Source of the DNA: Candidatus Woesebacteria bacterium RIFCSPHIGHO2_01_FULL_39_32
GTDB taxonomy: Bacteria > Patescibacteriota > Microgenomatia > UBA8517
Reading direction: 5' to 3'
DNA length: 64,000 nucleotides
NCBI GenBank assembly: GCA_001792345.1
Contig: MGGJ01000001.1
Location: 153,710-217,709 of the forward strand
Part shown: one piece after another, positions 1 through 64,000 of the stretch
How the letters are laid out: each line of letters opens with the position of its first letter
Numbering within the stretch: position 1 is the stretch's first letter
Position numbers and translations under genes: made by a program
Notes under the pieces: model-generated
Told to the model about the DNA's origin: nothing
Database searches by the model: none
The model's input: the letters and a program-made list of their open reading frames with translations, nothing else

Positions 1-1
1 A

Positions 2-607
2 ACCCTTACAAGTCTTTCGGATAGTGACTTGCAATTGGTAAAGCGCATAAATAAGACACGAAAGGTAATCGGGTTGGAGACAAATCCGCTTGGTCATCAC
101 GGTATTGATATTTTTTATAGCAAGCTAAATAAAAAAGATAGGAATTATTATTGGCAAAATCTAATTTCTAGTTTAGACGTTGGAAACCCAATATTTAAAA
201 ATGCGGTTAACGACTTATCAAACAGAATGATGTTTGCAAGCAAACTTGCAGCAGAAGGTGTTGTATTAACAGATGGAGATCCCAGAGCGGATAAAGTAAT
301 ATGGGGTCACACAAAAGGTCTTAAACCAGAAGCAACTATTCATTTTGTGATATGTCATTTGATAGATCGGCTAACTTCACAAATTTTTCAAAAATCGAAG
401 AACGAGAGATTGAACAAGATAGTATTAAATAAGCACTATCTATTTGATCCCTTTGGAGACGTGATTTTCTTACTCACAACTAAGAATATGATTAATCCAG
501 AAATTTCCTTAAGGTGGGAGCTATCTAGAGACAAAGGGGGTTTGGGTTGGAATACACCAGAAGAACAGCAAGTCTTCGATGAGGAATATAATAAACTTTC
601 AAAGTAA
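2..607 (+). CDS. Hypothetical protein, 5'-truncated (frame open to the window edge)
   Basis: ORF track 29..607. The same frame has no stop from position 2 (acc ctt aca agt ... ttg), so the gene probably starts upstream of the window. No recognisable motif. Confidence 0.6.
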   Translation, partial: TLTSLSDSDLQLVKRINKTRKVIGLETNPLGHHGIDIFYSKLNKKDRNYYWQNLISSLDVGNPIFKNAVNDLSNRMMFASKLAAEGVVLTDGDPRADKVIWGHTKGLKPEATIHFVICHLIDRLTSQIFQKSKNERLNKIVLNKHYLFDPFGDVIFLLTTKNMINPEISLRWELSRDKGGLGWNTPEEQQVFDEEYNKLSK

Positions 608-610
608 CAC

Positions 611-633
611 CTTTCAGGGTACGACCCCGAAAG
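611..633. repeat. REP-like imperfect palindrome just downstream of the RAYT stop codon (may also act as terminator between convergent genes)
   Basis: ctttc-a-gggt-acg-accc-c-gaaag: 9 paired positions, 1 mismatch, 3-nt loop. Confidence 0.65.
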
Positions 634-634
634 A

Positions 635-1318
635 TCAATCTTCGAGCGTTAAATAACCTAGGATTTCGGAACTGTCTTTTTTGTAATTTTCCACAAAATC
701 TTTGTAACTAATTACTTTTTTAAATTCAGGTGCAACTTCTTTGTTGAAGAAATTCAAAATAAAATCCGGCTTTACCCACTTAGTTTTCCGCAACCCTAAA
801 TACTCCCCATACGACGAATATGCATCAACCAAATTATCCGTATATTCGGAGGGATTTAAATGTATATACCTAGAAAGATGTAACAAATAATTATCCTCCA
901 AGATTAAAACTGCTTTATACCTGCCTTGGAAGAGGGACCCAACACGGTCGTATCTTTTATTGAAGTAGATAGAAAATCTCGTTACGATAGCCTGCATAAA
1001 GTTTTGTAATGATATGTCATCGACTTGTTTGAGAAGTAGGTGAAAATGGTTTGGCATGAGGCAATAGGCAATAAGTTCAATCTTTCCATGAAAGTTTTTA
1101 GGTTTTCTTGGAACACCTTTAAAGGCCTGGCCTTTTAAGGTAAATTCTTTAGGATTAATTTTTAATTCGTTTGGCGGAACTAAAGACTCTTTTAAGTATC
1201 TTAGAAAGACTTTGTAATCTTGAGTATCTTCGAAGATGTTTCTTTTTTCTACACCCCGATTGTAGGCATGGTAATAACCATTTTTAACATAAATTTTTCT
1301 ACTATTTTTAGCAGGCAT
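635..1318 (-). mobile_element. REP-associated tyrosine transposase (RAYT, IS200/IS605-like Y1 HUH endonuclease)
   Basis: Motifs YYHAYNRGVEKRNIF, YCLMPNHFHLLL (HUH), GSLFQGRYKAVLI, YIHLNP (catalytic Tyr), YSSY; flanked by palindromes. Confidence 0.9.
1115..1141. repeat. 27-bp palindrome inside the RAYT coding sequence
   Basis: acctttaaaggcc-t-ggccttttaaggt, one mismatch; core is shared with the upstream palindrome. Confidence 0.7.
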
Positions 1319-1331
1319 AATATATTATGCA

Positions 1332-1360
1332 TTTAAAGGCCAGGCCTTGCAAGGCCTGGC
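1332..1360. repeat. REP-like palindrome upstream of RAYT
   Basis: Perfect 22-bp palindrome gccaggccttgcaaggcctggc (1339-1360), overlapping tttaaaggccaggcctt. Confidence 0.75.
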
Positions 1361-1479
1361 AAGGAGGATATAGTAATTTGTTTAGATGCTTGTGAGTTCC
1401 TTCATTTCTGCCAAATAAAGACATATAATACAATCGGATTTTGTAAGCTTTTGTCGATAGACAGGATTTTGTTTTTCTT

Positions 1480-3027
1480 ATGAAATCGAAATACTATTTG
1501 TATCTTATTCTTCTGCTGTCACTTTTGGGGTTGGCTGATTCGTGGTATCTGACGCTGGAGCATTATGGGAAGATTATTGTTCCTTGCTCTACCGCTATTT
1601 TGGTTGATTGCGGAAAGGTTTTAAGAAGTAAATATTCGGAAGTTTTGGGGATTCCTTTGGCACTAATCGGTGTTTTTCATTATGGTCTTTTCAGTTTAGT
1701 CAATTTTTATAACGTTATTAAAAAAGATAAGCAGATTCGAGTAATTGCGATTATATTCAGCACAATTGGTACATTATCTTCTATTGTTTTTATGTATTTG
1801 CAATTTTTTGTTATTGGTTCGATCTGCCTTTACTGTACTCTTTCTGCGATCATTAGTTTTACTTTACTTTATTTAACGTATCGATTTTTCGAAGATGAAA
1901 GAAAGTTTTTGTTTATTAAGTTAACCGGGTATAAGTATCGGTATATTTTGAAAAAGATTTTGTTTCTGTTTGATGCGGAGTTTGTTCACGAAAAGACAAT
2001 TGGTTTCGGAAAATTTGTTGGTAAAAACCGATTATTAAGAAATATTTTTAGTTATTTCTACGACTACAGGAGTACTTCTTTAAAACAAAAAGTATTGGGT
2101 ATAAATTTTGAGAGCCCGATAGGTTTAGCAGCTGGATTTGATTACGATGCTAATCTGACACAATTTTTGCCATCACTTGGCTTCGGATTTATGAGCGTGG
2201 GCACGATTACGAACATGCCTTATGCGGGGAATCCCGCACCACGTTTGGGACGTTTACCAAAATCAAAATCACTTCTGGTTAATAAAGGCTTTAAAAATGA
2301 AGGTGCAGATGTTATTGCTGACAAGATTAAGAACCAGAATTTTGAAATTCCGGTAGGTATAAGTATAGGAAGAACGAATTCATCTGAACTGGACTCTCAA
2401 AAGAAAAGTATAGATGATATAATCTCAGCTTTTAAAAAATTCGAAAGTACCAAAATTAAAAATTCTTATTATGAATTAAACATAAGTTGCCCGAATTTGA
2501 TCCACCAAGGAGAAGTGGTCTTTGATGAACCGAAAAAACTTGACGAACTATTGGTTAAAGTAGATAGTTTAAAACTTAAAAAGCCTGTTTTTCTCAAAAT
2601 GCCTATCGATAAATCCGATCAGGAAACTTTAGAGCTTCTAAAAATTATTTCTACGCATTCGCCTAAAGGTGTTATATTTGGTAATCTTCAAAAGGATAAA
2701 AAACACCCGTCACTTCATTTGGATGAAGTAGCTAAATTTGAGAAGGGTTATTACAGCGGTAAGCCTACTTATCAAAGATCAAATGAATTAATAAAACTTG
2801 CATATAAAAACTTTAAAAATAGATTAGTCATAATAGGTTGCGGTGGAGTTTTTTCAGCGGAAGACGCTTACACAAAAATAAAACTGGGAGCATCTTTGGT
2901 GCAGCTTATCACAGGCCTAGTATACAATGGTCCTCAGCTGGTTGCAGAAATAAATTTTGGACTAGTAGATTTACTTAAAAAAGACGGATACAAAAATATT
3001 TCCCAAGCTATTGGAGTTGACAACTAG
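1480..3027 (+). CDS. pyrD: Fusion of an N-terminal vitamin K epoxide reductase (VKOR) membrane domain and a C-terminal class 2-like (quinone-type) dihydroorotate dehydrogenase
   Basis: VKOR: TM1 ending DSWYLT, loop cysteines VPC..VDC, V..S.YS...GIP, YLQ...IGSICLYC (CxxC). PyrD: DAEFVHE, PIGLAAGFD, GTIT, GNPAPRL.RL, NKGFKNEG, ELNISCPN, SGKP, IIGCGGV, GASLVQL.TGLVY.GP. Confidence 0.9.
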   Translation: MKSKYYLYLILLLSLLGLADSWYLTLEHYGKIIVPCSTAILVDCGKVLRSKYSEVLGIPLALIGVFHYGLFSLVNFYNVIKKDKQIRVIAIIFSTIGTLSSIVFMYLQFFVIGSICLYCTLSAIISFTLLYLTYRFFEDERKFLFIKLTGYKYRYILKKILFLFDAEFVHEKTIGFGKFVGKNRLLRNIFSYFYDYRSTSLKQKVLGINFESPIGLAAGFDYDANLTQFLPSLGFGFMSVGTITNMPYAGNPAPRLGRLPKSKSLLVNKGFKNEGADVIADKIKNQNFEIPVGISIGRTNSSELDSQKKSIDDIISAFKKFESTKIKNSYYELNISCPNLIHQGEVVFDEPKKLDELLVKVDSLKLKKPVFLKMPIDKSDQETLELLKIISTHSPKGVIFGNLQKDKKHPSLHLDEVAKFEKGYYSGKPTYQRSNELIKLAYKNFKNRLVIIGCGGVFSAEDAYTKIKLGASLVQLITGLVYNGPQLVAEINFGLVDLLKKDGYKNISQAIGVDN

Positions 3028-3048
3028 CTGAACTATAATAAATGAGAT

Positions 3049-3513
3049 ATGGACAACAAAGACAAAGAGAAATTAGAGAAATTCTTAAACGCAAATAATT
3101 TAATGACACTTGCTACAGCAAACCCTAAACCTTGGGTTGCGACGGTTTATTATGCTTTCGATAAAGGTTTTAACCTCTACTTTGTCAGCTCACCCAATTC
3201 CAAACACTCCCACGATATTGAAAAAAATAAAAACGTAGCGATTGCTATTTATGACTCACACACAAAAAACTCCGAAAGTAAAACAGGGTTACAATTACAG
3301 GGAGTAGCATCTCGAATTAAAGGTTGGGATATGACCACTAAGATGCTCAAGATCTGGCACAAATCAGCTCCAGGAATGGAAGATATAGTTAATATTAAGA
3401 ATATGAAAGCTAAAGTTATAAGTTCCAGAGTTTACAAAATTACACCTACAATAATTAAGTTTTTTAATCAGGATCTTTACGGCGAAGAAGGGTACAGGGT
3501 ATTTAAGTTATGA
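3049..3513 (+). CDS. Pyridoxamine 5'-phosphate oxidase-like FMN-binding split-barrel protein
   Basis: MTLATA..KPWVATVYY....LYFVS...S.H...I..N..VA..I; GLQLQG. Confidence 0.8.
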   Translation: MDNKDKEKLEKFLNANNLMTLATANPKPWVATVYYAFDKGFNLYFVSSPNSKHSHDIEKNKNVAIAIYDSHTKNSESKTGLQLQGVASRIKGWDMTTKMLKIWHKSAPGMEDIVNIKNMKAKVISSRVYKITPTIIKFFNQDLYGEEGYRVFKL

Positions 3514-4247
3514 ATTTAAAAGAGAAAGTTGTTGTTATTACGGGTGCGACGGGGGGAATTGGAAGCGAACTTTCGAAGGCATTCTCCCAAAAAGGCGCAC
3601 GCCTAGTCCTTATCTCGAGGAACGAGGACAAATTAAAAGACCTTATTACAAAACTTGATGGGAGCAGGCATGAGTATATCATCTACGATTTCCGTAATCA
3701 GGATAATTTCGAGGAACTGATAAAAGAACTTCGCGATAAAGCTGACAACATTGACGTTTTGATAAATAACGCAGGAATTGGAGTTTACAAATCTTTAGAG
3801 GAAGCAGAAGAAAAAGATTGGGCAGACTCGATTAATATAAATGCAACTTTCCCCTTTCTTCTAACAAAAAAACTTCTGCCAATTTTACAAAAATCAGAAA
3901 AAGGGATCGTCCTAAATGTTGGCTCGGGTATGGGTAAAATTCCTTCGGCGGGAAGAAGTGTCTACTGCGCTTCAAAGTTTGCACTAAGAGGGTTATCATT
4001 GTCGTTGTCAAAGGAATATAAAGGAACAAATATCCACTTTGTTTTAGTAACTTTAGGAAGCACTCTAACAGACTTTGGACCAATGACCCTAAAAGAAAAG
4101 CAGGAAGAAAGTCTAAAAGGTAAAGCCTATTTTACCCCCGAATGGGTGGCCAAGAAATTTGTAGAATTAATTGAAAAAGATGAGTTTGAAGATGAGATAG
4201 AGTTGTATCCATCCGAATACACCGGAAAAGAATGGCGCGCATCATGA
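3510..4247 (+). CDS. Short-chain dehydrogenase/reductase (SDR)
   Basis: TGATGGIG, NNAG, YCASK catalytic motif. Confidence 0.9.
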   Translation: MNLKEKVVVITGATGGIGSELSKAFSQKGARLVLISRNEDKLKDLITKLDGSRHEYIIYDFRNQDNFEELIKELRDKADNIDVLINNAGIGVYKSLEEAEEKDWADSININATFPFLLTKKLLPILQKSEKGIVLNVGSGMGKIPSAGRSVYCASKFALRGLSLSLSKEYKGTNIHFVLVTLGSTLTDFGPMTLKEKQEESLKGKAYFTPEWVAKKFVELIEKDEFEDEIELYPSEYTGKEWRAS

Positions 4248-4819
4248 AGTTAATTGATTTAATAAAAACACGACGAAGTATACGTAAATGGAAAATTGAT
4301 CCTATTTCATCAGAAATTATCAAAGACTTAGTCGCAGCGGGAAAAAGTGCACCATCTTCGCACGGGTCTAATCCTGTAGAACTAATTGTTGTTGATGATA
4401 TTCAACTTACTGAACAACTCCTGTCTGACAGACTTCAACTTAAAAAACCACCTCACTATATAAATTCTAGAAAGTGGGCTAAAAAAGGAGGTTTAGAGAA
4501 TTACGAGAAGGTTTCTCCTCCGCCTCTACTTGTTGTTGTTTGTGGAGATCAAAATAAATGTGAAGATTTGTCAAGCCTTCTAATAGACATGTCGGTATCA
4601 ACTGAAAATATACTCCTTACGGCTCACGGTTTAGGTTTGGGAGGTTGTTGGCTTTATGTTTATGATGAAAGCATGCCCGAAACTGAGGAGAATGTTAAAA
4701 ACTATCTTAACATTCCAAAAAATATCAGAGTTCTGTCGCTTATTGCCTTAGGTTATCCCAATGAAAAACCCACACCAGATAATAAAGATGTAAAATCTTT
4801 CCATCAAAATAAATGGTAA
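4244..4819 (+). CDS. Nitroreductase family protein
   Basis: IKTRRSIRKW, APSSHG, ENILLTAHGLGLGGCW, LGYP; ATG at 4244 overlaps the SDR stop (ATGA). Confidence 0.85.
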   Translation: MKLIDLIKTRRSIRKWKIDPISSEIIKDLVAAGKSAPSSHGSNPVELIVVDDIQLTEQLLSDRLQLKKPPHYINSRKWAKKGGLENYEKVSPPPLLVVVCGDQNKCEDLSSLLIDMSVSTENILLTAHGLGLGGCWLYVYDESMPETEENVKNYLNIPKNIRVLSLIALGYPNEKPTPDNKDVKSFHQNKW

Positions 4820-5262
4820 AAATACAAGGTCTTCACGAAAATTTTATGCGGGCTGCCTTGAAAGAAGCGATTTTTTCTAAGCGGAAGGGAGAATGGGTTG
4901 GGGGCGCAGTTTTGATTCGAGGCGGGAAAATAATCGCTAAAGCACAAAATACAGTTCAATTATCAAAAGATCCAACAGCCCACTCAGAAATTAATGTAAT
5001 CAGAAAGGCTTGCAGAAAGTTAAATACTACAGATCTAGAAGGAACGGATTTATACACAAATGCTGAACCGTGCCCCATGTGTATGTCTGCCTGTATCTGG
5101 TCAAATATAAGAAATGTTTACTATGGTGCAAGTCTCAAGGACTTAATGAAACTTGGAGATTTTCAAATTAAGATATTTAATTCAGATATTGTGAAAAAGT
5201 CATTTCGAAAAGTTGGTATTAAGGGTGGTATTCTAAGAGAGGAAAGTTTAAAACTTTTATGA
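4813..5262 (+). CDS. Nucleoside/guanine deaminase, cytidine-deaminase fold
   Basis: DPTAHSE and EPCPMC zinc motifs; ACIWS and YYGA resemble GuaD-type more than TadA. Confidence 0.8.
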   Translation: MVKIQGLHENFMRAALKEAIFSKRKGEWVGGAVLIRGGKIIAKAQNTVQLSKDPTAHSEINVIRKACRKLNTTDLEGTDLYTNAEPCPMCMSACIWSNIRNVYYGASLKDLMKLGDFQIKIFNSDIVKKSFRKVGIKGGILREESLKLL

Positions 5263-5756
5263 AAAAGGTAACGGCGACGAAAATAGTAAAGACTGTAGAG
5301 AAGTTGAAGAGGGATGGGAAGAAGTGGCATTTCCATTTACTTACGCCAGGGTGTGTTTTTAATGAAGAGAAAATGTTTGCCTTAATTTTGGAGAGTTCGA
5401 CGGATGGAGATCACCTGGTACACCACTCCCTCAAAAAGCCGGCAGATGCGGGTAAAAAATTGGTTGAACTTCTTCATGGAAAAGATATCTCTAAAAAGAA
5501 GTCGAAAAAATCATCTAAAAAACTTTCAGCAAAAGTAACTATGATGATTGAAAGAGCAATTCAGTTAAATAACAAAGGATTTGCCTGGCACCACCATCTT
5601 TTATTTCCCGATTGTATATTTAATCATGATACACGCTATTGGACTCTCGTTTTTGAAGATCCTTTAAATGGAAAGGTAATAAAAGATATGTCAAAAGAAG
5701 AGCCAAAGGAAGCACTGAAAAAAATTGAGCCCCTTTTCTACGCCCAGAAAAAATGA
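5259..5756 (+). CDS. Hypothetical protein with two tandem WHxHLLxPxCxFN repeats
   Basis: Internal duplication WHFHLLTPGCVFN / WHHHLLFPDCIFN; ATGA overlap with the upstream gene. Confidence 0.7.
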   Translation: MKKVTATKIVKTVEKLKRDGKKWHFHLLTPGCVFNEEKMFALILESSTDGDHLVHHSLKKPADAGKKLVELLHGKDISKKKSKKSSKKLSAKVTMMIERAIQLNNKGFAWHHHLLFPDCIFNHDTRYWTLVFEDPLNGKVIKDMSKEEPKEALKKIEPLFYAQKK

Positions 5757-5783
5757 GAAACGCATCAAAAACTTTTATAGAGT

Positions 5784-6707
5784 ATGACCGAAGAAACTAG
5801 TACTGGCTTGAAAGATATAAGTCAGATTCCAAAGAGTGAAGTCGAGCGAATTGTTCAATGGAGCAAATTAGCAAGGAATCCGAGATATAATCGTTGTGAC
5901 GAAGGATGGTCTGGTTTTGGAAAAAACTGTTTTGGTTATCATGGTTACTTCGCTTTCTTAGACGCAACGGGTTCAGTTTCAAGTCCTCGTGCTCATGAGG
6001 GATTTTATTTAAGTGGCCTTGGATCTGCAACGGGAGATCAGGAAGGCAACAATAACCCCGCTGTACTAATTTCTGGACTTGCTACTCCATCGATGGCTGA
6101 AATTGCAGTTAGAGGTGTAGAAAGAGGCACTGCAATAGACATTATTGATATTTGTGAGACTCCACTTCTTGTAACTCAAACTACTATTCCCAAGTTAAAA
6201 GAGCATGATTTGCGGATAAAACAACAAGATGTTCTAGATTTAGATGGATTATTAGAAATGGCTGAACATCGGGGATTATATTCTGCAGTGGTTACAGATG
6301 CTTTTTTAACGCGTTTTCATGATGATGAAAAACATCAGGTTTTAGAAAGCTTTTCTCGGATATTAAGAAGGAGTTCAGGTAGTTTAATAACAACATGGAG
6401 AATTAGAGATGAACAACAGGATGAAAGGGGTTATGGAACCGAACTGGACAGAGAAATTTTTATCGAGAACGTTGTAGCTGCCGCGGAAGGATTGGGTATA
6501 CCTTACACTCTAGATGAAATTGGAGCTGCGTATAATTATGCTTCAACAATGACAAGTCATGGGGGTCAATCAATTGGGGAAATTAGAAGTATGGTTGAAC
6601 AACATTTCAAAGATGTAAGAATCGAAAGTACATGGCCCTACAAAGTTTATGATGTTACTATGAGAACGTATGCCAGGATTCTAGCAAGAGATCCAAAAAA
6701 TACTTGA
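5784..6707 (+). CDS. Probable class I SAM-dependent methyltransferase-fold protein
   Basis: VLISG (motif I-like), IDIIDICETPL, QDVLDL, VVTDAFL, RIL...GSLITT follow Rossmann MTase strand order. Confidence 0.5.
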   Translation: MTEETSTGLKDISQIPKSEVERIVQWSKLARNPRYNRCDEGWSGFGKNCFGYHGYFAFLDATGSVSSPRAHEGFYLSGLGSATGDQEGNNNPAVLISGLATPSMAEIAVRGVERGTAIDIIDICETPLLVTQTTIPKLKEHDLRIKQQDVLDLDGLLEMAEHRGLYSAVVTDAFLTRFHDDEKHQVLESFSRILRRSSGSLITTWRIRDEQQDERGYGTELDREIFIENVVAAAEGLGIPYTLDEIGAAYNYASTMTSHGGQSIGEIRSMVEQHFKDVRIESTWPYKVYDVTMRTYARILARDPKNT

Positions 6708-6708
6708 T

Positions 6709-7257
6709 ATGAAAAACGCACTGATTTTGCACGGAATTATGGGTAGAGCTGGAGGGAATTGGATGCAATGGTTACATGATGAACTAACTAAAAGAAGTTA
6801 TAAAGTTTTGATGCCACAACTACCAAATCCTGATCATCCTGATCGTAATGGGTGGCTCGGGTTTTTGAAGAATATAACGAAGGATATCGATTTTTTACAA
6901 CTAACCATTGTAGGACATTCTTTAGGTGTTACATCTGCATTGGATTTAATCGAATCTGAAAATAAGGTATTAAAATTGCTAATTTCAGTATCTGGGTTTT
7001 CAAAGCCGTATGGACTAGAACTAAATGAATATTTTTTAAAAATAAAGAAAATAGATATGAAAAAGGCAGGAAGTTTAATTAAGAAAGTTGTTGTAATACA
7101 TAGCGACAACGACCCTTATGTAGCACAGTGGGCTCTCAAGGATTTGGCAGATAGTTTTGGAGTTGATCCTATTATTATTAAAAATGGTGGGCATATTAAT
7201 TCGGATGCTGGTTTTACTAAATTCCCATTACTTCTTGAATTGTTGAAAGAAAAATGA
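6709..7257 (+). CDS. RBBP9/YdeN-family alpha/beta hydrolase
   Basis: ILHG, W..WL, GHSLG nucleophile, SDNDPYV, GGHIN. Confidence 0.85.
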   Translation: MKNALILHGIMGRAGGNWMQWLHDELTKRSYKVLMPQLPNPDHPDRNGWLGFLKNITKDIDFLQLTIVGHSLGVTSALDLIESENKVLKLLISVSGFSKPYGLELNEYFLKIKKIDMKKAGSLIKKVVVIHSDNDPYVAQWALKDLADSFGVDPIIIKNGGHINSDAGFTKFPLLLELLKEK

Positions 7258-7772
7258 GTAAAAATGAACTTTTGGATTTGGTGAATGAGAAAGATGAAGT
7301 GATTGGAACCGTTTGGAAAAGCGAAGCACATAAAGACCCCACAAAAATTCACAGAGAAGTAGCAATTGCAGTCTTTAACGAAAAAGGTGAAGTTTTACTT
7401 CAGCAACGTAGTATGAAAAAACTAACCGGCCGTGGTGAGTGGAAGATAACAGCTGCAGGTCATGTTGGAAGAGGTGAAGATCCCCAGAAAGCTGTTGTGC
7501 GTGAAGCAGAAGAAGAACTGGGATTAAAAATAGTACCGAAGTATTTTGGTAAGAAGTTTGTTATCCGCGGAGATAAAGAGGCTAGGTTTTTTTGGATATA
7601 TTACTCGATAGTAAAAAATCATCCATCATTAAAATTAGACGAAGATGAAGTTATGGATGCGAGATGGGTAAAATTGGATAAGTTAGAAGAATTTGCAATC
7701 AAAAACGATTACGACTTACTAGGTAATTCGCACAAAATAATTGTAGAATTAAAAAAGAAATTAAAATTATGA
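7254..7772 (+). CDS. NUDIX hydrolase (IDI type 1/YfcD-like)
   Basis: HR.V...VFN..G..LLQQRS; GHV..GE....AVVREAEEELG Nudix box. Confidence 0.85.
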   Translation: MSKNELLDLVNEKDEVIGTVWKSEAHKDPTKIHREVAIAVFNEKGEVLLQQRSMKKLTGRGEWKITAAGHVGRGEDPQKAVVREAEEELGLKIVPKYFGKKFVIRGDKEARFFWIYYSIVKNHPSLKLDEDEVMDARWVKLDKLEEFAIKNDYDLLGNSHKIIVELKKKLKL

Positions 7773-7820
7773 ATGTACAGAAAGTTGATGTTGTGAGGCT
7801 ATATAGCGTAAGATGATTAT

Positions 7821-8363
7821 ATGCTGGAGGTTCTTACCTATATTTTTGTAGTATCACTCTCAACCGCAATTCCTCCCTTTGTTGCCGTTCCACTTGAACT
7901 GGCAGCACCTTCGAAATTTGGTTTGCCACTAGCCTTTATTTATACACTCTTCGGTAACATAGTCGGAGCAACCGCAGGATTTTTAATAGCAAGAAAGTAT
8001 GGATGGGTTGTAATTGAGAGGGTTTTCCACGAGCATCACGTTACAAGAGCCAAGAGTATTGCCAAAAAATACACATTTTGGAAAATGACTTGGACTAGAA
8101 TGTTTTTGGTGAGCCTTTTTGATGTGCTTTCTTGGGCTGCGGGTTTGACAACAATTTCTCTTGGTAGATTTATATTATCGACCGTAATTTCAAATATCCC
8201 TGTGGTTACTGTTATTCTTGTTTTTGGAAACTCTATTAATATAAGTTATGCAATGATGGGATGGATGAGTGTTGGAGTTTTGATTATTTCGGTGTATGTT
8301 CTTTACAAAGCGCTAAGATTAAGGTCTGTACCTGAAGAGGCTACCGAGAAAAATGCATTATGA
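7821..8363 (+). CDS. VTT/DedA (TVP38/TMEM64) family membrane protein
   Basis: G..GA..GFLIARKYG, R.......FD..SWAAGLT.I....F; several TM segments. Confidence 0.8.
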   Translation: MLEVLTYIFVVSLSTAIPPFVAVPLELAAPSKFGLPLAFIYTLFGNIVGATAGFLIARKYGWVVIERVFHEHHVTRAKSIAKKYTFWKMTWTRMFLVSLFDVLSWAAGLTTISLGRFILSTVISNIPVVTVILVFGNSINISYAMMGWMSVGVLIISVYVLYKALRLRSVPEEATEKNAL

Positions 8364-8749
8364 ATGCTCAAAAAGTTATTGAGGAATTAAAAAAGCAATA
8401 TCCAGGGAAAAATATTATTATTAATGATCCGGATAATCCAACGGAAGTAATATGTGAAGTTGAACCGGCGAGCCTTAACCCCGAAAGAAGTGTAGCTATT
8501 GCAGTTTTAGATAGTAATGTTAAACATTATCATAGACTCGCGAAAGAAATTTATGAGGTAATAAAAGGTAATTTGGAGATAACGAAGGAAGGTAAAACTT
8601 ATTTTCTCTCGCCCGGCGAGAAGTTAGAAATTCAACCGGAAGAGTACCATATGGCAATGGGTAAAGAGACTTGGGTGAAGGTAACCTCTGAACCAGCATG
8701 GACTTCGGAGGATCAGATACCAATAGAAGAAGGAACTAAATTCCAATAG
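8360..8749 (+). CDS. Cupin-domain protein
   Basis: HYH....EIYEVIKG and L.PGE...I.P..YH cupin motifs. Confidence 0.8.
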   Translation: MNAQKVIEELKKQYPGKNIIINDPDNPTEVICEVEPASLNPERSVAIAVLDSNVKHYHRLAKEIYEVIKGNLEITKEGKTYFLSPGEKLEIQPEEYHMAMGKETWVKVTSEPAWTSEDQIPIEEGTKFQ

Positions 8750-8780
8750 TAGTGAGTAGTGTGTTGTGGGTAGTGGGTAG
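8750..8780. repeat. Degenerate heptamer tandem repeat (intergenic)
   Basis: tagtgag tagtgtg ttgtggg tagtggg tag. Confidence 0.6.
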
Positions 8781-8787
8781 CTAAAGC

Positions 8788-8793
8788 TATAAT
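8788..8793 (+). promoter_or_regulatory. -10 box 7 nt upstream of ATG (probable leaderless promoter at the start of the glycan locus)
   Basis: TATAAT-atcttca-ATG, no SD. Confidence 0.55.
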
Positions 8794-8800
8794 ATCTTCA

Positions 8801-9943
8801 ATGATCAAAATAGCGATTGATTCTGGGCCGTTGAGTGACGGGCATGCTGTGAGGGGAATTGGTGTGATGGTTAGGGAACAGATAAATGCACTAAAGAACT
8901 TAAAAACTAAAGAACTAAAGAGAATAGTGATAGAAAATTTTGACTTTCAGAACGAAGATGGAAGAAAGAAATTAGAATCTGGAGAATATGACGTTGTTCA
9001 CTATCCATACTTTTTTCCATACGCACTTACTATGCCTGAAAAAAAGCAAGGAAAAAGGATGGTTGTGACAATTCAGGATTTGATCCATCTTGTTTACCCC
9101 AAACACTATCCACCAGGAATCAGGGGTAAGATTAATTTCTTTAAACAAAAAACCAGACTGAAAAATGTTGATGCTGTTATCACAATTTCTGAAACTTCTA
9201 AGAAAGATATAGTTAGATTTTTAGGAATCCCAGCTGAAAAAGTACATGTGGTTTATCTAGCACCGAAGAAAATATTTAGAAGATTGGAGATTAGTGATTC
9301 GAGATTGGCTGAAACAAAGAATAAATATAATTTACCAAATAAATTTGCTCTATACGTTGGAGATGTTAACTTCAATAAAAATATTCCCAATTTAATTAAA
9401 GCTTGTCGGGTCGCAAAAATACCTCTTGTTATTTGTGGAAAGCAAGCCCTGGAGATCGAAGAAAGAGGGGTTGATTTAAGAACCCTTCAAGGCCCCAGAG
9501 ATTGGGCGAGATTCTTGTTTAACATTCCACACCCAGAACTGGCTCATTACGAAGAATTGCTAACCGAATTTAAAAAAAGTAAAAGCGTTATTAGGACTGG
9601 TTTTGTACCCGATGAAGAACTTGCGAAGATATTTAACTTAGCGTCGGTTTATGTTCAGCCGTCTTTTTACGAGGGTTTCGGATTACCTGTATTGGAAGGA
9701 ATGGCAAGCGGCACTCCTGTTGTGGTTGCCCGTACGAACGCATTAACTGAAATTTCGCAAGATGCCGCATTGGTTGTTAATCCAAAAGATCCGAAGGATA
9801 TGGCGGAAAAAATAAATACTGCAATTAGAAATCTGGAGGTAAGATCTCGGCTTACCCAGAAGGGTCTGGCAAGAATAAAGGATTTTTCCTGGGAGAAGAC
9901 AGCAAGGGAAACGATAAAAATTTATAAAGAGATATGGGAATAA
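8801..9943 (+). CDS. GT4 (GT-B) glycosyltransferase, MtfB-like
   Basis: RGIG, TIQDLI, SETSKKDI, KNIPNLI, PSFYEGFGLPVLEGMASGTPV. Confidence 0.9.
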   Translation: MIKIAIDSGPLSDGHAVRGIGVMVREQINALKNLKTKELKRIVIENFDFQNEDGRKKLESGEYDVVHYPYFFPYALTMPEKKQGKRMVVTIQDLIHLVYPKHYPPGIRGKINFFKQKTRLKNVDAVITISETSKKDIVRFLGIPAEKVHVVYLAPKKIFRRLEISDSRLAETKNKYNLPNKFALYVGDVNFNKNIPNLIKACRVAKIPLVICGKQALEIEERGVDLRTLQGPRDWARFLFNIPHPELAHYEELLTEFKKSKSVIRTGFVPDEELAKIFNLASVYVQPSFYEGFGLPVLEGMASGTPVVVARTNALTEISQDAALVVNPKDPKDMAEKINTAIRNLEVRSRLTQKGLARIKDFSWEKTARETIKIYKEIWE

Positions 9944-11127
9944 AGAAAATACTTACTATGATTATTGCTTGGAGAATTTTACTTCTTGTTTTTCTTTTCT
10001 TAGCAATTCAGATTTTACCTCTTCAGTTAAACTTTCTGGGAGGAGGACTGGAAAATTATTTGGAAAAACCATTCTTCTGGGGCTGGGCAAATTATGATGG
10101 AGAACACTACATTTACATTGCAAGAAATGGTTATACACCATTAACTTATTTTTATTTCCCACTATATCCATTAACGATCCGATATCTGGTAAATTTAACC
10201 GACGGTAGTTTCTTATCCTATTTATACTCGGGACTCTTCGTTTCACACATTGCTTTTTTAAGTGGGTTGATTGGGTTGATAAGGGTGATAAGAATAGATT
10301 ATGACGAACGAATAGTTTGGTCTACGTTAACACTCCTTTTAGTGTTTCCAACATCCTTCTACTTCGGAAGTGTTTATACCGAAAGTTTATTCTTTGCATT
10401 ATCTATCTGGTCTTTTTATTTTGCGAGAAAAGGAAAGTGGGTTTTAGCTGGTGTATTAGGTGCGTTGTTGACTGCAACAAGATTGGTAGGGATCGCACTT
10501 TTTCCTGCACTCATTGTTGAGGCTCTTCAACAATGGAAAGAGGATAAAGTAAATCTTAGGTTAGCATTTGCTTCATCATTTGCTGTTTTGTTGGGGTTGA
10601 TTTTTCATGCTTTTGTACTAAATTCAAGGACGGGTGATCCGCTTAATTTTTTACATTCAGTAGGGATTTTTGGACCACAAAGAGCGAGAGCGTTTATTAA
10701 CCTTGCTCAAGTTTTTTACAGATATATTTTTAAAATAATTCCGAACATAGATTATTCCTACTTTCCTACGATGTTTACGACATGGATGGAATTTTTAGTC
10801 GCAATTTTGTTTGGGGGATTAGGGGTATTAGGGATATTTGGAGGATTAGCCCTTCGACTTCGCTCAGGGTCTTCGAGGAGTTTAATACTACCTAAAATAA
10901 GACCAAGCTACGTTGTTTACCTTGTAATTGGTTATATCATACCCACTTTATCTGGAAGTTTTTCTTCACTACCGAGGTATGTTTTGGTTCTTTTCCCCGG
11001 TTTCATTCTTGGTGCATTACTTATTGCAAAACTTCCTAAAATTATTCAGACAGGGATAATATTAGGATCATTTATATTATTGGCTTTAGCAACAATGTTA
11101 TTTGTTAGAGGGTACTGGGTATCCTAA
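9934..11127 (+). CDS. GT-C membrane glycosyltransferase (PIG-V/mannosyltransferase-like)
   Basis: WANYDGEHY..IA.NGY, YFPLYP, FPTSFYF..VYTESLF, TRLVG, SLPRY; polytopic. Confidence 0.8.
   Translation: MGIKKILTMIIAWRILLLVFLFLAIQILPLQLNFLGGGLENYLEKPFFWGWANYDGEHYIYIARNGYTPLTYFYFPLYPLTIRYLVNLTDGSFLSYLYSGLFVSHIAFLSGLIGLIRVIRIDYDERIVWSTLTLLLVFPTSFYFGSVYTESLFFALSIWSFYFARKGKWVLAGVLGALLTATRLVGIALFPALIVEALQQWKEDKVNLRLAFASSFAVLLGLIFHAFVLNSRTGDPLNFLHSVGIFGPQRARAFINLAQVFYRYIFKIIPNIDYSYFPTMFTTWMEFLVAILFGGLGVLGIFGGLALRLRSGSSRSLILPKIRPSYVVYLVIGYIIPTLSGSFSSLPRYVLVLFPGFILGALLIAKLPKIIQTGIILGSFILLALATMLFVRGYWVS
10849..10876. repeat. Miniature palindromic element inserted in frame (copy 1)
   Basis: gcccttcgacttcgctcagggtcttcga; related copy at 55210. 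Confidence 0.6.
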
Positions 11128-12396
11128 ATGAAAATTCCAAATTTAAAGACGTTCGGATTAAATCTCTTAAAACACCCACTTTTTTCGGGAAGTGCGATTA
11201 TGATTTTTGGATCTAACTTAGCAAATTTTGTTGCTTATTTATACCATCTTGTCATAGGACGACTCCTTGGTCCTGCGCCGTATGGTGAATTGTCTGCGGT
11301 TCTATCTGTACTTGGTCTTATTTTTGCATCACTCAATTTTCTTGGCCTAGTTATTGTTAAATTTGTTTCCTCGGCCAAGAAAGATGAACTAGTAAGTATT
11401 TACTCTTGGTTTACAAAAAAATCGGTAGTTGCAGGCCTAGGCTTGGCTTTATTGGTTTTGATACTAACTCCTTTTTTCAGTAATTTTCTACACATAAAAA
11501 CTACAACGTTTTTACTCACTGTGCCTATTTTATCTTTTAGCGTAGCTTCATTTGTATATAGATCTTTTTTGCAGGGTCTTCTGAAATTTAAAGAAGTTGT
11601 TATCGCGATAAACCTCGATTTTATATTCAGGTTGGCGCTTGGAGTTTTATTTATATCTTTAGGTTTTTCATCATTTGGTGCGGTTCTGGGAATGGTATTT
11701 TCGATGGGCTTATCCTTTTTATTCCTGAAATATTTTCTTAGAGAATATCACGCAATTGAAAAAGTAAAACCTTTCGGGAGGACAAAGGAGGTTCTAAAAT
11801 ATGCTACCCCCATATTTTTCGCAACTGTTGCGACAAACTCCATGTTTTCATCGGACGTAGTTTTGGTGAAACATTTCTTTAGCCCGCACGACGCAGGAAT
11901 TTATGCGTCCTTATCGACTTTAGGAAAAATAATTTTTTTTGGCGCAGGGCCCGTTGGTGCAGTAATGTTTCCAATGATTTCTAAACGGCATTCCATTGGT
12001 GCTGGATATAAAAAAATATTCTTATTAAGTCTACTTCTTACTTCGCTTATTGCTTTTGGGGTATTGTTGATTTATTGGCTAGCTCCTGAATTGTCGATAA
12101 AAATTCTTTACGGAAACGAGTTTATTGAAGGGGCACCTTATTTGGTATGGATAGGAGCCTTTATGACGCTTTTTACTCTTTCCTCCTTGGTTCTTAACTA
12201 TTTTCTTTCAAGAAATAAAACAACTGTTGCTATAACAGTTGTAATTTCTGCTCTAATTCAAATTATCGGAATTTGGCTATTCCACGAGACGATTTTAAGC
12301 GTATTAAAGGTTTCAATCGTCTCATCTTCCTTATTTTTGGCGTCTTTGTTACTATACTTTGCATATGAAGCGAAAAACGCAAGCAGCAGAAAATAG
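11128..12396 (+). CDS. Wzx/MOP-family oligosaccharide flippase
   Basis: About 12 TM; R.LGP..YG, D..LVK......AG.YA, MFP..S. Confidence 0.85.
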   Translation: MKIPNLKTFGLNLLKHPLFSGSAIMIFGSNLANFVAYLYHLVIGRLLGPAPYGELSAVLSVLGLIFASLNFLGLVIVKFVSSAKKDELVSIYSWFTKKSVVAGLGLALLVLILTPFFSNFLHIKTTTFLLTVPILSFSVASFVYRSFLQGLLKFKEVVIAINLDFIFRLALGVLFISLGFSSFGAVLGMVFSMGLSFLFLKYFLREYHAIEKVKPFGRTKEVLKYATPIFFATVATNSMFSSDVVLVKHFFSPHDAGIYASLSTLGKIIFFGAGPVGAVMFPMISKRHSIGAGYKKIFLLSLLLTSLIAFGVLLIYWLAPELSIKILYGNEFIEGAPYLVWIGAFMTLFTLSSLVLNYFLSRNKTTVAITVVISALIQIIGIWLFHETILSVLKVSIVSSSLFLASLLLYFAYEAKNASSRK

Positions 12397-13192
12397 AGAA
12401 AAACTTGTATCGGTTATCATCCCGGCCTACAAAGCCGAGAAGACTATTGAAAAAAGCTTAATTAAAACAAAGAAAGTTTTAGATGCTATACGTTATAACT
12501 ACGAAATAATTTGTATCGATGACGGGAATACCGACAAAACCCGAGTCAATGCTGAAAAAGTCGCAAAAAAATTTCCCGATAAAATTAAAATTGTTGGATA
12601 CCTTACCAATTTAGGTAAAGGACACGCTGTTCGATTCGGAATGGCTCAGGCGGAGGGCGATATAATTGGTTTTATTGATGCTGGTCTTGACGTTGATCCA
12701 AATGGAATATCCATGTTACTTGAACATTTTGAGTGGTATGGTGCAGACATAATTATTGGCTCTAAAAGACATCCCGCCTCAAAATTAGAATATTCCTGGC
12801 AAAGAAAAATTGTATCAATTGGATATCAGATATTGGTAAGAACCCTTTTTGGAGTTAAAGTGAGAGACACGCAGGTTGGTCTGAAATTCTTCAAGAGAGA
12901 AGTTTTAGAGAAGGTTCTTCCCAGAATTCTGGTTAAAGAGTTTGCTTTCGATATTGAAATTCTATCAGTTGCGTACTACCTTGGCTTTAAAAGGATTTTT
13001 GAGGCACCAGTTGAGTTGAAAATGGAATTTGGGGGCTCCACAATTATCAGTAAAGGATTTATTAGAACAGTTTTTAAAACGCTTTGGGATACAGTGGCAG
13101 TTTATTACAGACTTAGAATTCTTCACTATTATGATGATAAAAACAATAAAAATTGGATAACTCCCGATTATCTTACTCTCAAAAGTAAATGA
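12365..13192 (+). CDS. GT2, polyprenyl-phosphate glycosyl synthase-like (Alg5/DPM1)
   Basis: VIIPAYK, IDDG..D.T, NLGKG.AV..G, FIDA, GS.RH, DTQVGLK.F, FAFD.EIL. Confidence 0.85.
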   Translation: MKRKTQAAENREKLVSVIIPAYKAEKTIEKSLIKTKKVLDAIRYNYEIICIDDGNTDKTRVNAEKVAKKFPDKIKIVGYLTNLGKGHAVRFGMAQAEGDIIGFIDAGLDVDPNGISMLLEHFEWYGADIIIGSKRHPASKLEYSWQRKIVSIGYQILVRTLFGVKVRDTQVGLKFFKREVLEKVLPRILVKEFAFDIEILSVAYYLGFKRIFEAPVELKMEFGGSTIISKGFIRTVFKTLWDTVAVYYRLRILHYYDDKNNKNWITPDYLTLKSK

Positions 13193-15213
13193 AACAGTTT
13201 TCCATCCTCAGTTTCTTGATTTTCTTCATTTTATTATTTCCTGAAAAATGTTTTGCAGATGAGGATAATCAATTCATCACAATTGTAAATCCGGTTAGAA
13301 TATCACGTTACACTACTAATTCTTCTGAGAGTATTCTCTCTCAATATTCGGTGATAAAAGAATTAGATTTAGCAGCTACCTGGTTACTTACATATGATGT
13401 TTTAATTAATAATGGATCTGTTACGGCAATTAAGGATTTTGATGAAAATCAGGAAATCGGTCTTTTCCTGGAAATTTCTTCTGAATTTGCTGAGGAATCT
13501 GAGGTTATTTATAACGATACAGGGAGTTGGCACTATGCTCCTTCAGTTTTTCTCTCCGGGTACAAACAGGAAGAAAGGGTAAAACTAGTTGATACTCTTT
13601 TTGAGAAGTTTAAAGAAACATTTGGGCATTATCCAACCTCGGTCGGAGGGTGGTGGATCGATTCGTTCTCATTGGAATACATGAAGCAAAAATATGGAAT
13701 AACTGCAAATTTAGGACTTTCCGATCAGTTTTCAACAGACGGATATCAAGTTTGGGGAACATTTTGGTCAACCCCCTTTTATCCATCTAACTATCATGCA
13801 GGAATTCCTGCTGTTGAAGAATCAGTCAAACTTGATGTCGTGACTTTACAATGGGCGCCTCGGGATCCTTTAAATGGTTACTTCAATAGTTATTACAGCA
13901 CTCAAGATTATCTCCAAAATCCTGTGAATCAAGACACGTCGTACTTTGAAAAGTTAGTTCGCCTGTATGCCAAAAAGAATGAGAATGCATTTGGACAGAT
14001 TGTTGTCGGGCTAGAATCAGATTTATCTCCTGAGGCTTATAAAGGAGAATTTGCAAAACAGATGGAAGTTGTTAAGAGATTAGGAAATTCGGATGATCTA
14101 CAAGTTTTGACAATGAGTGAATTTAGTAATTGGTATAGGCTTACATTTCCTAATCTATCACCCACTCAAGTTGTGGAGACAGATGATCTTCTGGGAAAGC
14201 CTATAAAAGTAATTTGGTATCAAACGCCTAAGTTACGTATAGGATTAACTTATAACTACGAAACTTTCGAAACAAAAATCTTCGATTTCCGCGGTTATCA
14301 TTCAAATTTTCAAGAATCATATTATGTAACTCCGAACAAAGAGCGGGAACTTTCTATCTACATCCCTTCCTACTTTGATGAAATAAATAATACAGATGAT
14401 GTTTGGAGTATAAGTTTAGGAAAACTTACGGAAAGCAAAAGAAATGACCAAGAACTGAATATGGTTTTTACTAAGGGTGAAATAATTTTTGGTCGAGATA
14501 AATTCCTAATTAAAGGGTCAAATGAAGTGCCTAATATTTTGGCTAAAAATCCAAATCTCATGGTCCGTAAAAAATTAACCGGTATTGAAATTTCTCCTAA
14601 AGACGCTTGGGTTATTGATCGTAACGGATATGTTTTCAAAGATTTAACGGATATTGCTACAAGAGAACTGATGCGGAAAAGAACCCTCGGGTTGGTTTTG
14701 GTTTTTACGAGCCTTTTTCTTAGTTTGGGTTTTGGTGTAATTCTTTCAAAGATTTCTCAAAGAAAAAAACTCCTAGTCTTAAGCTTCATGATAATTCCAC
14801 CTACTTTATTTATCAACAATTGGTACCAGAAAAACACTATGAATTATTATGTAAGTCAGGCAGAAATTGACGCGCTTTTAAATCTTTCTACAAAACCACC
14901 AGGCAAAGTTCTTGTGTACGGAAGGGAATGTTTAGGTTGCGAATGGGCTACACCTCAAAAGCCAGCCGTTTTCTCGAACAAAAGAAGTTATGTTCAAAGA
15001 TGGGGAAAACACCCCATTGTTTATAATTCAAGCGTTTTTGAAGCCCAAAACCAGCAAGTCGCAAGGCGAAAATTTGATGAACTGAATGCATCTTACATTT
15101 ATATTACAAAATATGGGGATTATGTTGAAAAAGTACCTTTTTCCCCAGGAGACCTTAATATAGAAAAATTGTATGATAATGCTAACGCCGAAATCTGGAA
15201 GGTAAAAGAATGA
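13189..15213 (+). CDS. Exported, membrane-anchored protein with an N-terminal glycoside hydrolase/deacetylase-like barrel
   Basis: Signal peptide; TWLLTYD, EIGLFLE, F...FGHYP...GGW..D; two TM near the C-terminus followed by a soluble domain. Confidence 0.5.
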   Translation: MKQFSILSFLIFFILLFPEKCFADEDNQFITIVNPVRISRYTTNSSESILSQYSVIKELDLAATWLLTYDVLINNGSVTAIKDFDENQEIGLFLEISSEFAEESEVIYNDTGSWHYAPSVFLSGYKQEERVKLVDTLFEKFKETFGHYPTSVGGWWIDSFSLEYMKQKYGITANLGLSDQFSTDGYQVWGTFWSTPFYPSNYHAGIPAVEESVKLDVVTLQWAPRDPLNGYFNSYYSTQDYLQNPVNQDTSYFEKLVRLYAKKNENAFGQIVVGLESDLSPEAYKGEFAKQMEVVKRLGNSDDLQVLTMSEFSNWYRLTFPNLSPTQVVETDDLLGKPIKVIWYQTPKLRIGLTYNYETFETKIFDFRGYHSNFQESYYVTPNKERELSIYIPSYFDEINNTDDVWSISLGKLTESKRNDQELNMVFTKGEIIFGRDKFLIKGSNEVPNILAKNPNLMVRKKLTGIEISPKDAWVIDRNGYVFKDLTDIATRELMRKRTLGLVLVFTSLFLSLGFGVILSKISQRKKLLVLSFMIIPPTLFINNWYQKNTMNYYVSQAEIDALLNLSTKPPGKVLVYGRECLGCEWATPQKPAVFSNKRSYVQRWGKHPIVYNSSVFEAQNQQVARRKFDELNASYIYITKYGDYVEKVPFSPGDLNIEKLYDNANAEIWKVKE

Positions 15214-15668
15214 ATTTATTTTATTTTATTCCTAAAAATCTATTGCTTCATGAAGTTATTCACTTATTCGCCACTTTACCTTTTTTGTTTATCGTGTGGA
15301 AAAAAACTAAATCGATTAAATTAATAATTCTTACAATTTTTATTACAATTATTATCGATATTGACCACATTTTGGATTATTTTTTATATTACGGCTTTTC
15401 ATTAGATTTCATTAAGTTTCTAAAAGCCGATTATTTCAGTCAAAGTGGACACGCATATGTTCTTTTCCATGGGTGGGAGTGGTTAGCTCTACTTGTTATC
15501 ATTAATATGAAAAGTATGGTCAATATTAAAAAAAAATGGAAAACTTTTTGGTTTATACTACTTTTTGCGTATACACCCCATCTTATTTTAGACTCATTGA
15601 ACGTCGGAAGTTTCTTATTTTATTCAATCCTGTATAGACTATTCCATAGCTTTACCTATCTAGTATGA
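15210..15668 (+). CDS. Small membrane protein, YdjM-like metal-dependent hydrolase family
   Basis: HE..H, IDIDH, LFHGWE, HLILD in a hydrophobic 152-aa protein. Confidence 0.55.
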   Translation: MNLFYFIPKNLLLHEVIHLFATLPFLFIVWKKTKSIKLIILTIFITIIIDIDHILDYFLYYGFSLDFIKFLKADYFSQSGHAYVLFHGWEWLALLVIINMKSMVNIKKKWKTFWFILLFAYTPHLILDSLNVGSFLFYSILYRLFHSFTYLV

Positions 15669-16783
15669 ATATTTTGATTTTATCCTGGCGTGGCCCAGGG
15701 CATCCAAATGCCGGAGGTGCGGAACAAGTTACCTTGGAACACGCAAAGGGCTGGGTGAAAGCAGGGCATGAAGTTACTTTATTTACATCAAACTATGTTG
15801 GTGCAAAATCTGAAGAAACAGATGGTGGGGTAAAGATAAAAAGGTCGGGCGACCAATTTTTTGGCGTAAAACTTAGGGCTGCGCTTTGGTACTTAGTTGG
15901 TAAACACCCTAAATTTGATTTGATAGTAGATGAGTTTCATGGGATACCCTTCTTTACTCCTTTGTATACCAGGGCGAGGAAACTTGCATTAATTCACGAA
16001 GTAGCGGGTGAAGTGTGGAAATATAACCCTTGGCCAAAGCCCTTCAACTTAATTCCGGCATTTTCTGGAACTTTCTTTGAACACTGGATCTTTCGGATAT
16101 TTTACAGAAAAATTCCTTTTATGACTGTTTCAAATTCAACTAGGAACGATTTGGTTGGCTGGGGAGTCAAGAAAGAGAATATAACAGTAATCCAAAATGG
16201 GATAAAACTGTTCTTACCAAAAAAATTACCGCCCAAAGAGAGTAAAAGTACCGCAATGTATTTGGGTGCAATTAGTCTGGATAAAGGCACATTTGATGCA
16301 GTTCGTGCCTTTGGAGAGATTGAAAGGAAAGATGATACCTGGCAATATTGGTTAGTGGGATTTGGAACTAAGGAGCACGTTGATAAGCTTAAAAAATTGT
16401 CAACCGATCTGGGGATTTCCGAAAAAGTCAAATTTTGGGGATATGTAACAGACCGTAAGAAGTTTGAACTTTTGGCTCTCGCGCATATCCTGATTAATCC
16501 TTCAGTTCATGAAGGCTGGAGTCTCGTAAATATTGAAGCAAATAGCGTAGGAACACCAGTCATTGGCTACAACGTTCATGGTCTTAGGGACTCTGTGAAG
16601 CCTGAAAAGACAGGCATTCTTGTTCAAAAGGGAAATTTCCATGCAATAGCCGAGGAATCGCTTAAACTTATGAGGGAGAAAGAAAGATATGAAAGATTAC
16701 AAAATAATGCCAAAAAGTGGAGCAAAAAATTCACTTGGGAAAAAGCAAGAAGAGAAAGTCTTGAATTAATAGAATCACTTTGA
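15665..16783 (+). CDS. GT4 glycosyltransferase
   Basis: HPNAGGAE, GHEV, TVS.ST, KG, PS..EGW..VNIEA...GTPV. Confidence 0.9.
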   Translation: MNILILSWRGPGHPNAGGAEQVTLEHAKGWVKAGHEVTLFTSNYVGAKSEETDGGVKIKRSGDQFFGVKLRAALWYLVGKHPKFDLIVDEFHGIPFFTPLYTRARKLALIHEVAGEVWKYNPWPKPFNLIPAFSGTFFEHWIFRIFYRKIPFMTVSNSTRNDLVGWGVKKENITVIQNGIKLFLPKKLPPKESKSTAMYLGAISLDKGTFDAVRAFGEIERKDDTWQYWLVGFGTKEHVDKLKKLSTDLGISEKVKFWGYVTDRKKFELLALAHILINPSVHEGWSLVNIEANSVGTPVIGYNVHGLRDSVKPEKTGILVQKGNFHAIAEESLKLMREKERYERLQNNAKKWSKKFTWEKARRESLELIESL

Positions 16784-17779
16784 AGACTTATTTTTTTCTT
16801 GCCATTCTTTCGTCCAGATAATAGTTCTTTTTATACCTTCTTCTACAGGTATCTTTGGGCTATAATTAAGAAGTTTTCGCGCTTGTGTAATATCTGCAAT
16901 GTAATGGGTTACTTCCCCAACACGCTTTGACAGTTCAACTGAAATTCTTGGTTTTATATTCAAGTTCTTAGCAATAAGCCTAGCAATTTTCAGTAAACTA
17001 TTCCCAGTCCCGTATGCTAAGTTGATAGTTTCATTTTCAACACTTCCTTCTAGTAATTTCTTAATCCCAACCATAATGCCGTCAACACAGTCGTCGATAT
17101 ATGTAAAATCAAGAATTTTTTTCCTGCCGAATATTGTCACACCTTTATTATTTATCATTTTATTAATGAAAAGTGGAATTACACGTTCCATTCTTTCCAA
17201 ATCGTTATCGTATCTACCGTAAACATTTGAAAAACGAAAAACTAAGTATTTTAATCCATAACATCGTGCATACGAATAAATAAGGGCTTCGCCAGCGATT
17301 TTACTAGCTGAATATGGACTTTCTGTAAACGAGAAATGTGCCTCATTTTCGTTTGTAATGTAGTGATGAATATCTCCGTATACTTCGCGAGATGATGAAA
17401 AAATTATTGGAAGATTGTTATATCGACAATATTCCAAAACATTAAAGGTTATATTAATATTTTCCAAGGCACGATGCGGTTCTCTAACCAAGTCGTGCAC
17501 CTTTGCATTGGCGGCTAGATGTACCACAAGGTTGCATTTTGGATAAGGAGCCAATCCAATTCCACCCGTGAAGTTATGCTGAAAAGCTGCTAAATCCTGC
17601 AAAAGGGTCGGGAATTTATCAGTCCAATTATTTGGTCTTACGTCTACTCCAAAAACATCGTAACCTTCTGAAAGCAATTTCAAGGCAAGATTCGTTCCGA
17701 TTTGTCCACTCGAGCCCGTAATTAAAATACGATACTCCTTTTTGCTTATACTTATTTTTCTTGGACTTTGAATTTCCAT
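16775..17779 (-). CDS. NAD-dependent nucleotide-sugar epimerase/dehydratase (extended SDR)
   Basis: TGSSGQIG, HLAA, SSSREVYG, YSASK, RFSNVYG, DFTYIDD. Confidence 0.9.
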   Translation of the reverse strand: MEIQSPRKISISKKEYRILITGSSGQIGTNLALKLLSEGYDVFGVDVRPNNWTDKFPTLLQDLAAFQHNFTGGIGLAPYPKCNLVVHLAANAKVHDLVREPHRALENINITFNVLEYCRYNNLPIIFSSSREVYGDIHHYITNENEAHFSFTESPYSASKIAGEALIYSYARCYGLKYLVFRFSNVYGRYDNDLERMERVIPLFINKMINNKGVTIFGRKKILDFTYIDDCVDGIMVGIKKLLEGSVENETINLAYGTGNSLLKIARLIAKNLNIKPRISVELSKRVGEVTHYIADITQARKLLNYSPKIPVEEGIKRTIIWTKEWQEKNKSSK

Positions 17780-17786
17780 TTAGAGG

Positions 17787-18635
17787 TTAATATTTCTCTA
17801 CCTTATGTTCGGTTAGATGCTGCTCTTTAAGAATTCTTCGGTTTGCCGATCGTGTTGCTTTAATTAACTCCGCCGGAACCCGCAGTGTATCACAGAATTC
17901 AATGTAACTATTTACATCTTTTGGGAAACAGGGACCACCATAACCACGTTTATCGTTATGAAATATAGTCATGTATCGAAGTATCCCAGGCCCGATAAAT
18001 TCTGAAGCGGCAAATCCATCCCGTACATTTTCATAATTACCTTTAAGTTTTTTGCAAACCTCATATAAATGATTGGCATAAATAATTCTTATTGCACCGA
18101 AGACATTATGGGCGTATTTGATAAGTTCTGCATCTGATGCTTTTACAATTTTTTGATATTTTCCCTTAGGAAGTATAGACATTATCTCTTGTGTCTTCGG
18201 CTTAGATCTACTGGTATATCCCAAGATTTGCCTATCTGGTATTTCAAAATCAGCTCTTGCAGTTTTTCGAGATAAAAATTCTGGGTTAAAAAGTATATAT
18301 AGCTTGGAATACTTTTTTTGTAATTTTTCTGTAAATCCTGGCCAAACTGTACTTTTTAATACCACAATTTTGTTAGGTGCAACTTTTTTAACAACCTCAT
18401 TTACGATTGTAAAGTTTGCCTTTTTCTTAGCAAAGTCATAGGGAGTTGGAACACAAACAAAGATAATGTCACATTTGTCATTAATTTCTTCCCAAGTACT
18501 TTCTGGAAAACCACTCTTATGATTTGTTGAAATTCCATAGACAGGATATTTATGTCTTTTATAATACGAGTAGGCCTCGGAGCCAACCATTCCTGTGTGT
18601 CCGATAACACCAATTGTTTGGGTTTCGATGAGCAT
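17787..18635 (-). CDS. UDP-glucose/GDP-mannose dehydrogenase family, short form
   Basis: FVCVPTP, KSTV.PG, NPEFL, AELIKY..N, GYGGPCFPKD. Confidence 0.85.
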   Translation of the reverse strand: MLIETQTIGVIGHTGMVGSEAYSYYKRHKYPVYGISTNHKSGFPESTWEEINDKCDIIFVCVPTPYDFAKKKANFTIVNEVVKKVAPNKIVVLKSTVWPGFTEKLQKKYSKLYILFNPEFLSRKTARADFEIPDRQILGYTSRSKPKTQEIMSILPKGKYQKIVKASDAELIKYAHNVFGAIRIIYANHLYEVCKKLKGNYENVRDGFAASEFIGPGILRYMTIFHNDKRGYGGPCFPKDVNSYIEFCDTLRVPAELIKATRSANRRILKEQHLTEHKVEKY

Positions 18636-18748
18636 AATATACCGAATTCAATTTTAGATATTAACCTAACTGCTAGATAAAATAAAGTGTTGAATAACGA
18701 TTGTGTAAAATCACCATTTAGAGATTAGTGCTACCATAGTATAAATGT

Positions 18749-19759
18749 ATGGCAGCGAATATAAAAAAAAATAATAAAGAGAGTTTAGCAAGGAAGAAGG
18801 TTCTGGTAAGTGGAGCGGGAGGTTTTATTGGAAATCATTTAGTTACTTTTCTTAGGAAAAAGGGATATTGGGTACGCGGAGTTGATCTCAAATACCCGGA
18901 GTATTCTCTAACCGATGCTGATGAGTTCGAATTACTGGATTTGAGACGTTGGGATAACTGTCTTCAAGCAACTCGTGGCATCGAAGAAGTGTATGCTCTT
19001 GCAGCGGATATGGGGGGGATGGGTTTTATATCGTCTCATCACTCTGAGATTCTTCGGAATAACGCACTTATAAACATTCATACTTTGGAAGCTTCACGGG
19101 TAAACGGAGTAAAGCGTTATTTTTATACATCTTCTGCTTGTGTTTATCCTGAGTATAAACAAACGGAAACAAACGTAGTTCCGCTTAAAGAAGAGGATGC
19201 CTATCCTGCACAACCTCAAGATGCGTATGGGTGGGAAAAACTGATAATCGAAAGACTATGTCATCATTATCGTGAGGATTATAGATTGGAGACGCGTATT
19301 GTTCGCTTTCATAATATATTTGGTCCCTTGGGATCATGGGAAGGTGGTCGTGAAAAAGCTCCTGCAGCAATGTGTAGGAAAGTTGCCACTGTAAAACTTA
19401 CCGGTAATCATGAAATTGAAGTTTGGGGAGACGGAAAGCAAACACGCTCGTTTTGCTATATTGATGACTGCGTCGAAGGAATTTACCGATTGATGCGTTC
19501 TTCGTTTCATGAACCGCTAAACTTAGGACAGGACAGGCTCATTAGTATCAACGAGTTGGCGAAAATGGTAGCGAAAATTGCAGGAATAAAAATTAAGATT
19601 AAGCATGTTGAAGGACCGCAGGGAGTAAGAGGAAGAAATTCGGATAATAGCAAGCTTCGAAAAGTTCTCAAATGGGAGCCAAAAATATCTTTAGAAGATG
19701 GTTTGGCTAAAACATATTCTTGGATTGAAGATCAAGTAAGAATTAAATTCCATAAATAA
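18749..19759 (+). CDS. GDP-mannose 3,5-epimerase-like (GME)
   Basis: LAADMGGMGFI, SSACVYPEYKQ, PQDAYGWEK, RFHNIFGP.G.W.GGREKAPAA.CRK, GVRGRNSDN. Confidence 0.85.
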   Translation: MAANIKKNNKESLARKKVLVSGAGGFIGNHLVTFLRKKGYWVRGVDLKYPEYSLTDADEFELLDLRRWDNCLQATRGIEEVYALAADMGGMGFISSHHSEILRNNALINIHTLEASRVNGVKRYFYTSSACVYPEYKQTETNVVPLKEEDAYPAQPQDAYGWEKLIIERLCHHYREDYRLETRIVRFHNIFGPLGSWEGGREKAPAAMCRKVATVKLTGNHEIEVWGDGKQTRSFCYIDDCVEGIYRLMRSSFHEPLNLGQDRLISINELAKMVAKIAGIKIKIKHVEGPQGVRGRNSDNSKLRKVLKWEPKISLEDGLAKTYSWIEDQVRIKFHK

Positions 19760-19764
19760 TTTTA

Positions 19765-20772
19765 TTATATTAGTTCTCTAGTAACCTCTTTCAGTTTTAA
19801 TGGTTCCCACTTCTTTATAATTTTGTAAGCCTTATCAGTTTGGCACCATACGGTATTGTCTACAATAAGGCTTGTTCTCCAGAAAATGTTGTAGAAAGAG
19901 GCCGGTAAAATTGGTTCAAGTAAATGAATGTATCTTCTTCCAAACTTGGCTAAACTCCAAATAAAATTAGGTAGCTGAATCTGTTTGTAAGGTTTATTTA
20001 TAGAGTCGTAAAGAATTTTACTTATATCTGCCATTGTTAACGATTCTGTATAGAGGATGTACGTTGATGGGAGACCAGGTTTTGGAAGGTGTTGCGAAAA
20101 ATATAAAAGGGCGTAAATTACATCTCGTACATGAATAATACTTGTTAAGCCGGGCCAGTTAAGACGAGTAATTATAGAATTTTTGCGGACAAGTTTTGGA
20201 AGTATTGCAAACATGCTATTTGTCCTGGAATTTTTTCCATACACAGTATTTAGCCTTAATATTGTTAATCGAAATTTTTTCTTTTTACATTTCTTGATAA
20301 GAATTCTTTCTGCATCAAGTTTTGTTCGGGAATATTCATTTGTTGGATAACTTAGACTTCGCTCATTTATTGGTACTCTACAATTAGGTCTACCTCCAAT
20401 GAAGGCTACGCTGCTCGTGTAGATAATATGTACTGAAGGGCCAAGATTAAGCGAGTCAAGTAAGTGTTTTGTTCCAATGTTATTAACACGATGGTCTTTT
20501 GTTCCTGTATTTGTATTTGCGGCCAAATGGAATACTGTCGAGACATTTGAAGGAATATTCTTAAGCCCCGCTTTGGTTACAAGATCTATTTTTTGCAATC
20601 TAAACCCAAGTTTTGTGATTAGCCTTTGTCCTTCCTTTTCTATAGCAGAATCGTTGTCCCATGTGAGACAGTAAGTGTAATTCTTACTTTTTTGTTTAGA
20701 CAGTGTTTTTAATAGTTCTTTACCAATAAAACTTGTTGGTCCGGTAATGAGGATTAAAGAATTTTTATTCAT
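19765..20772 (-). CDS. NAD-dependent epimerase/dehydratase family protein
   Basis: TGPTSFIG (divergent Rossmann motif), HLAA, YSRTK, LR...VYG, IHV.DV. Confidence 0.75.
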   Translation of the reverse strand: MNKNSLILITGPTSFIGKELLKTLSKQKSKNYTYCLTWDNDSAIEKEGQRLITKLGFRLQKIDLVTKAGLKNIPSNVSTVFHLAANTNTGTKDHRVNNIGTKHLLDSLNLGPSVHIIYTSSVAFIGGRPNCRVPINERSLSYPTNEYSRTKLDAERILIKKCKKKKFRLTILRLNTVYGKNSRTNSMFAILPKLVRKNSIITRLNWPGLTSIIHVRDVIYALLYFSQHLPKPGLPSTYILYTESLTMADISKILYDSINKPYKQIQLPNFIWSLAKFGRRYIHLLEPILPASFYNIFWRTSLIVDNTVWCQTDKAYKIIKKWEPLKLKEVTRELI

Positions 20773-20833
20773 AAGAAATTTATATGTATTTTAAATCAAA
20801 TTTCAATGAAGTATAATCAGAAAAATTGGAGTT

Positions 20834-22225
20834 ATGTTAGACAATAACTTAAAAATAGCGAAACTTTGGCAAAAATATTATCTTCAGAATAATTACTATC
20901 ATCAAGATATACACCGTTTGGTAAAAAAAATAATCCCTCCAGATGCCTCTATACTAGAATTCAGTTCCAGGGGTGGGGAATTATTAGCAGAGTTGCCAAA
21001 TAAGAATAAAACTGCATCAGAATTTGACAACGGACTTTTGCAATTACTTTATAGTAAAAACAAAAAAACCAGAGTCATTGATGCAAAAAAGCTCCCATCG
21101 AGAAGCAAGAAAAAGTATGACTATATTTTGCTATCACACACTCTATCGGAAATAGATAATATTCAAGATTTTATTGGAAAAATAAAAGTACTTTGTCGCG
21201 ACGATACAAAAATTGTTGTATTTCATTTTAACTATTTATGGAAACCACTTCTCGATACAGTAGAAGTTCTAGGATTGATAATGCCTTCTCAAAAAGAACC
21301 GAATTGGCTATCTCAGTCGGATATTGACAATTTTTTTATCTTAGAAAGTTTTGTAAAAGTCAAGCAAGGACAAAGCTTTCTTTTTCCGTTTTTTGTCCCC
21401 TTTGTTTCCGATCTGTTGAATCGTATATTTTCTCAGATCCCCCCCTTTTCTTATTTTTGTTTAACAAGATATGCGGTTTATAAACCCATAAAAGAAAAAA
21501 AAGATTTTTCAGTTTCGATTATTATTCCCGCACGGAATGAGGCCGGAAATATGAAGAGAATCTTTAATAAAATTCCAAGTTTAGGAACATCAACTGAAAT
21601 CATTTTTGTAGAGGGTCATTCAAGAGATGATACCTACGCAACAATAAAAAAAGAAATAGCAAATTATAAAGGACCGTTAAAAGCATCTTTATGTAAACAA
21701 AAGGGAAAGGGTAAAGGCAATGCTGTGAGGCTTGGTTTTTCGAAGGCACATAACGAGCTATTGATGATTCTGGATGCAGATTTAACCGTTGATCCTAAAG
21801 AGTTACCAAAATTTTATTGTGCAGTAAGAGACGGTATCGCAGATTTTGTGATGGGTTCCCGACTTGTATATCCAATGGAAAAACTCGCCATGCGGACGTT
21901 AAATATTTTCGGGAATAAATTTTTTAGTATTGCTTTTTCTTTTTTACTTGATCAAAGGATTAAAGATACATTATGTGGAACAAAAGTTCTATTTAGAAAA
22001 GATTATTTAATGATCGCAAAAAATAGAAAGTTTTTCGGAGATTTTGATCCCTTCGGTGATTACGATCTTATTTTTGGAGCATCAAGGCTTAATTTGAAAA
22101 TTGTCGAAGTACCAATTAGATATAAAGAGAGAACATACGGAAAGACAAACATCAGTAGATTTAGACACGGCCTTCTACTTTTGCAAATGGTTTTATTTGC
22201 AGCTAGGAAATTAAAATTTAACTAG
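20834..22225 (+). CDS. Methyltransferase-like domain fused to a DPM1-like GT2
   Basis: N-terminus SILEF...GG.LL (degenerate SAM motif); C-terminus IIPARNE, EGHS.D, GKG.AV..GF, ILDAD, GSR, DTLCGTK. Confidence 0.85.
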   Translation: MLDNNLKIAKLWQKYYLQNNYYHQDIHRLVKKIIPPDASILEFSSRGGELLAELPNKNKTASEFDNGLLQLLYSKNKKTRVIDAKKLPSRSKKKYDYILLSHTLSEIDNIQDFIGKIKVLCRDDTKIVVFHFNYLWKPLLDTVEVLGLIMPSQKEPNWLSQSDIDNFFILESFVKVKQGQSFLFPFFVPFVSDLLNRIFSQIPPFSYFCLTRYAVYKPIKEKKDFSVSIIIPARNEAGNMKRIFNKIPSLGTSTEIIFVEGHSRDDTYATIKKEIANYKGPLKASLCKQKGKGKGNAVRLGFSKAHNELLMILDADLTVDPKELPKFYCAVRDGIADFVMGSRLVYPMEKLAMRTLNIFGNKFFSIAFSFLLDQRIKDTLCGTKVLFRKDYLMIAKNRKFFGDFDPFGDYDLIFGASRLNLKIVEVPIRYKERTYGKTNISRFRHGLLLLQMVLFAARKLKFN

Positions 22226-22780
22226 TTTTTTAGTTAATTTGAATGCAACGTGGGAAAAGGGATACCATCGCGGAGTGGGAACATCTTCAATTTCCCATTT
22301 TAAGCGCATTTTCTTAAACAGTATTTTCCATTCGCTTTCGGTTCGGTAAGTAAAAGGAATACTCATTCTTGGATTGTGGATTTTGTTTATTAAATAATCG
22401 AACAATTTCCCAATTGGAGTAGGACGCAATTCAAATAATAAAACTACTTTAGCAACTCTTAAAGATTCCATTATTAATTTTTCCTGATTTTCGTATTCTA
22501 CATGATGAAGTACGTCGCTAAACATGACCATATTAAAAGTATTATTTTCAAAAGGTAGTTTATCGACTTGATTCATTTTGGTAAAAGGTATTGGGACAAT
22601 AAGGTATTTATCAATATCGCAACCATGTACTTTTATTTTAATATTTTTTTGTAATTCATATCCTACGATTCCCGTCCCGCAACCGACGTCTAATACGTAT
22701 TCCCCTCCCTTTATCCATTTATTATAAATAGACGTAATTAACCTAGCCCTATAAACCGATGTAATATTTGCCAGTGCCAT
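22211..22780 (-). CDS. Class I SAM-dependent methyltransferase
   Basis: VLDVGCGTG, LPFENNTF, VLHH; start moved to ATG 22780 to avoid overlap with the divergent GT2. Confidence 0.85.
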   Translation of the reverse strand: MALANITSVYRARLITSIYNKWIKGGEYVLDVGCGTGIVGYELQKNIKIKVHGCDIDKYLIVPIPFTKMNQVDKLPFENNTFNMVMFSDVLHHVEYENQEKLIMESLRVAKVVLLFELRPTPIGKLFDYLINKIHNPRMSIPFTYRTESEWKILFKKMRLKWEIEDVPTPRWYPFSHVAFKLTKKLVKF

Positions 22781-22802
22781 ACTGTTAATTGGTGTAAGAC
22801 AT

Positions 22803-22810
22803 ATTATAAT
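22803..22810. promoter_or_regulatory. Palindromic ATTATAAT: overlapping divergent -10 boxes
   Basis: TATAAT on + at 22805-22810 (7 nt before ATG 22818) and on - at 22808-22803, inside a 37-bp intergenic gap. Confidence 0.5.
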
Positions 22811-22817
22811 TGCAGTA

Positions 22818-23654
22818 ATGCGCATAAAGAAACCTTTAGTTTCAATTATAGTAACTACAAAAAACGAAGAACAGGTTCTAGGAAGACTATTGAGTAGCAT
22901 CAAAACACAAACTTCTGAAGATTGGGAGATAATTATTGTGGATAATAATTCTGCCGATAGAACAAAACAAATTGCTTTGAAATATACCAGGCACGTCTAT
23001 AATAAAGGACCTGAAAGGAGCGCGCAAAGGAATTTTGGTGCCAAAACGGGTAAAGGAAAGTATTTATTTTTTTTAGACGCGGATATGGAGCTATCCAAAG
23101 AGGTTATTAAGGAATGCTTGATAATAGTTGAGAAGAACAACAAAATTGGGGCTGTTGTCATACCTGAGAAGTCTATAGCACATACTTTTTGGGAAAAAGT
23201 TAAGGCATTTGAGCGGTCTTTTTATAATTTAGAGGGAGATGAGGCAACAGATGCAGCCAGATTTTTTCCCAAAAAAGTTTTTGATTTAGCTGGAGGATAT
23301 GATGAAAATATCACCGGTCCAGAGGATTGGGATTTACCAGAGACTATTGAAAAAATGGGATATAAAATTGGAAGAATAAAGTCACTGGTTTATCACCATG
23401 AGAGGGTGCTCAATCCTTTTAAGCTGGGAAAGAAGAAATACTACTATGGATTAAGAGCGCACAGCTATATGTCTAAACACGATGTTTCTGTTTTCGGTTC
23501 TAAAACAATATATTTTCTTCGTCCTGTGTTTTACCGTAATTGGAAGCGACTTATAGCACATCCAATTTTGACTCTTGCGATGTTTTATATGCTATCTATT
23601 GAACAAGTCAGTGGAGGATTAGGCTACATAGTAGGGAGGATAAAAAATGCCTAG
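22818..23654 (+). CDS. GT2 glycosyltransferase
   Basis: SIIV.T.NEE, VDN.S.D.T, QRN.GA, FLDADM, GGYDE...GPEDWD. Confidence 0.9.
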   Translation: MRIKKPLVSIIVTTKNEEQVLGRLLSSIKTQTSEDWEIIIVDNNSADRTKQIALKYTRHVYNKGPERSAQRNFGAKTGKGKYLFFLDADMELSKEVIKECLIIVEKNNKIGAVVIPEKSIAHTFWEKVKAFERSFYNLEGDEATDAARFFPKKVFDLAGGYDENITGPEDWDLPETIEKMGYKIGRIKSLVYHHERVLNPFKLGKKKYYYGLRAHSYMSKHDVSVFGSKTIYFLRPVFYRNWKRLIAHPILTLAMFYMLSIEQVSGGLGYIVGRIKNA

Positions 23655-24783
23655 GTCTGTTCTTCTGATTACCTCTCCATTTCGACCAAATATTGGCGGG
23701 GTTGAAACTCACCTTGACGATTTAATTTTGGAAGGCGTTAAAAGACGTATTAATTTTCGAGTAGTAACATATCAACCTTTGGTTACTCCTGCTCGGGGAA
23801 AATTTATCGAGAAGGGAAGAGGAGTTATAATCTATCGTATTCCCTGGCCGCGATTTAATCTATTTTTACGCTTAGAAAAATTTCCATTACTTGAATTTTT
23901 ATATCTATTCCCGGGCTTATTTATAGCTGGGATTATTTATCTCCTGTTTAAAGGGAAGGACATATCGACTATTCATGGTCAAGGATTGGTTGCAGGATCA
24001 ATCGGGGTATTTTTAGGGTTAATTTTTGATAAGCGTTCACTAATTTCTACTCATTCTATATACAATTTTCCGGAATCAGGATTTTACAATTCTTTTGTAC
24101 AATCGATTTTTAATAAAACTGAACATATACTAACTCTTTCAAATCAATCAAAAGATGAAATATTGAAATTAGGAACACCAAAGGACAAGGTAACAACCTT
24201 TACTTATTGGGTCGATCAGGATAAGTTTAAACCAACCGATAAACAGTTCACTCGTACGAAAGTTAAATTTCCCAAGAATGAACTTGTCTGTCTTTTTGTA
24301 GGAAGGTTAGTAGAAGTAAAAGGCGTAAGGGAATTAATTAGTTCCAGTAAATTTTTAATTAAAGGTATAAAAATAGTCATAATAGGCGATGGACCTTTAG
24401 CCAACGAGATTCAAGCCATGGCTAGAAAATCAAAAAAAATTGATTTTTTGGGGAAAATTGGTAATGACAGATTACCCTTATATTACGGTGCTTCAGATGT
24501 TTTGATAGTCCCTTCTATTCACGAAGAAGGTTTTGGAAGGGTAATTCTGGAAGCACTTTCTTGTGGATTGCCTGTAATTGGCTCGAGTCGTGGTGCAATC
24601 TCTGAGGCAATGGATGAATCTGTCGGTTATTTTATTGATGTATCCTCTAAATCTATCGCTTTTGCGCTAAATACTATAGTTAAAAACAAAAACGAACTCA
24701 TGAAAAAAGCAAAAAAATCCAGACCGTTTGCTTTAAGGCGATATGGAAGTGATAATATCGAAGAAATAATTAAATTTTATTAG
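23647..24783 (+). CDS. GT4 glycosyltransferase (paralog of the next gene)
   Basis: P.IGGVETH, FVGRL...KG, PS..EEGFGRV.LEAL.CG.PV. Confidence 0.9.
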   Translation: MPRSVLLITSPFRPNIGGVETHLDDLILEGVKRRINFRVVTYQPLVTPARGKFIEKGRGVIIYRIPWPRFNLFLRLEKFPLLEFLYLFPGLFIAGIIYLLFKGKDISTIHGQGLVAGSIGVFLGLIFDKRSLISTHSIYNFPESGFYNSFVQSIFNKTEHILTLSNQSKDEILKLGTPKDKVTTFTYWVDQDKFKPTDKQFTRTKVKFPKNELVCLFVGRLVEVKGVRELISSSKFLIKGIKIVIIGDGPLANEIQAMARKSKKIDFLGKIGNDRLPLYYGASDVLIVPSIHEEGFGRVILEALSCGLPVIGSSRGAISEAMDESVGYFIDVSSKSIAFALNTIVKNKNELMKKAKKSRPFALRRYGSDNIEEIIKFY

Positions 24784-24794
24784 GCTCGATTATC

Positions 24795-25937
24795 ATGCAT
24801 AAAAAGAATGTTTTAATTACAACCTCCCACTTTCACCCAAATGTAGGTGGGGTTGAAACACATTTGAATGACTTAGTATTGGCATTAAATAAAAGAAACT
24901 GGGAGGTAATCGTTGCCTGTTATAAACCTTTAGCAAGAGATATTAAAATTCCATTTGTTGAGAAGAAAAGTAAGAAACTACTAATTTATCGAATGCCGTG
25001 GGTGGGATTTAATCTGGTACATCTTTTAACCCCTTATCCAGTTCTTGAGTTTTTATATCTTTTCCCAGGACTTTTTCTGGTCAATTTGTATGCATTAATC
25101 AAGCATCCCGAGATTAACGTAATTCATTCTCAGGGATTGGTTCCGGGAGTTGTTGGTATAGTACTCGGAAGGATTTTTAATAAAAGGGTTATTGTGAGCA
25201 CTCATAACTTATATTTTTTCCCCCAAAATGGTTACTACAAGACTTTTTCGGCTTGGATATTATCTTTTGCCGATACTATATTGACGTTATCCAATCAATC
25301 AAAAGATGAGATAGCGAGAATTGGAGTACCAAAAGAGATGATTAAACCCTTTCGTTATTGGCTTAACCTAAAAACATTTAAACCAAAAGATAAAATTATT
25401 GCCAGAGGAAAGCTTGGATTAAATGAAAGCTTCATAGTCTTTTTTGTGGGTAGACTTATTGAAACTAAGGGAGTGAAAATATTAATGCAGGTAAGCAAAA
25501 ATTTAAAAAATGTAACCTTTATTTTTGCTGGATTAGGACCCTTACAGGAAGATTTGAATAAACTTTCTGCTAAACAAAAAAATCTTAAATATGTTGGTTT
25601 ACTTTTTCCCGAGAAAGTGCGTTTATATATGAGTGCATCCGACGTTGTTGCTGTGCCTTCGACCGTCGACGAAGGTTACGGCCGGGTTGCAATGGAGGCG
25701 CTAGCCTGTGGAACGCCAGTCTTTGCTGCCAACAAAGGAGGCTTGAATGAAGTAGTCACTAAAGACGTGGGACTATTAGTAAATCCAAATCCTAAAGATT
25801 ATAACAATGCAGTTAAGTTTGCTTTAACAAATCGGAAAATATTAAGCAATCTTGCTAAAAATACAAGGAGATATGCATTGAGGTACTTTGGCGAGAAAAA
25901 TGTTGAAAAAATTATTGATTCTTATGAAGGTAAATAG
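24795..25937 (+). CDS. GT4 glycosyltransferase (paralog of the previous gene)
   Basis: PNVGGVETHL, LEFLYLFPGLF shared with 23647; EGYGRV..EALACGTPV. Confidence 0.9.
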   Translation: MHKKNVLITTSHFHPNVGGVETHLNDLVLALNKRNWEVIVACYKPLARDIKIPFVEKKSKKLLIYRMPWVGFNLVHLLTPYPVLEFLYLFPGLFLVNLYALIKHPEINVIHSQGLVPGVVGIVLGRIFNKRVIVSTHNLYFFPQNGYYKTFSAWILSFADTILTLSNQSKDEIARIGVPKEMIKPFRYWLNLKTFKPKDKIIARGKLGLNESFIVFFVGRLIETKGVKILMQVSKNLKNVTFIFAGLGPLQEDLNKLSAKQKNLKYVGLLFPEKVRLYMSASDVVAVPSTVDEGYGRVAMEALACGTPVFAANKGGLNEVVTKDVGLLVNPNPKDYNNAVKFALTNRKILSNLAKNTRRYALRYFGEKNVEKIIDSYEGK

Positions 25938-27249
25938 CACCTTTCCTCTTAGGTGTTTTGGTTCTTTTCGAATTAGATACAGTTTTTAAAAGTTTTATCT
26001 TTGGAGATCCGTTTTTCGAACGTACTATTTTTCGCCTATTTTTAACAACGCGATTATTTTTGTTATAATTTTTTAGAGCGATAGTTTTTTCACCATCTAC
26101 TGTTTTGATTGTATTTACCCAAACGCGCATGCAATATGCAAGGTGGTGAAAGTATCCTCGAGTTGCCGTATTCCAAACAAACCCGTCAAATTTTTGTACC
26201 GCGTCCTCCATTTGGTAAGCTAGACTCAAGTAACTTTCAGTATAGGTTGAACCATCAAGTTTTACTTCAGTTAGCCATTGAAGTAAGTCTTCTAAAACGG
26301 TAATACAGCCAAGCTCTTGTTGAATGTCTTTGAGATGGTTGTGCGAGTTTCTTATATGTTTTACTATCGGAGACCCGATTCTTATACCATACCCTAAATG
26401 TTTTACACATGTTTGGGCAAAATAGCCACTAAAAATATCTCCATACCGGTCGATTGGTAATCCTGAAAGTGTGTACCCCATTTTTACAAACCAATAAGAG
26501 GGAATTACTGCTTTGTTTAATCCGGTGTTTTGTGTATTTATTGTAGTCCAAGTATTTTTACTAAGCACTACAGAGCGATTGGAGAATGAAGATGCGTATG
26601 GTTTAACCCCGAGCCAAGTAATTGCGTCAACATCGGGTTCTTTTAACCATAGGCCAGTATTGATATGCACATCGACTTCTGAATTTTTTTCTTCAATTTG
26701 ATCTTCAGAAAATCTGGCAAAATAAGGATAGCCTCTGGGGTATACAACTCCAGTATTTCTAAATTTAAGTAAACTGCAGTTATTAAACCAACCGTTGGGA
26801 TTATGAACTACGTTTTGCCTCGTCTCGCCACTACCTACAACAGTATGTTCTTTATAAAAATTAGTGCCCTCAATAGGGTAATTATCGTCATCAATAGAAA
26901 TAACAATTTCATCCCCCGAATCATAAGCCATTAGATAACCGATATTCCTGCGATTATCGGAGTCATAGGGAACAATATTATAAATAGCCCCTAGCTTTTT
27001 TAAATATTCTTCCTGCTCTTCTAGCGTTGGACAATTAATGTTAAACCCGAAATCTTTAAGTATTTGGCATTTCTGGTAAAGTTCATGGGGGCTTTTACGA
27101 TCGGGGATAACAATGATTCTTGTTCGATCTACAACCCCCTCCTCCATCATTTTTTTTGTATAGGAAGTTAAAAAAGACCCATCAAAGATAGAAGTTACAA
27201 TTACAGAAATATTTTTTGGTTTATTTTTCCTTTTGTCTCTTTTTTTCAT
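25912..27249 (-). CDS. RGP/UDP-arabinopyranose mutase (GT75)/STELLO-like protein
   Basis: RRNIGYL.A.....ISIDDDN, RGYPYFAR, GLWLKEPDVDA, RYGDIFSG; very basic C-terminal tail. Confidence 0.7.
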   Translation of the reverse strand: MKKRDKRKNKPKNISVIVTSIFDGSFLTSYTKKMMEEGVVDRTRIIVIPDRKSPHELYQKCQILKDFGFNINCPTLEEQEEYLKKLGAIYNIVPYDSDNRRNIGYLMAYDSGDEIVISIDDDNYPIEGTNFYKEHTVVGSGETRQNVVHNPNGWFNNCSLLKFRNTGVVYPRGYPYFARFSEDQIEEKNSEVDVHINTGLWLKEPDVDAITWLGVKPYASSFSNRSVVLSKNTWTTINTQNTGLNKAVIPSYWFVKMGYTLSGLPIDRYGDIFSGYFAQTCVKHLGYGIRIGSPIVKHIRNSHNHLKDIQQELGCITVLEDLLQWLTEVKLDGSTYTESYLSLAYQMEDAVQKFDGFVWNTATRGYFHHLAYCMRVWVNTIKTVDGEKTIALKNYNKNNRVVKNRRKIVRSKNGSPKIKLLKTVSNSKRTKTPKRKGAIYLHKNQ

Positions 27250-27929
27250 GAAATTAACTCATTCCACAGAACCTTTAAATTTTCTCTCCCTGTTTTAAAA
27301 GATGGCATTGTTGTTTCTCCGTGGATGCGTTTTCCTTCTTTTGTAGGAAAATCAGCAATCTTTACATTGTATTTGAGTGCACGAATAATTTGTTCATAAT
27401 CTGGGGCAACTGGGTTAGGTATATTTATTTTAAGTTTTTTCCATGCATTGCGTGTAAACGCTCGATATCCTTGGGTCGTGTCCGTACACTTATTTCCATT
27501 TCTCCCCCAAATAATGTTTGCAATAATAGCCAATCCTTGATTAAACCATTTACGCGGTTTTAGGATTTGATCATCTTCTTCATTATATGCTCTCTTTATC
27601 ATTCGTGAAGCTACTATAAATTCATGGCCTTTTTTTAGAAGTTTTACAAATTTATTTATGTCTTTAGGATCCATATTCCCGTCAGGATGAAAAAATATTA
27701 AAGCATCTTCTTTCGTGCTTCTGAATGCTGATTCATACGCTCCTCCAACACCTTTATATTTTTGTCCGAAAACTTTTATTCTTTTACTTTTCCAAAATTC
27801 GGAAGTTCCGTCGTTAGAATTACCGTCTATTACGTAAATTGCGTCAACTAAATTTCTAGGAATTTTGGAGTAAATTAATTCCGAATTTTTTCTTTCATTT
27901 CTTGTAAAAATAACAAGAGCAACTTTCAT
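27246..27929 (-). CDS. GT2, DPM1-like polyprenyl-phosphate sugar synthase
   Basis: T.NE, IDGNS.DGT, FHPDGN, ASR, TD..QGYRAF, R.HGET; start moved to ATG 27929. Confidence 0.85.
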   Translation of the reverse strand: MKVALVIFTRNERKNSELIYSKIPRNLVDAIYVIDGNSNDGTSEFWKSKRIKVFGQKYKGVGGAYESAFRSTKEDALIFFHPDGNMDPKDINKFVKLLKKGHEFIVASRMIKRAYNEEDDQILKPRKWFNQGLAIIANIIWGRNGNKCTDTTQGYRAFTRNAWKKLKINIPNPVAPDYEQIIRALKYNVKIADFPTKEGKRIHGETTMPSFKTGRENLKVLWNELIS

Positions 27930-28027
27930 TTGAGGTCGTAAGCATAAAATACATAGAAACCTATAAAAAATCAACAATTGAATTAGTTATATAGCAAAAA
28001 ATTATTACCTAATGTAGAATTGTTGTT

Positions 28028-29965
28028 ATGTTTTTGGGAAAAAATATAAATGTCAAGTTATTTTTATTTGTGACTTTCGCAGTTACAGTAATTAATTTAA
28101 TAATCCTTCAACCAGTAATTAAATATCAATTAATCGAACTTGCAGATGATTGGATATGGATGGTTTATTACAAATCCTTGTCCCATATGCCTCTTCTAGC
28201 TAAACTTTGGTATATCTGGAAAAAGGTTGGTATTCATGAGAGTGGTTATGCTATATACGTGGGACTTTTAGGGGAGATTCTTGGTATGAATTACCAGGCA
28301 TATAACTACGTGAATATTTTTTTTAAAATACTTTCTGCGGTAACGCTCTTTCCTCTGATCTTAATTGTTTTTAAAAATAGATTATTGGCTACTATTACTA
28401 CTTTTATCTATGGAATTACTTCGGCCTCCACAGGATCTTTGTACTGGATGATGAAAGGAGGAATGTATCTGGGAATTACTTTTATGAATTTATTTTTGTT
28501 ATCCTACTATTTTGCTGTTACAAAGAAAAAAATCTTTTGGCTAATACTTTCCTCGATACTAATATTTATAACGTACATTAGTTCGGCAGTAAGAGTTTAT
28601 CCGGTTTTTCCGATTATTATATTAATAGAAACTATTTGGCTTATTTTTAATCGTTCAAAAGGGGATGGCAAATTCTTACAAATAAAAGTACGTGAGTTAA
28701 AAACTTCAATAATACGAATTGTTGCCTTTTTCCTACCAGTGTTCTTGGTAGCATCACGAGCCCCAGTTTCTCCTCACGGCTTTATCGGAAGGAAAACCGT
28801 AATGCTTTTAACTGACATCAAAAACGGAAATTTACACGATTTGCTTTCTCCTCTTGCTGGAATTGGATCTTCATTTTTACCTAATTATTTTTGGAAATAT
28901 TTTGGAGATATAAACCCGAAAACTTTTGCAAGCTTCGGTAATTATTTAATTTTTCTTTTCAAACGACCACTTCCAATATTCTTTTTAGCCACTATTATTC
29001 TTTCGAGATTAATTTCCAAAAGGCCTAAAAGATTTATTGTTATTGTATTAATTCTTAATTTTATTTTTGAACTTATGTTGTTTCCTATTACTACTTACCA
29101 TTTTAGTATTCCGAAAGAGTTAGTGTTTGAATACGATAGTGTTATTTTCTACTTTATTAAATACCCTACACTAATGGCTGTGTACGTACTTAGCGTTGCT
29201 ATCGCGAGTTTTTTTGAAATGAGGTTTGATGCGAAAAATAAATTACTGTTGACTTTATGGGTAGGTCCTTTATTTTCGGCTATATTTATGTTGTCGATGT
29301 GGATACTAATTGGGTTTCTGGTTAATGCGTATAGTAGCACTGGATATTATTTCGCCATACCCGCAATAGGAATGTCGCTTTTTACATCCTCAATTCTTGT
29401 ATTAATGTATGAAAGATCCAAAGATAGAAAATTATTTAATCTGATACCTCTTGTTGTTATCATTGGGTTCTTAATTTCATTTTATAAAACAAGTAAACTT
29501 GAAATTCACAGAGATTTTACAAGCGATAATCCCGGAAAGATTACAATTCAAGACGTGAATATTTTGCATAGTAATTTATTGGAAGATTTGGGAGACGCCT
29601 CTAAGTCTGGTAATATATTGATATATTTTGAAATTCCTAACGCTACAGCTTCCGGTAATCTGAGACTGGGACTTTTAGGTTTCCCTCAGATGGTTGTTTG
29701 GCAGCGAAACAATGAAGGTATTGGATGTGTGGATTCGTTAACAGATAAAGAAAAACTTCAAATGGCATTTCGATCTGATACGCAGAAACAGGGATTTAAT
29801 TCAAAAGGAGAGTGTGTGTTTAAGACGTCGGTCCCAACAATCAACGAATATGCCGATAAAGAAAATATTTTTTATACAACCAACGATTTTTATGCTTACA
29901 GATTTGATGGTTTAACCCCCATTGATATTCGTGGCGAAGTTCTTGCAGAATTGGCGAATAAATAA
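28028..29965 (+). CDS. Polytopic GT-C-like membrane protein
   Basis: DD acidic pair after TM1 (ADDW), about 12 TM, soluble C-terminal domain; homologous to the C-terminal part of 45810..48524. Confidence 0.65.
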   Translation: MFLGKNINVKLFLFVTFAVTVINLIILQPVIKYQLIELADDWIWMVYYKSLSHMPLLAKLWYIWKKVGIHESGYAIYVGLLGEILGMNYQAYNYVNIFFKILSAVTLFPLILIVFKNRLLATITTFIYGITSASTGSLYWMMKGGMYLGITFMNLFLLSYYFAVTKKKIFWLILSSILIFITYISSAVRVYPVFPIIILIETIWLIFNRSKGDGKFLQIKVRELKTSIIRIVAFFLPVFLVASRAPVSPHGFIGRKTVMLLTDIKNGNLHDLLSPLAGIGSSFLPNYFWKYFGDINPKTFASFGNYLIFLFKRPLPIFFLATIILSRLISKRPKRFIVIVLILNFIFELMLFPITTYHFSIPKELVFEYDSVIFYFIKYPTLMAVYVLSVAIASFFEMRFDAKNKLLLTLWVGPLFSAIFMLSMWILIGFLVNAYSSTGYYFAIPAIGMSLFTSSILVLMYERSKDRKLFNLIPLVVIIGFLISFYKTSKLEIHRDFTSDNPGKITIQDVNILHSNLLEDLGDASKSGNILIYFEIPNATASGNLRLGLLGFPQMVVWQRNNEGIGCVDSLTDKEKLQMAFRSDTQKQGFNSKGECVFKTSVPTINEYADKENIFYTTNDFYAYRFDGLTPIDIRGEVLAELANK

Positions 29966-29967
29966 TA

Positions 29968-30816
29968 ATGAGATCTTCAGAGATTTACTCAAAAAAGAAA
30001 GTTAACAATATTTCTAGAATTCTTGAAAATGTTGGCGATATTGCACTTAGAAAACGTGCTGAATGGCTAATTAATAACTTGCATTTGAAAAAAGGAGAAA
30101 AAGCACTAGACGTGGGTTGCGGTGATGGGTTTTATCTGCACATATTGTCTAAATTAAAAATCAACCTAAAACTTTATGGTATAGATAACGATAAAAAGGC
30201 GTTAATAACTGTAGCGGCACGTTTTAAGAAAAAAGAAGTAAAACTCTTTTGGTGTGATTTGATGAGGAAATTACCGTATAAAAGTAATAGTTTCGATAAG
30301 GTTATAATGAGCGAGGTATTAGAACATCTTCAAGACGACAAGGTGGGGTTGAAAGAAGTTTATAGAGTTCTAAAACCAAATGGAATTCTTTGTCTTTCAG
30401 TACCAAATCATCGATATCCTTTCCTTTGGGACCCCGTTAACTGGACACTTGAGCATATGCTTAAAACTCATCTAAAGTCTGGATTTTGGGCAGGAATTTG
30501 GAATCAGCATATAAGACTATATGAAAAAAGAGAACTTAAAGAGATTGTTAAAAATGCTGGATTTAAAGTTAGAAAGATACAATCTTTGACTCAGTGGAGT
30601 TTACCTTTTAATCATTACTTGGTTAATTTAGGTGCACGTCTTCTTACTAAAAAAAGTTTTAACGTTGTAACCAGTGGAGCTAATAAGTTCGAAGAAAATG
30701 TCAAAAGATCTTTTACGGTAAATACCTTTTTTGCAATTAGTAATTTGATTGACCGTTTAAATAGTTCGAAAGAATTAGAAGTTGGAGTATCCTTGGTTGT
30801 CAGCGCTAAAAAGTAA
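29968..30816 (+). CDS. Class I SAM-dependent methyltransferase
   Basis: LDVGCGDG, SFD.V..SEVLEH, RVLKP.G...SVP, H.R.Y. Confidence 0.9.
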   Translation: MRSSEIYSKKKVNNISRILENVGDIALRKRAEWLINNLHLKKGEKALDVGCGDGFYLHILSKLKINLKLYGIDNDKKALITVAARFKKKEVKLFWCDLMRKLPYKSNSFDKVIMSEVLEHLQDDKVGLKEVYRVLKPNGILCLSVPNHRYPFLWDPVNWTLEHMLKTHLKSGFWAGIWNQHIRLYEKRELKEIVKNAGFKVRKIQSLTQWSLPFNHYLVNLGARLLTKKSFNVVTSGANKFEENVKRSFTVNTFFAISNLIDRLNSSKELEVGVSLVVSAKK

Positions 30817-30865
30817 CTAGCATTTATTGTTATTTTAAAAAACGTTGATATACTAGAATAGCAAT

Positions 30866-31339
30866 ATGCCACGAAGTAAAAAAATATTCTTTTTAATTTC
30901 CTTGTTAATTATCATTGGTCTTTTTGTTTTAAATGCAAAATCTGCAAATCCCAATAATCAACCGTACTATAACGCAAAACGCTTGTATGAAAAAACTTTA
31001 TTAGCACTTAAAACCAATCCCGAAAAAAAGTTAGATTACCAACTCAGTCTTTTAGATAAAAGACTGAGTGAGCTATCCTTTATTGTACTAAATGGAAAAT
31101 CGGAGCATATTTTAAAAACATCTTTGAGATACTCAACAACTGCGGGACAGTCTACAGAACAAGTCATAAATAATAATTTGAAAGGAAGATCTGATGGAGT
31201 AAAACAAAAATTGGAATCGCATCTTAAAGTAGTCGACAATCTTGTGGCTAATTATCCAAAAGACGATGGACAGAAAAAATTTGTAATCGATGCTAGCAAT
31301 TACTTAAAAACTTACATAATTCAGTTAACAACAAATTAG
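30866..31339 (+). CDS. DUF5667-like helical exported protein
   Basis: N-terminal TM; PYYNAKRLYEK..L.L...PEKK......L.DKRLSE. Confidence 0.6.
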   Translation: MPRSKKIFFLISLLIIIGLFVLNAKSANPNNQPYYNAKRLYEKTLLALKTNPEKKLDYQLSLLDKRLSELSFIVLNGKSEHILKTSLRYSTTAGQSTEQVINNNLKGRSDGVKQKLESHLKVVDNLVANYPKDDGQKKFVIDASNYLKTYIIQLTTN

Positions 31340-31369
31340 AATACCACTATAAAGAAAGCTCCAACAAAA

Positions 31370-32149
31370 ATGTATGAAGAAATTGACGCTGTACTTATCG
31401 ATTTAGAAAAATATTTAAAGAAATTTCTTCGGACTAACAAACCGCTAAAACATTTAATGCGGGATTCTTTTGTAGATCATAAAGGTAGGTACAAAAGCGA
31501 TTTGCAAATAATATCAAAATTTTGTAACAAGAAAGGTAGGATACTTGATGTTGGATCTGCACCGTGTCATTTAATTTATTGCCTTTCCAAACTGGGATAC
31601 AATGTTGTAGGACTCGATATAGATCCAAGCGTTGTCGGACCCTTTTTAAAAGAAAATAAATTAGTTGTTATAAAATGTGACTTAGAGGTCGATACCATTC
31701 CTTTTAAAAGAAAGAGCTTCGATTTTATAATTTTTAACGAAATATTTGAGCACTTGAAAATAGATCCTATCGGGACATTAAAAAAAATTCACTCTCTGTT
31801 AAAACCCGGTGGTCTTTTTATATTAACTACACCGAACCTTTATTCAATCCACAAAATTATTATGTTTAATTTGGGGATGAGCTTTAATAATGCATATTTT
31901 GAATTTAAAAAAATGGAGAAATATGGATACATGGGGCATATTCGTGAATACTCAACTAAGGAGATGAGACTACTTCTTGAAGAAGCTGGATTTAAAATTA
32001 TTAAAGTATTATACAGGAATTACAGTCGTTTCTCCGACAACAACTTAATCAAAAAAATGCGCCTTGTTCCATTAGCCTATGGTCTTGACTTATTTTCTTA
32101 CATAGTACCTAAATTGCGGTTTTCTCAAGTGATTATTTGCAAATCATAA
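31370..32149 (+). CDS. Class I SAM-dependent methyltransferase
   Basis: ILDVGSAP, FD.I...EIFEH, LLKPGG...LTTPN, HIREY. Confidence 0.9.
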   Translation: MYEEIDAVLIDLEKYLKKFLRTNKPLKHLMRDSFVDHKGRYKSDLQIISKFCNKKGRILDVGSAPCHLIYCLSKLGYNVVGLDIDPSVVGPFLKENKLVVIKCDLEVDTIPFKRKSFDFIIFNEIFEHLKIDPIGTLKKIHSLLKPGGLFILTTPNLYSIHKIIMFNLGMSFNNAYFEFKKMEKYGYMGHIREYSTKEMRLLLEEAGFKIIKVLYRNYSRFSDNNLIKKMRLVPLAYGLDLFSYIVPKLRFSQVIICKS

Positions 32150-32156
32150 TTAACGT

Positions 32157-33095
32157 ATGTCGAGAAAGAAAAATTTATTAAATTTGGTAGATAAGGCGAT
32201 TAAAAAATACTTTCAGGAATCAAATACGCTGCAATTTTTGGCTGATAATAGATATAACAGGCGAATTTTTTCAACAACAGGCCAGTACGATTGGTTTTCG
32301 GGGCAGCTTTTGTACTTTTTAGTAAGACACACCAAGCCAAAAATTATAGTCGAGATTTCAACTTCATCCGGCTACTCAACACTTTTTATGGCTTTAGGCT
32401 TAAAGAAAAATGGTTTTGGCAAAATCCATACGTTTGATATGGACGCAAAAGCATTAAAAGCAGCCGAGAAGAACTTTAAGAAGTATAAAGTAAAAAAATT
32501 TGTTAAAACTCACTTAGGAGATGCGCGAGTCGAAATAGATAAAATAAAAAATCTAAAACATGCTGGCCTTTATTTTCTTGACTCAGAGCATACAGAAGAA
32601 TTTGCCCAGTGGTTTATCGAAAAACTTGTCGTTCCAGCAAAAGAAAGTGCGCTCTTTACCACGCACGATATCATGCCTGTCTACGCGAAAGTTCGAAAAT
32701 ACAACGGCCCTCCATGGACTTTTACCAACTTACATTTTTATAGAACCCTATTATTTAAATTTAAAAGCAAAGTTGAGGGAATAGATTTAGGTTTGGAGAA
32801 TCTAAAACTTAACATAAAAAAGCCAAAAAGTAAAAATGGACTTTATGTTTATGATGGCAACGAAGGTTCGGAGCCATCATTTGGCAATAAACTTGTATCG
32901 TACATGGAAAAGGGAGAGTATCTCTATTGCTACGATATCGCCGACAAGTATGCAAAATTACTCCAAAGTCGAAAATATGATTACTTTGCACGAGGATTCC
33001 AAAATGAAGAAGGGAAACCTTATGAATGGAATCATTCTCTTTGGGCTTATTCCGGCGCAGTAAAGGCTGCATATCAAAAGTTCTTACTTACTTAA
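32157..33095 (+). CDS. Class I methyltransferase (Methyltransf_24-like)
   Basis: R..KPK.IVEIST..GYST..MA, GDA, FLDSEH, HD. Confidence 0.75.
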   Translation: MSRKKNLLNLVDKAIKKYFQESNTLQFLADNRYNRRIFSTTGQYDWFSGQLLYFLVRHTKPKIIVEISTSSGYSTLFMALGLKKNGFGKIHTFDMDAKALKAAEKNFKKYKVKKFVKTHLGDARVEIDKIKNLKHAGLYFLDSEHTEEFAQWFIEKLVVPAKESALFTTHDIMPVYAKVRKYNGPPWTFTNLHFYRTLLFKFKSKVEGIDLGLENLKLNIKKPKSKNGLYVYDGNEGSEPSFGNKLVSYMEKGEYLYCYDIADKYAKLLQSRKYDYFARGFQNEEGKPYEWNHSLWAYSGAVKAAYQKFLLT

Positions 33096-33189
33096 TTTTC
33101 TTCGTAATATATTGTCCAAACTTTCTATTTAGATTTGTATATATGAAGAATTGTTATATCATTAGACGAAAATGGATGGCCGTTAATTA

Positions 33190-34842
33190 ATGAATAATTC
33201 GAGAAACAAAATTGTCGCCATTATTCCTGCGGGAGGCATGCCAAATAATATTCTTACTCAGTCTGGCAATCTTCCCGATGCAATGGTTCCGATAAATTGC
33301 AAACCTGTAATTGGCTATATTATTGAAGATCTTATTGAGCGAGGAATAAGAAAAGTATTTGTAATACTAAATTCGTCTGACGAATATACGGAAAGCTACC
33401 TTAAAAATAAGTTTAAAGACAAGCTTTTTATCAACGTAATTTATCAAGATTTCTTAGAAAGAGGTGTGGGATATGCAGTTTATTTGGCCGTGAAAAACAT
33501 TTCAAGAAACGAAAAAGTATTAGTTTATTTAGGGGATACTATTTACAAAGGTAAACTTACGTTTAATGAGAACGCTCTTGTAACGTCAAACATTTATGAA
33601 GAAAGTACCAAATGGTGTTTTGTAGAAAACAAAAAAGAAGGATTATTATTTATAGATAAACCAAAAAATTACCTCGGCGAGGGAAAGGTGTTATGTGGTT
33701 TGTATTTTTTTAAGAAGGGAGCATTGGTTAGAAAGGTAGCGGAGGAGCTAGTAAGAAATATTAAAAAGATCGAAATGAGCGACATTCTAACAATCTATAG
33801 CGAAAATCAAAAATTCAAGTTGGTAAATGCAAAAAGATGGTACGATTGCGGGAACATTGAGAATTATTACAAAGCAAAGATAGATTTTTTAAAAGTAAGG
33901 CACTTTAACAAATTAATATACAATGATCTTTTTGGAAGTATTACAAAATCAAGTAATAACAGCGAGGATTTTAATAAAATTGACGACGAGATTAATTGGT
34001 ATCTAAATTTACCACAAGATCTTCAAATATTTGCTCCAAGACTAATTGATTATAGAAAAACTAAAAGAAACTCGAATTATTCATTGGAATTTTATGGGTA
34101 CCAAAGCTTAGCTGATTTATTTGTTTTTAATAGTTTGGATTTGAGAGTTTGGACTTCAATAATTAAAAAGTTGTTTGAAATAATTGAAGAATTCCGAAAA
34201 TATAAGGTGGACATTCCATATAAGAATTACTATGAAATGTACTACGTTAAAACGATTAAAAGAATAGAAATGTTAGAAAAAAGAAAATATTGGCAAGAAA
34301 CTTTTTCTAAAGAATATGTTTTGATTAACGGAAATAAGATAAAAAATATTAAATATTATTTAGACGCTATTAAGGTTTCTGTTAAGAAGCTTTACACAAA
34401 GAAGGAAATGGCGTTTATACATGGCGATCTTTGTTTGGGAAACATTCTTTTTGACCCAACCAATAAGATTTTTAAGTTTATCGATCCAAGGGGAAGTTTT
34501 GGAAAACAATCTGTTTATGGTGATTTGAAATATGATCTTGGGAAGTTAAGACATAGTTTCCACGGGCTTTATGATTTTATTACAAGCGATCTTTTTACAA
34601 TTAAAAAAGATGGGTTTAGATATTTATTTAAAATCTATTCTGAAGGGCGCCATAAGGATATTGGTAATATTTTTGACAAAGAGCTTATCAAAAATGGTTT
34701 TAATCTCGAGAAAATAAAACTCATTGAGGCATTACTCTTTGCTTCAATGATACCAATACACAAAGATTCACTTGAAAGGCAGAAAGCAATGTATCTCACT
34801 TCAGCGATTTTGTTAAACGAAATAGATTTCACAGCTTTATAG
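33190..34842 (+). CDS. Nucleotidyltransferase-like domain fused to an APH/choline-kinase-like domain (capsule biosynthesis protein)
   Basis: IIPAGG...P..MVPI..KP; WYDCG; HGDLCLGNIL, IDPRG, YD..KL.HS. Confidence 0.8.
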   Translation: MNNSRNKIVAIIPAGGMPNNILTQSGNLPDAMVPINCKPVIGYIIEDLIERGIRKVFVILNSSDEYTESYLKNKFKDKLFINVIYQDFLERGVGYAVYLAVKNISRNEKVLVYLGDTIYKGKLTFNENALVTSNIYEESTKWCFVENKKEGLLFIDKPKNYLGEGKVLCGLYFFKKGALVRKVAEELVRNIKKIEMSDILTIYSENQKFKLVNAKRWYDCGNIENYYKAKIDFLKVRHFNKLIYNDLFGSITKSSNNSEDFNKIDDEINWYLNLPQDLQIFAPRLIDYRKTKRNSNYSLEFYGYQSLADLFVFNSLDLRVWTSIIKKLFEIIEEFRKYKVDIPYKNYYEMYYVKTIKRIEMLEKRKYWQETFSKEYVLINGNKIKNIKYYLDAIKVSVKKLYTKKEMAFIHGDLCLGNILFDPTNKIFKFIDPRGSFGKQSVYGDLKYDLGKLRHSFHGLYDFITSDLFTIKKDGFRYLFKIYSEGRHKDIGNIFDKELIKNGFNLEKIKLIEALLFASMIPIHKDSLERQKAMYLTSAILLNEIDFTAL

Positions 34843-34843
34843 T

Positions 34844-35605
34844 ATGAAGCTAACAATTAACAATTCTTTTAAACAGGGTGTAAACATTTTAATACCCATG
34901 TCTGGAGCTGGAAGCAGATTCGTAAAAGCTGGCCATACAGCCCCAAAACCATTAATAAAAGTAAAAGGTAAAACGATGATCGAATGGGCGATGAAATCGT
35001 TTAATTTTTTAAATAACATACCTAGGTATCGAATTATTTTTATAATCAGAAGATCCGATATTGATAATTATAAGATCGATAAAACTCTAAAAAGTTTATT
35101 CGGAAAAGAAATTATACTGGTAGTAAAAGATAGTAATGAAGTTAAAGGTCAGGCATACGATTGCTTACTTGCAAGAAACTACATCGACACCCAAAACCCA
35201 CTTTTTATATATAATTGTGATACATATTCGCTTTCAAATGTTTGGGATGTTGTTTTAAAGTGGGATCCGGATGGTGTAATACCATATTTTAAAAGCAATA
35301 ATCCTCGATACAGCTTTATTAAAATTGATGAAAAAGGAAATATCATACAAACTACAGAGAAAGTTCCCATATCGATGATGGCTTCTTCCGGAATGTATTA
35401 CTTTAAAATGGGCCATGATTTTTGTGAAGCAGCTGAGGAAATGATATCCGAGAATGAGTCTTACAACAAAGAATACTATGTAATACCTACTTATAATCGA
35501 TTGATAAAAAAAGGGAAAATAGTTAAACCAGCAAAAGCAACTCTTAATTGGATTCTTGGAACACCAGAAGAAATGGAGCGCTTTATCCAATTTTACAAGA
35601 GATAA
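34844..35605 (+). CDS. Sugar-phosphate nucleotidyltransferase-like (BcbE-like)
   Basis: IPMSG.GSRF..AG...PKPLI, IYNCD, EK..IS..A..G.YYF, EYYV.P.YN, LGTPEE. Confidence 0.8.
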   Translation: MKLTINNSFKQGVNILIPMSGAGSRFVKAGHTAPKPLIKVKGKTMIEWAMKSFNFLNNIPRYRIIFIIRRSDIDNYKIDKTLKSLFGKEIILVVKDSNEVKGQAYDCLLARNYIDTQNPLFIYNCDTYSLSNVWDVVLKWDPDGVIPYFKSNNPRYSFIKIDEKGNIIQTTEKVPISMMASSGMYYFKMGHDFCEAAEEMISENESYNKEYYVIPTYNRLIKKGKIVKPAKATLNWILGTPEEMERFIQFYKR

Positions 35606-35653
35606 ATTTGAAAACTGCTGTTCGATCGAGTAAATTGATATATAATCTTCATC

Positions 35654-36037
35654 ATGAGAATATGTATAGACTTAGATGGGGTAATTTGTGAAGTAAGGAG
35701 GAAGAATCAATCATACGAGGATGTAAAACCCTTACCAGGAGCAATCGAAAAAATTCAAGAATTAAAAAGTAAAGGTCACTATATTATTATTTCTACCTCT
35801 CGGCACATGAAGACTACAGACGGCAATGTAAATAAAATATTAGCAAAAGTAGGAGAAATAACACTTACTTGGTTAAGAAAACATAAGATTCCATTTGACG
35901 AGATAAATTTTGGTAAACCTTACGCTCATATTTATATCGATGATAAAGCTGTTCGCTTTAGTGGATGGAAAAAAATAAGAGGAGATGGGGGTAACCTCCC
36001 TCTTAAAAAGGAAGATAAAGAGTTTAAAGTCAAATGA
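35654..36037 (+). CDS. HAD-superfamily capsule biosynthesis phosphatase (EcbF/BcbF-like)
   Basis: DLDGVIC, TSR.M, WL.KH.IPFDE..FGKP, YIDDKA. Confidence 0.85.
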   Translation: MRICIDLDGVICEVRRKNQSYEDVKPLPGAIEKIQELKSKGHYIIISTSRHMKTTDGNVNKILAKVGEITLTWLRKHKIPFDEINFGKPYAHIYIDDKAVRFSGWKKIRGDGGNLPLKKEDKEFKVK

Positions 36038-37797
36038 TAGTCGTAGGTTTTTACAAAGGACACAACGCGACAGCCTGTGTTCTTAAAGACGGAAAGATAT
36101 TAGCTAGCGCCAGCGAGGAACGTTTTGTACGGATAAAAAACGTTGATACTTTCCCAACGAACTCAATTAAATTTTGCCTCGATTTTATAGGCGCAAAAGT
36201 TGCCGATGTTGATCTTTTTGTTAGAACCTACAAACACGCTGAAGGCTTTGTTACTTCTAAGGGTAAAACAGTAATGACAAAACCACTAGAGTATCAAAGA
36301 TGGCTTGCAAAAACCTTTGATCGGTTACTCTTTTACTTACCGAGTTTAAATTCACTGACCAGAGAGACATATGCATACTTCTCAAAATTTCTTTTGACTC
36401 CTTACTATCAATCGAAATTTAGAACCAATATGGCCAACTTCCTGAAAGTGGATCCCCAAAAAATTATATTTGCAGATCATCACTCGTGCCACGCATATGC
36501 TCCGTATTATGGATTTATTACTAATGAAGAAAAGAAACAAGATTATTTAGTGATTACACTAGACGGGGAAGGAGACGAAGACTGCGGTGGCATTTGGCTT
36601 GTAAAATCCGGTAAGTGGGAAAAAATTGCAACTGTATCATATGGTGATTCTATCGCGGCATTTTACGGTTACATTACAAGTTACTTGGGAATGAAAATAA
36701 ATGAACACGAATATAAGGTTATGGGGTTAGCCCCTTATGTTTCCGAATACGAAATTAAAAAAGTATATCCAATATTTAAAGACCTTTTTTGGATAGATGA
36801 TAATCTTGTAATGCACTCAAAGATTCATTCCGGATCTTACCCCTATTATTTGGAGAAATATCTTAGGGGAATGCGTTTTGATGGCATTGCCGGCGCAGCA
36901 CAATTATTAGCAGAAAATGTTGCAATAGACCTTGTTAAAAAGGCAATACGAAAAACCGGTATCAAAAACATTATACTTTCCGGAGGGTTTTTCATGAATG
37001 TAAAGGTAAATCAAAAAATTGCGAAACTTTCAGAAGTAAAAAGATTGTTTGTCTGTCCATCAGCATCTGATGAATCGAGTGTATTCGGTGCTGCATATTT
37101 TGGCTTCAAATATCTTTGCAAAGAGAAAGGAATAAATTTCAGACCTGAAACCCTCGACAATTTATATCTTGGTCCTAATTTTGAAGACAAAGGATTGAAA
37201 AAGGCAATGATTAAAGCAAAGATATCAAAAAAATATAAAATTAATAAATATAAAAATATAGAAAAAGTTATCGCTGATCTTTTGGCTGAAGGTAAAATTG
37301 TCGGACGATTTACAGGACGTATGGAATGGGGAGCAAGAGCTTTAGGAAATAGATCAATTCTGATGGACCCGAGAAGTAAAGATAAAATTCGTGAACTTAA
37401 CGATCAGGTTAAATCAAGAGACTTTTGGATGCCTTTTGCAGCAACAATCATAGATGAATATAAAACCAAATATCTTAGAAATACTGATAAATCTGATGGT
37501 AGATTTATGGTAATGGCCTATGATACAACGGACCTTGGTAAGAAGAATTTAAGCGCGGCGATTCATCCATATGATGAGACTTGTAGACCGCAAATATTAA
37601 GTAGAATCGACAATCCTAAATACTATAAACTGATAAAATATTTTCAGGGCAAAACTGGCGTTGGTGCAGTTCTTAATACATCGTTCAATTACCATGGAGA
37701 ACCAATTGTTTGTACGCCGGACGATGCACTACATACATTTGAAGTTACAGGTTTAAAATATTTAGCATTGGAAAATTGCTTAATTGCCAAAGAATAA
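36034..37797 (+). CDS. NodU/CmcH/TobZ-family O-carbamoyltransferase
   Basis: EERF.R.K, HH.CHA, DGEG, EYKVMGLAPY, SGG..MN, RME.GARALGNRS, K.R..W.PFA, LNTSFN.HGEPIV. Confidence 0.9.
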   Translation: MIVVGFYKGHNATACVLKDGKILASASEERFVRIKNVDTFPTNSIKFCLDFIGAKVADVDLFVRTYKHAEGFVTSKGKTVMTKPLEYQRWLAKTFDRLLFYLPSLNSLTRETYAYFSKFLLTPYYQSKFRTNMANFLKVDPQKIIFADHHSCHAYAPYYGFITNEEKKQDYLVITLDGEGDEDCGGIWLVKSGKWEKIATVSYGDSIAAFYGYITSYLGMKINEHEYKVMGLAPYVSEYEIKKVYPIFKDLFWIDDNLVMHSKIHSGSYPYYLEKYLRGMRFDGIAGAAQLLAENVAIDLVKKAIRKTGIKNIILSGGFFMNVKVNQKIAKLSEVKRLFVCPSASDESSVFGAAYFGFKYLCKEKGINFRPETLDNLYLGPNFEDKGLKKAMIKAKISKKYKINKYKNIEKVIADLLAEGKIVGRFTGRMEWGARALGNRSILMDPRSKDKIRELNDQVKSRDFWMPFAATIIDEYKTKYLRNTDKSDGRFMVMAYDTTDLGKKNLSAAIHPYDETCRPQILSRIDNPKYYKLIKYFQGKTGVGAVLNTSFNYHGEPIVCTPDDALHTFEVTGLKYLALENCLIAKE

Positions 37798-37800
37798 AGT

Positions 37801-38883
37801 ATGAGACCATTAGTTTCATTGCTTATACTAACTTATAATAGGCCTGATCTTCTCAAGGCCTGTCTGAAAAGTGCCGTAGCATCAGATTATCCAAATCTCC
37901 AATTTATTATTTCCGATAACGGACAAATGGCGACAACACAGAATCTCATCAGGCGTGAATTTTCAGATGTTTTCGTAAAAGTTGTTTCTGCTGGCAGGAA
38001 TGTCGGTCTTACTGGTGGTTTTAATTACGGATTTAAATATTGTCGTGGTAAATATGTAATGCTTCTTTCCAACGATACAAAAATAGACAAAGGTGCGATT
38101 TCTAATATGGTGAATATGGTGGAAAAAGATAAGAAAATAGGCATCGTAGCACCAAAAGTAATACAGATGAAAAATAGTAATTATTTACACAGCGTTGGTA
38201 GTTTTTTTACTTATTCTGGAATTCTTTATCATTACGGTCTATCAAAAATCAAAAATAATCCGTTGTACGAGATACCCTATTACACCTTTAGTGCTAACGG
38301 TTCAGGGTTTATGATAAGACGGGATATCGTTAAAAAAACTGGGCTTTTTGAACAAGAATTTTTTGTTGCATATGATGAAAGCGATCTTTGTCATAGAGTC
38401 TGGCTTTCCGGACATACTATTGTCTATTGTCCAAAAGCAGAGCTTTTGCATCTTTGGGGTGCAACAATAGGGGGTACCGAAAAAGAAGAAAATCCGAAAG
38501 TATGGTTTCTCAATGATAGAAATAAAATAACTTCTTTTATAGTAAATCTTTCTTTAGCTAATTTATTGATTGTACTCGCTATTTTTAATAGCATTTTGAT
38601 TACGTGGTTTTTTGTAAATATTGTAAGAGGTAGAACTAAAACCGCAATCATGCTTCCCCAAGCCTATTGGTGGCACATAATTAATTTCAGAAAGACGCTC
38701 ATGAAAAGAAAGAAGGTTCAAACAAAAATTAGGAAAGTAAGTGACGAAGAAATATTTAAAAAGTGTATGCTAAATCCAAAAGTTAAGTATTATTATCTGC
38801 TTTACAGATATGGAGTAATAGAGGGACTAAAAAAATACAAAGATACTAAATTACCAGACAGGATATTATATTTATCCGAATGA
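37801..38883 (+). CDS. GT2 glycosyltransferase (rhamnosyltransferase-like)
   Basis: TYN, DNG, N.G...G.N.G, LSND, FF..YDE.DLC.R, H. Confidence 0.9.
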   Translation: MRPLVSLLILTYNRPDLLKACLKSAVASDYPNLQFIISDNGQMATTQNLIRREFSDVFVKVVSAGRNVGLTGGFNYGFKYCRGKYVMLLSNDTKIDKGAISNMVNMVEKDKKIGIVAPKVIQMKNSNYLHSVGSFFTYSGILYHYGLSKIKNNPLYEIPYYTFSANGSGFMIRRDIVKKTGLFEQEFFVAYDESDLCHRVWLSGHTIVYCPKAELLHLWGATIGGTEKEENPKVWFLNDRNKITSFIVNLSLANLLIVLAIFNSILITWFFVNIVRGRTKTAIMLPQAYWWHIINFRKTLMKRKKVQTKIRKVSDEEIFKKCMLNPKVKYYYLLYRYGVIEGLKKYKDTKLPDRILYLSE

Positions 38884-41051
38884 AGCATTACCTAATTCTT
38901 TTTGTTATATGCATAAGCTTAGTTCTCATCTGGTTTAGTAAAGGCTTAATCTTTGCAGGAGGAGAAGAGGGCATGCCCTTTTATAATTTGGAGTTGACTT
39001 ACCGCAACTATTCCTATGTTTGGAAAGATGCCGAAGGGGGAATTAGTAATTATTCAGATATATTAAGAGTTCCTAGTTTTTATATTCTTCAAAAATTATC
39101 GAGCATTGGCCTATCCTCGGTTTTAATTCAAGGAACATTTTTTTTGGCTTTAATGCTAATTGGTACTTTCTCAGTATTTTTTTTATTACAGGAAACCGTA
39201 GTTAAGGGTGCTTTAAAAGTAACTAAAGATACACCGTCATACAAAGATATTTCCTTAATTGGGTCTATCTTCTATCTTCTTAACCCTTTTGCTATGACTC
39301 AAGTTTGGGGAAGGGGCCTTTATATGCAGTATTATCCCTTTGCACTTATACCACTTTTTTTGCTTTTGTTTATTTTAGCATTGAAAACAAGAAATCTAAT
39401 TTTTGTAAGTTTGGCATTAGTTTCTTCGTTTATATTGGCAGGATCTTATGGACATTTAAGTTATGTGATTTCGCTTTGGGGCATAATTTTTGCATATCTA
39501 ATTTACTTTTGTATAAATAATAAAAGTAAAGAAGAGAGAACATTTTCGGTTAAAATATTTTTGCTCTTTGTGGTTGGTTGGATTTTTACAAATCTTTGGT
39601 GGATAATGCCATTTTCTTCTTCAATCAACACTTTTGCCCAAAATTACAGCGACATAGAACATAGTTTGGGTACTTTAATTGGAAACAGTCGAGAAATTCC
39701 ATTAAACGGAGTTTTGAGGTTAATGCATAACGGATTTGTCTATAAATGGAAAATTTACGGGGAGTCTTATTTAAATTTATTTTTTAAACTCATAAGCTGG
39801 TTTATTCCAATTATTTCGCTTTTTGCATTAAGGTCCTGTAAGAATATAAAATCGCTGAACTTTTATTTAGTACTCTTTTTGATCACCTTGTTTATAAGTT
39901 TGGGTTCTAATCCGCCATTGGGATGGTTATTCATTATCTTATTTAAGGCAATACCTCAAATGGTTCTTTACAGAAATCCATTTGAAAAAATTGGTATTTT
40001 ACTTACAATCGCATATGCTCCTTTATTCGCAGTAGGACTTGTCGAACTTTCTAAATTCATATCCAATAAGTTGAAGAAAAGCTTAGATTTTTTAAGAATA
40101 ACTCATATTTCTAATTTATTTATTCTTATTTCAATGATTTTAATTTTTGGTATTCATGCGTGGCCTATGTGGAAAGGAGTTTTTGCTGGTGGATATGTAA
40201 CTAATGTATGGATTAATGTTCCCAAATATTACAAACAAGCAAATAATTGGTTAAACGAAGAAACTGGAGAATTTAATCTTATTCACTTTCCCTTAGCTCC
40301 TGGTGACGGCATGAAATTTATTTGGCCGAATTACTTTCAAGGCGTAGTACCTTATGATTTTTTGTTTGATCGACCTTCGATATCTAAAAACACTTTCTTT
40401 AATAAAATTTATTATAACGTGTTGCTAGAGAGATTTGGAAAACTTGAGAAAGGGGCGTTTGGACCAGATCCAGATATTTCAAATTCTCAACTGAAAACTA
40501 AAGATTTATATGAAGGTCTACAAAAACTAAACGTAAGATATATTTTACTTCATAAAGATGTAGATCCTGTTATTGGAAATTTGGGCGATTACAGGTTGTA
40601 CGAAGAGATTCTTAAGAAAGAGGAAAATATCACAAAAATAATTAACTTCGGAGAAATTGATATTTATGAGGTAACCCCGCCAGAGAAAGTTGATTTAATT
40701 TTTACAAGTCAGGGAAAAGTTGATTTCGAGAAAATAAATCCGACAGAATATGTTGCTACATTAAAGGGTGTTAAGAAAGACGATAAATTAGTTTTGTTAA
40801 CTTTATATGATCCGAACTGGAGTTTATATGTGAATGGTATGGTTGCGGCTGATCATAATCGTTATTTTTCTTGGGCTAACTCTTGGACTTTAGATAAGCT
40901 TGGTGATTATTCGGTAACTATTAAGTATAAACCGCAAGAAAATGTGCAAAAAGGTTTCAGAATTTCTATTTTCTTGTTGAGCCTTTTATTGTTTACGACA
41001 TTTATTTACAGATGGAAAGAGAGAAGCGATAAATTACCTAAAAATGTTTGA
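38880..41051 (+). CDS. Polytopic GT-C protein (AftD/DUF3367- or YfhO-like)
   Basis: GGEEG after TM1, FYLLNP, N.WWI.P, G.NPP, YRNP.EK, VP.YY.....WL, C-terminal K.NPT.Y / YD..W / AN.W / Y.PQ. Confidence 0.7.
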   Translation: MKHYLILFVICISLVLIWFSKGLIFAGGEEGMPFYNLELTYRNYSYVWKDAEGGISNYSDILRVPSFYILQKLSSIGLSSVLIQGTFFLALMLIGTFSVFFLLQETVVKGALKVTKDTPSYKDISLIGSIFYLLNPFAMTQVWGRGLYMQYYPFALIPLFLLLFILALKTRNLIFVSLALVSSFILAGSYGHLSYVISLWGIIFAYLIYFCINNKSKEERTFSVKIFLLFVVGWIFTNLWWIMPFSSSINTFAQNYSDIEHSLGTLIGNSREIPLNGVLRLMHNGFVYKWKIYGESYLNLFFKLISWFIPIISLFALRSCKNIKSLNFYLVLFLITLFISLGSNPPLGWLFIILFKAIPQMVLYRNPFEKIGILLTIAYAPLFAVGLVELSKFISNKLKKSLDFLRITHISNLFILISMILIFGIHAWPMWKGVFAGGYVTNVWINVPKYYKQANNWLNEETGEFNLIHFPLAPGDGMKFIWPNYFQGVVPYDFLFDRPSISKNTFFNKIYYNVLLERFGKLEKGAFGPDPDISNSQLKTKDLYEGLQKLNVRYILLHKDVDPVIGNLGDYRLYEEILKKEENITKIINFGEIDIYEVTPPEKVDLIFTSQGKVDFEKINPTEYVATLKGVKKDDKLVLLTLYDPNWSLYVNGMVAADHNRYFSWANSWTLDKLGDYSVTIKYKPQENVQKGFRISIFLLSLLLFTTFIYRWKERSDKLPKNV

Positions 41052-42303
41052 TATAAAACAAATCCGTATCTTTGCTCTAGCTGCTTATGGAAAAGGACTT
41101 TCTGGGGGAGATAGGATTTTTATTGAATTTGCCAGACGTTGGAGTAAAAATTTTCCTGTGGAAATTTATGTTTGGAAAGAAGGAGCCAAAATGTTGGAAA
41201 GACAACATCTGGGTATTTTCAATTCACAATTTTCACTTTTTAATGCAAATAAAGATTACCGAAATTTAAAAGTTCACGTTTCGAAATTAAAAAACCTATG
41301 TAAATTAGGATTCTTATTTTGCTACCTTACCAGAATTATTGAAGGAATTCGTTTAGGACTTTCTTTAAAACTAATCACCAATCACCAATCACCAATTACT
41401 ATATACTCTGCATCAGAATTTTGGATGGATTCACTCCCCGCTTTCATATTAAAACTCAGATATCCGAAGATAACTTGGGCCGCATCGTGGTATCAAACTG
41501 CTCCCAACCCATTTCATGGATATTTAGAAAATGGACAACGTAGAAATAAATATTTTTTTAGCAGTCTCTTCTATTGGCTAATGCAACTACCGATAAAGCC
41601 GCTTATTTCAAGCTTTGCTGACTATGTTTTAGTAAATAACGAGGAAGAACGAAAGCAATTTTCCGATTTGAACAAAAAGGGTAGAATGATAGTGGTTTTG
41701 GGCGCGGTTCCACTTGAAGAAATTAATAAATTTTTAATTACTAATTCCAAACTATTAACTACTAAAGAATATGACGCTGTCTTTCAAGGACGCTTACACG
41801 CGCAAAAGGGAGTGGTTGAATTAATCGACATTTGGAAAAAAGTGGTTGAGATAAAACCGTTAGCAAAATTGGCGATGATTGGAGATGGTCCCTTGATGGG
41901 AAAGGTAAAGAAACGAATAACTATGAATAAACTAACTAATAACATTAAAGTTTTTGGGTATGTTTTCGACGGGCCCAAAAAATATAAAATATTTTCCAAA
42001 AGTAAGATTGTCGTGCATCCCGCATTTTATGATTCAGGTGGAATGGCATCTGCAGAAGCAATGGCTTTTGGATTACCATGCGTCGGCTTTAACTTAAAAG
42101 CGTATAAATCTTATTATCCTCAGGGTATGGTTAAGGTAGATATTGGAAACACAAATGCTTTTGCAAAAAAAATAATGGAATTATTAGAAAATTATTCTTT
42201 GCGTATAAAAATAGGTAGAGAAGCTAAGTACATGATAGAAGAAAACTGGTCGTGGGAAAAAAGAGCTAACGAAGTTTTGGAACGAATAACTACAAATAAA
42301 TGA
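41044..42303 (+). CDS. GT4 glycosyltransferase with in-frame heptamer-repeat inserts
   Basis: SGGD, GRL..QKG, D..G...AEAMA.GLP. Confidence 0.85.
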   Translation: MFDIKQIRIFALAAYGKGLSGGDRIFIEFARRWSKNFPVEIYVWKEGAKMLERQHLGIFNSQFSLFNANKDYRNLKVHVSKLKNLCKLGFLFCYLTRIIEGIRLGLSLKLITNHQSPITIYSASEFWMDSLPAFILKLRYPKITWAASWYQTAPNPFHGYLENGQRRNKYFFSSLFYWLMQLPIKPLISSFADYVLVNNEEERKQFSDLNKKGRMIVVLGAVPLEEINKFLITNSKLLTTKEYDAVFQGRLHAQKGVVELIDIWKKVVEIKPLAKLAMIGDGPLMGKVKKRITMNKLTNNIKVFGYVFDGPKKYKIFSKSKIVVHPAFYDSGGMASAEAMAFGLPCVGFNLKAYKSYYPQGMVKVDIGNTNAFAKKIMELLENYSLRIKIGREAKYMIEENWSWEKRANEVLERITTNK

Positions 42304-43250
42304 GACGAATAAAACATTTTGTATCTATTACTGATTTAACTAAAAAAGAAATTAATCTTGTCCTTCAAATTTCCTCAAGTCTCAAAAGACAATTAAAGAA
42401 AAAAGGGAGCAACAAAGATTATTTAAAAAATAAAGTATTGGGAATGATTTTTGAAAAACCATCTCTGCGTACAAGAGTTTCATTTGAGGCAGGAATGACT
42501 CAAATGGGAGGACATGCAATTTATCTTGCGCCCGGGGATATTGATTTGGGTAAAAGAGAGCCTGTGAAAGATGTTTCTCAGGTTTTATCAAGGATGGTTG
42601 ATATTATTATGGCTCGAACTTTTCTTCATACTACCATAGAAGAGCTAGCTAAGTATTCAAGTGTTCCTGTTATTAATGCTTTGTCGGAACAAGAGCATCC
42701 TTGTCAGATTTTAGCTGATTTATTAACTATAAAAGAAAAGAAAGGAAAATTAAAAGGTATTAAGTTAGCATTTGTTGGTGATGGCGAAAATAATGTAACT
42801 CATTCTTTAGCTTTAGCCTCAGCAATTTTTGGAATGGATTTTCGGGTAGCAACACCTCCTGGTTTTGAAATGCAAAGCATCATTTTAGAAAAGGCAAAAG
42901 CAATTGCAAGTAAGAGCGGTGGACTAATTATAGAGACAGATAAACCCGAAGAAGCTGTAAAAGGAGTCGACATTGTCTACACAGATACATGGGTTTCTAT
43001 GGGTGATGAGTCTGAGAAAGACAAGCGTATAAAAGCTTTTAAAGGATATCAAGTAAACACTAGATTGATGAATTTTGCAAAAAAGGATGCAATATTTATG
43101 CATGATATGCCTGCCTATAGGGGTTATGAGGTTAGTGAAGAAGTTATTGAAGGAAAGCAATCTATAATAATCAATCAAGCAGAGAATAGACTACATGTTC
43201 AGAAGGGTTTGATTTGTTTTCTCCTACGTACTACCATCAATACATCATGA
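42300..43250 (+). CDS. argF: Ornithine carbamoyltransferase
   Basis: FEKPSLRTRVSFE, HPCQILADL.T, GDG.NN, YTDTWVSMG, H.MPA.RG.EV, QAENR.H.QK. Confidence 0.9.
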   Translation: MRRIKHFVSITDLTKKEINLVLQISSSLKRQLKKKGSNKDYLKNKVLGMIFEKPSLRTRVSFEAGMTQMGGHAIYLAPGDIDLGKREPVKDVSQVLSRMVDIIMARTFLHTTIEELAKYSSVPVINALSEQEHPCQILADLLTIKEKKGKLKGIKLAFVGDGENNVTHSLALASAIFGMDFRVATPPGFEMQSIILEKAKAIASKSGGLIIETDKPEEAVKGVDIVYTDTWVSMGDESEKDKRIKAFKGYQVNTRLMNFAKKDAIFMHDMPAYRGYEVSEEVIEGKQSIIINQAENRLHVQKGLICFLLRTTINTS

Positions 43251-44866
43251 AACCTAAAAAACGGGGAGTTTCTACTGTCATTCCCAGTTTTAACAATTCT
43301 TTAAAATTATTTCGCCTTATCAATTCGCTGAAAAAAACAACCTATAGACCTCTCGAAGTAATTGTTGTAGATAATAGTTCAACCGAAGCCATGATAAAAC
43401 AGGGGAGGAAAAAATTCCCCTGGGTTAAATGGGTTGATGCTGGAAGAGAGAATGTCGGGCAAACAGGTTCATACAATCTAGGTTTCGCTCATGCAAATCC
43501 ACAAAACCACATTCTTTTTTGTGATGAGGACGTTGTGGTTGACCCTTCTATGGTGAGTAATCTAGTGAAGCGCGCGGAGACTAAAAAAAATATAGGTATA
43601 GTAACACCAATGATTTTGTATTTGGATGATAAAGAATGGGTAAATCAGGCCGGATCTGAAGTTAATCTTTTGACGGGGCAAGTAAAAATTGGCTGGGGTC
43701 CAAAAGAAGACTTTCTTGAGGCAAGAAAAGTGCAAGGTTCTGGAACAGTAATGCTTTTTAAGAGATCAGTTCTAGATAAGATTGGAGGCTTTGAGGATTG
43801 GTTTTTATGTTATTTTGACCCCGAGTATTGTGTTCGTGCACAAAAGGCGGGTTTTGAAAATTGGTATGAGCCTAAAGCTATTTGTTACCATGATCAACCC
43901 AAGGACGATAAGCTATGGCGCCCAAGAGTTTTATCACGCGCTTACTTGCTCGGTAAAAATAGAACATTGTTTATGAGAAAGCACGGAAATGTTTTTGTTT
44001 ATACACTTTTCTTACCGATTCTTTTGGGATACTACCTTATTGAAGGTATAAGATTTGGAATATTTAGCAAATGGGTTGAAATAGTTATAGGTTCAATTGC
44101 TGGATATTTTTCTCCAATTTCAAAAGGAAACTTTATTCCTTTACCAAGTTCTCATGGATTAAAAAATAAAATGAGTGGTAAAACTTTAAGTTTCATACAC
44201 ACGCCGTCCATTGATGCATTCTTGTCAAAATTTACCCTACATATACCCTTTTCTTATTTATGGTTATACAAGCATTCCCTAGGAGATTCGAATACAATAC
44301 TTGATGTTGGGTGCGGTGACGGTCTTCTTATGAAACGGCTATCCGAGGGAGAAAGTTGGGAGATTACAGGAATTGATATCTATCAAAAAGGCTTATCGAA
44401 AGCAAAGAAAAAAAAAGTCTACAAAGAACTTATAAAGGGAGATGTCGTGAAAGTTTGTAGTGACTTAGTTCGAAAAAAAAAGAAGTACGAGAGCGTTTTT
44501 TGTTCTCAAGTTATCGAGCACATAAACAGAAAGGAAGGGTTTGAGCTCCTAGCTGTAATGGATAAACTGGCAAGTAAAAGAGTGGTTGTTGCAACTCCGC
44601 GTGGATTTATGAATCAACCCGAGGTATTTATTGGAGGTAACCCCTACCAATATCACAAGTCTGGTTGGACCATTGAAGATTTCAAAAGCAGGGGGTTTAG
44701 GGTATATGGGCTGGGTTTAAAATTGAGTTGGTCTGAGAAGGGCTTAAGCAGAAGTAATAATAATCTAGTTGTAATATTATCTGTGATAACGTCATTCATT
44801 CTATCCCCTCTGGTTTATTATTTCCCAAACTTATCCGCAGGTGTTTTGTGTATTAGAGATAAATGA
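43247..44866 (+). CDS. GT2 glycosyltransferase fused to a C-terminal class I methyltransferase
   Basis: GT2: VVDN.S, DED; MTase: ILDVGCGDG, SQVIEH, ATP.G; ATG 43247 overlaps the argF stop (ATGA). Confidence 0.85.
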   Translation: MKPKKRGVSTVIPSFNNSLKLFRLINSLKKTTYRPLEVIVVDNSSTEAMIKQGRKKFPWVKWVDAGRENVGQTGSYNLGFAHANPQNHILFCDEDVVVDPSMVSNLVKRAETKKNIGIVTPMILYLDDKEWVNQAGSEVNLLTGQVKIGWGPKEDFLEARKVQGSGTVMLFKRSVLDKIGGFEDWFLCYFDPEYCVRAQKAGFENWYEPKAICYHDQPKDDKLWRPRVLSRAYLLGKNRTLFMRKHGNVFVYTLFLPILLGYYLIEGIRFGIFSKWVEIVIGSIAGYFSPISKGNFIPLPSSHGLKNKMSGKTLSFIHTPSIDAFLSKFTLHIPFSYLWLYKHSLGDSNTILDVGCGDGLLMKRLSEGESWEITGIDIYQKGLSKAKKKKVYKELIKGDVVKVCSDLVRKKKKYESVFCSQVIEHINRKEGFELLAVMDKLASKRVVVATPRGFMNQPEVFIGGNPYQYHKSGWTIEDFKSRGFRVYGLGLKLSWSEKGLSRSNNNLVVILSVITSFILSPLVYYFPNLSAGVLCIRDK

Positions 44867-45807
44867 AAGAGAAGATTTCAGCAATCATAGTTACGATGAA
44901 TCGAAAGGAAGAATTAATTGAGTGCATTGATTCTTTGGTCGAATCGAAGTGTAATTTTTTTGAAATAATAGTTGTTGATAATGGCTCAATTGTTCCAACC
45001 TCGCGCTTTTTAAAAAGAAAGTACCCTAAACTGAAGATAATTCGAAGTGAAGAAAATGTTGGAGCGGCTGCAGGGAGAAATATTGGTATTAAGAATGCAA
45101 AAGGGAACTATTACTTTTTCATGGACGATGATGCAAGGATAGATAAAAATGCAATTTGCGAAATGCTCAAACTCTTTAAGTTTAAAAAGAGTATAGGGAT
45201 TGTACAACCAAAAGTTTATGATAAGGACAAACCCGACATTTTGCAGGGAGTTGGACATACGATTAATCTTTTAACTGGTCGGGCGAAAGCCTGGGGAGTA
45301 ATGGAAGAAGACAAGGGTCAGTACGATTTAGATCGAGAGATTCCCATGACAGGAGGAATATGTTTGGTTAAACGAAAAGTAATCGATGATATAGGGATGT
45401 TTGATGAAGATTATTTTATACCTTATGAAGACTCCGATTTATGCATCCGCGCAATAAAAGCTGGATATAAAGTTTATTGTTCAGGAAGTGCTAAGTCCTG
45501 GCATCAGGGCAAGAAACAAACTGCCGTTAACCCTCGGTTGGAATGGATGGGTGTAACTACTCCTGAAAGGGCATATCGAATAGCCAGAAACAAAATGATG
45601 TTTTTAAGAAAGCATGCGCCTCACTCCAAGTTAATGGTTTTTCTTATTTTCATTCTACCGTTCTACGCTATAGCCCATTCCGCTATTATTGTAAGTTCAA
45701 AAAGATGGGATATATTGAGTAGTTATTGGAAAGGTTTGTTTGCCGGCCTTTTATACTTTACAACTTATAGAGAAAAACCTACTTCTTTTTATATGTATTT
45801 GTTTTAA
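44863..45807 (+). CDS. GT2 glycosyltransferase
   Basis: VVDNGS, N.GAA.GRN.G, MDDD, FDE.YF..YED.DL. Confidence 0.9.
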   Translation: MKEKISAIIVTMNRKEELIECIDSLVESKCNFFEIIVVDNGSIVPTSRFLKRKYPKLKIIRSEENVGAAAGRNIGIKNAKGNYYFFMDDDARIDKNAICEMLKLFKFKKSIGIVQPKVYDKDKPDILQGVGHTINLLTGRAKAWGVMEEDKGQYDLDREIPMTGGICLVKRKVIDDIGMFDEDYFIPYEDSDLCIRAIKAGYKVYCSGSAKSWHQGKKQTAVNPRLEWMGVTTPERAYRIARNKMMFLRKHAPHSKLMVFLIFILPFYAIAHSAIIVSSKRWDILSSYWKGLFAGLLYFTTYREKPTSFYMYLF

Positions 45808-45809
45808 CT

Positions 45810-48524
45810 ATGAGACAAACAAAGAGACAAACAAAAAAACCTTCAGTTTCAGTTGTCATTGTAACGAAAGACAGGAATGACGATCTGAAAGAGTGTATTT
45901 TATCTTTTACAAAATCTACATATCAACCTTTGGAGATAATTGTTGTTGATAATGGCTCGGAAAATCCTGTAGGTCCTCTGTTAAAAAAGAAATTTCCAAA
46001 GGTAAAGGTTATTGTGAATGGAGAAAATGTCGGGGCGGCCGAGGGAAGAAATATTGGGTTAAGGAGTTCAAAAGGAGAATTTATATTGTTTTCGGATGAC
46101 GACGCCATTGTGGGTAAGGACATGGTTTCTAATCTCGTTGACGTATTTAGTAGTAGAAAAGACGCAGGAATTGTTCAACCCGTTATTTTTGATAAGAAAA
46201 AAAGAAATATTTTCCAAGGCGCAGGACATGATATCAACTTCATAACAGGAAGAATTAAACCCTGGGGAATAGATATGTGGGGAAGAGGTGAAAAAAATAT
46301 TGGTCAATATAAGGGAATAAGGGAAGTGCCGATGTGCGGTTGTGTTTGGATGGTAAAACGAGAAGTTTTCGAGAAAATAGGGGAATACGATAAGGATTAT
46401 TTTATACCGTATGAAGATTCTGACTTATCTATTCGAGCAAAAAGGGCAGGATATAAACTTTATTGTAGTTACAACGCAAAAAGCTACCATCCCATTAATA
46501 AAAAAAGTACGTTGCCGCGTTTAATACAATTTTTGGGAATAACTTCAACAGAACGCGCCTTTCGGGTTTCAAGAAGCAAATTAATATTTATGAAAAAGCA
46601 CTCTCTCTTTCCTAATAATGTACTATTCTTTACCATTTTCCTCCCTTTGTTAATCTCTACTCATAGTTTGATGATATTACTATCTGGAAGATTAAATATA
46701 TTAGTCAGCTACTGGAAAGGTATTTTTTCAGGCTTTAATTATATTTTCAGTAACTTAAGTAAGCTGTCGAAATACACGATTCTATTATTAACAGCTCTAA
46801 TATTTACTTATCTTTCAGTCAGACCATCTTTTGATCTGGCAATCTTTGGTGATGACTGGATTGTATTTTATGGTTTGGATAATCGCAGCGACACGGGAGA
46901 TCTGCTCGACCCCACACTGATAAAAAATTATTTCGGCCCGTATGCACTACCTCATTTTATTATGGGTGCCATTCGGTCAATTTGGGGATACGAATCTTTT
47001 TATTATTATTTTATCTCCTTTCTGACACGCGCCTTTGCCGCCTTCAGCTTGGGTGCTCTGATGTTGTTTATTTCAAATAGTCTCTTGACAGCAGTTTTAA
47101 CTGGGGTACTTTTTGCCGTATCGACAGCTGGAATGGAAACTACGAACTGGGTTTTTAATATGACCACATATCTTGCAGTATCAATCTTTGCTTATAGTCT
47201 TATGGTATTATTTTCATCAAAAAATAATTCCAGAAAGTTTCTTCTTAGTACATTACTATTTCTTTTATCAATATTATTTTTTCCGCAACGCATGCATGGG
47301 GCGATACTCTTATATTCATTATTTATTGCCCTTCTATTTGTACAGAAACCTTCTTACCATAGCCTGTTATCGGTATTTATCAAATATGGCATTCTTGCTT
47401 TAGGGATACTTTTCCTTGCACGTTTGAATACATTTGGTGGTTCTGGAGATTGGAAGTGGTTTATGGGTGAAGTAGTAAAGGATATAAGGACACTTCCGTC
47501 GTATTCTTGGACAACTCTATTCGGGTCTATTACAAATCTTTATATACCTCATCATTTTTGGTCTAATCCCAGCTTGGTCCCATTATTAACATCTTTTTTG
47601 GGGGGTTCGACAGTATTACCTCGAATGAGATATATACTTGGATTTTTTCTTGCTGCTACCTTTTTTATTTCTTTAATAAAAAGAGATAGAAAGGTACTTT
47701 ATTTAATACTTAACGTTTTGTTTATAGCAATTTGGCACCTGTATTTTAAAAGATTGATAATTGATCAGACTTCCATTTATCATAATACTGCCACCATATT
47801 ACCTACCTACCTAGGAGCATTTGTTTTTAGTTGGATTTTTTTCCACCTAATAACGTTACGGAAAAATAGCAATAATTTCCTTGTTTTTGCCACTTTATTT
47901 TCTTTTCCATACTTATTTATTTTGGTTCCTTGGCTAAGAAGCAGATTCTCGATCATGGATACGCCATTTCGTTATATGCTGGTTCCGGCTACGGGCATGC
48001 CATTAATTTTTGGTCATATTCTTTGGAAAGCACAAAAGACAGCGAGGATTTTAATGATTCTATTTGTATTTGCTTTAGTATATTTGAATTACAACTATAC
48101 TCAAAAATACTTTAATAATTTGTTAGAGGTAAGGAATACGGTATTATATGACTCGTTGTGGAAACAGTTTGGTGAATTGACAATTGGCTTTAGGCCCTCG
48201 AAAGATTTTGCAGTTTTTTATTTCGAGGGGAATGGAGGAATAATTTATAATGTCTTTTCTTTCGGCTTTATGCCCAAACTCGCTGTTTTGCATAATATTT
48301 CTGAGGAAAATAAAGACTTTCTACCTCTTATCTACGATGACATAATGTTGACTGTAGAGGTGATGAATAAAGGCTATGGTCCAGGGAGGCCGGTGCCACC
48401 TGATAAATTCTATGCCTTCAGAATAGAGAATGGACAGCTTATTGATATTAAAAAAGACGTAATGCCAAAACTTAGATCTCTTGGATATTCGTATAATAAT
48501 AGTATGGAGATCCAAAAAGAGTAA
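45810..48524 (+). CDS. GT2 domain fused to a polytopic GT-C-like domain
   Basis: First ~315 aa are paralogous to 44863..45807; the remainder has GDDW after a TM, many TMs and a C-terminus like 28028..29965. Confidence 0.8.
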   Translation: MRQTKRQTKKPSVSVVIVTKDRNDDLKECILSFTKSTYQPLEIIVVDNGSENPVGPLLKKKFPKVKVIVNGENVGAAEGRNIGLRSSKGEFILFSDDDAIVGKDMVSNLVDVFSSRKDAGIVQPVIFDKKKRNIFQGAGHDINFITGRIKPWGIDMWGRGEKNIGQYKGIREVPMCGCVWMVKREVFEKIGEYDKDYFIPYEDSDLSIRAKRAGYKLYCSYNAKSYHPINKKSTLPRLIQFLGITSTERAFRVSRSKLIFMKKHSLFPNNVLFFTIFLPLLISTHSLMILLSGRLNILVSYWKGIFSGFNYIFSNLSKLSKYTILLLTALIFTYLSVRPSFDLAIFGDDWIVFYGLDNRSDTGDLLDPTLIKNYFGPYALPHFIMGAIRSIWGYESFYYYFISFLTRAFAAFSLGALMLFISNSLLTAVLTGVLFAVSTAGMETTNWVFNMTTYLAVSIFAYSLMVLFSSKNNSRKFLLSTLLFLLSILFFPQRMHGAILLYSLFIALLFVQKPSYHSLLSVFIKYGILALGILFLARLNTFGGSGDWKWFMGEVVKDIRTLPSYSWTTLFGSITNLYIPHHFWSNPSLVPLLTSFLGGSTVLPRMRYILGFFLAATFFISLIKRDRKVLYLILNVLFIAIWHLYFKRLIIDQTSIYHNTATILPTYLGAFVFSWIFFHLITLRKNSNNFLVFATLFSFPYLFILVPWLRSRFSIMDTPFRYMLVPATGMPLIFGHILWKAQKTARILMILFVFALVYLNYNYTQKYFNNLLEVRNTVLYDSLWKQFGELTIGFRPSKDFAVFYFEGNGGIIYNVFSFGFMPKLAVLHNISEENKDFLPLIYDDIMLTVEVMNKGYGPGRPVPPDKFYAFRIENGQLIDIKKDVMPKLRSLGYSYNNSMEIQKE

Positions 48525-48527
48525 GTA

Positions 48528-49220
48528 ATGTATATGTTGAAATCAAAAAAATCATCACCTGGCACAAATTTTAATCATTACCTATTTACTCTGAAATTAT
48601 GGCTAGACTCACGCGTTGAACCAATATGTAGAGTTATCGATAAATCGGCCGAAAGTATTTTAGACGTAGGTTGTGGTCAAGGTTATCCGATGAGGCTCAT
48701 CAGATTAGTAATGGAACCGAAGAAAGTTGTAGGAGTTGACCTTTTTAACGAATATATTGAAGAAGCAAAATCCGCGCATTTACATGATAAGTATGTCATA
48801 TCAGATATTCGGAAGTTGAAATTTCCAAAAAAAAGTTTCGATGTCGTTCTTGCATCGCAAGTTATTGAACACTTGCCTAAAAAGGATGCAAGAAAATTTA
48901 TTAAAGATTTAGAGCGGATTGCAAAAAAGCAAGTAATTATTGCAACACCAATAGGGGAGATGTATCATCCTGCGGTAGATGATAATGAATTGCAACTTCA
49001 TTTATCAAATTACTATCCTGAATATTTTGAAAAGTTAGGATACAGGATTCTAAAATATGGTAGAAAATCTTTATTGGGGGACCACGGATTAGTTCATAAA
49101 ATTCCTAATGGGATATTGAGAAAATGCCTTTTTCTTTTCAATATTCTTATAAGTCCTTTCTATTATGTCTTCCAACCGATTGCGGATTATTATTTTGTGG
49201 CCTACAAGACGTTTAAATAA
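48528..49220 (+). CDS. Class I SAM-dependent methyltransferase
   Basis: ILDVGCGQG, SFDVV..SQVIEH, ATP.G; paralog of the MTase domain in 43247..44866. Confidence 0.9.
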   Translation: MYMLKSKKSSPGTNFNHYLFTLKLWLDSRVEPICRVIDKSAESILDVGCGQGYPMRLIRLVMEPKKVVGVDLFNEYIEEAKSAHLHDKYVISDIRKLKFPKKSFDVVLASQVIEHLPKKDARKFIKDLERIAKKQVIIATPIGEMYHPAVDDNELQLHLSNYYPEYFEKLGYRILKYGRKSLLGDHGLVHKIPNGILRKCLFLFNILISPFYYVFQPIADYYFVAYKTFK

Positions 49221-49251
49221 ATTATTTTACCCATTTAGTAAATTCAAATAT

Positions 49252-52200
49252 ATGAATAAAAAAATATTTATTTTACTTTTACTGTCCTCAGTATTGTTGA
49301 CTACAATTTTGTTTAAAGACAAGACCATATTAGGCGGAGGGGAATCGGGAGTTCCGTTTTATAACATCACAAGGATGTTTAAAGATAGTTCCAGTTCGTG
49401 GCTGGATGGACTTCTTGGAAGTTACATACCTCAATCTGTTGCCAATTATCCATACTTAAAAATTTTCAGCTTCCTCGAGGTACAAGGTATTAATGGGTAT
49501 GTTTTGCAAGCACTATTTACATTTATTGCACTTTTAATATCTCTCGTCTTTTTCTTCCTTCTTACAAAAGAAGTATTTTCAAATTATCCAAATAGCGCTT
49601 ATTTATTTTCATCCTTCTTCTATTTATTCAATTTCTACAGTGCAATGAATATTTGGAATAGATTCTTACTGAATTTTCTTCTTTTCTATTCGGTCCTACC
49701 TATGTTTTTGTGGCTTTACATGAGGTTTTTAAGGAGCAGGAACTTTGTATATTTAGGTTTATTCTTGATGCTTTCATTTATTTTTTCTTACGCCTTTTCG
49801 TCTCCTGGTCACATTATGATTTTCTGGTTTTTATTGTTATTCATTAGCTTATTTGAGTTGATGAAAGACAAAAAAAAGGTAGCTCAGGTTAAAAATTTTG
49901 TTATTACTTTAATGTTATGGCTTTTGGTTAATTTTTGGTGGATTTTACAGCAAGCCGCATATGCTATTTCGGAATCATTTAAGTCAATAAGTACGGAGTA
50001 TTTTTCTGACGTAGGAAATACTATTGGCTTCAGTTTTTTAAGTAATGTCTTGGGTAAATTTGAGAATCTATATCTTTTGAAACATGGTTTATTTTATAAC
50101 CAAGAATATGACTTTATTCTTAAATGGCCGCTTATTTACAAAAAACCACTGCTTTTGATCGTTGAGTGGATGGCGAGTCTTTATATACTTTACTGGGCTA
50201 TTAACAACAGAAAGAGATTGTCCGTCGTATTTAGTTTGGGCCTGTTACTTATTGGCTTCATACTGGCGAAAGGGAATTCCCCGCCTCTGGGAGAAGTATT
50301 TGACTTTTTTTTCCAGCGCTTTTCATTTGTACAGTTTTTTCGAAATCCATTTGAAAAATTGGGGATAATTCCGACGATGGGTTTCTCCCTGATGATTGGA
50401 CCATCGTTGTCCGATTTGGCCAAAAAGTTAAGCCGTCAAAAACCATTTTTGAGGGTTTTTATTCCACTAGTTTCGTTTACATATATAGTTGTTATTTTGG
50501 GTTTTCCTTTTTGGAGCGGCCTAGTATTTACTGGAAGCCAAGCGCCACTTAATGATCCTGAAGTAGGGCTGCGGGTGGAGGTACCATCTTATTATAAGGA
50601 TGCAGACAATTGGCTGTCTCTAGAGGACAAGGATACAAGATTTATGACATTTCCATTAGGTGGCGAAGGTATCCAATATCTTTGGCCAAAGGGTTATTTG
50701 GGAGTTGAGGAATCGGCGATTCTTTTCGAGAATGCTAATATTTCAAGTGTTTTGGCCTTTCCGTATTACGATAAAATTGCGTCAAATCTTCAAAAACTAT
50801 TTACAAAAAACATAGATTTTTACAAAATTGCCTCACTTCTAAATGCAAGATATTTACTTTTCAGGCCGGACATAGAATTTAAAAATTCAGGCATGAAAGA
50901 CCCCGCATATATAGATAATTTGTTCGAAGAAAGAGTCAGTAACGAAAAAGCAAATATTTCTTTTGCATCGCAGTTTGGTCCGCTAAAGTTTTATAAGTTA
51001 GATAATAAAGTTACTTTACCGAAGATTTATGCTGCTAATAATTACGTTAATGGAGGTTCTGGCGCCGACATTGAACAGTTTTTGCTCTCGGGCGCTGAAG
51101 TTGGGGATGTTATGTACAATTCCGGGTGGCCCGTGAGAAATAAACTCGATGCTAATACGTCTTTTTATGTTTCAAAGAATAAAGCCATATTTTATCTTCC
51201 AGGACCTCAATACCCGCTATTTGTTGATGCGCCTTACATTTTTCCTTATGTTTCACACTTACCAAGCTCACCGATATATTCGTTGTTGATCATTAAAGAA
51301 AATCTTCAAAGAAATTTATATTCAGATAAAGAAAGTAAGCTTAGATGGGATTTATTGACTTTAGGGAAACGACTAATTGAGGTCAGAAACGCTCTTTCGG
51401 CCGGAGACGAGAAAGGTGCTATTAAATCCCTACAAATTTACAGAAAAAATTTAGCTAGTGTTGTTTCCGACATAGATCTGGTTTCGAAATCGTTAAAAAA
51501 ACCCGGAGAGCAGGTTTGGAACGAAAAAATGCTTACAGAAATTTTTAGCAGTCATCTTTTTCTTTTTAACGATTTTGAAAAAAGTACATTAAATAGCGAT
51601 GGCAGTATTACGGACCTGAAAAAACAACTCTTATTATCCGTTTCCAAATTGAAAATATTACCATATTACTATCCAATAGTTAGCGAAGATTTTCCTTTAG
51701 AGAGCAGAGTAGTCTATGGAGTAGAAATAGACTCCTCGGGGGAATATGACGTAATTTTCCCAAAATCAATATTCTTTCCTGAATACTTTGGTATTAATCA
51801 ACGTATTAATATACAGATCGACGACGTAGTATATTCAACGCAAATAGGAATAGATAATAATAAGGTGTATTTTGGTAAATATTATTTATCGGAGGGCTAT
51901 CATGAAATTTCTTTCAACCAGTTTTCGAAAATAAATTTAATCGACGAAAATTTAACTAGCTTTGAATTAAATTCTATCCATGGCGAAGACTCTATAAATA
52001 TCCCAATAAAAACTTACGATGCATATTCTCAATACGAAATATCATTTGACTACCTCATTCATTACGGGAATGGCCCAGTCCTACAGGTGAGTTTAAATAA
52101 CGATAAGATTATCAAGAAAGATGGAGTTGAGACAGAACAGTATTATTTTGAAAAGTATCTTCCCCCTGATGATTATTATTTTATAAAAAGACCTTATTCG

Positions 52201-52788
52201 ACTGTTGTTAATCCAGACCCGTCATCCGACACGATGACACTAATATTTAGCGCAATCCCTTGGAATAATTGTACAAAGATTTTTTACAAAAACCCAAAGA
52301 AATGTAGCGATGTTTCGATAAGTAAGACCTATGAAAGACCAACAAAGGTGGAAATTACAAATCTGCAAATCCACCCCAGATTTTCAAGAGAACTTTTTGT
52401 ACTAAGAGTCGATGCGGTAGATGAAAAAGTATCACCAAAAATTTCTTTTACTAAAAAGAGTCACACTCATTATAAAGTGGAGGTTCGTGATTCGGAGAAG
52501 CCCTTTGTTTTGGTCTTTTCTGAATTATTTGACAAGGGATGGAAACTTTACCTAAATGGCGATAGTAAGCGGTATCCCGAGAATAACCATTTTTTGGCCA
52601 ATAGTTATGCAAACGGTTGGTTAATAGAAAATGAGGGAGACTTTAATTTGGAACTTAAATTTGTGCCCGATAAATTTAAAGAAATGGGATTGTATTTATC
52701 CTTTTTCGTACTTGGGCTGATTTTTCTTATTACGCTGTTATTGTCCGTTAATGTTTTTTTGTCTAAAAGATTTAATAAAGGATTATGA
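49252..52788 (+). CDS. Large GT-C protein (AftD-like) with an inserted DUF5667-like helical domain and beta-rich extracellular domains
   Basis: Paralog of 38880 (GGE.G.PFYN, NFWWI, KG..PP, FRNP.EK, VP.YY..A..WL, YANGW); start moved to ATG 49252. Confidence 0.7.
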   Translation: MNKKIFILLLLSSVLLTTILFKDKTILGGGESGVPFYNITRMFKDSSSSWLDGLLGSYIPQSVANYPYLKIFSFLEVQGINGYVLQALFTFIALLISLVFFFLLTKEVFSNYPNSAYLFSSFFYLFNFYSAMNIWNRFLLNFLLFYSVLPMFLWLYMRFLRSRNFVYLGLFLMLSFIFSYAFSSPGHIMIFWFLLLFISLFELMKDKKKVAQVKNFVITLMLWLLVNFWWILQQAAYAISESFKSISTEYFSDVGNTIGFSFLSNVLGKFENLYLLKHGLFYNQEYDFILKWPLIYKKPLLLIVEWMASLYILYWAINNRKRLSVVFSLGLLLIGFILAKGNSPPLGEVFDFFFQRFSFVQFFRNPFEKLGIIPTMGFSLMIGPSLSDLAKKLSRQKPFLRVFIPLVSFTYIVVILGFPFWSGLVFTGSQAPLNDPEVGLRVEVPSYYKDADNWLSLEDKDTRFMTFPLGGEGIQYLWPKGYLGVEESAILFENANISSVLAFPYYDKIASNLQKLFTKNIDFYKIASLLNARYLLFRPDIEFKNSGMKDPAYIDNLFEERVSNEKANISFASQFGPLKFYKLDNKVTLPKIYAANNYVNGGSGADIEQFLLSGAEVGDVMYNSGWPVRNKLDANTSFYVSKNKAIFYLPGPQYPLFVDAPYIFPYVSHLPSSPIYSLLIIKENLQRNLYSDKESKLRWDLLTLGKRLIEVRNALSAGDEKGAIKSLQIYRKNLASVVSDIDLVSKSLKKPGEQVWNEKMLTEIFSSHLFLFNDFEKSTLNSDGSITDLKKQLLLSVSKLKILPYYYPIVSEDFPLESRVVYGVEIDSSGEYDVIFPKSIFFPEYFGINQRINIQIDDVVYSTQIGIDNNKVYFGKYYLSEGYHEISFNQFSKINLIDENLTSFELNSIHGEDSINIPIKTYDAYSQYEISFDYLIHYGNGPVLQVSLNNDKIIKKDGVETEQYYFEKYLPPDDYYFIKRPYSTVVNPDPSSDTMTLIFSAIPWNNCTKIFYKNPKKCSDVSISKTYERPTKVEITNLQIHPRFSRELFVLRVDAVDEKVSPKISFTKKSHTHYKVEVRDSEKPFVLVFSELFDKGWKLYLNGDSKRYPENNHFLANSYANGWLIENEGDFNLELKFVPDKFKEMGLYLSFFVLGLIFLITLLLSVNVFLSKRFNKGL

Positions 52789-53132
52789 AAAAAATACGTA
52801 GTTATAGATATCCCATTTTTATTTTTTCATTGTTTGTCCTAACTGTCCTTAATATAATAAAAATAGTTGCGCGATCAAGGTTTGCTGTAAATATATTTCC
52901 TAACCTACATTACTGGTTATGGACGATTATTCTAATAGAAGCTGTTTTTGTTTTTAACATTAAGATCAAAAATGTTTTAAAAATAGCTCTTGCTTTAACA
53001 GTAGTCGGGGGAGCTTTATCTATTTTTAGAATTGTTATTGCTGAAAATGTACTAAAATTCGGTTTTATATTGTGGATAGTGGGTTATCTTTTTAATCTTA
53101 TTGAGATTGTTAGAAAAAATGAAATTAATTAA
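52785..53132 (+). CDS. Small membrane protein (3-4 TM)
   Basis: Hydrophobic 115 aa; ATGA overlap with the upstream gene. Confidence 0.6.
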   Translation: MKKIRSYRYPIFIFSLFVLTVLNIIKIVARSRFAVNIFPNLHYWLWTIILIEAVFVFNIKIKNVLKIALALTVVGGALSIFRIVIAENVLKFGFILWIVGYLFNLIEIVRKNEIN

Positions 53133-53289
53133 TAGTACCTCCTTTTTTCTTACGTTTTTATTATCACTGATCTTATCACTTGTATCTTTTCTAACGTATC
53201 ATCCCAGAATGAGCGAGTGGATGCTTAATACTAGCTTCACGTTTATCGTTATTGGAACGTTATTCTACTTTCGGGATCTCAAAAAATGA
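53119..53289 (+). CDS. Very small 2-TM membrane protein
   Basis: 56 aa from ATG 53119; fills the gap and overlaps the next ATG (ATGA). Confidence 0.5.
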   Translation: MKLINSTSFFLTFLLSLILSLVSFLTYHPRMSEWMLNTSFTFIVIGTLFYFRDLKK

Positions 53290-56090
53290 AAATTCACAGA
53301 ACCGGCCTTTTTTTAATATTAATCATTATTTATAGTAGACTTTTTTCAACCTTTGCTAACGTAGCGAATGATCTTCACTTCGCGTTTTTAGAAAATTTGA
53401 AGGAACAGCTAACTTTACCGATGTCTTGGAGTGCGAGAGGCGCAGTCGGTCTTGGCGAATATGCAGTGTTTGTTCTTTGGAACTGGCCATTAAATTATTT
53501 ATTCGGAGTATTAGGTGGCTTAGGTTTACCCTATACACTTCTGATCAAATGTTTAGGTTTTGGGTTATTTATAATCGTTGCAGTTTGGTCAATTTCGAGA
53601 ATATTAGAATATTTAAATATTTCTGAGTTCGGGAGACTTATTGGCATCCTGTTTTATCTGTCAAATAGTTATATCTTACTTCTTTTGGATGGAGGACAGT
53701 TAAATCTTGCTTTAGCCTACTCGCTTTTACCTCTGACATTTCTTTTATATAAAAAGGGAGAGGAGACAAAATCTTTGAAGGGATCAATATTATTTGCTAT
53801 TTCAACGATTGTTCTTTCAATTTTTGACATTAGAATACTTTATTTGTTAGCACTTTTAATTTTTCTTAATTTTTTGGTTACATTGTTTCTTAAACCAAAT
53901 TCAATTAAAGACATAATAGGTTCTAATTTGAAAATGGCGTTATTGTCGGGAGCAATATTTGTTGGATTCCATGCATATTGGATCATACCTTCTTTATTTG
54001 CAAGAGCTCCAAGTTTGCCGACTAGTTATGGGAGGGTATTTCAAGTAGATTTATTAAGTTTTGCATCATTGGGACATTCTTTGACTCTTTTACAACCACA
54101 CTGGTACAGGAATGTTTTTGGGAAAATTACCGAATTAAAGCTCGAATTTATGTTGATTCCTCTGTTGGTTCTTCTCGCGCCCATATTCAGACGAAAAGAC
54201 AAAAATATAGCCTTTTGGCTTATCGTATTAGTTGTAGGTATATTCATGATAAAAGGAGCAAACCCGCCCCTACCCCAAGTCTATCCGTGGCTTTTTACTC
54301 ATATGCCGGGTCTTTCGTTTTTTCGCGACCCCACTAAGTTTTTCTTTTTGGTTGCACTTTCTTATTCTGTTTTAATAGGGATAACAGTAGACGAGGTTAG
54401 TCAAAGATTATCTATATTAAAGATAAAGAGCGGATTTCTTAAATCTTATATCCTAAATCCTAAAACATTTGTGTTTCTTCTTGCTGTCTACTTCTTACTA
54501 CTTGTCCGACCTATTTGGCTTGGCCAAATGACTGGGACTTTTTCTCCTCCAATTTATCAGAACGAATATGAAGAGATAAATTCCTTAGTCGAGAAAGACT
54601 CTTCGTTTGGCAGAGTATTTTGGATTCCGACAAAAGCACCCTTAGGATATTCTTCATTTAAACACCCATCGGTTGAAGCTTCAAGGTTAGTTGAAAAGCG
54701 ACCATTCGCAATTGGAACGGTCGGAACTTACGAAATTTTTAATTATTTACGAGAAGCACCTTTTATGGGTGAACTTTTTGATGTTGCAGGAATTCGCTAC
54801 ATTGTATATCCATACCCGGATACAAGACGTGAGGAGTTAAAACAAGACAATATTGATTATTACTATGCATTTTTGGATCAGTTATCAAATCTTCCTTGGG
54901 TTGAAAGTCGAGTTTCCGATCCGCCCGTGCCTTTATTAAAGGTTAAAGAAGCCCAGGACCATTTCTTTATTACAAACAATACCTATCTTGTTATCGGTTC
55001 GGATAAAATTTATAACGATTTAGCTAGGATTGAAGGGTTTAAGTTGTCGAATAATGCCTTGATTTTCGCTGAGGAACAACCTGCAGTAGGGAATACGTGC
55101 AAGGACCGTCCCTGCACGGTAATTTTGTATGACAAAAATGAAATCGATTACGCGGCTACCTTTATAGATAAAAGTAATTTTATTTTTCCCGCGGGTCAGT
55201 TGGAATTCAGTCCTTCGGCGAACTCAGGATCTTCGGGCTGGTGGAAAAGAGAAACACTAGATCTTTTATGGTGGCGCAATTTTTTGCAGGAAAAATATGG
55301 AATTGATAATCAGGATTTTGATTTTGGTGGCGGTTGGGCTGTCGCCGAAGGCGACAAACAATTGACGATTAACGATAAGAAATTTACAAAAGATAATAAA
55401 CTTCTTGCGAGATTAATGTTAAGTAATCGTGGAGGTAGGATGAATTTTTTTCAGGGTGACCAAGAGGTTGGAGAGATTGATACGAGAATAGAGGAACCGG
55501 AAAAAGTCGAAATTAAACTGACCGGTTACGCCGAGATTCCTGATCAAATTTTTGAGTACGACGAGTCAGAGGTCAGATGGTTTGAAATAGGCAATTTGGT
55601 GTCGGATCAACACATAACCATAAAAGCCGAAGGCGAAATTAATGTTGTTAATTCATTGGTTTCGTTACCCCAAGCCGAGTTTGACCGTCTCCGTAGTTTA
55701 GTCTACAAAGACAATATAATTCATTGGGAAAGTCTCGGAAATGATGCGAAAAACGAGTTAGTTAGAGTTGAGTCTTCGCCCCAGGTTAGCTATCAGCGAA
55801 TAAACCCTACACACTATAAAGTAAGTATCGAGAAAATTGCGTCTCCGGTTACCCTGGCGTTTTCAGAAACTTACGATCCTTTATGGGAAATTACAAATAT
55901 TGAAACCGGCCAAAAAAACACGTCATATCCACTTTACAGTTTAATCAATGGTTTTTATGTCGACAAAGACGGCGAGTATGAAATTTACTTCTCCCCCCAA
56001 AAATATGTTTATCCCGGCCTGGCTATAAGCGGAATGACGGTTTTTGGCATTATCGCATTGCTTTACTACTCCAGGAAAAGGCAACAATAA
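53286..56090 (+). CDS. Polytopic GT-C protein (AftD/YfhO-like)
   Basis: D after TM1, GQ....Y..LP, H..W..P, KGANPP, FRDP.KF, RVFW.P, RINPT.Y, FSE.YD..W, NGF, F.PQ. Confidence 0.7.
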   Translation: MKIHRTGLFLILIIIYSRLFSTFANVANDLHFAFLENLKEQLTLPMSWSARGAVGLGEYAVFVLWNWPLNYLFGVLGGLGLPYTLLIKCLGFGLFIIVAVWSISRILEYLNISEFGRLIGILFYLSNSYILLLLDGGQLNLALAYSLLPLTFLLYKKGEETKSLKGSILFAISTIVLSIFDIRILYLLALLIFLNFLVTLFLKPNSIKDIIGSNLKMALLSGAIFVGFHAYWIIPSLFARAPSLPTSYGRVFQVDLLSFASLGHSLTLLQPHWYRNVFGKITELKLEFMLIPLLVLLAPIFRRKDKNIAFWLIVLVVGIFMIKGANPPLPQVYPWLFTHMPGLSFFRDPTKFFFLVALSYSVLIGITVDEVSQRLSILKIKSGFLKSYILNPKTFVFLLAVYFLLLVRPIWLGQMTGTFSPPIYQNEYEEINSLVEKDSSFGRVFWIPTKAPLGYSSFKHPSVEASRLVEKRPFAIGTVGTYEIFNYLREAPFMGELFDVAGIRYIVYPYPDTRREELKQDNIDYYYAFLDQLSNLPWVESRVSDPPVPLLKVKEAQDHFFITNNTYLVIGSDKIYNDLARIEGFKLSNNALIFAEEQPAVGNTCKDRPCTVILYDKNEIDYAATFIDKSNFIFPAGQLEFSPSANSGSSGWWKRETLDLLWWRNFLQEKYGIDNQDFDFGGGWAVAEGDKQLTINDKKFTKDNKLLARLMLSNRGGRMNFFQGDQEVGEIDTRIEEPEKVEIKLTGYAEIPDQIFEYDESEVRWFEIGNLVSDQHITIKAEGEINVVNSLVSLPQAEFDRLRSLVYKDNIIHWESLGNDAKNELVRVESSPQVSYQRINPTHYKVSIEKIASPVTLAFSETYDPLWEITNIETGQKNTSYPLYSLINGFYVDKDGEYEIYFSPQKYVYPGLAISGMTVFGIIALLYYSRKRQQ
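55086..55115. repeat. Degenerate GTAG-type REP inserted in frame
   Basis: gtaggga-atacgtgcaaggaccg-tccctgc; GC-rich patch in an AT-rich gene. Confidence 0.45.
55210..55236. repeat. Miniature palindromic element inserted in frame (copy 2)
   Basis: gtccttcggcgaactcaggatcttcgg aligns with 10849-10876. Confidence 0.55.
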
Positions 56091-56113
56091 AAAGGGTATA
56101 ATTTTGGGTAGAT

Positions 56114-57415
56114 ATGAAAAATATCGTTTCCCGCTTGCCATTTTACTCTTACTTCGACGAAATAATTTCAACTTCAACCTTTAGGCACTCATCAATTACT
56201 TTGATTGGTACGGTTTTAACAGGTGCCCTCGGCGCGGTTTTTTACATCTTGACCGCCAGATTTTTGGGACCGTCGCTTTTTGGCCTTCTAAACGTTGCAA
56301 TTGTTACTCAGACACTTATTACCGACATCGGCGACCTAGGGACGGACACGGGCTTAGTCAACTTTGTCTCCCGCTATATCAAGATAGATATAAAAAAGAC
56401 ATACAGATTTTTGAAGCTTGCCTTTGAGATTAAACTGATTGTCTACGTACTCACTTTGACTATTGGATTGGCTTCTGCAAGTTTTATTGCCCGAGAAATG
56501 CTCGACCTACCCCAAGTAGAACAACCGTTAAAGATTGCGATTGTGGGTGTTGGAGCAATTTCTCTCTTTGGGTTTATTACCCGCACTTTCCAAGCCCAGC
56601 AACGATTCTGGGCCTGGAGTGGAATTCAGGTAGGCATAAATACCCTACGCATTGTTTTTATCGGCCTTCTGACTCTTCTGGGTTATTTAACTTTGGAGAA
56701 TACTCTTTGGGTTTACATCGCCATGCCACTCCTTGGCTTTGCCATTGGTTTACTGCTAATTTCACCTAAATTTTTGAAAGCAAAAAAAGAATTTACCGTC
56801 GCGAGGGAATTTTTTGGTTACAACAAATGGGTTGCCGCATTTACCATTTTGGCAGCAATCAGTTCGCGCTTAGATACCTTTATTTCGGCCAGGCTTTTGA
56901 GCTCTGTCGACCTTGGTCTTTATTCTGCCGCAAATCAAATGGTAAAGTTGGTTCCGATGATCGTAGCGGCAATGGGCACAGTAATTGCACCGAAAATGGC
57001 CGGGATCGATTCGGTTGAGAAATTAATAACTTACATAAAAAAGACCCAGGTGATGGTAATTGCAGTCGCTGTTGTAGGTCTTTCTTTATCACCTCTGGCA
57101 ATTTGGTTAATACCTTTATTATTGGGCGGGGAATATGTGGGTGCGGGACCAATTTTCCTGATACTGTTAACTGCGATGCTTAGCTTTTTAATTTCAGTAC
57201 CTACCCATATGGCTATTATCTATTATTATTCAAAACCATCTTTTTTCTTTTGGTTATCAATAGTTCATCTTTTAATAATTGCTATTTTGGGTTGGTTTTT
57301 AACTTCAAAGTATGGAACAATAGGAGCTGCAACTACAGTACTTCTAGGACAAGTAGTGAATTTTGTAATTCCTCTTCTGTGGGTTTTGAGGAAGATAAAT
57401 CAGACAAAAGCCTAA
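56114..57415 (+). CDS. Wzx/MOP-family flippase
   Basis: ARFLGP..FG, DLG....L..F, SRLD........LG.YSAA, P.M; about 12 TM. Confidence 0.85.
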   Translation: MKNIVSRLPFYSYFDEIISTSTFRHSSITLIGTVLTGALGAVFYILTARFLGPSLFGLLNVAIVTQTLITDIGDLGTDTGLVNFVSRYIKIDIKKTYRFLKLAFEIKLIVYVLTLTIGLASASFIAREMLDLPQVEQPLKIAIVGVGAISLFGFITRTFQAQQRFWAWSGIQVGINTLRIVFIGLLTLLGYLTLENTLWVYIAMPLLGFAIGLLLISPKFLKAKKEFTVAREFFGYNKWVAAFTILAAISSRLDTFISARLLSSVDLGLYSAANQMVKLVPMIVAAMGTVIAPKMAGIDSVEKLITYIKKTQVMVIAVAVVGLSLSPLAIWLIPLLLGGEYVGAGPIFLILLTAMLSFLISVPTHMAIIYYYSKPSFFFWLSIVHLLIIAILGWFLTSKYGTIGAATTVLLGQVVNFVIPLLWVLRKINQTKA

Positions 57416-57416
57416 A

Positions 57417-58715
57417 ATGAAGAGACTTGCATTAATATTCCTTGGGATAGTATCTTTCACCCTACGTTTTTATAAACTAGGCGTTATACCGAAAGGAATA
57501 AGTATGGAGGAAGCATCTTTCGGTTTATCGATCGCCAAGTTTTTTGGAGATGAGATTCTTAACCCCTTTTTTGTTCGATTGCCATTCGCAATTTTAGGAA
57601 TCTTGAGCGTTTTTGTTTTCTATTCTTTGCTTTGCCGATTTGGAGAATCTTTTAAATTTTCTTATTTATCAAGTTTATTACTAACTCTTACTCCTTGGCA
57701 TATACAAGAAAGTAGAATTGTTTCGAAGGGTATTTTGCTGACCTTTATACTTATTTTGTTAGCTCTTATTTTTTCAAAACAATTAAAATCGCGGACAAAA
57801 TTATTAACTTATTCCGCTTTTCTACTTTCAACTTTACTTTTCGTAGCAACTCTTTTAATTTCTCTCCCTAAAGTTAGTGATGCAGTTGATATAGAAAGAC
57901 AAGAGGCAGCAAATGTTATATCTGTTAAGATGTCTAGAGTCTTTTCAAATAAAGCAGTTGAATCTTATAGAAAAAATGTTTTTACAATATATGAACATCT
58001 TGATTATGGAGTTTATTTTTTTAATGGACATCCCCGACAAAGGTGGGGAGTGGAAGAAACACAAAAGCTTTTTATTTCCTTTATCCCATTAATAATAATT
58101 GGAATAATAAAATTGAGGAATAACAAAGGACTTCTTTTGGGAGTATTATTTATTTTTTTAGTAACGCTTTTTACATTTTTGGAATATCGCGATCCATCGG
58201 AAACTCTACCTTTGGTTTTTATTTTCGTTTTCTTTTCAGCGAGTGGCTTAACTTATTTATTAAACAAAAAAGAAAATCTAAAAGTTTTTTATATTCTACT
58301 TTTAATATTAGGGTACGAGTTTTTTAATTTTAACGTCATATATTTTTTAGGATTGTCTGAATCGACTTTTTCTCCAAGAAGACCCGTATATGAAGACCTC
58401 GTAAAAAATGTAAATCACGTTCGTAGAAACGATGAAAAAGTTTTGGTAAATGAAAGACTATTAAAACCTAAAATATTCTTTCAATTTTATTTAAAAGATC
58501 CTGCTCCAAATGATTTTGAATTTAGAAATTATAACGTATGGAATGAGGATGATAAAAATGTTTTATTTGTCGATGTGTTACCCTTCGAGCCTTCACCTAC
58601 CGAGTCTCTTTATACAAAGGAAGGAAACTTTCCTGAAAAACTTACTTTTTTGTATGAGATAAACGACGAACAATTAAAACAAACAGTTTTTATATATAGA
58701 TATGACAAGAATTAA
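57417..58715 (+). CDS. ArnT/PMT-like GT-C membrane protein, shortened
   Basis: LRFY.LG..P.G...EEA, RLP.A..G, PWHI..SR; lacks the first external loop present in the next gene. Confidence 0.6.
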   Translation: MKRLALIFLGIVSFTLRFYKLGVIPKGISMEEASFGLSIAKFFGDEILNPFFVRLPFAILGILSVFVFYSLLCRFGESFKFSYLSSLLLTLTPWHIQESRIVSKGILLTFILILLALIFSKQLKSRTKLLTYSAFLLSTLLFVATLLISLPKVSDAVDIERQEAANVISVKMSRVFSNKAVESYRKNVFTIYEHLDYGVYFFNGHPRQRWGVEETQKLFISFIPLIIIGIIKLRNNKGLLLGVLFIFLVTLFTFLEYRDPSETLPLVFIFVFFSASGLTYLLNKKENLKVFYILLLILGYEFFNFNVIYFLGLSESTFSPRRPVYEDLVKNVNHVRRNDEKVLVNERLLKPKIFFQFYLKDPAPNDFEFRNYNVWNEDDKNVLFVDVLPFEPSPTESLYTKEGNFPEKLTFLYEINDEQLKQTVFIYRYDKN

Positions 58716-60345
58716 CAAAATTAGCTTTGTTTTTGTTTTTTTATTTGGATTAGGAACAATTTTGCGAGTATGGAACTTGGGAGGGTTGCCTTGGGGGTTT
58801 TTCCGCGATGAAGCAGCGTTGGGATATAACGCCTATTCGATTTGGTTAACCGGAAAGGATGAATTCGGAATTTCATTTCCGCTAGTTTTCAGATCTTTTG
58901 AGGTATTTTTCTTGCCCTTATATGTTTATCTTTCGGCTCCTATTGTCGGAGTTTTTGGCTTAAATGACTTTACTTCAAGATTTCTTTCAAGCGTGTCAGG
59001 AATTGTAGCTTTATATTTCATATATTTAATCGGAAAAAAAATCTGGAACAAAGAAACAGGAATATTTACTCTTTTTGTTTTGGTAATTTCGCCATGGCAT
59101 ATTTTCTATAGTCGTGGTGCTTTTGAAGGAAATTTAGCACTCACACTTTTTACCGCAGGATTTTATTTTTGGATAAGTTTCCTGAAAGAGAAGACAGGTA
59201 ATAATTTTTTTATTTCTACACTTCTGTTTACCTTATCAATGTATTCTTATCAAGCTGAGCGTTTGGTTGTCCCTCTTTTTGCATTAATTTCTGTTTCTTT
59301 GGTTGCTAAAGATTTATGGAGGGTTAAACAAAAACTTATTTTCCCTTCAATTTTAACCCTTTTTCTGCTGATACCACTTTTATTTATTTCATTTAAAGCG
59401 GGTGGATATCACAGAGTATTTGGAGTAAGTGTCTTTAGTAAAGAGGGGGCGCCTCCTGGATGGATTGAAGGAAATAATGCTAGTTTTTTCGTGAACAACA
59501 ACGTATACCTTCGGGGGAAACAAATATTATCTTTGTATGCTTCCTATTTTTCTCCAAGAAACTTGTTTTTTGAAGGCGATTTCGATAAACAGAGATCAGT
59601 AGAAAATTATAGCGTGTTCTACTCGTTCTTTTTACCATTTTTAGTTATTGGTTTATTCTCTCTTACTAAAAAATCAAAGATAGAAGAAAAATTAATCCTA
59701 ACCTGGATGTTTCTAGGACCATTGCCCGCCTCTTTTACAGCCGATCCCTTTCATACTTACAGATCTTTGATGTTTTATATGCCGCTTACAATAATCATCG
59801 GGCGAGGTTTTTATGTGTTTTTCCAGGATGTTAAAAAACTATTTTTCTGGAGGAATTTATTTTTAATAGGATTAGTAAGCGTTTCCGTGCTTAACCTGTT
59901 GTTGTTTTTATATAACTACACGATCCTTACGCAAGTTACCAGGGCATCTTATTGGGATTATGGTTATAGGCAATTAGTCACTTATATCAATTCTTTAGAC
60001 ATTAGGGGGCAAGTAGTAGTCGATGATCCATCAACCGAAGCCTATATTCACTTTTTGTTTTTTGGAAAGGTAGAACCAATCTCTTATCACCAAGAAGTTA
60101 CAAATCTTGGACCTCTCGATTACTACTACACTAATCCAGCCGAAATTCGGCCGAACAAAATCGGCAATATTGAGTTTCGTAAAATCGACTGGCCGAAAGA
60201 AAGGGGCGATTCGGGTAACATTTTTGTTTTTGCAAAGGGTTTGTTGCCGGAAAGTGAGTATGTTACTGATCCGAAAGTTGAGCTTTTGACGAAAATAAAA
60301 TATCCTGATGGAACTGACGCTTTTACAATTTTAAAAATAAAGTGA
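58702..60345 (+). CDS. ArnT/PMT-like (GT83/GT39) GT-C glycosyltransferase
   Basis: LR.W.L...P.G...DEA..GYNAYSI..TGKDE.G, P.Y.Y, FGLN.F..R, SPWH..YSR..FE, SYFSP..LFF.GD. Confidence 0.8.
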   Translation: MTRINKISFVFVFLFGLGTILRVWNLGGLPWGFFRDEAALGYNAYSIWLTGKDEFGISFPLVFRSFEVFFLPLYVYLSAPIVGVFGLNDFTSRFLSSVSGIVALYFIYLIGKKIWNKETGIFTLFVLVISPWHIFYSRGAFEGNLALTLFTAGFYFWISFLKEKTGNNFFISTLLFTLSMYSYQAERLVVPLFALISVSLVAKDLWRVKQKLIFPSILTLFLLIPLLFISFKAGGYHRVFGVSVFSKEGAPPGWIEGNNASFFVNNNVYLRGKQILSLYASYFSPRNLFFEGDFDKQRSVENYSVFYSFFLPFLVIGLFSLTKKSKIEEKLILTWMFLGPLPASFTADPFHTYRSLMFYMPLTIIIGRGFYVFFQDVKKLFFWRNLFLIGLVSVSVLNLLLFLYNYTILTQVTRASYWDYGYRQLVTYINSLDIRGQVVVDDPSTEAYIHFLFFGKVEPISYHQEVTNLGPLDYYYTNPAEIRPNKIGNIEFRKIDWPKERGDSGNIFVFAKGLLPESEYVTDPKVELLTKIKYPDGTDAFTILKIK

Positions 60346-61184
60346 AAATTTGGGCACATAGCTTGGTACGCAATGAAGAGAGATATTTGTGGTTTGCAGT
60401 AACGAGTGTAATCGATTATGTGTACAAAGTTTTATTGTGGGATACGGGAAGCAGTGATAATACGCTTAACATTATTCGTGAGCTTCGAAAGGCTTTTCCC
60501 AACAAGATAGATTTTAAGCAGGTTAGAGAAGTTGATAAGGATAAATTTACTTTGATGCGGCAAAAAATGTTAGATCAAACGAAATCGGATTGGGTGATTC
60601 TAGTTGATGGGGACGAGGTATGGTGGGATGATTCGATCAAAAAAATAGTTGAAACCATCCACTCAAAAGGGAATTCCCTTGAAACACTTGTCCATGGTTA
60701 CTATAACGTCATCGGCGACATTTATCATTACCAGGAGGAGAAAGCGGGAAGATATACAATTGATGGCCATGTGGGTCACCTAACAATTCGCGCAATTAAT
60801 CAAAAAATTCCCGGACTCCACTTCGGAAAACCCCACGGCCAACAGGGCATTTTCGATTCAAAGGAAAGATTAATTCAAGACCGTGACAAGAAGAAAAGAT
60901 TTTTTATAGATGAAAAGCTTTATTTACACTTTACCCACATGATTCGCTCCTCATCGTTAAAAGACGATTTAAAGGTAATGAAAAGGGATATTAAAGCAAA
61001 ACACGAATTAGGCACACCATTTCCTTTGGATTTTTACTATCCGGAAGTTTTTTTCAAACCAAGACCCGATATTGTTCATCTTCCCTGGAGCAAAATGGGT
61101 TCAAGATATTTTCTAAGAGCATTTTTTGAGACACCGCTTCGTAAATTTAAAAGGAGAGTGTTTAAAGGTAAAAGTGGATATTAA
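60342..61184 (+). CDS. GT2 glycosyltransferase
   Basis: V.NEE, DTGS.D.T, R...L.....DW....DGDE; GTG start overlapping the upstream TGA. Confidence 0.85.
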   Translation: MKIWAHSLVRNEERYLWFAVTSVIDYVYKVLLWDTGSSDNTLNIIRELRKAFPNKIDFKQVREVDKDKFTLMRQKMLDQTKSDWVILVDGDEVWWDDSIKKIVETIHSKGNSLETLVHGYYNVIGDIYHYQEEKAGRYTIDGHVGHLTIRAINQKIPGLHFGKPHGQQGIFDSKERLIQDRDKKKRFFIDEKLYLHFTHMIRSSSLKDDLKVMKRDIKAKHELGTPFPLDFYYPEVFFKPRPDIVHLPWSKMGSRYFLRAFFETPLRKFKRRVFKGKSGY

Positions 61185-61186
61185 TT

Positions 61187-63076
61187 CTAATCGAAGAAAT
61201 TTTTAAACCAAAGCTCAAGTGTAAGAAGAGACCAAAGTTTTGGACCAAAATCTGTTTTTTCAGTATGGCTTTTTAGCATTCTTTTGATTTCCTTCTGGTT
61301 AAATAAGTTTCTGGTCTTGGCATTTTTGTCCAATAAAACAGATTCGGAATATTTATTAAGCTTGCCTGTAAACCACTTATCAAGTGGAATGCTAAAACCA
61401 ACTTTCTTTCTGTACAGATTATCGTAGGGGACAAGATCCTCTAAAGCTTTTTTGAGAATATATTTATTAACTTTGAAATTTCGGACCTTTAAGTCAAAAG
61501 GAATCTGGCATGCAAGTTCAACTACCTTGTGGTCTATGAAAGGAGAACGCGCTTCCAATCCGACACTCATGGATGCGATATCTACTTTGACCAATAAGTC
61601 TTCGGGGAGATATTTAGTTAAGTCCCAGTACAAAGCTTCGTCTCTCGGGTCGATGTAGCCTGAATCTTTAAAGACATTTCTGACAATTTCATAGGAACTT
61701 TGTCCGCCGGCATTGTCAGTAAAATAGCTAAGAGCAAGTTTTTGCTTGTCGGTTTCGCTGAAATACTCTACGTAAGAGGCAAAGCGATCAGCCAAAGGAA
61801 GCATGGATTTTTGTAAAAATTTCCCCGATCGAAGCCAAAATTTACTTGCTATGTGTGTTCCCGAAAGAAGTGACGAAAGTGGGATTCCGACAGGTCTGAT
61901 AATTTTTTCGATGTGATCAAGAAAAACATCCCTTGCTATTCGCCTATATCTGTCATAGCCGGCAAAAAGCTCGTCTCCTCCGTCGCCATTTAATGCAACT
62001 GTAACCTCGGATCTGGCGAGCTTGCTAACCATGTAAGTTACAACAGAACTTGCGTCAGCATAGGGTTCTTCATACTGATATACAAGTTCTGGGAGAATTT
62101 CGATATTTTCCGGTTCAACAAAAATTTCCGAATGGTCAGTATTATACATTTTTGAAATCCTTTGTGCATATTCTGATTCGTCGTAAACTTTATCTTTAAA
62201 TCCGATGGTAAAGGTTCGAACGGGTTTTTTAGAATATCTGGCCATTAATGCTACTACGGCACTTGAATCAACCCCTCCGGATAAAAATGCACCCAGTGGA
62301 ACATCAGAGATGAGCCTTAACTTAGTAGCTTCGGCTAATTCATTTACTATCATATCTTTCCACTCATTTTCTGATAAATACAATTTTTTGGAAAAGTCGG
62401 GTTCCCAGTATTGCCTTTTTACGAGGTTTCTTTTTTTCAGATCCAATATAAGATAATGTCCCGGTTCCAGTTTATTTATTCCCACAAAACCAGTTCGAGG
62501 CGGGTGAATATACCCGAATGTTAGATAATGGTATATTGCTTCATAATCAGGAGTCCTTTTTACTTCTTTTTGTGTAATAATAGCTTTTAGCTCAGAGGCA
62601 AAAATAAATGTATTGCCGTCAATAAAATATTTGAGAGGCTTTTTGCCGATTCTATCTCTAGCCAGAAAAAGCGAATTTTGTTTTTCATCGTAAATTGCAA
62701 AAGCGAACATGCCCCGAAGGTGATTTAAACATTTGACTCCGAATTTAGCATATAGAGCCAATATAACCTCAGTATCTGTATTAGATTTGAACTTAACCCC
62801 CTCTCTTTGCAGTCTTTTCTTTAAACTTTGAAAATTATAAATTTCACCGTTGAAAGTGATCCAATATCGATTGTTAAATTGCATGGGTTGATGCCCCTTA
62901 GCAGATAAGTCAATAATTGCTAATCGTCTGTTTACTAAGCCAACCTTTTTGTTTTGGGAGATATATATGCCTTGGTCATCCGGTCCTCTGTGGACAATTT
63001 TTTTAGCCATAGCTAACAACTCTTTTTCCTGGAGAATCAGACTATTAAAGTAAATTTTACCTGCAATTCCACACAT
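61187..63076 (-). CDS. asnB: Asparagine synthetase (glutamine-hydrolysing)-family amidotransferase
   Basis: MCGIAG, HRGPD, RLAIIDL, NGEIYN, RDR.G.KPL, LSGGVDSS, GDGGDELF.GY, EAR.PF.D, R.K.GF. Confidence 0.9.
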   Translation of the reverse strand: MCGIAGKIYFNSLILQEKELLAMAKKIVHRGPDDQGIYISQNKKVGLVNRRLAIIDLSAKGHQPMQFNNRYWITFNGEIYNFQSLKKRLQREGVKFKSNTDTEVILALYAKFGVKCLNHLRGMFAFAIYDEKQNSLFLARDRIGKKPLKYFIDGNTFIFASELKAIITQKEVKRTPDYEAIYHYLTFGYIHPPRTGFVGINKLEPGHYLILDLKKRNLVKRQYWEPDFSKKLYLSENEWKDMIVNELAEATKLRLISDVPLGAFLSGGVDSSAVVALMARYSKKPVRTFTIGFKDKVYDESEYAQRISKMYNTDHSEIFVEPENIEILPELVYQYEEPYADASSVVTYMVSKLARSEVTVALNGDGGDELFAGYDRYRRIARDVFLDHIEKIIRPVGIPLSSLLSGTHIASKFWLRSGKFLQKSMLPLADRFASYVEYFSETDKQKLALSYFTDNAGGQSSYEIVRNVFKDSGYIDPRDEALYWDLTKYLPEDLLVKVDIASMSVGLEARSPFIDHKVVELACQIPFDLKVRNFKVNKYILKKALEDLVPYDNLYRKKVGFSIPLDKWFTGKLNKYSESVLLDKNAKTRNLFNQKEIKRMLKSHTEKTDFGPKLWSLLTLELWFKNFFD

Positions 63077-63087
63077 AACCTTTGCGA

Positions 63088-63163
63088 TTACCTAGCCAGA
63101 GGTCCTGTGAGGTAAGTCCTTCAGGGCATAAACTGGGGGGAGGAGTACGAAAAGTATTGCCTC
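63088..63163. other. GC-rich intergenic stem-loop region between the divergent asnB and methyltransferase genes
   Basis: ccag..gtcctg.gagg-taagt-cctt.cagggc..ctgg hairpin, then gaggagtac-gaaaa-gtattgcctc. Confidence 0.4.
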
Positions 63164-63235
63164 GAATACCTCTCGAATTAATGATCTAACTAAAAACCTA
63201 TTCAGTCAATTGGTAAAAAGCTATAATTCAAAGAT

Positions 63236-63916
63236 ATGGATAAAGTCGGGGAATATACGTTACAAATAATGAAATTGGCGGGTTGGTATAACAACTGGCT
63301 GTTTTCTCTTGTTAAGCCTTACTTAAAGGGTAAGATACTGGAAGTTGGCACAGGCATCGGAAACTTCACTTACCTACTGGCCAAAGAGGGAGAGGTTACT
63401 TCTATTGATATAGATAAAGTTTATATCAATAAGTTAAAAAAAAGCGTATCAATTAAGGTCGGTTATGGCGATATTGAAAAAGGAACATACTTTTTTTCGA
63501 AGAAGAAATTTGATTGTATTGTTTGTATGAATGTCTTGGAACATATAAAAAATGATTCTGTTGCACTTGAAAACATGCTTAGTCTTCTAAAACCCAAAGG
63601 AAGATTAATTCTTCTCATTCCGGCCCATAAGTTTGCATATGGGAGATTGGATAAAAATTTAGGCCATTATAGAAGATATTCCAAAGGGGAAATTGTATTA
63701 AAGTTGGTTGGTTCGGGTTTCAAAGTAAAAAAATTAAATTTTTTAAACTTTTTCGGCATAGTTGGATGGTTTTTGAATTCAAGGTTATTAAAACGAGATG
63801 TGTTGCCAAGTAGTCAACTAAGAATTTTTGATTTAATTTCAAGGCCGTTTCTTTTTGTCGAAAAATTTATAGAACCTCGGATGGGATTATCAATCCTTGT
63901 CGTGGCGGAAAAATGA
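63236..63916 (+). CDS. Class I SAM-dependent methyltransferase
   Basis: ILEVGTGIG, FD.IV..NVLEH, LLKP.G...L.PA, D..LGHYRRY. Confidence 0.9.
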   Translation: MDKVGEYTLQIMKLAGWYNNWLFSLVKPYLKGKILEVGTGIGNFTYLLAKEGEVTSIDIDKVYINKLKKSVSIKVGYGDIEKGTYFFSKKKFDCIVCMNVLEHIKNDSVALENMLSLLKPKGRLILLIPAHKFAYGRLDKNLGHYRRYSKGEIVLKLVGSGFKVKKLNFLNFFGIVGWFLNSRLLKRDVLPSSQLRIFDLISRPFLFVEKFIEPRMGLSILVVAEK

Positions 63917-64000
63917 AATTATCAATTATTATTCCAGTTTTTAACGAGGAAAAAACAATCTTTGAAATTATAAAAAAGGTAAAAAAAGTTGAACTTCCGG
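63913..64000 (+). CDS. GT2 (DPM1-like) glycosyltransferase, 3'-truncated
   Basis: MKLSIIIPVFNEEKTIFEII..V; ATGA overlap; runs off the window. Confidence 0.75.
   Translation, partial: MKLSIIIPVFNEEKTIFEIIKKVKKVELP

Follow-up and report, generated by a model that had tools for sequence, protein, structure and literature searches.

The window analysed here, a 64,000-nt stretch of a Candidatus Woesebacteria genome, carries at 1480–3027 on the forward strand a stop-free open reading frame (ORF) of 515 residues, in which a VKOR domain is followed by a domain resembling dihydroorotate dehydrogenase (DHODH), referred to below as PyrD'. Pfam places VKOR at residues 9–133 (95 bits; cut-off 27.5) and DHO_dh at residues 201–498 (180 bits). 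The class 2 PyrD model TIGR01036 matches residues 156–514 with 249.6 bits (cut-off 200), and the cut-off of NF003652 is exceeded too; the class-1 model TIGR01037 reaches 83 bits, its cut-off being 270, which sets the protein apart from classes 1A and 1B on this measure. The features of the locus are as follows.

1480..3027, forward strand: VKOR–PyrD' fusion ORF, the sole VKOR-like and sole DHODH-like gene found in the genome
1504..1878, forward strand: VKOR domain (aa 9–133, PF07884), with helices H5–30, H60–81, H84–112 and H117–136
1585..1629, forward strand: outer-loop Cys pair C36/C44 and S50, each present in 49/49 fused VKOR domains
1825..1836, forward strand: CXXC motif C116-L-Y-C119 at the start of TM4, the predicted active site; the residue at +4 after CXXC is Ala123
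1891..1962, forward strand: linker helix, aa 138–161 (AlphaFold2 model)
1972..2061, forward strand: class-2 N-terminal tunnel helices with E167 and H170 (E. coli H19), from sequence and model
2080..2973, forward strand: FMN barrel (DHO_dh, aa 201–498), retaining K373, N334, N339, N402, G427, G456 and T478
2143..2145, forward strand: Y222, replacing E. coli K66; its partner K269 replaces M113
2251–2253, forward strand: R258 (E. coli R102), from alignment to E. coli PyrD
2278..2286, forward strand: V267-N268-K269, replacing N111-R112-M113; the orotate binder N111 is gone
2479..2496, forward strand: N334-I-S-C337-P-N339, with a predicted Cys acid/base (Ser175 in E. coli)
2686..2688, forward strand: L403, replacing the orotate binder T247
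3049..4247, forward strand: PNPOx-like and SDR genes, loosely recurrent neighbours and at most candidate members of the module

The last entry comprises a PNPOx-like split-barrel protein (3049–3513) and an SDR (3510–4247), both on the forward strand; PNPOx-like neighbours also lie within 1 kb at four other loci.

The junction between the two domains is bridged by contigs of all four DNA runs used for it (none of them flagged as a possible source), with zero differing letters and zero gaps. A search with residues 1–200, covering protein lengths of 283–902, gave 41 matches (the query included), every one of which carries both Pfam domains. Together, the junction-spanning runs and the two-domain relatives rule out an assembly artefact or a read-through. 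An earlier note on this DNA had described a single uninterrupted ORF, which holds, as do the features it pointed out: C36 (nt 1585), C44 (nt 1609), CLYC (nt 1825–1836) and DAEFVH (nt 1972–1989). In an AlphaFold2 model built from a 40-row alignment (mean pLDDT 91.5, pTM 0.90), four membrane helices are followed by the linker helix, the two class-2 tunnel helices and the barrel.

The VKOR half is complete, as the same note had proposed. Its model matches Synechococcus VKOR 4nv2 in fold (Z 17.1, rmsd 2.2, 134 residues aligned), the two are also related in sequence (E 1e-5), and C36, C44, S50, C116 and C119 are all kept in 49/49 fused VKOR domains. The cysteine conservation on which the note had wanted its proposal judged is thus found throughout, and at the sequence level it rules out a degenerate VKOR that serves as a mere anchor. 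Ala, the residue found here at +4 after CXXC, is common at that position in VKOR (PMC11208910, in the part available).

In its overall fold, PyrD' is a class 2 enzyme: the model aligns with H. pylori DHODH 6b8s over 335 residues (Z 46.2, rmsd 1.6), and it keeps the tunnel helices together with the counterparts of E. coli H19 and R102, whose roles in class 2 DHODH are described in PMC8984913 (part of the paper). To this extent the earlier description of a full class 2 PyrD stands; what it missed is a non-canonical pocket. The ureido side of orotate is contacted in E. coli PyrD by N111 and T247, neither of which survives here. Other changes (E. coli numbering) are S295 for Asn139 and I477 for Tyr318, so that two FMN-binding residues, K66 and N139, are replaced; the equivalents of FMN-binding K217, N172, G268 and G297 are kept, as are the orotate binders N172, N177, N246, G114 and F115. 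By its base, C337 within NISCPN, the protein has the cysteine of class 1A/1B DHODHs and not the serine of class 2.

The same pattern extends well beyond the query. We aligned to E. coli PyrD 270 distinct domains, a sample biased by having been picked for likeness to the query, and took the residue roles from PMC8984913 (in part). N111 is absent from 225 of them (termed altered here), with Val or Ile in its place in 224. Among these altered domains, T247 has become Leu in 211, S175 has become Cys in all 225 and N139 has become Ser in 203, while the Y318 position is aliphatic in its four commonest states (216); H19 is retained in 223, R102 in 225, N172 in 224, N177 in 225, K217 in 224 and N246 in 219. 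The two lost binders travel together: N111 and Thr/Ser at 247 are both kept in 44 of the 270 domains, neither is kept in 221, and only 5 are mixed. Every altered domain has a single Lys at positions 66 and 113, never two or none (Tyr/Lys, the query type, in 122 and Lys/Tyr in 75), a covariation that suggests a compensating swap of the Lys. A single clade (SH-aLRT 99) holds the altered domains, and it sits within Cys-type enzymes whose pocket is normal. Canonical-pocket domains have Thr or Ser at 247 in 44/45 cases and a Cys base in 26/45; with Cys-type class-II DHODHs also active in anaerobic fungi (PMC8520639, in part), we discarded a Cys base by itself as evidence of a new function.

The fusion architecture is common to 40 other protein clusters. 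Related loci include Roizmanbacteria, Woesebacteria, Gottesmanbacteria and Pacebacteria, and many others are labelled 'uncultured Gammaproteobacteria'. Among 401 genomes of the phylum, 8 have the fusion and 52 an unfused altered PyrD' (2 partial matches untyped and 111 weak matches left out; genome G154 is counted in the 401-genome tallies only). The recurrence beyond one assembly that the earlier note had looked for is therefore established. The distance from the second CXXC cysteine, C119, to tunnel H170 is 51 residues in the query and in 41/41 proteins of the main group, and 43, 44, 50, 58 or 100 in other fused clades. In a PyrD' tree of 53 rows drawn from 172, fused forms are not monophyletic (AU p 2e-5) and at least five gains or losses are forced, gain and loss being indistinguishable; the VKOR tree (133 columns) forces at least three changes, and a single origin of the fused VKOR domains gives AU p 0.46.

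Whatever PyrD' does, it does independently of the pyrimidine genes. In the host genome (95% complete) there is no match to pyrB, pyrC, pyrE or pyrF; the sole carbamoyltransferase is of the ornithine type and the sole clear PRTase is APRT-like. Of the 60 carriers of an altered PyrD', 43 lack pyrB over the cut-off and 17 have it, and pyrF is present in 23/60, compared with 141/401 genomes overall. All 13 carriers with both pyrB and pyrF have a second DHODH-family gene; in one fusion carrier (G380), ORF translations and profile matches place that other gene within a pyrB-carAB-pyrC-pyrD-pyrE-pyrF run. Four of the 17 pyrB carriers have neither a second DHODH-family gene nor a pyrF that passes the cut-off; in the stretches read, pyrB is an orphan in all four. 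No pyrE/pyrF-like ORF lies near any of 137 altered loci (one of them a duplicate). Canonical-pocket genes adjoin pyrF in five genomes (G397, G293, G206, G236 and G196); as the pyrE and pyrF queries were drawn from canonical loci, the canonical counts of 5/9 and 4/9 are self-matches, and two of the five pyrE-like ORFs there have no Pfam match. On pocket residues, gene context and paralogues together, we reject a biosynthetic PyrD. The link to pyrimidine metabolism that the earlier note had drawn is thus unsupported, and its idea of orotate and dihydroorotate as the redox couple finds no support, with N111 and T247 lost and pyr genes missing.

The gene context points elsewhere. VKOR or DsbB is present in 47/52 genomes with an unfused altered PyrD', compared with 32/66 controls, taken as about every sixth genome among those without a class-2-like match; the Fisher p of 1e-6 is overstated, because related genomes are not independent. 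The controls with VKOR or DsbB include both tested members of the query's own family (2/2), and show that PyrD' is not required. VKOR or DsbB lies within 1 kb of the unfused PyrD' in 3/52 genomes, where about 0.15 would be expected under rough assumptions, and at 5/46 unfused loci in a scan of the best 80, one of them (L090) probably a split fusion. The unfused layouts are these.

DsbA, VKOR, PyrD': loci L063 and L082
PyrD', VKOR: locus L094
DsbB, PyrD', trxB: locus L107
PyrD', DsbB, DsbA: locus L118

VKOR and DsbB have zero sequence identity and one job, both being thiol oxidases of DsbA (PMC11208910, in part). The association of PyrD' with two unrelated enzymes of the same function points to disulfide formation, and the part played by DsbB in it strengthens the case for a functional redox link between VKOR and PyrD', which we regard as plausible.

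What the host has to offer such a link is limited. The fusion is its only VKOR; four DsbA-like ORFs lie elsewhere, none adjacent, so DsbA, for which the earlier note had proposed a check alongside pyrB/C/E/F and quinone synthesis, is well represented. In the same 95%-complete genome we found no DsbB, no heme-copper or bd oxidase, no Frd/Sdh flavoprotein or match of NDH-2 length, no quinone prenyltransferase and no match to a fumarate-forming lyase (Lyase_1). This agrees with the note's supposition of a cell lacking a respiratory chain, leaves quinone synthesis without a candidate, and implies that quinone and acceptor would both be scavenged. A separate CcdA/TlpA-type fusion for the export of reductant is present, so that VKOR need not work in reverse.

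Judged by helix layout in the model and by loop charges, the Cys loop lies outside, as does CXXC where TM4 reaches the outer surface, and the PyrD tunnel lies on the cytoplasmic side. With the two sites 51 residues apart on opposite faces of the membrane, a mobile quinone or two bound quinones would be needed, and the single shared bound quinone envisaged earlier is unlikely. The fusion of a quinone reducer to another quinone enzyme is best understood as a closed cycle, for which a catalytic amount of scavenged quinone would suffice. Our main reading, to which we give a probability of roughly 0.45, is that the fusion is a quinol-reoxidising sink for DsbA/VKOR disulfide formation, with electrons passing from thiol to quinone to FMN to an acceptor. 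DsbA-like proteins would oxidise exported proteins and hand electrons to C36/C44 and then to C116/C119; the VKOR cysteines would reduce quinone, as known VKOR chemistry and the intact residues lead one to expect; the quinol would cross to the cytoplasmic tunnel of PyrD' and reduce FMN; and at the rebuilt pocket FMN would pass the electrons to a small soluble acceptor, C337 probably donating the proton. PyrD' would then run opposite to DHODH. Orotate is unlikely to be that acceptor. The kept residues would suit a carboxylated enone or enoate, either fumarate-like or a small carboxylated quinone, though this is a guess. At the level of the subfamily, it is as tentative a proposal, held at the same odds, that these DHODH-derived proteins left pyrimidine synthesis and became quinol:acceptor oxidoreductases, closing, with VKOR or DsbB, a quinone cycle of one or two proteins for disulfide formation in quinone-auxotrophic non-respirers.

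This direction is favoured because VKOR and DsbB oxidise DsbA and no other quinol sink was found, and because the reductant exporter is separate and anaerobic E. coli sets a precedent, in which menaquinone carries electrons from DsbB to fumarate or nitrate reductases (PMC5638582, in part). The non-monophyly of the fused forms in the PyrD' tree and the clade-specific junction spacings count for the closed cycle as well. Against it count the 32/66 controls that have VKOR or DsbB in the absence of PyrD'; the 5 of 60 carriers with neither VKOR nor DsbB; the need to scavenge both quinone and acceptor; the VKOR tree, in which a single domain origin is not rejected; the type-B fusion P0082, with no fused relative beyond its own 4-member cluster; and, more weakly, that none of 120 long DsbB relatives listed, out of 166, is fused to PyrD'. 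The energetics count against it too. Menaquinol has a potential of about −74 mV. DHODH-bound FMN lies far below it, at −242 to −330 mV (PMC8520639, in part), so that electron transfer from quinol to FMN would be steeply uphill unless the changes near the flavin, at the K66, N139 and Y318 positions, raise its potential.

That difficulty disappears if the flavin half works in the usual DHODH direction, which matches its potential. Both halves might then reduce scavenged quinone, to be reoxidised by O2 or the host, with PyrD' oxidising some donor and VKOR acting as an anchor or a co-regulated quinone-dependent neighbour. Co-occurrence could indeed arise without coupling if both simply depend on host quinone; the fusion is labile, with many unfused members inside the altered clade, and altered PyrD' is also found fused, once each, to PAP2 and to a cytidylyltransferase-like domain. 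We nevertheless hold this somewhat unlikely: two quinone reducers would be drawing on the same scarce cofactor, the host shows no oxidase, and adjacency to two non-homologous thiol oxidases in DsbA operons exceeds what anchoring needs. It is equally downhill for PyrD' to oxidise a cytoplasmic donor and pass electrons from FMN through quinone to VKOR, which would reduce outer thioredoxin-fold proteins for repair or isomerisation, and the genomic links would be identical to those of the thiol-to-acceptor cycle. Such a reversed loop strikes us as improbable, given that the characterised activity of DsbB and VKOR is thiol oxidation (PMC11208910, in part), that a reductant exporter is already there and that the four DsbA-like proteins have no candidate reoxidant other than the fusion.

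The earlier note's own view, a true DHODH or orotate reductase that uses scavenged dihydroorotate or orotate and tolerates its pocket changes, can point to the TIGR01036 and NF003652 scores, to the retained N172, N177, N246, G114 and single Lys, to the active Cys-type fungal enzymes (PMC8520639, in part) and to the four pyrB carriers without a second DHODH-family gene, orphan though their pyrB is and without pyrF over the cut-off. It is made decidedly improbable by the joint loss of N111 and Thr/Ser247, by the scarcity of pyrB and the unremarkable frequency of pyrF among carriers, by the additional DHODH-family gene in 13/13 genomes with pyrB and pyrF (in the pyr run itself in G380) and by the 137 altered loci without a pyrE/pyrF-like neighbour. 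A free flavin or other small shuttle might also join the halves in place of quinone, perhaps with the help of the PNPOx-like protein and the SDR, whose kind recurs as noted; quinone synthesis was not found in the host genome, and one Cys-type class-II DHODH uses free FMN/FAD (PMC8520639, in part). That fungal enzyme lacks the N-terminal segment, however, which the fusion has, tunnel His and Arg are kept in 223/225 and 225/225 altered domains, and VKOR chemistry requires quinone (PMC11208910, in part), all of which makes a quinone-free link highly improbable. Returning to the closed quinone cycle, the self-contained redox module proposed earlier survives in part: the recurrent fusion, the intact VKOR cysteines, the tunnel His and Arg and the DsbB association all speak for it, and its pyrimidine side is unsupported.

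Both domains are of known kinds, and each half has near relatives. The VKOR half is closest to bacterial VKOR – the Synechococcus VKOR–thioredoxin fusion (4nv2/3kp9) and the M. tuberculosis and Actinomyces VKORs that work with DsbA/MdbA – with which it shares the four-helix fold, the loop Cys pair, the Ser, the CXXC at the start of TM4 and DsbA-like partners in the genome. It differs in that its C-terminal partner is a cytoplasmic flavoenzyme, unlike the outer thioredoxin domain of Synechococcus, and in a host that shows no quinone synthesis or oxidase. PyrD' resembles class 2 PyrD (E. coli; H. pylori 6b8s; M. tuberculosis 8ofw) in fold, tunnel helices and His19/Arg102 equivalents, and departs from it in Ser175→Cys, Asn111→Val, Thr247→Leu, Lys66→Tyr with Lys at 113, Asn139→Ser and Tyr318→Ile, in being unlinked to pyr genes and in its fusion to VKOR. 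The Cys-type DHODHs ArUra9, SjUra9 and DbUra9 of anaerobic fungi share the class-2 scaffold, the Cys base and a life without aerobic respiration (PMC8520639, in part). Unlike PyrD', they are proven DHODHs, ArUra9 (the free-flavin enzyme mentioned above) has no N-terminal segment, and the available part of that paper reports no link to VKOR.

Class 1A DHODH, which reduces fumarate, and fungal dihydrouracil oxidases, DHODH look-alikes acting on another substrate (PMC10395836, in part), also have the Cys base; they set precedents for fumarate reduction at such a pocket and for a change of substrate. Both are soluble and, unlike PyrD', lack a quinone tunnel. The T. cruzi class 1A enzyme retains the binders Asn67 and Ser195, which we take to be equivalent to the two lost in PyrD', so that fumarate is only a candidate acceptor. 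The proposed logic, in which disulfide electrons reach a soluble acceptor through a flavoenzyme, has parallels in the E. coli chain from DsbA and DsbB through menaquinone to fumarate/nitrate reductase and in the yeast chain from Erv1 and Osm1 to fumarate (PMC5638582, in part); the present case differs in being a single polypeptide, with a DHODH-derived FMN barrel instead of Frd or Osm1 and with a merely proposed acceptor and direction.

CPR bacteria are enriched in DsbA/MdbA-like proteins, often with an adjoining VKOR (PMC6744442, in part); the words 'quinone' and 'dihydroorotate' are absent from the main text of that paper. Judging by titles and the openings of abstracts, mainly of open-licence papers and without supplements, we found nothing relevant on a VKOR–PyrD' fusion or on the altered subfamily in the literature searched. 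The fusion bears on where the electrons of disulfide formation go in cells without a respiratory chain, and it does so as a single expressible protein; if the proposed cycle is correct, the DHODH family would gain a reaction so far foreign to it, with its scaffold oxidising quinol and acting on a new substrate. The fusion is real, conserved and mis-annotated as PyrD. Carriers of altered PyrD' outnumber canonical-pocket carriers by 60 to 10 among the 401 sampled genomes, and the altered subfamily, present in about 15% of sampled Patescibacteria genomes, is annotated as PyrD throughout. Most 'dihydroorotate dehydrogenase (quinone)' calls in Patescibacteria genomes would by implication be mis-annotations that inflate the pyrimidine capacity inferred for these organisms.

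The fusion was possibly acquired as one unit, a reading suggested by the following observations: a search of the sampled genomes returned only weak matches in the query's family relatives; in the VKOR tree, the query's VKOR clusters with Roizmanbacteria and Gottesmanbacteria fusions and not with the relative G059; and a transposase-like gene and a palindrome lie upstream:

635-1318, minus strand: REP-associated tyrosine transposase-like gene (Y1_Tnp), immediately upstream of the fusion, with an NF047646 score below the cut-off
1339-1360: perfect 11+11 nt palindrome, between that gene and the fusion ORF

Downstream of the fusion, the window carries these neighbours, some of them with counterparts at other loci:

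3049-4819: PNPOx-like protein, SDR and nitroreductase genes

Loci L033, L039, L053 and L107 have a PNPOx-like gene no more than 1 kb away, SDR genes adjoin at L039, L053, L070 and L152, and both are present at L230, a standalone VKOR locus.

PyrD' also occurs in other settings. In single cases, the altered domain is joined to a PAP2 or a cytidylyltransferase-like domain (P0061, P0058); in protein P0051 and at locus L163 an additional hydrophobic insert of about 50 residues separates VKOR from PyrD'. Because a class-2 enzyme of the alveolate Vitrella brassicaformis (P0108) shares the altered pocket, the altered subfamily extends beyond CPR bacteria. Several genomes additionally carry a divergent DHO_dh-family gene in or near their pyr operons (L253:1123-3663, L254, L256 and L257; Pfam 55-83 bits, with an N-x-SCPN motif), which in genome G308 appears, on reading by eye, to be fused to PyrE-like and dihydroorotase-like parts.

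Elsewhere, the window contains three long ORFs that matched no Pfam family at E 1e-5, and an ornithine carbamoyltransferase gene; argininosuccinate lyase gave no match in the query genome:

13189-15213: 674 aa
42300-43250: ornithine carbamoyltransferase gene, adjoining a glycosyltransferase-like ORF
49165-52788: 1207 aa
53286-56090: 934 aa

Among the long DsbB relatives listed (120 of 166; P0195-P0313), DsbB-cytochrome c fusions form the majority, those named among the matches listed being from Chloroflexota; they are a further example in which a thiol oxidase is joined to a potential electron acceptor. Another architecture is a long VKOR protein:

L229:874-1908: 344-aa VKOR, with about 200 C-terminal residues lacking a Pfam match

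Open frames of 335-362 residues with a VKOR match, resembling this protein, occur in several of the sampled genomes.
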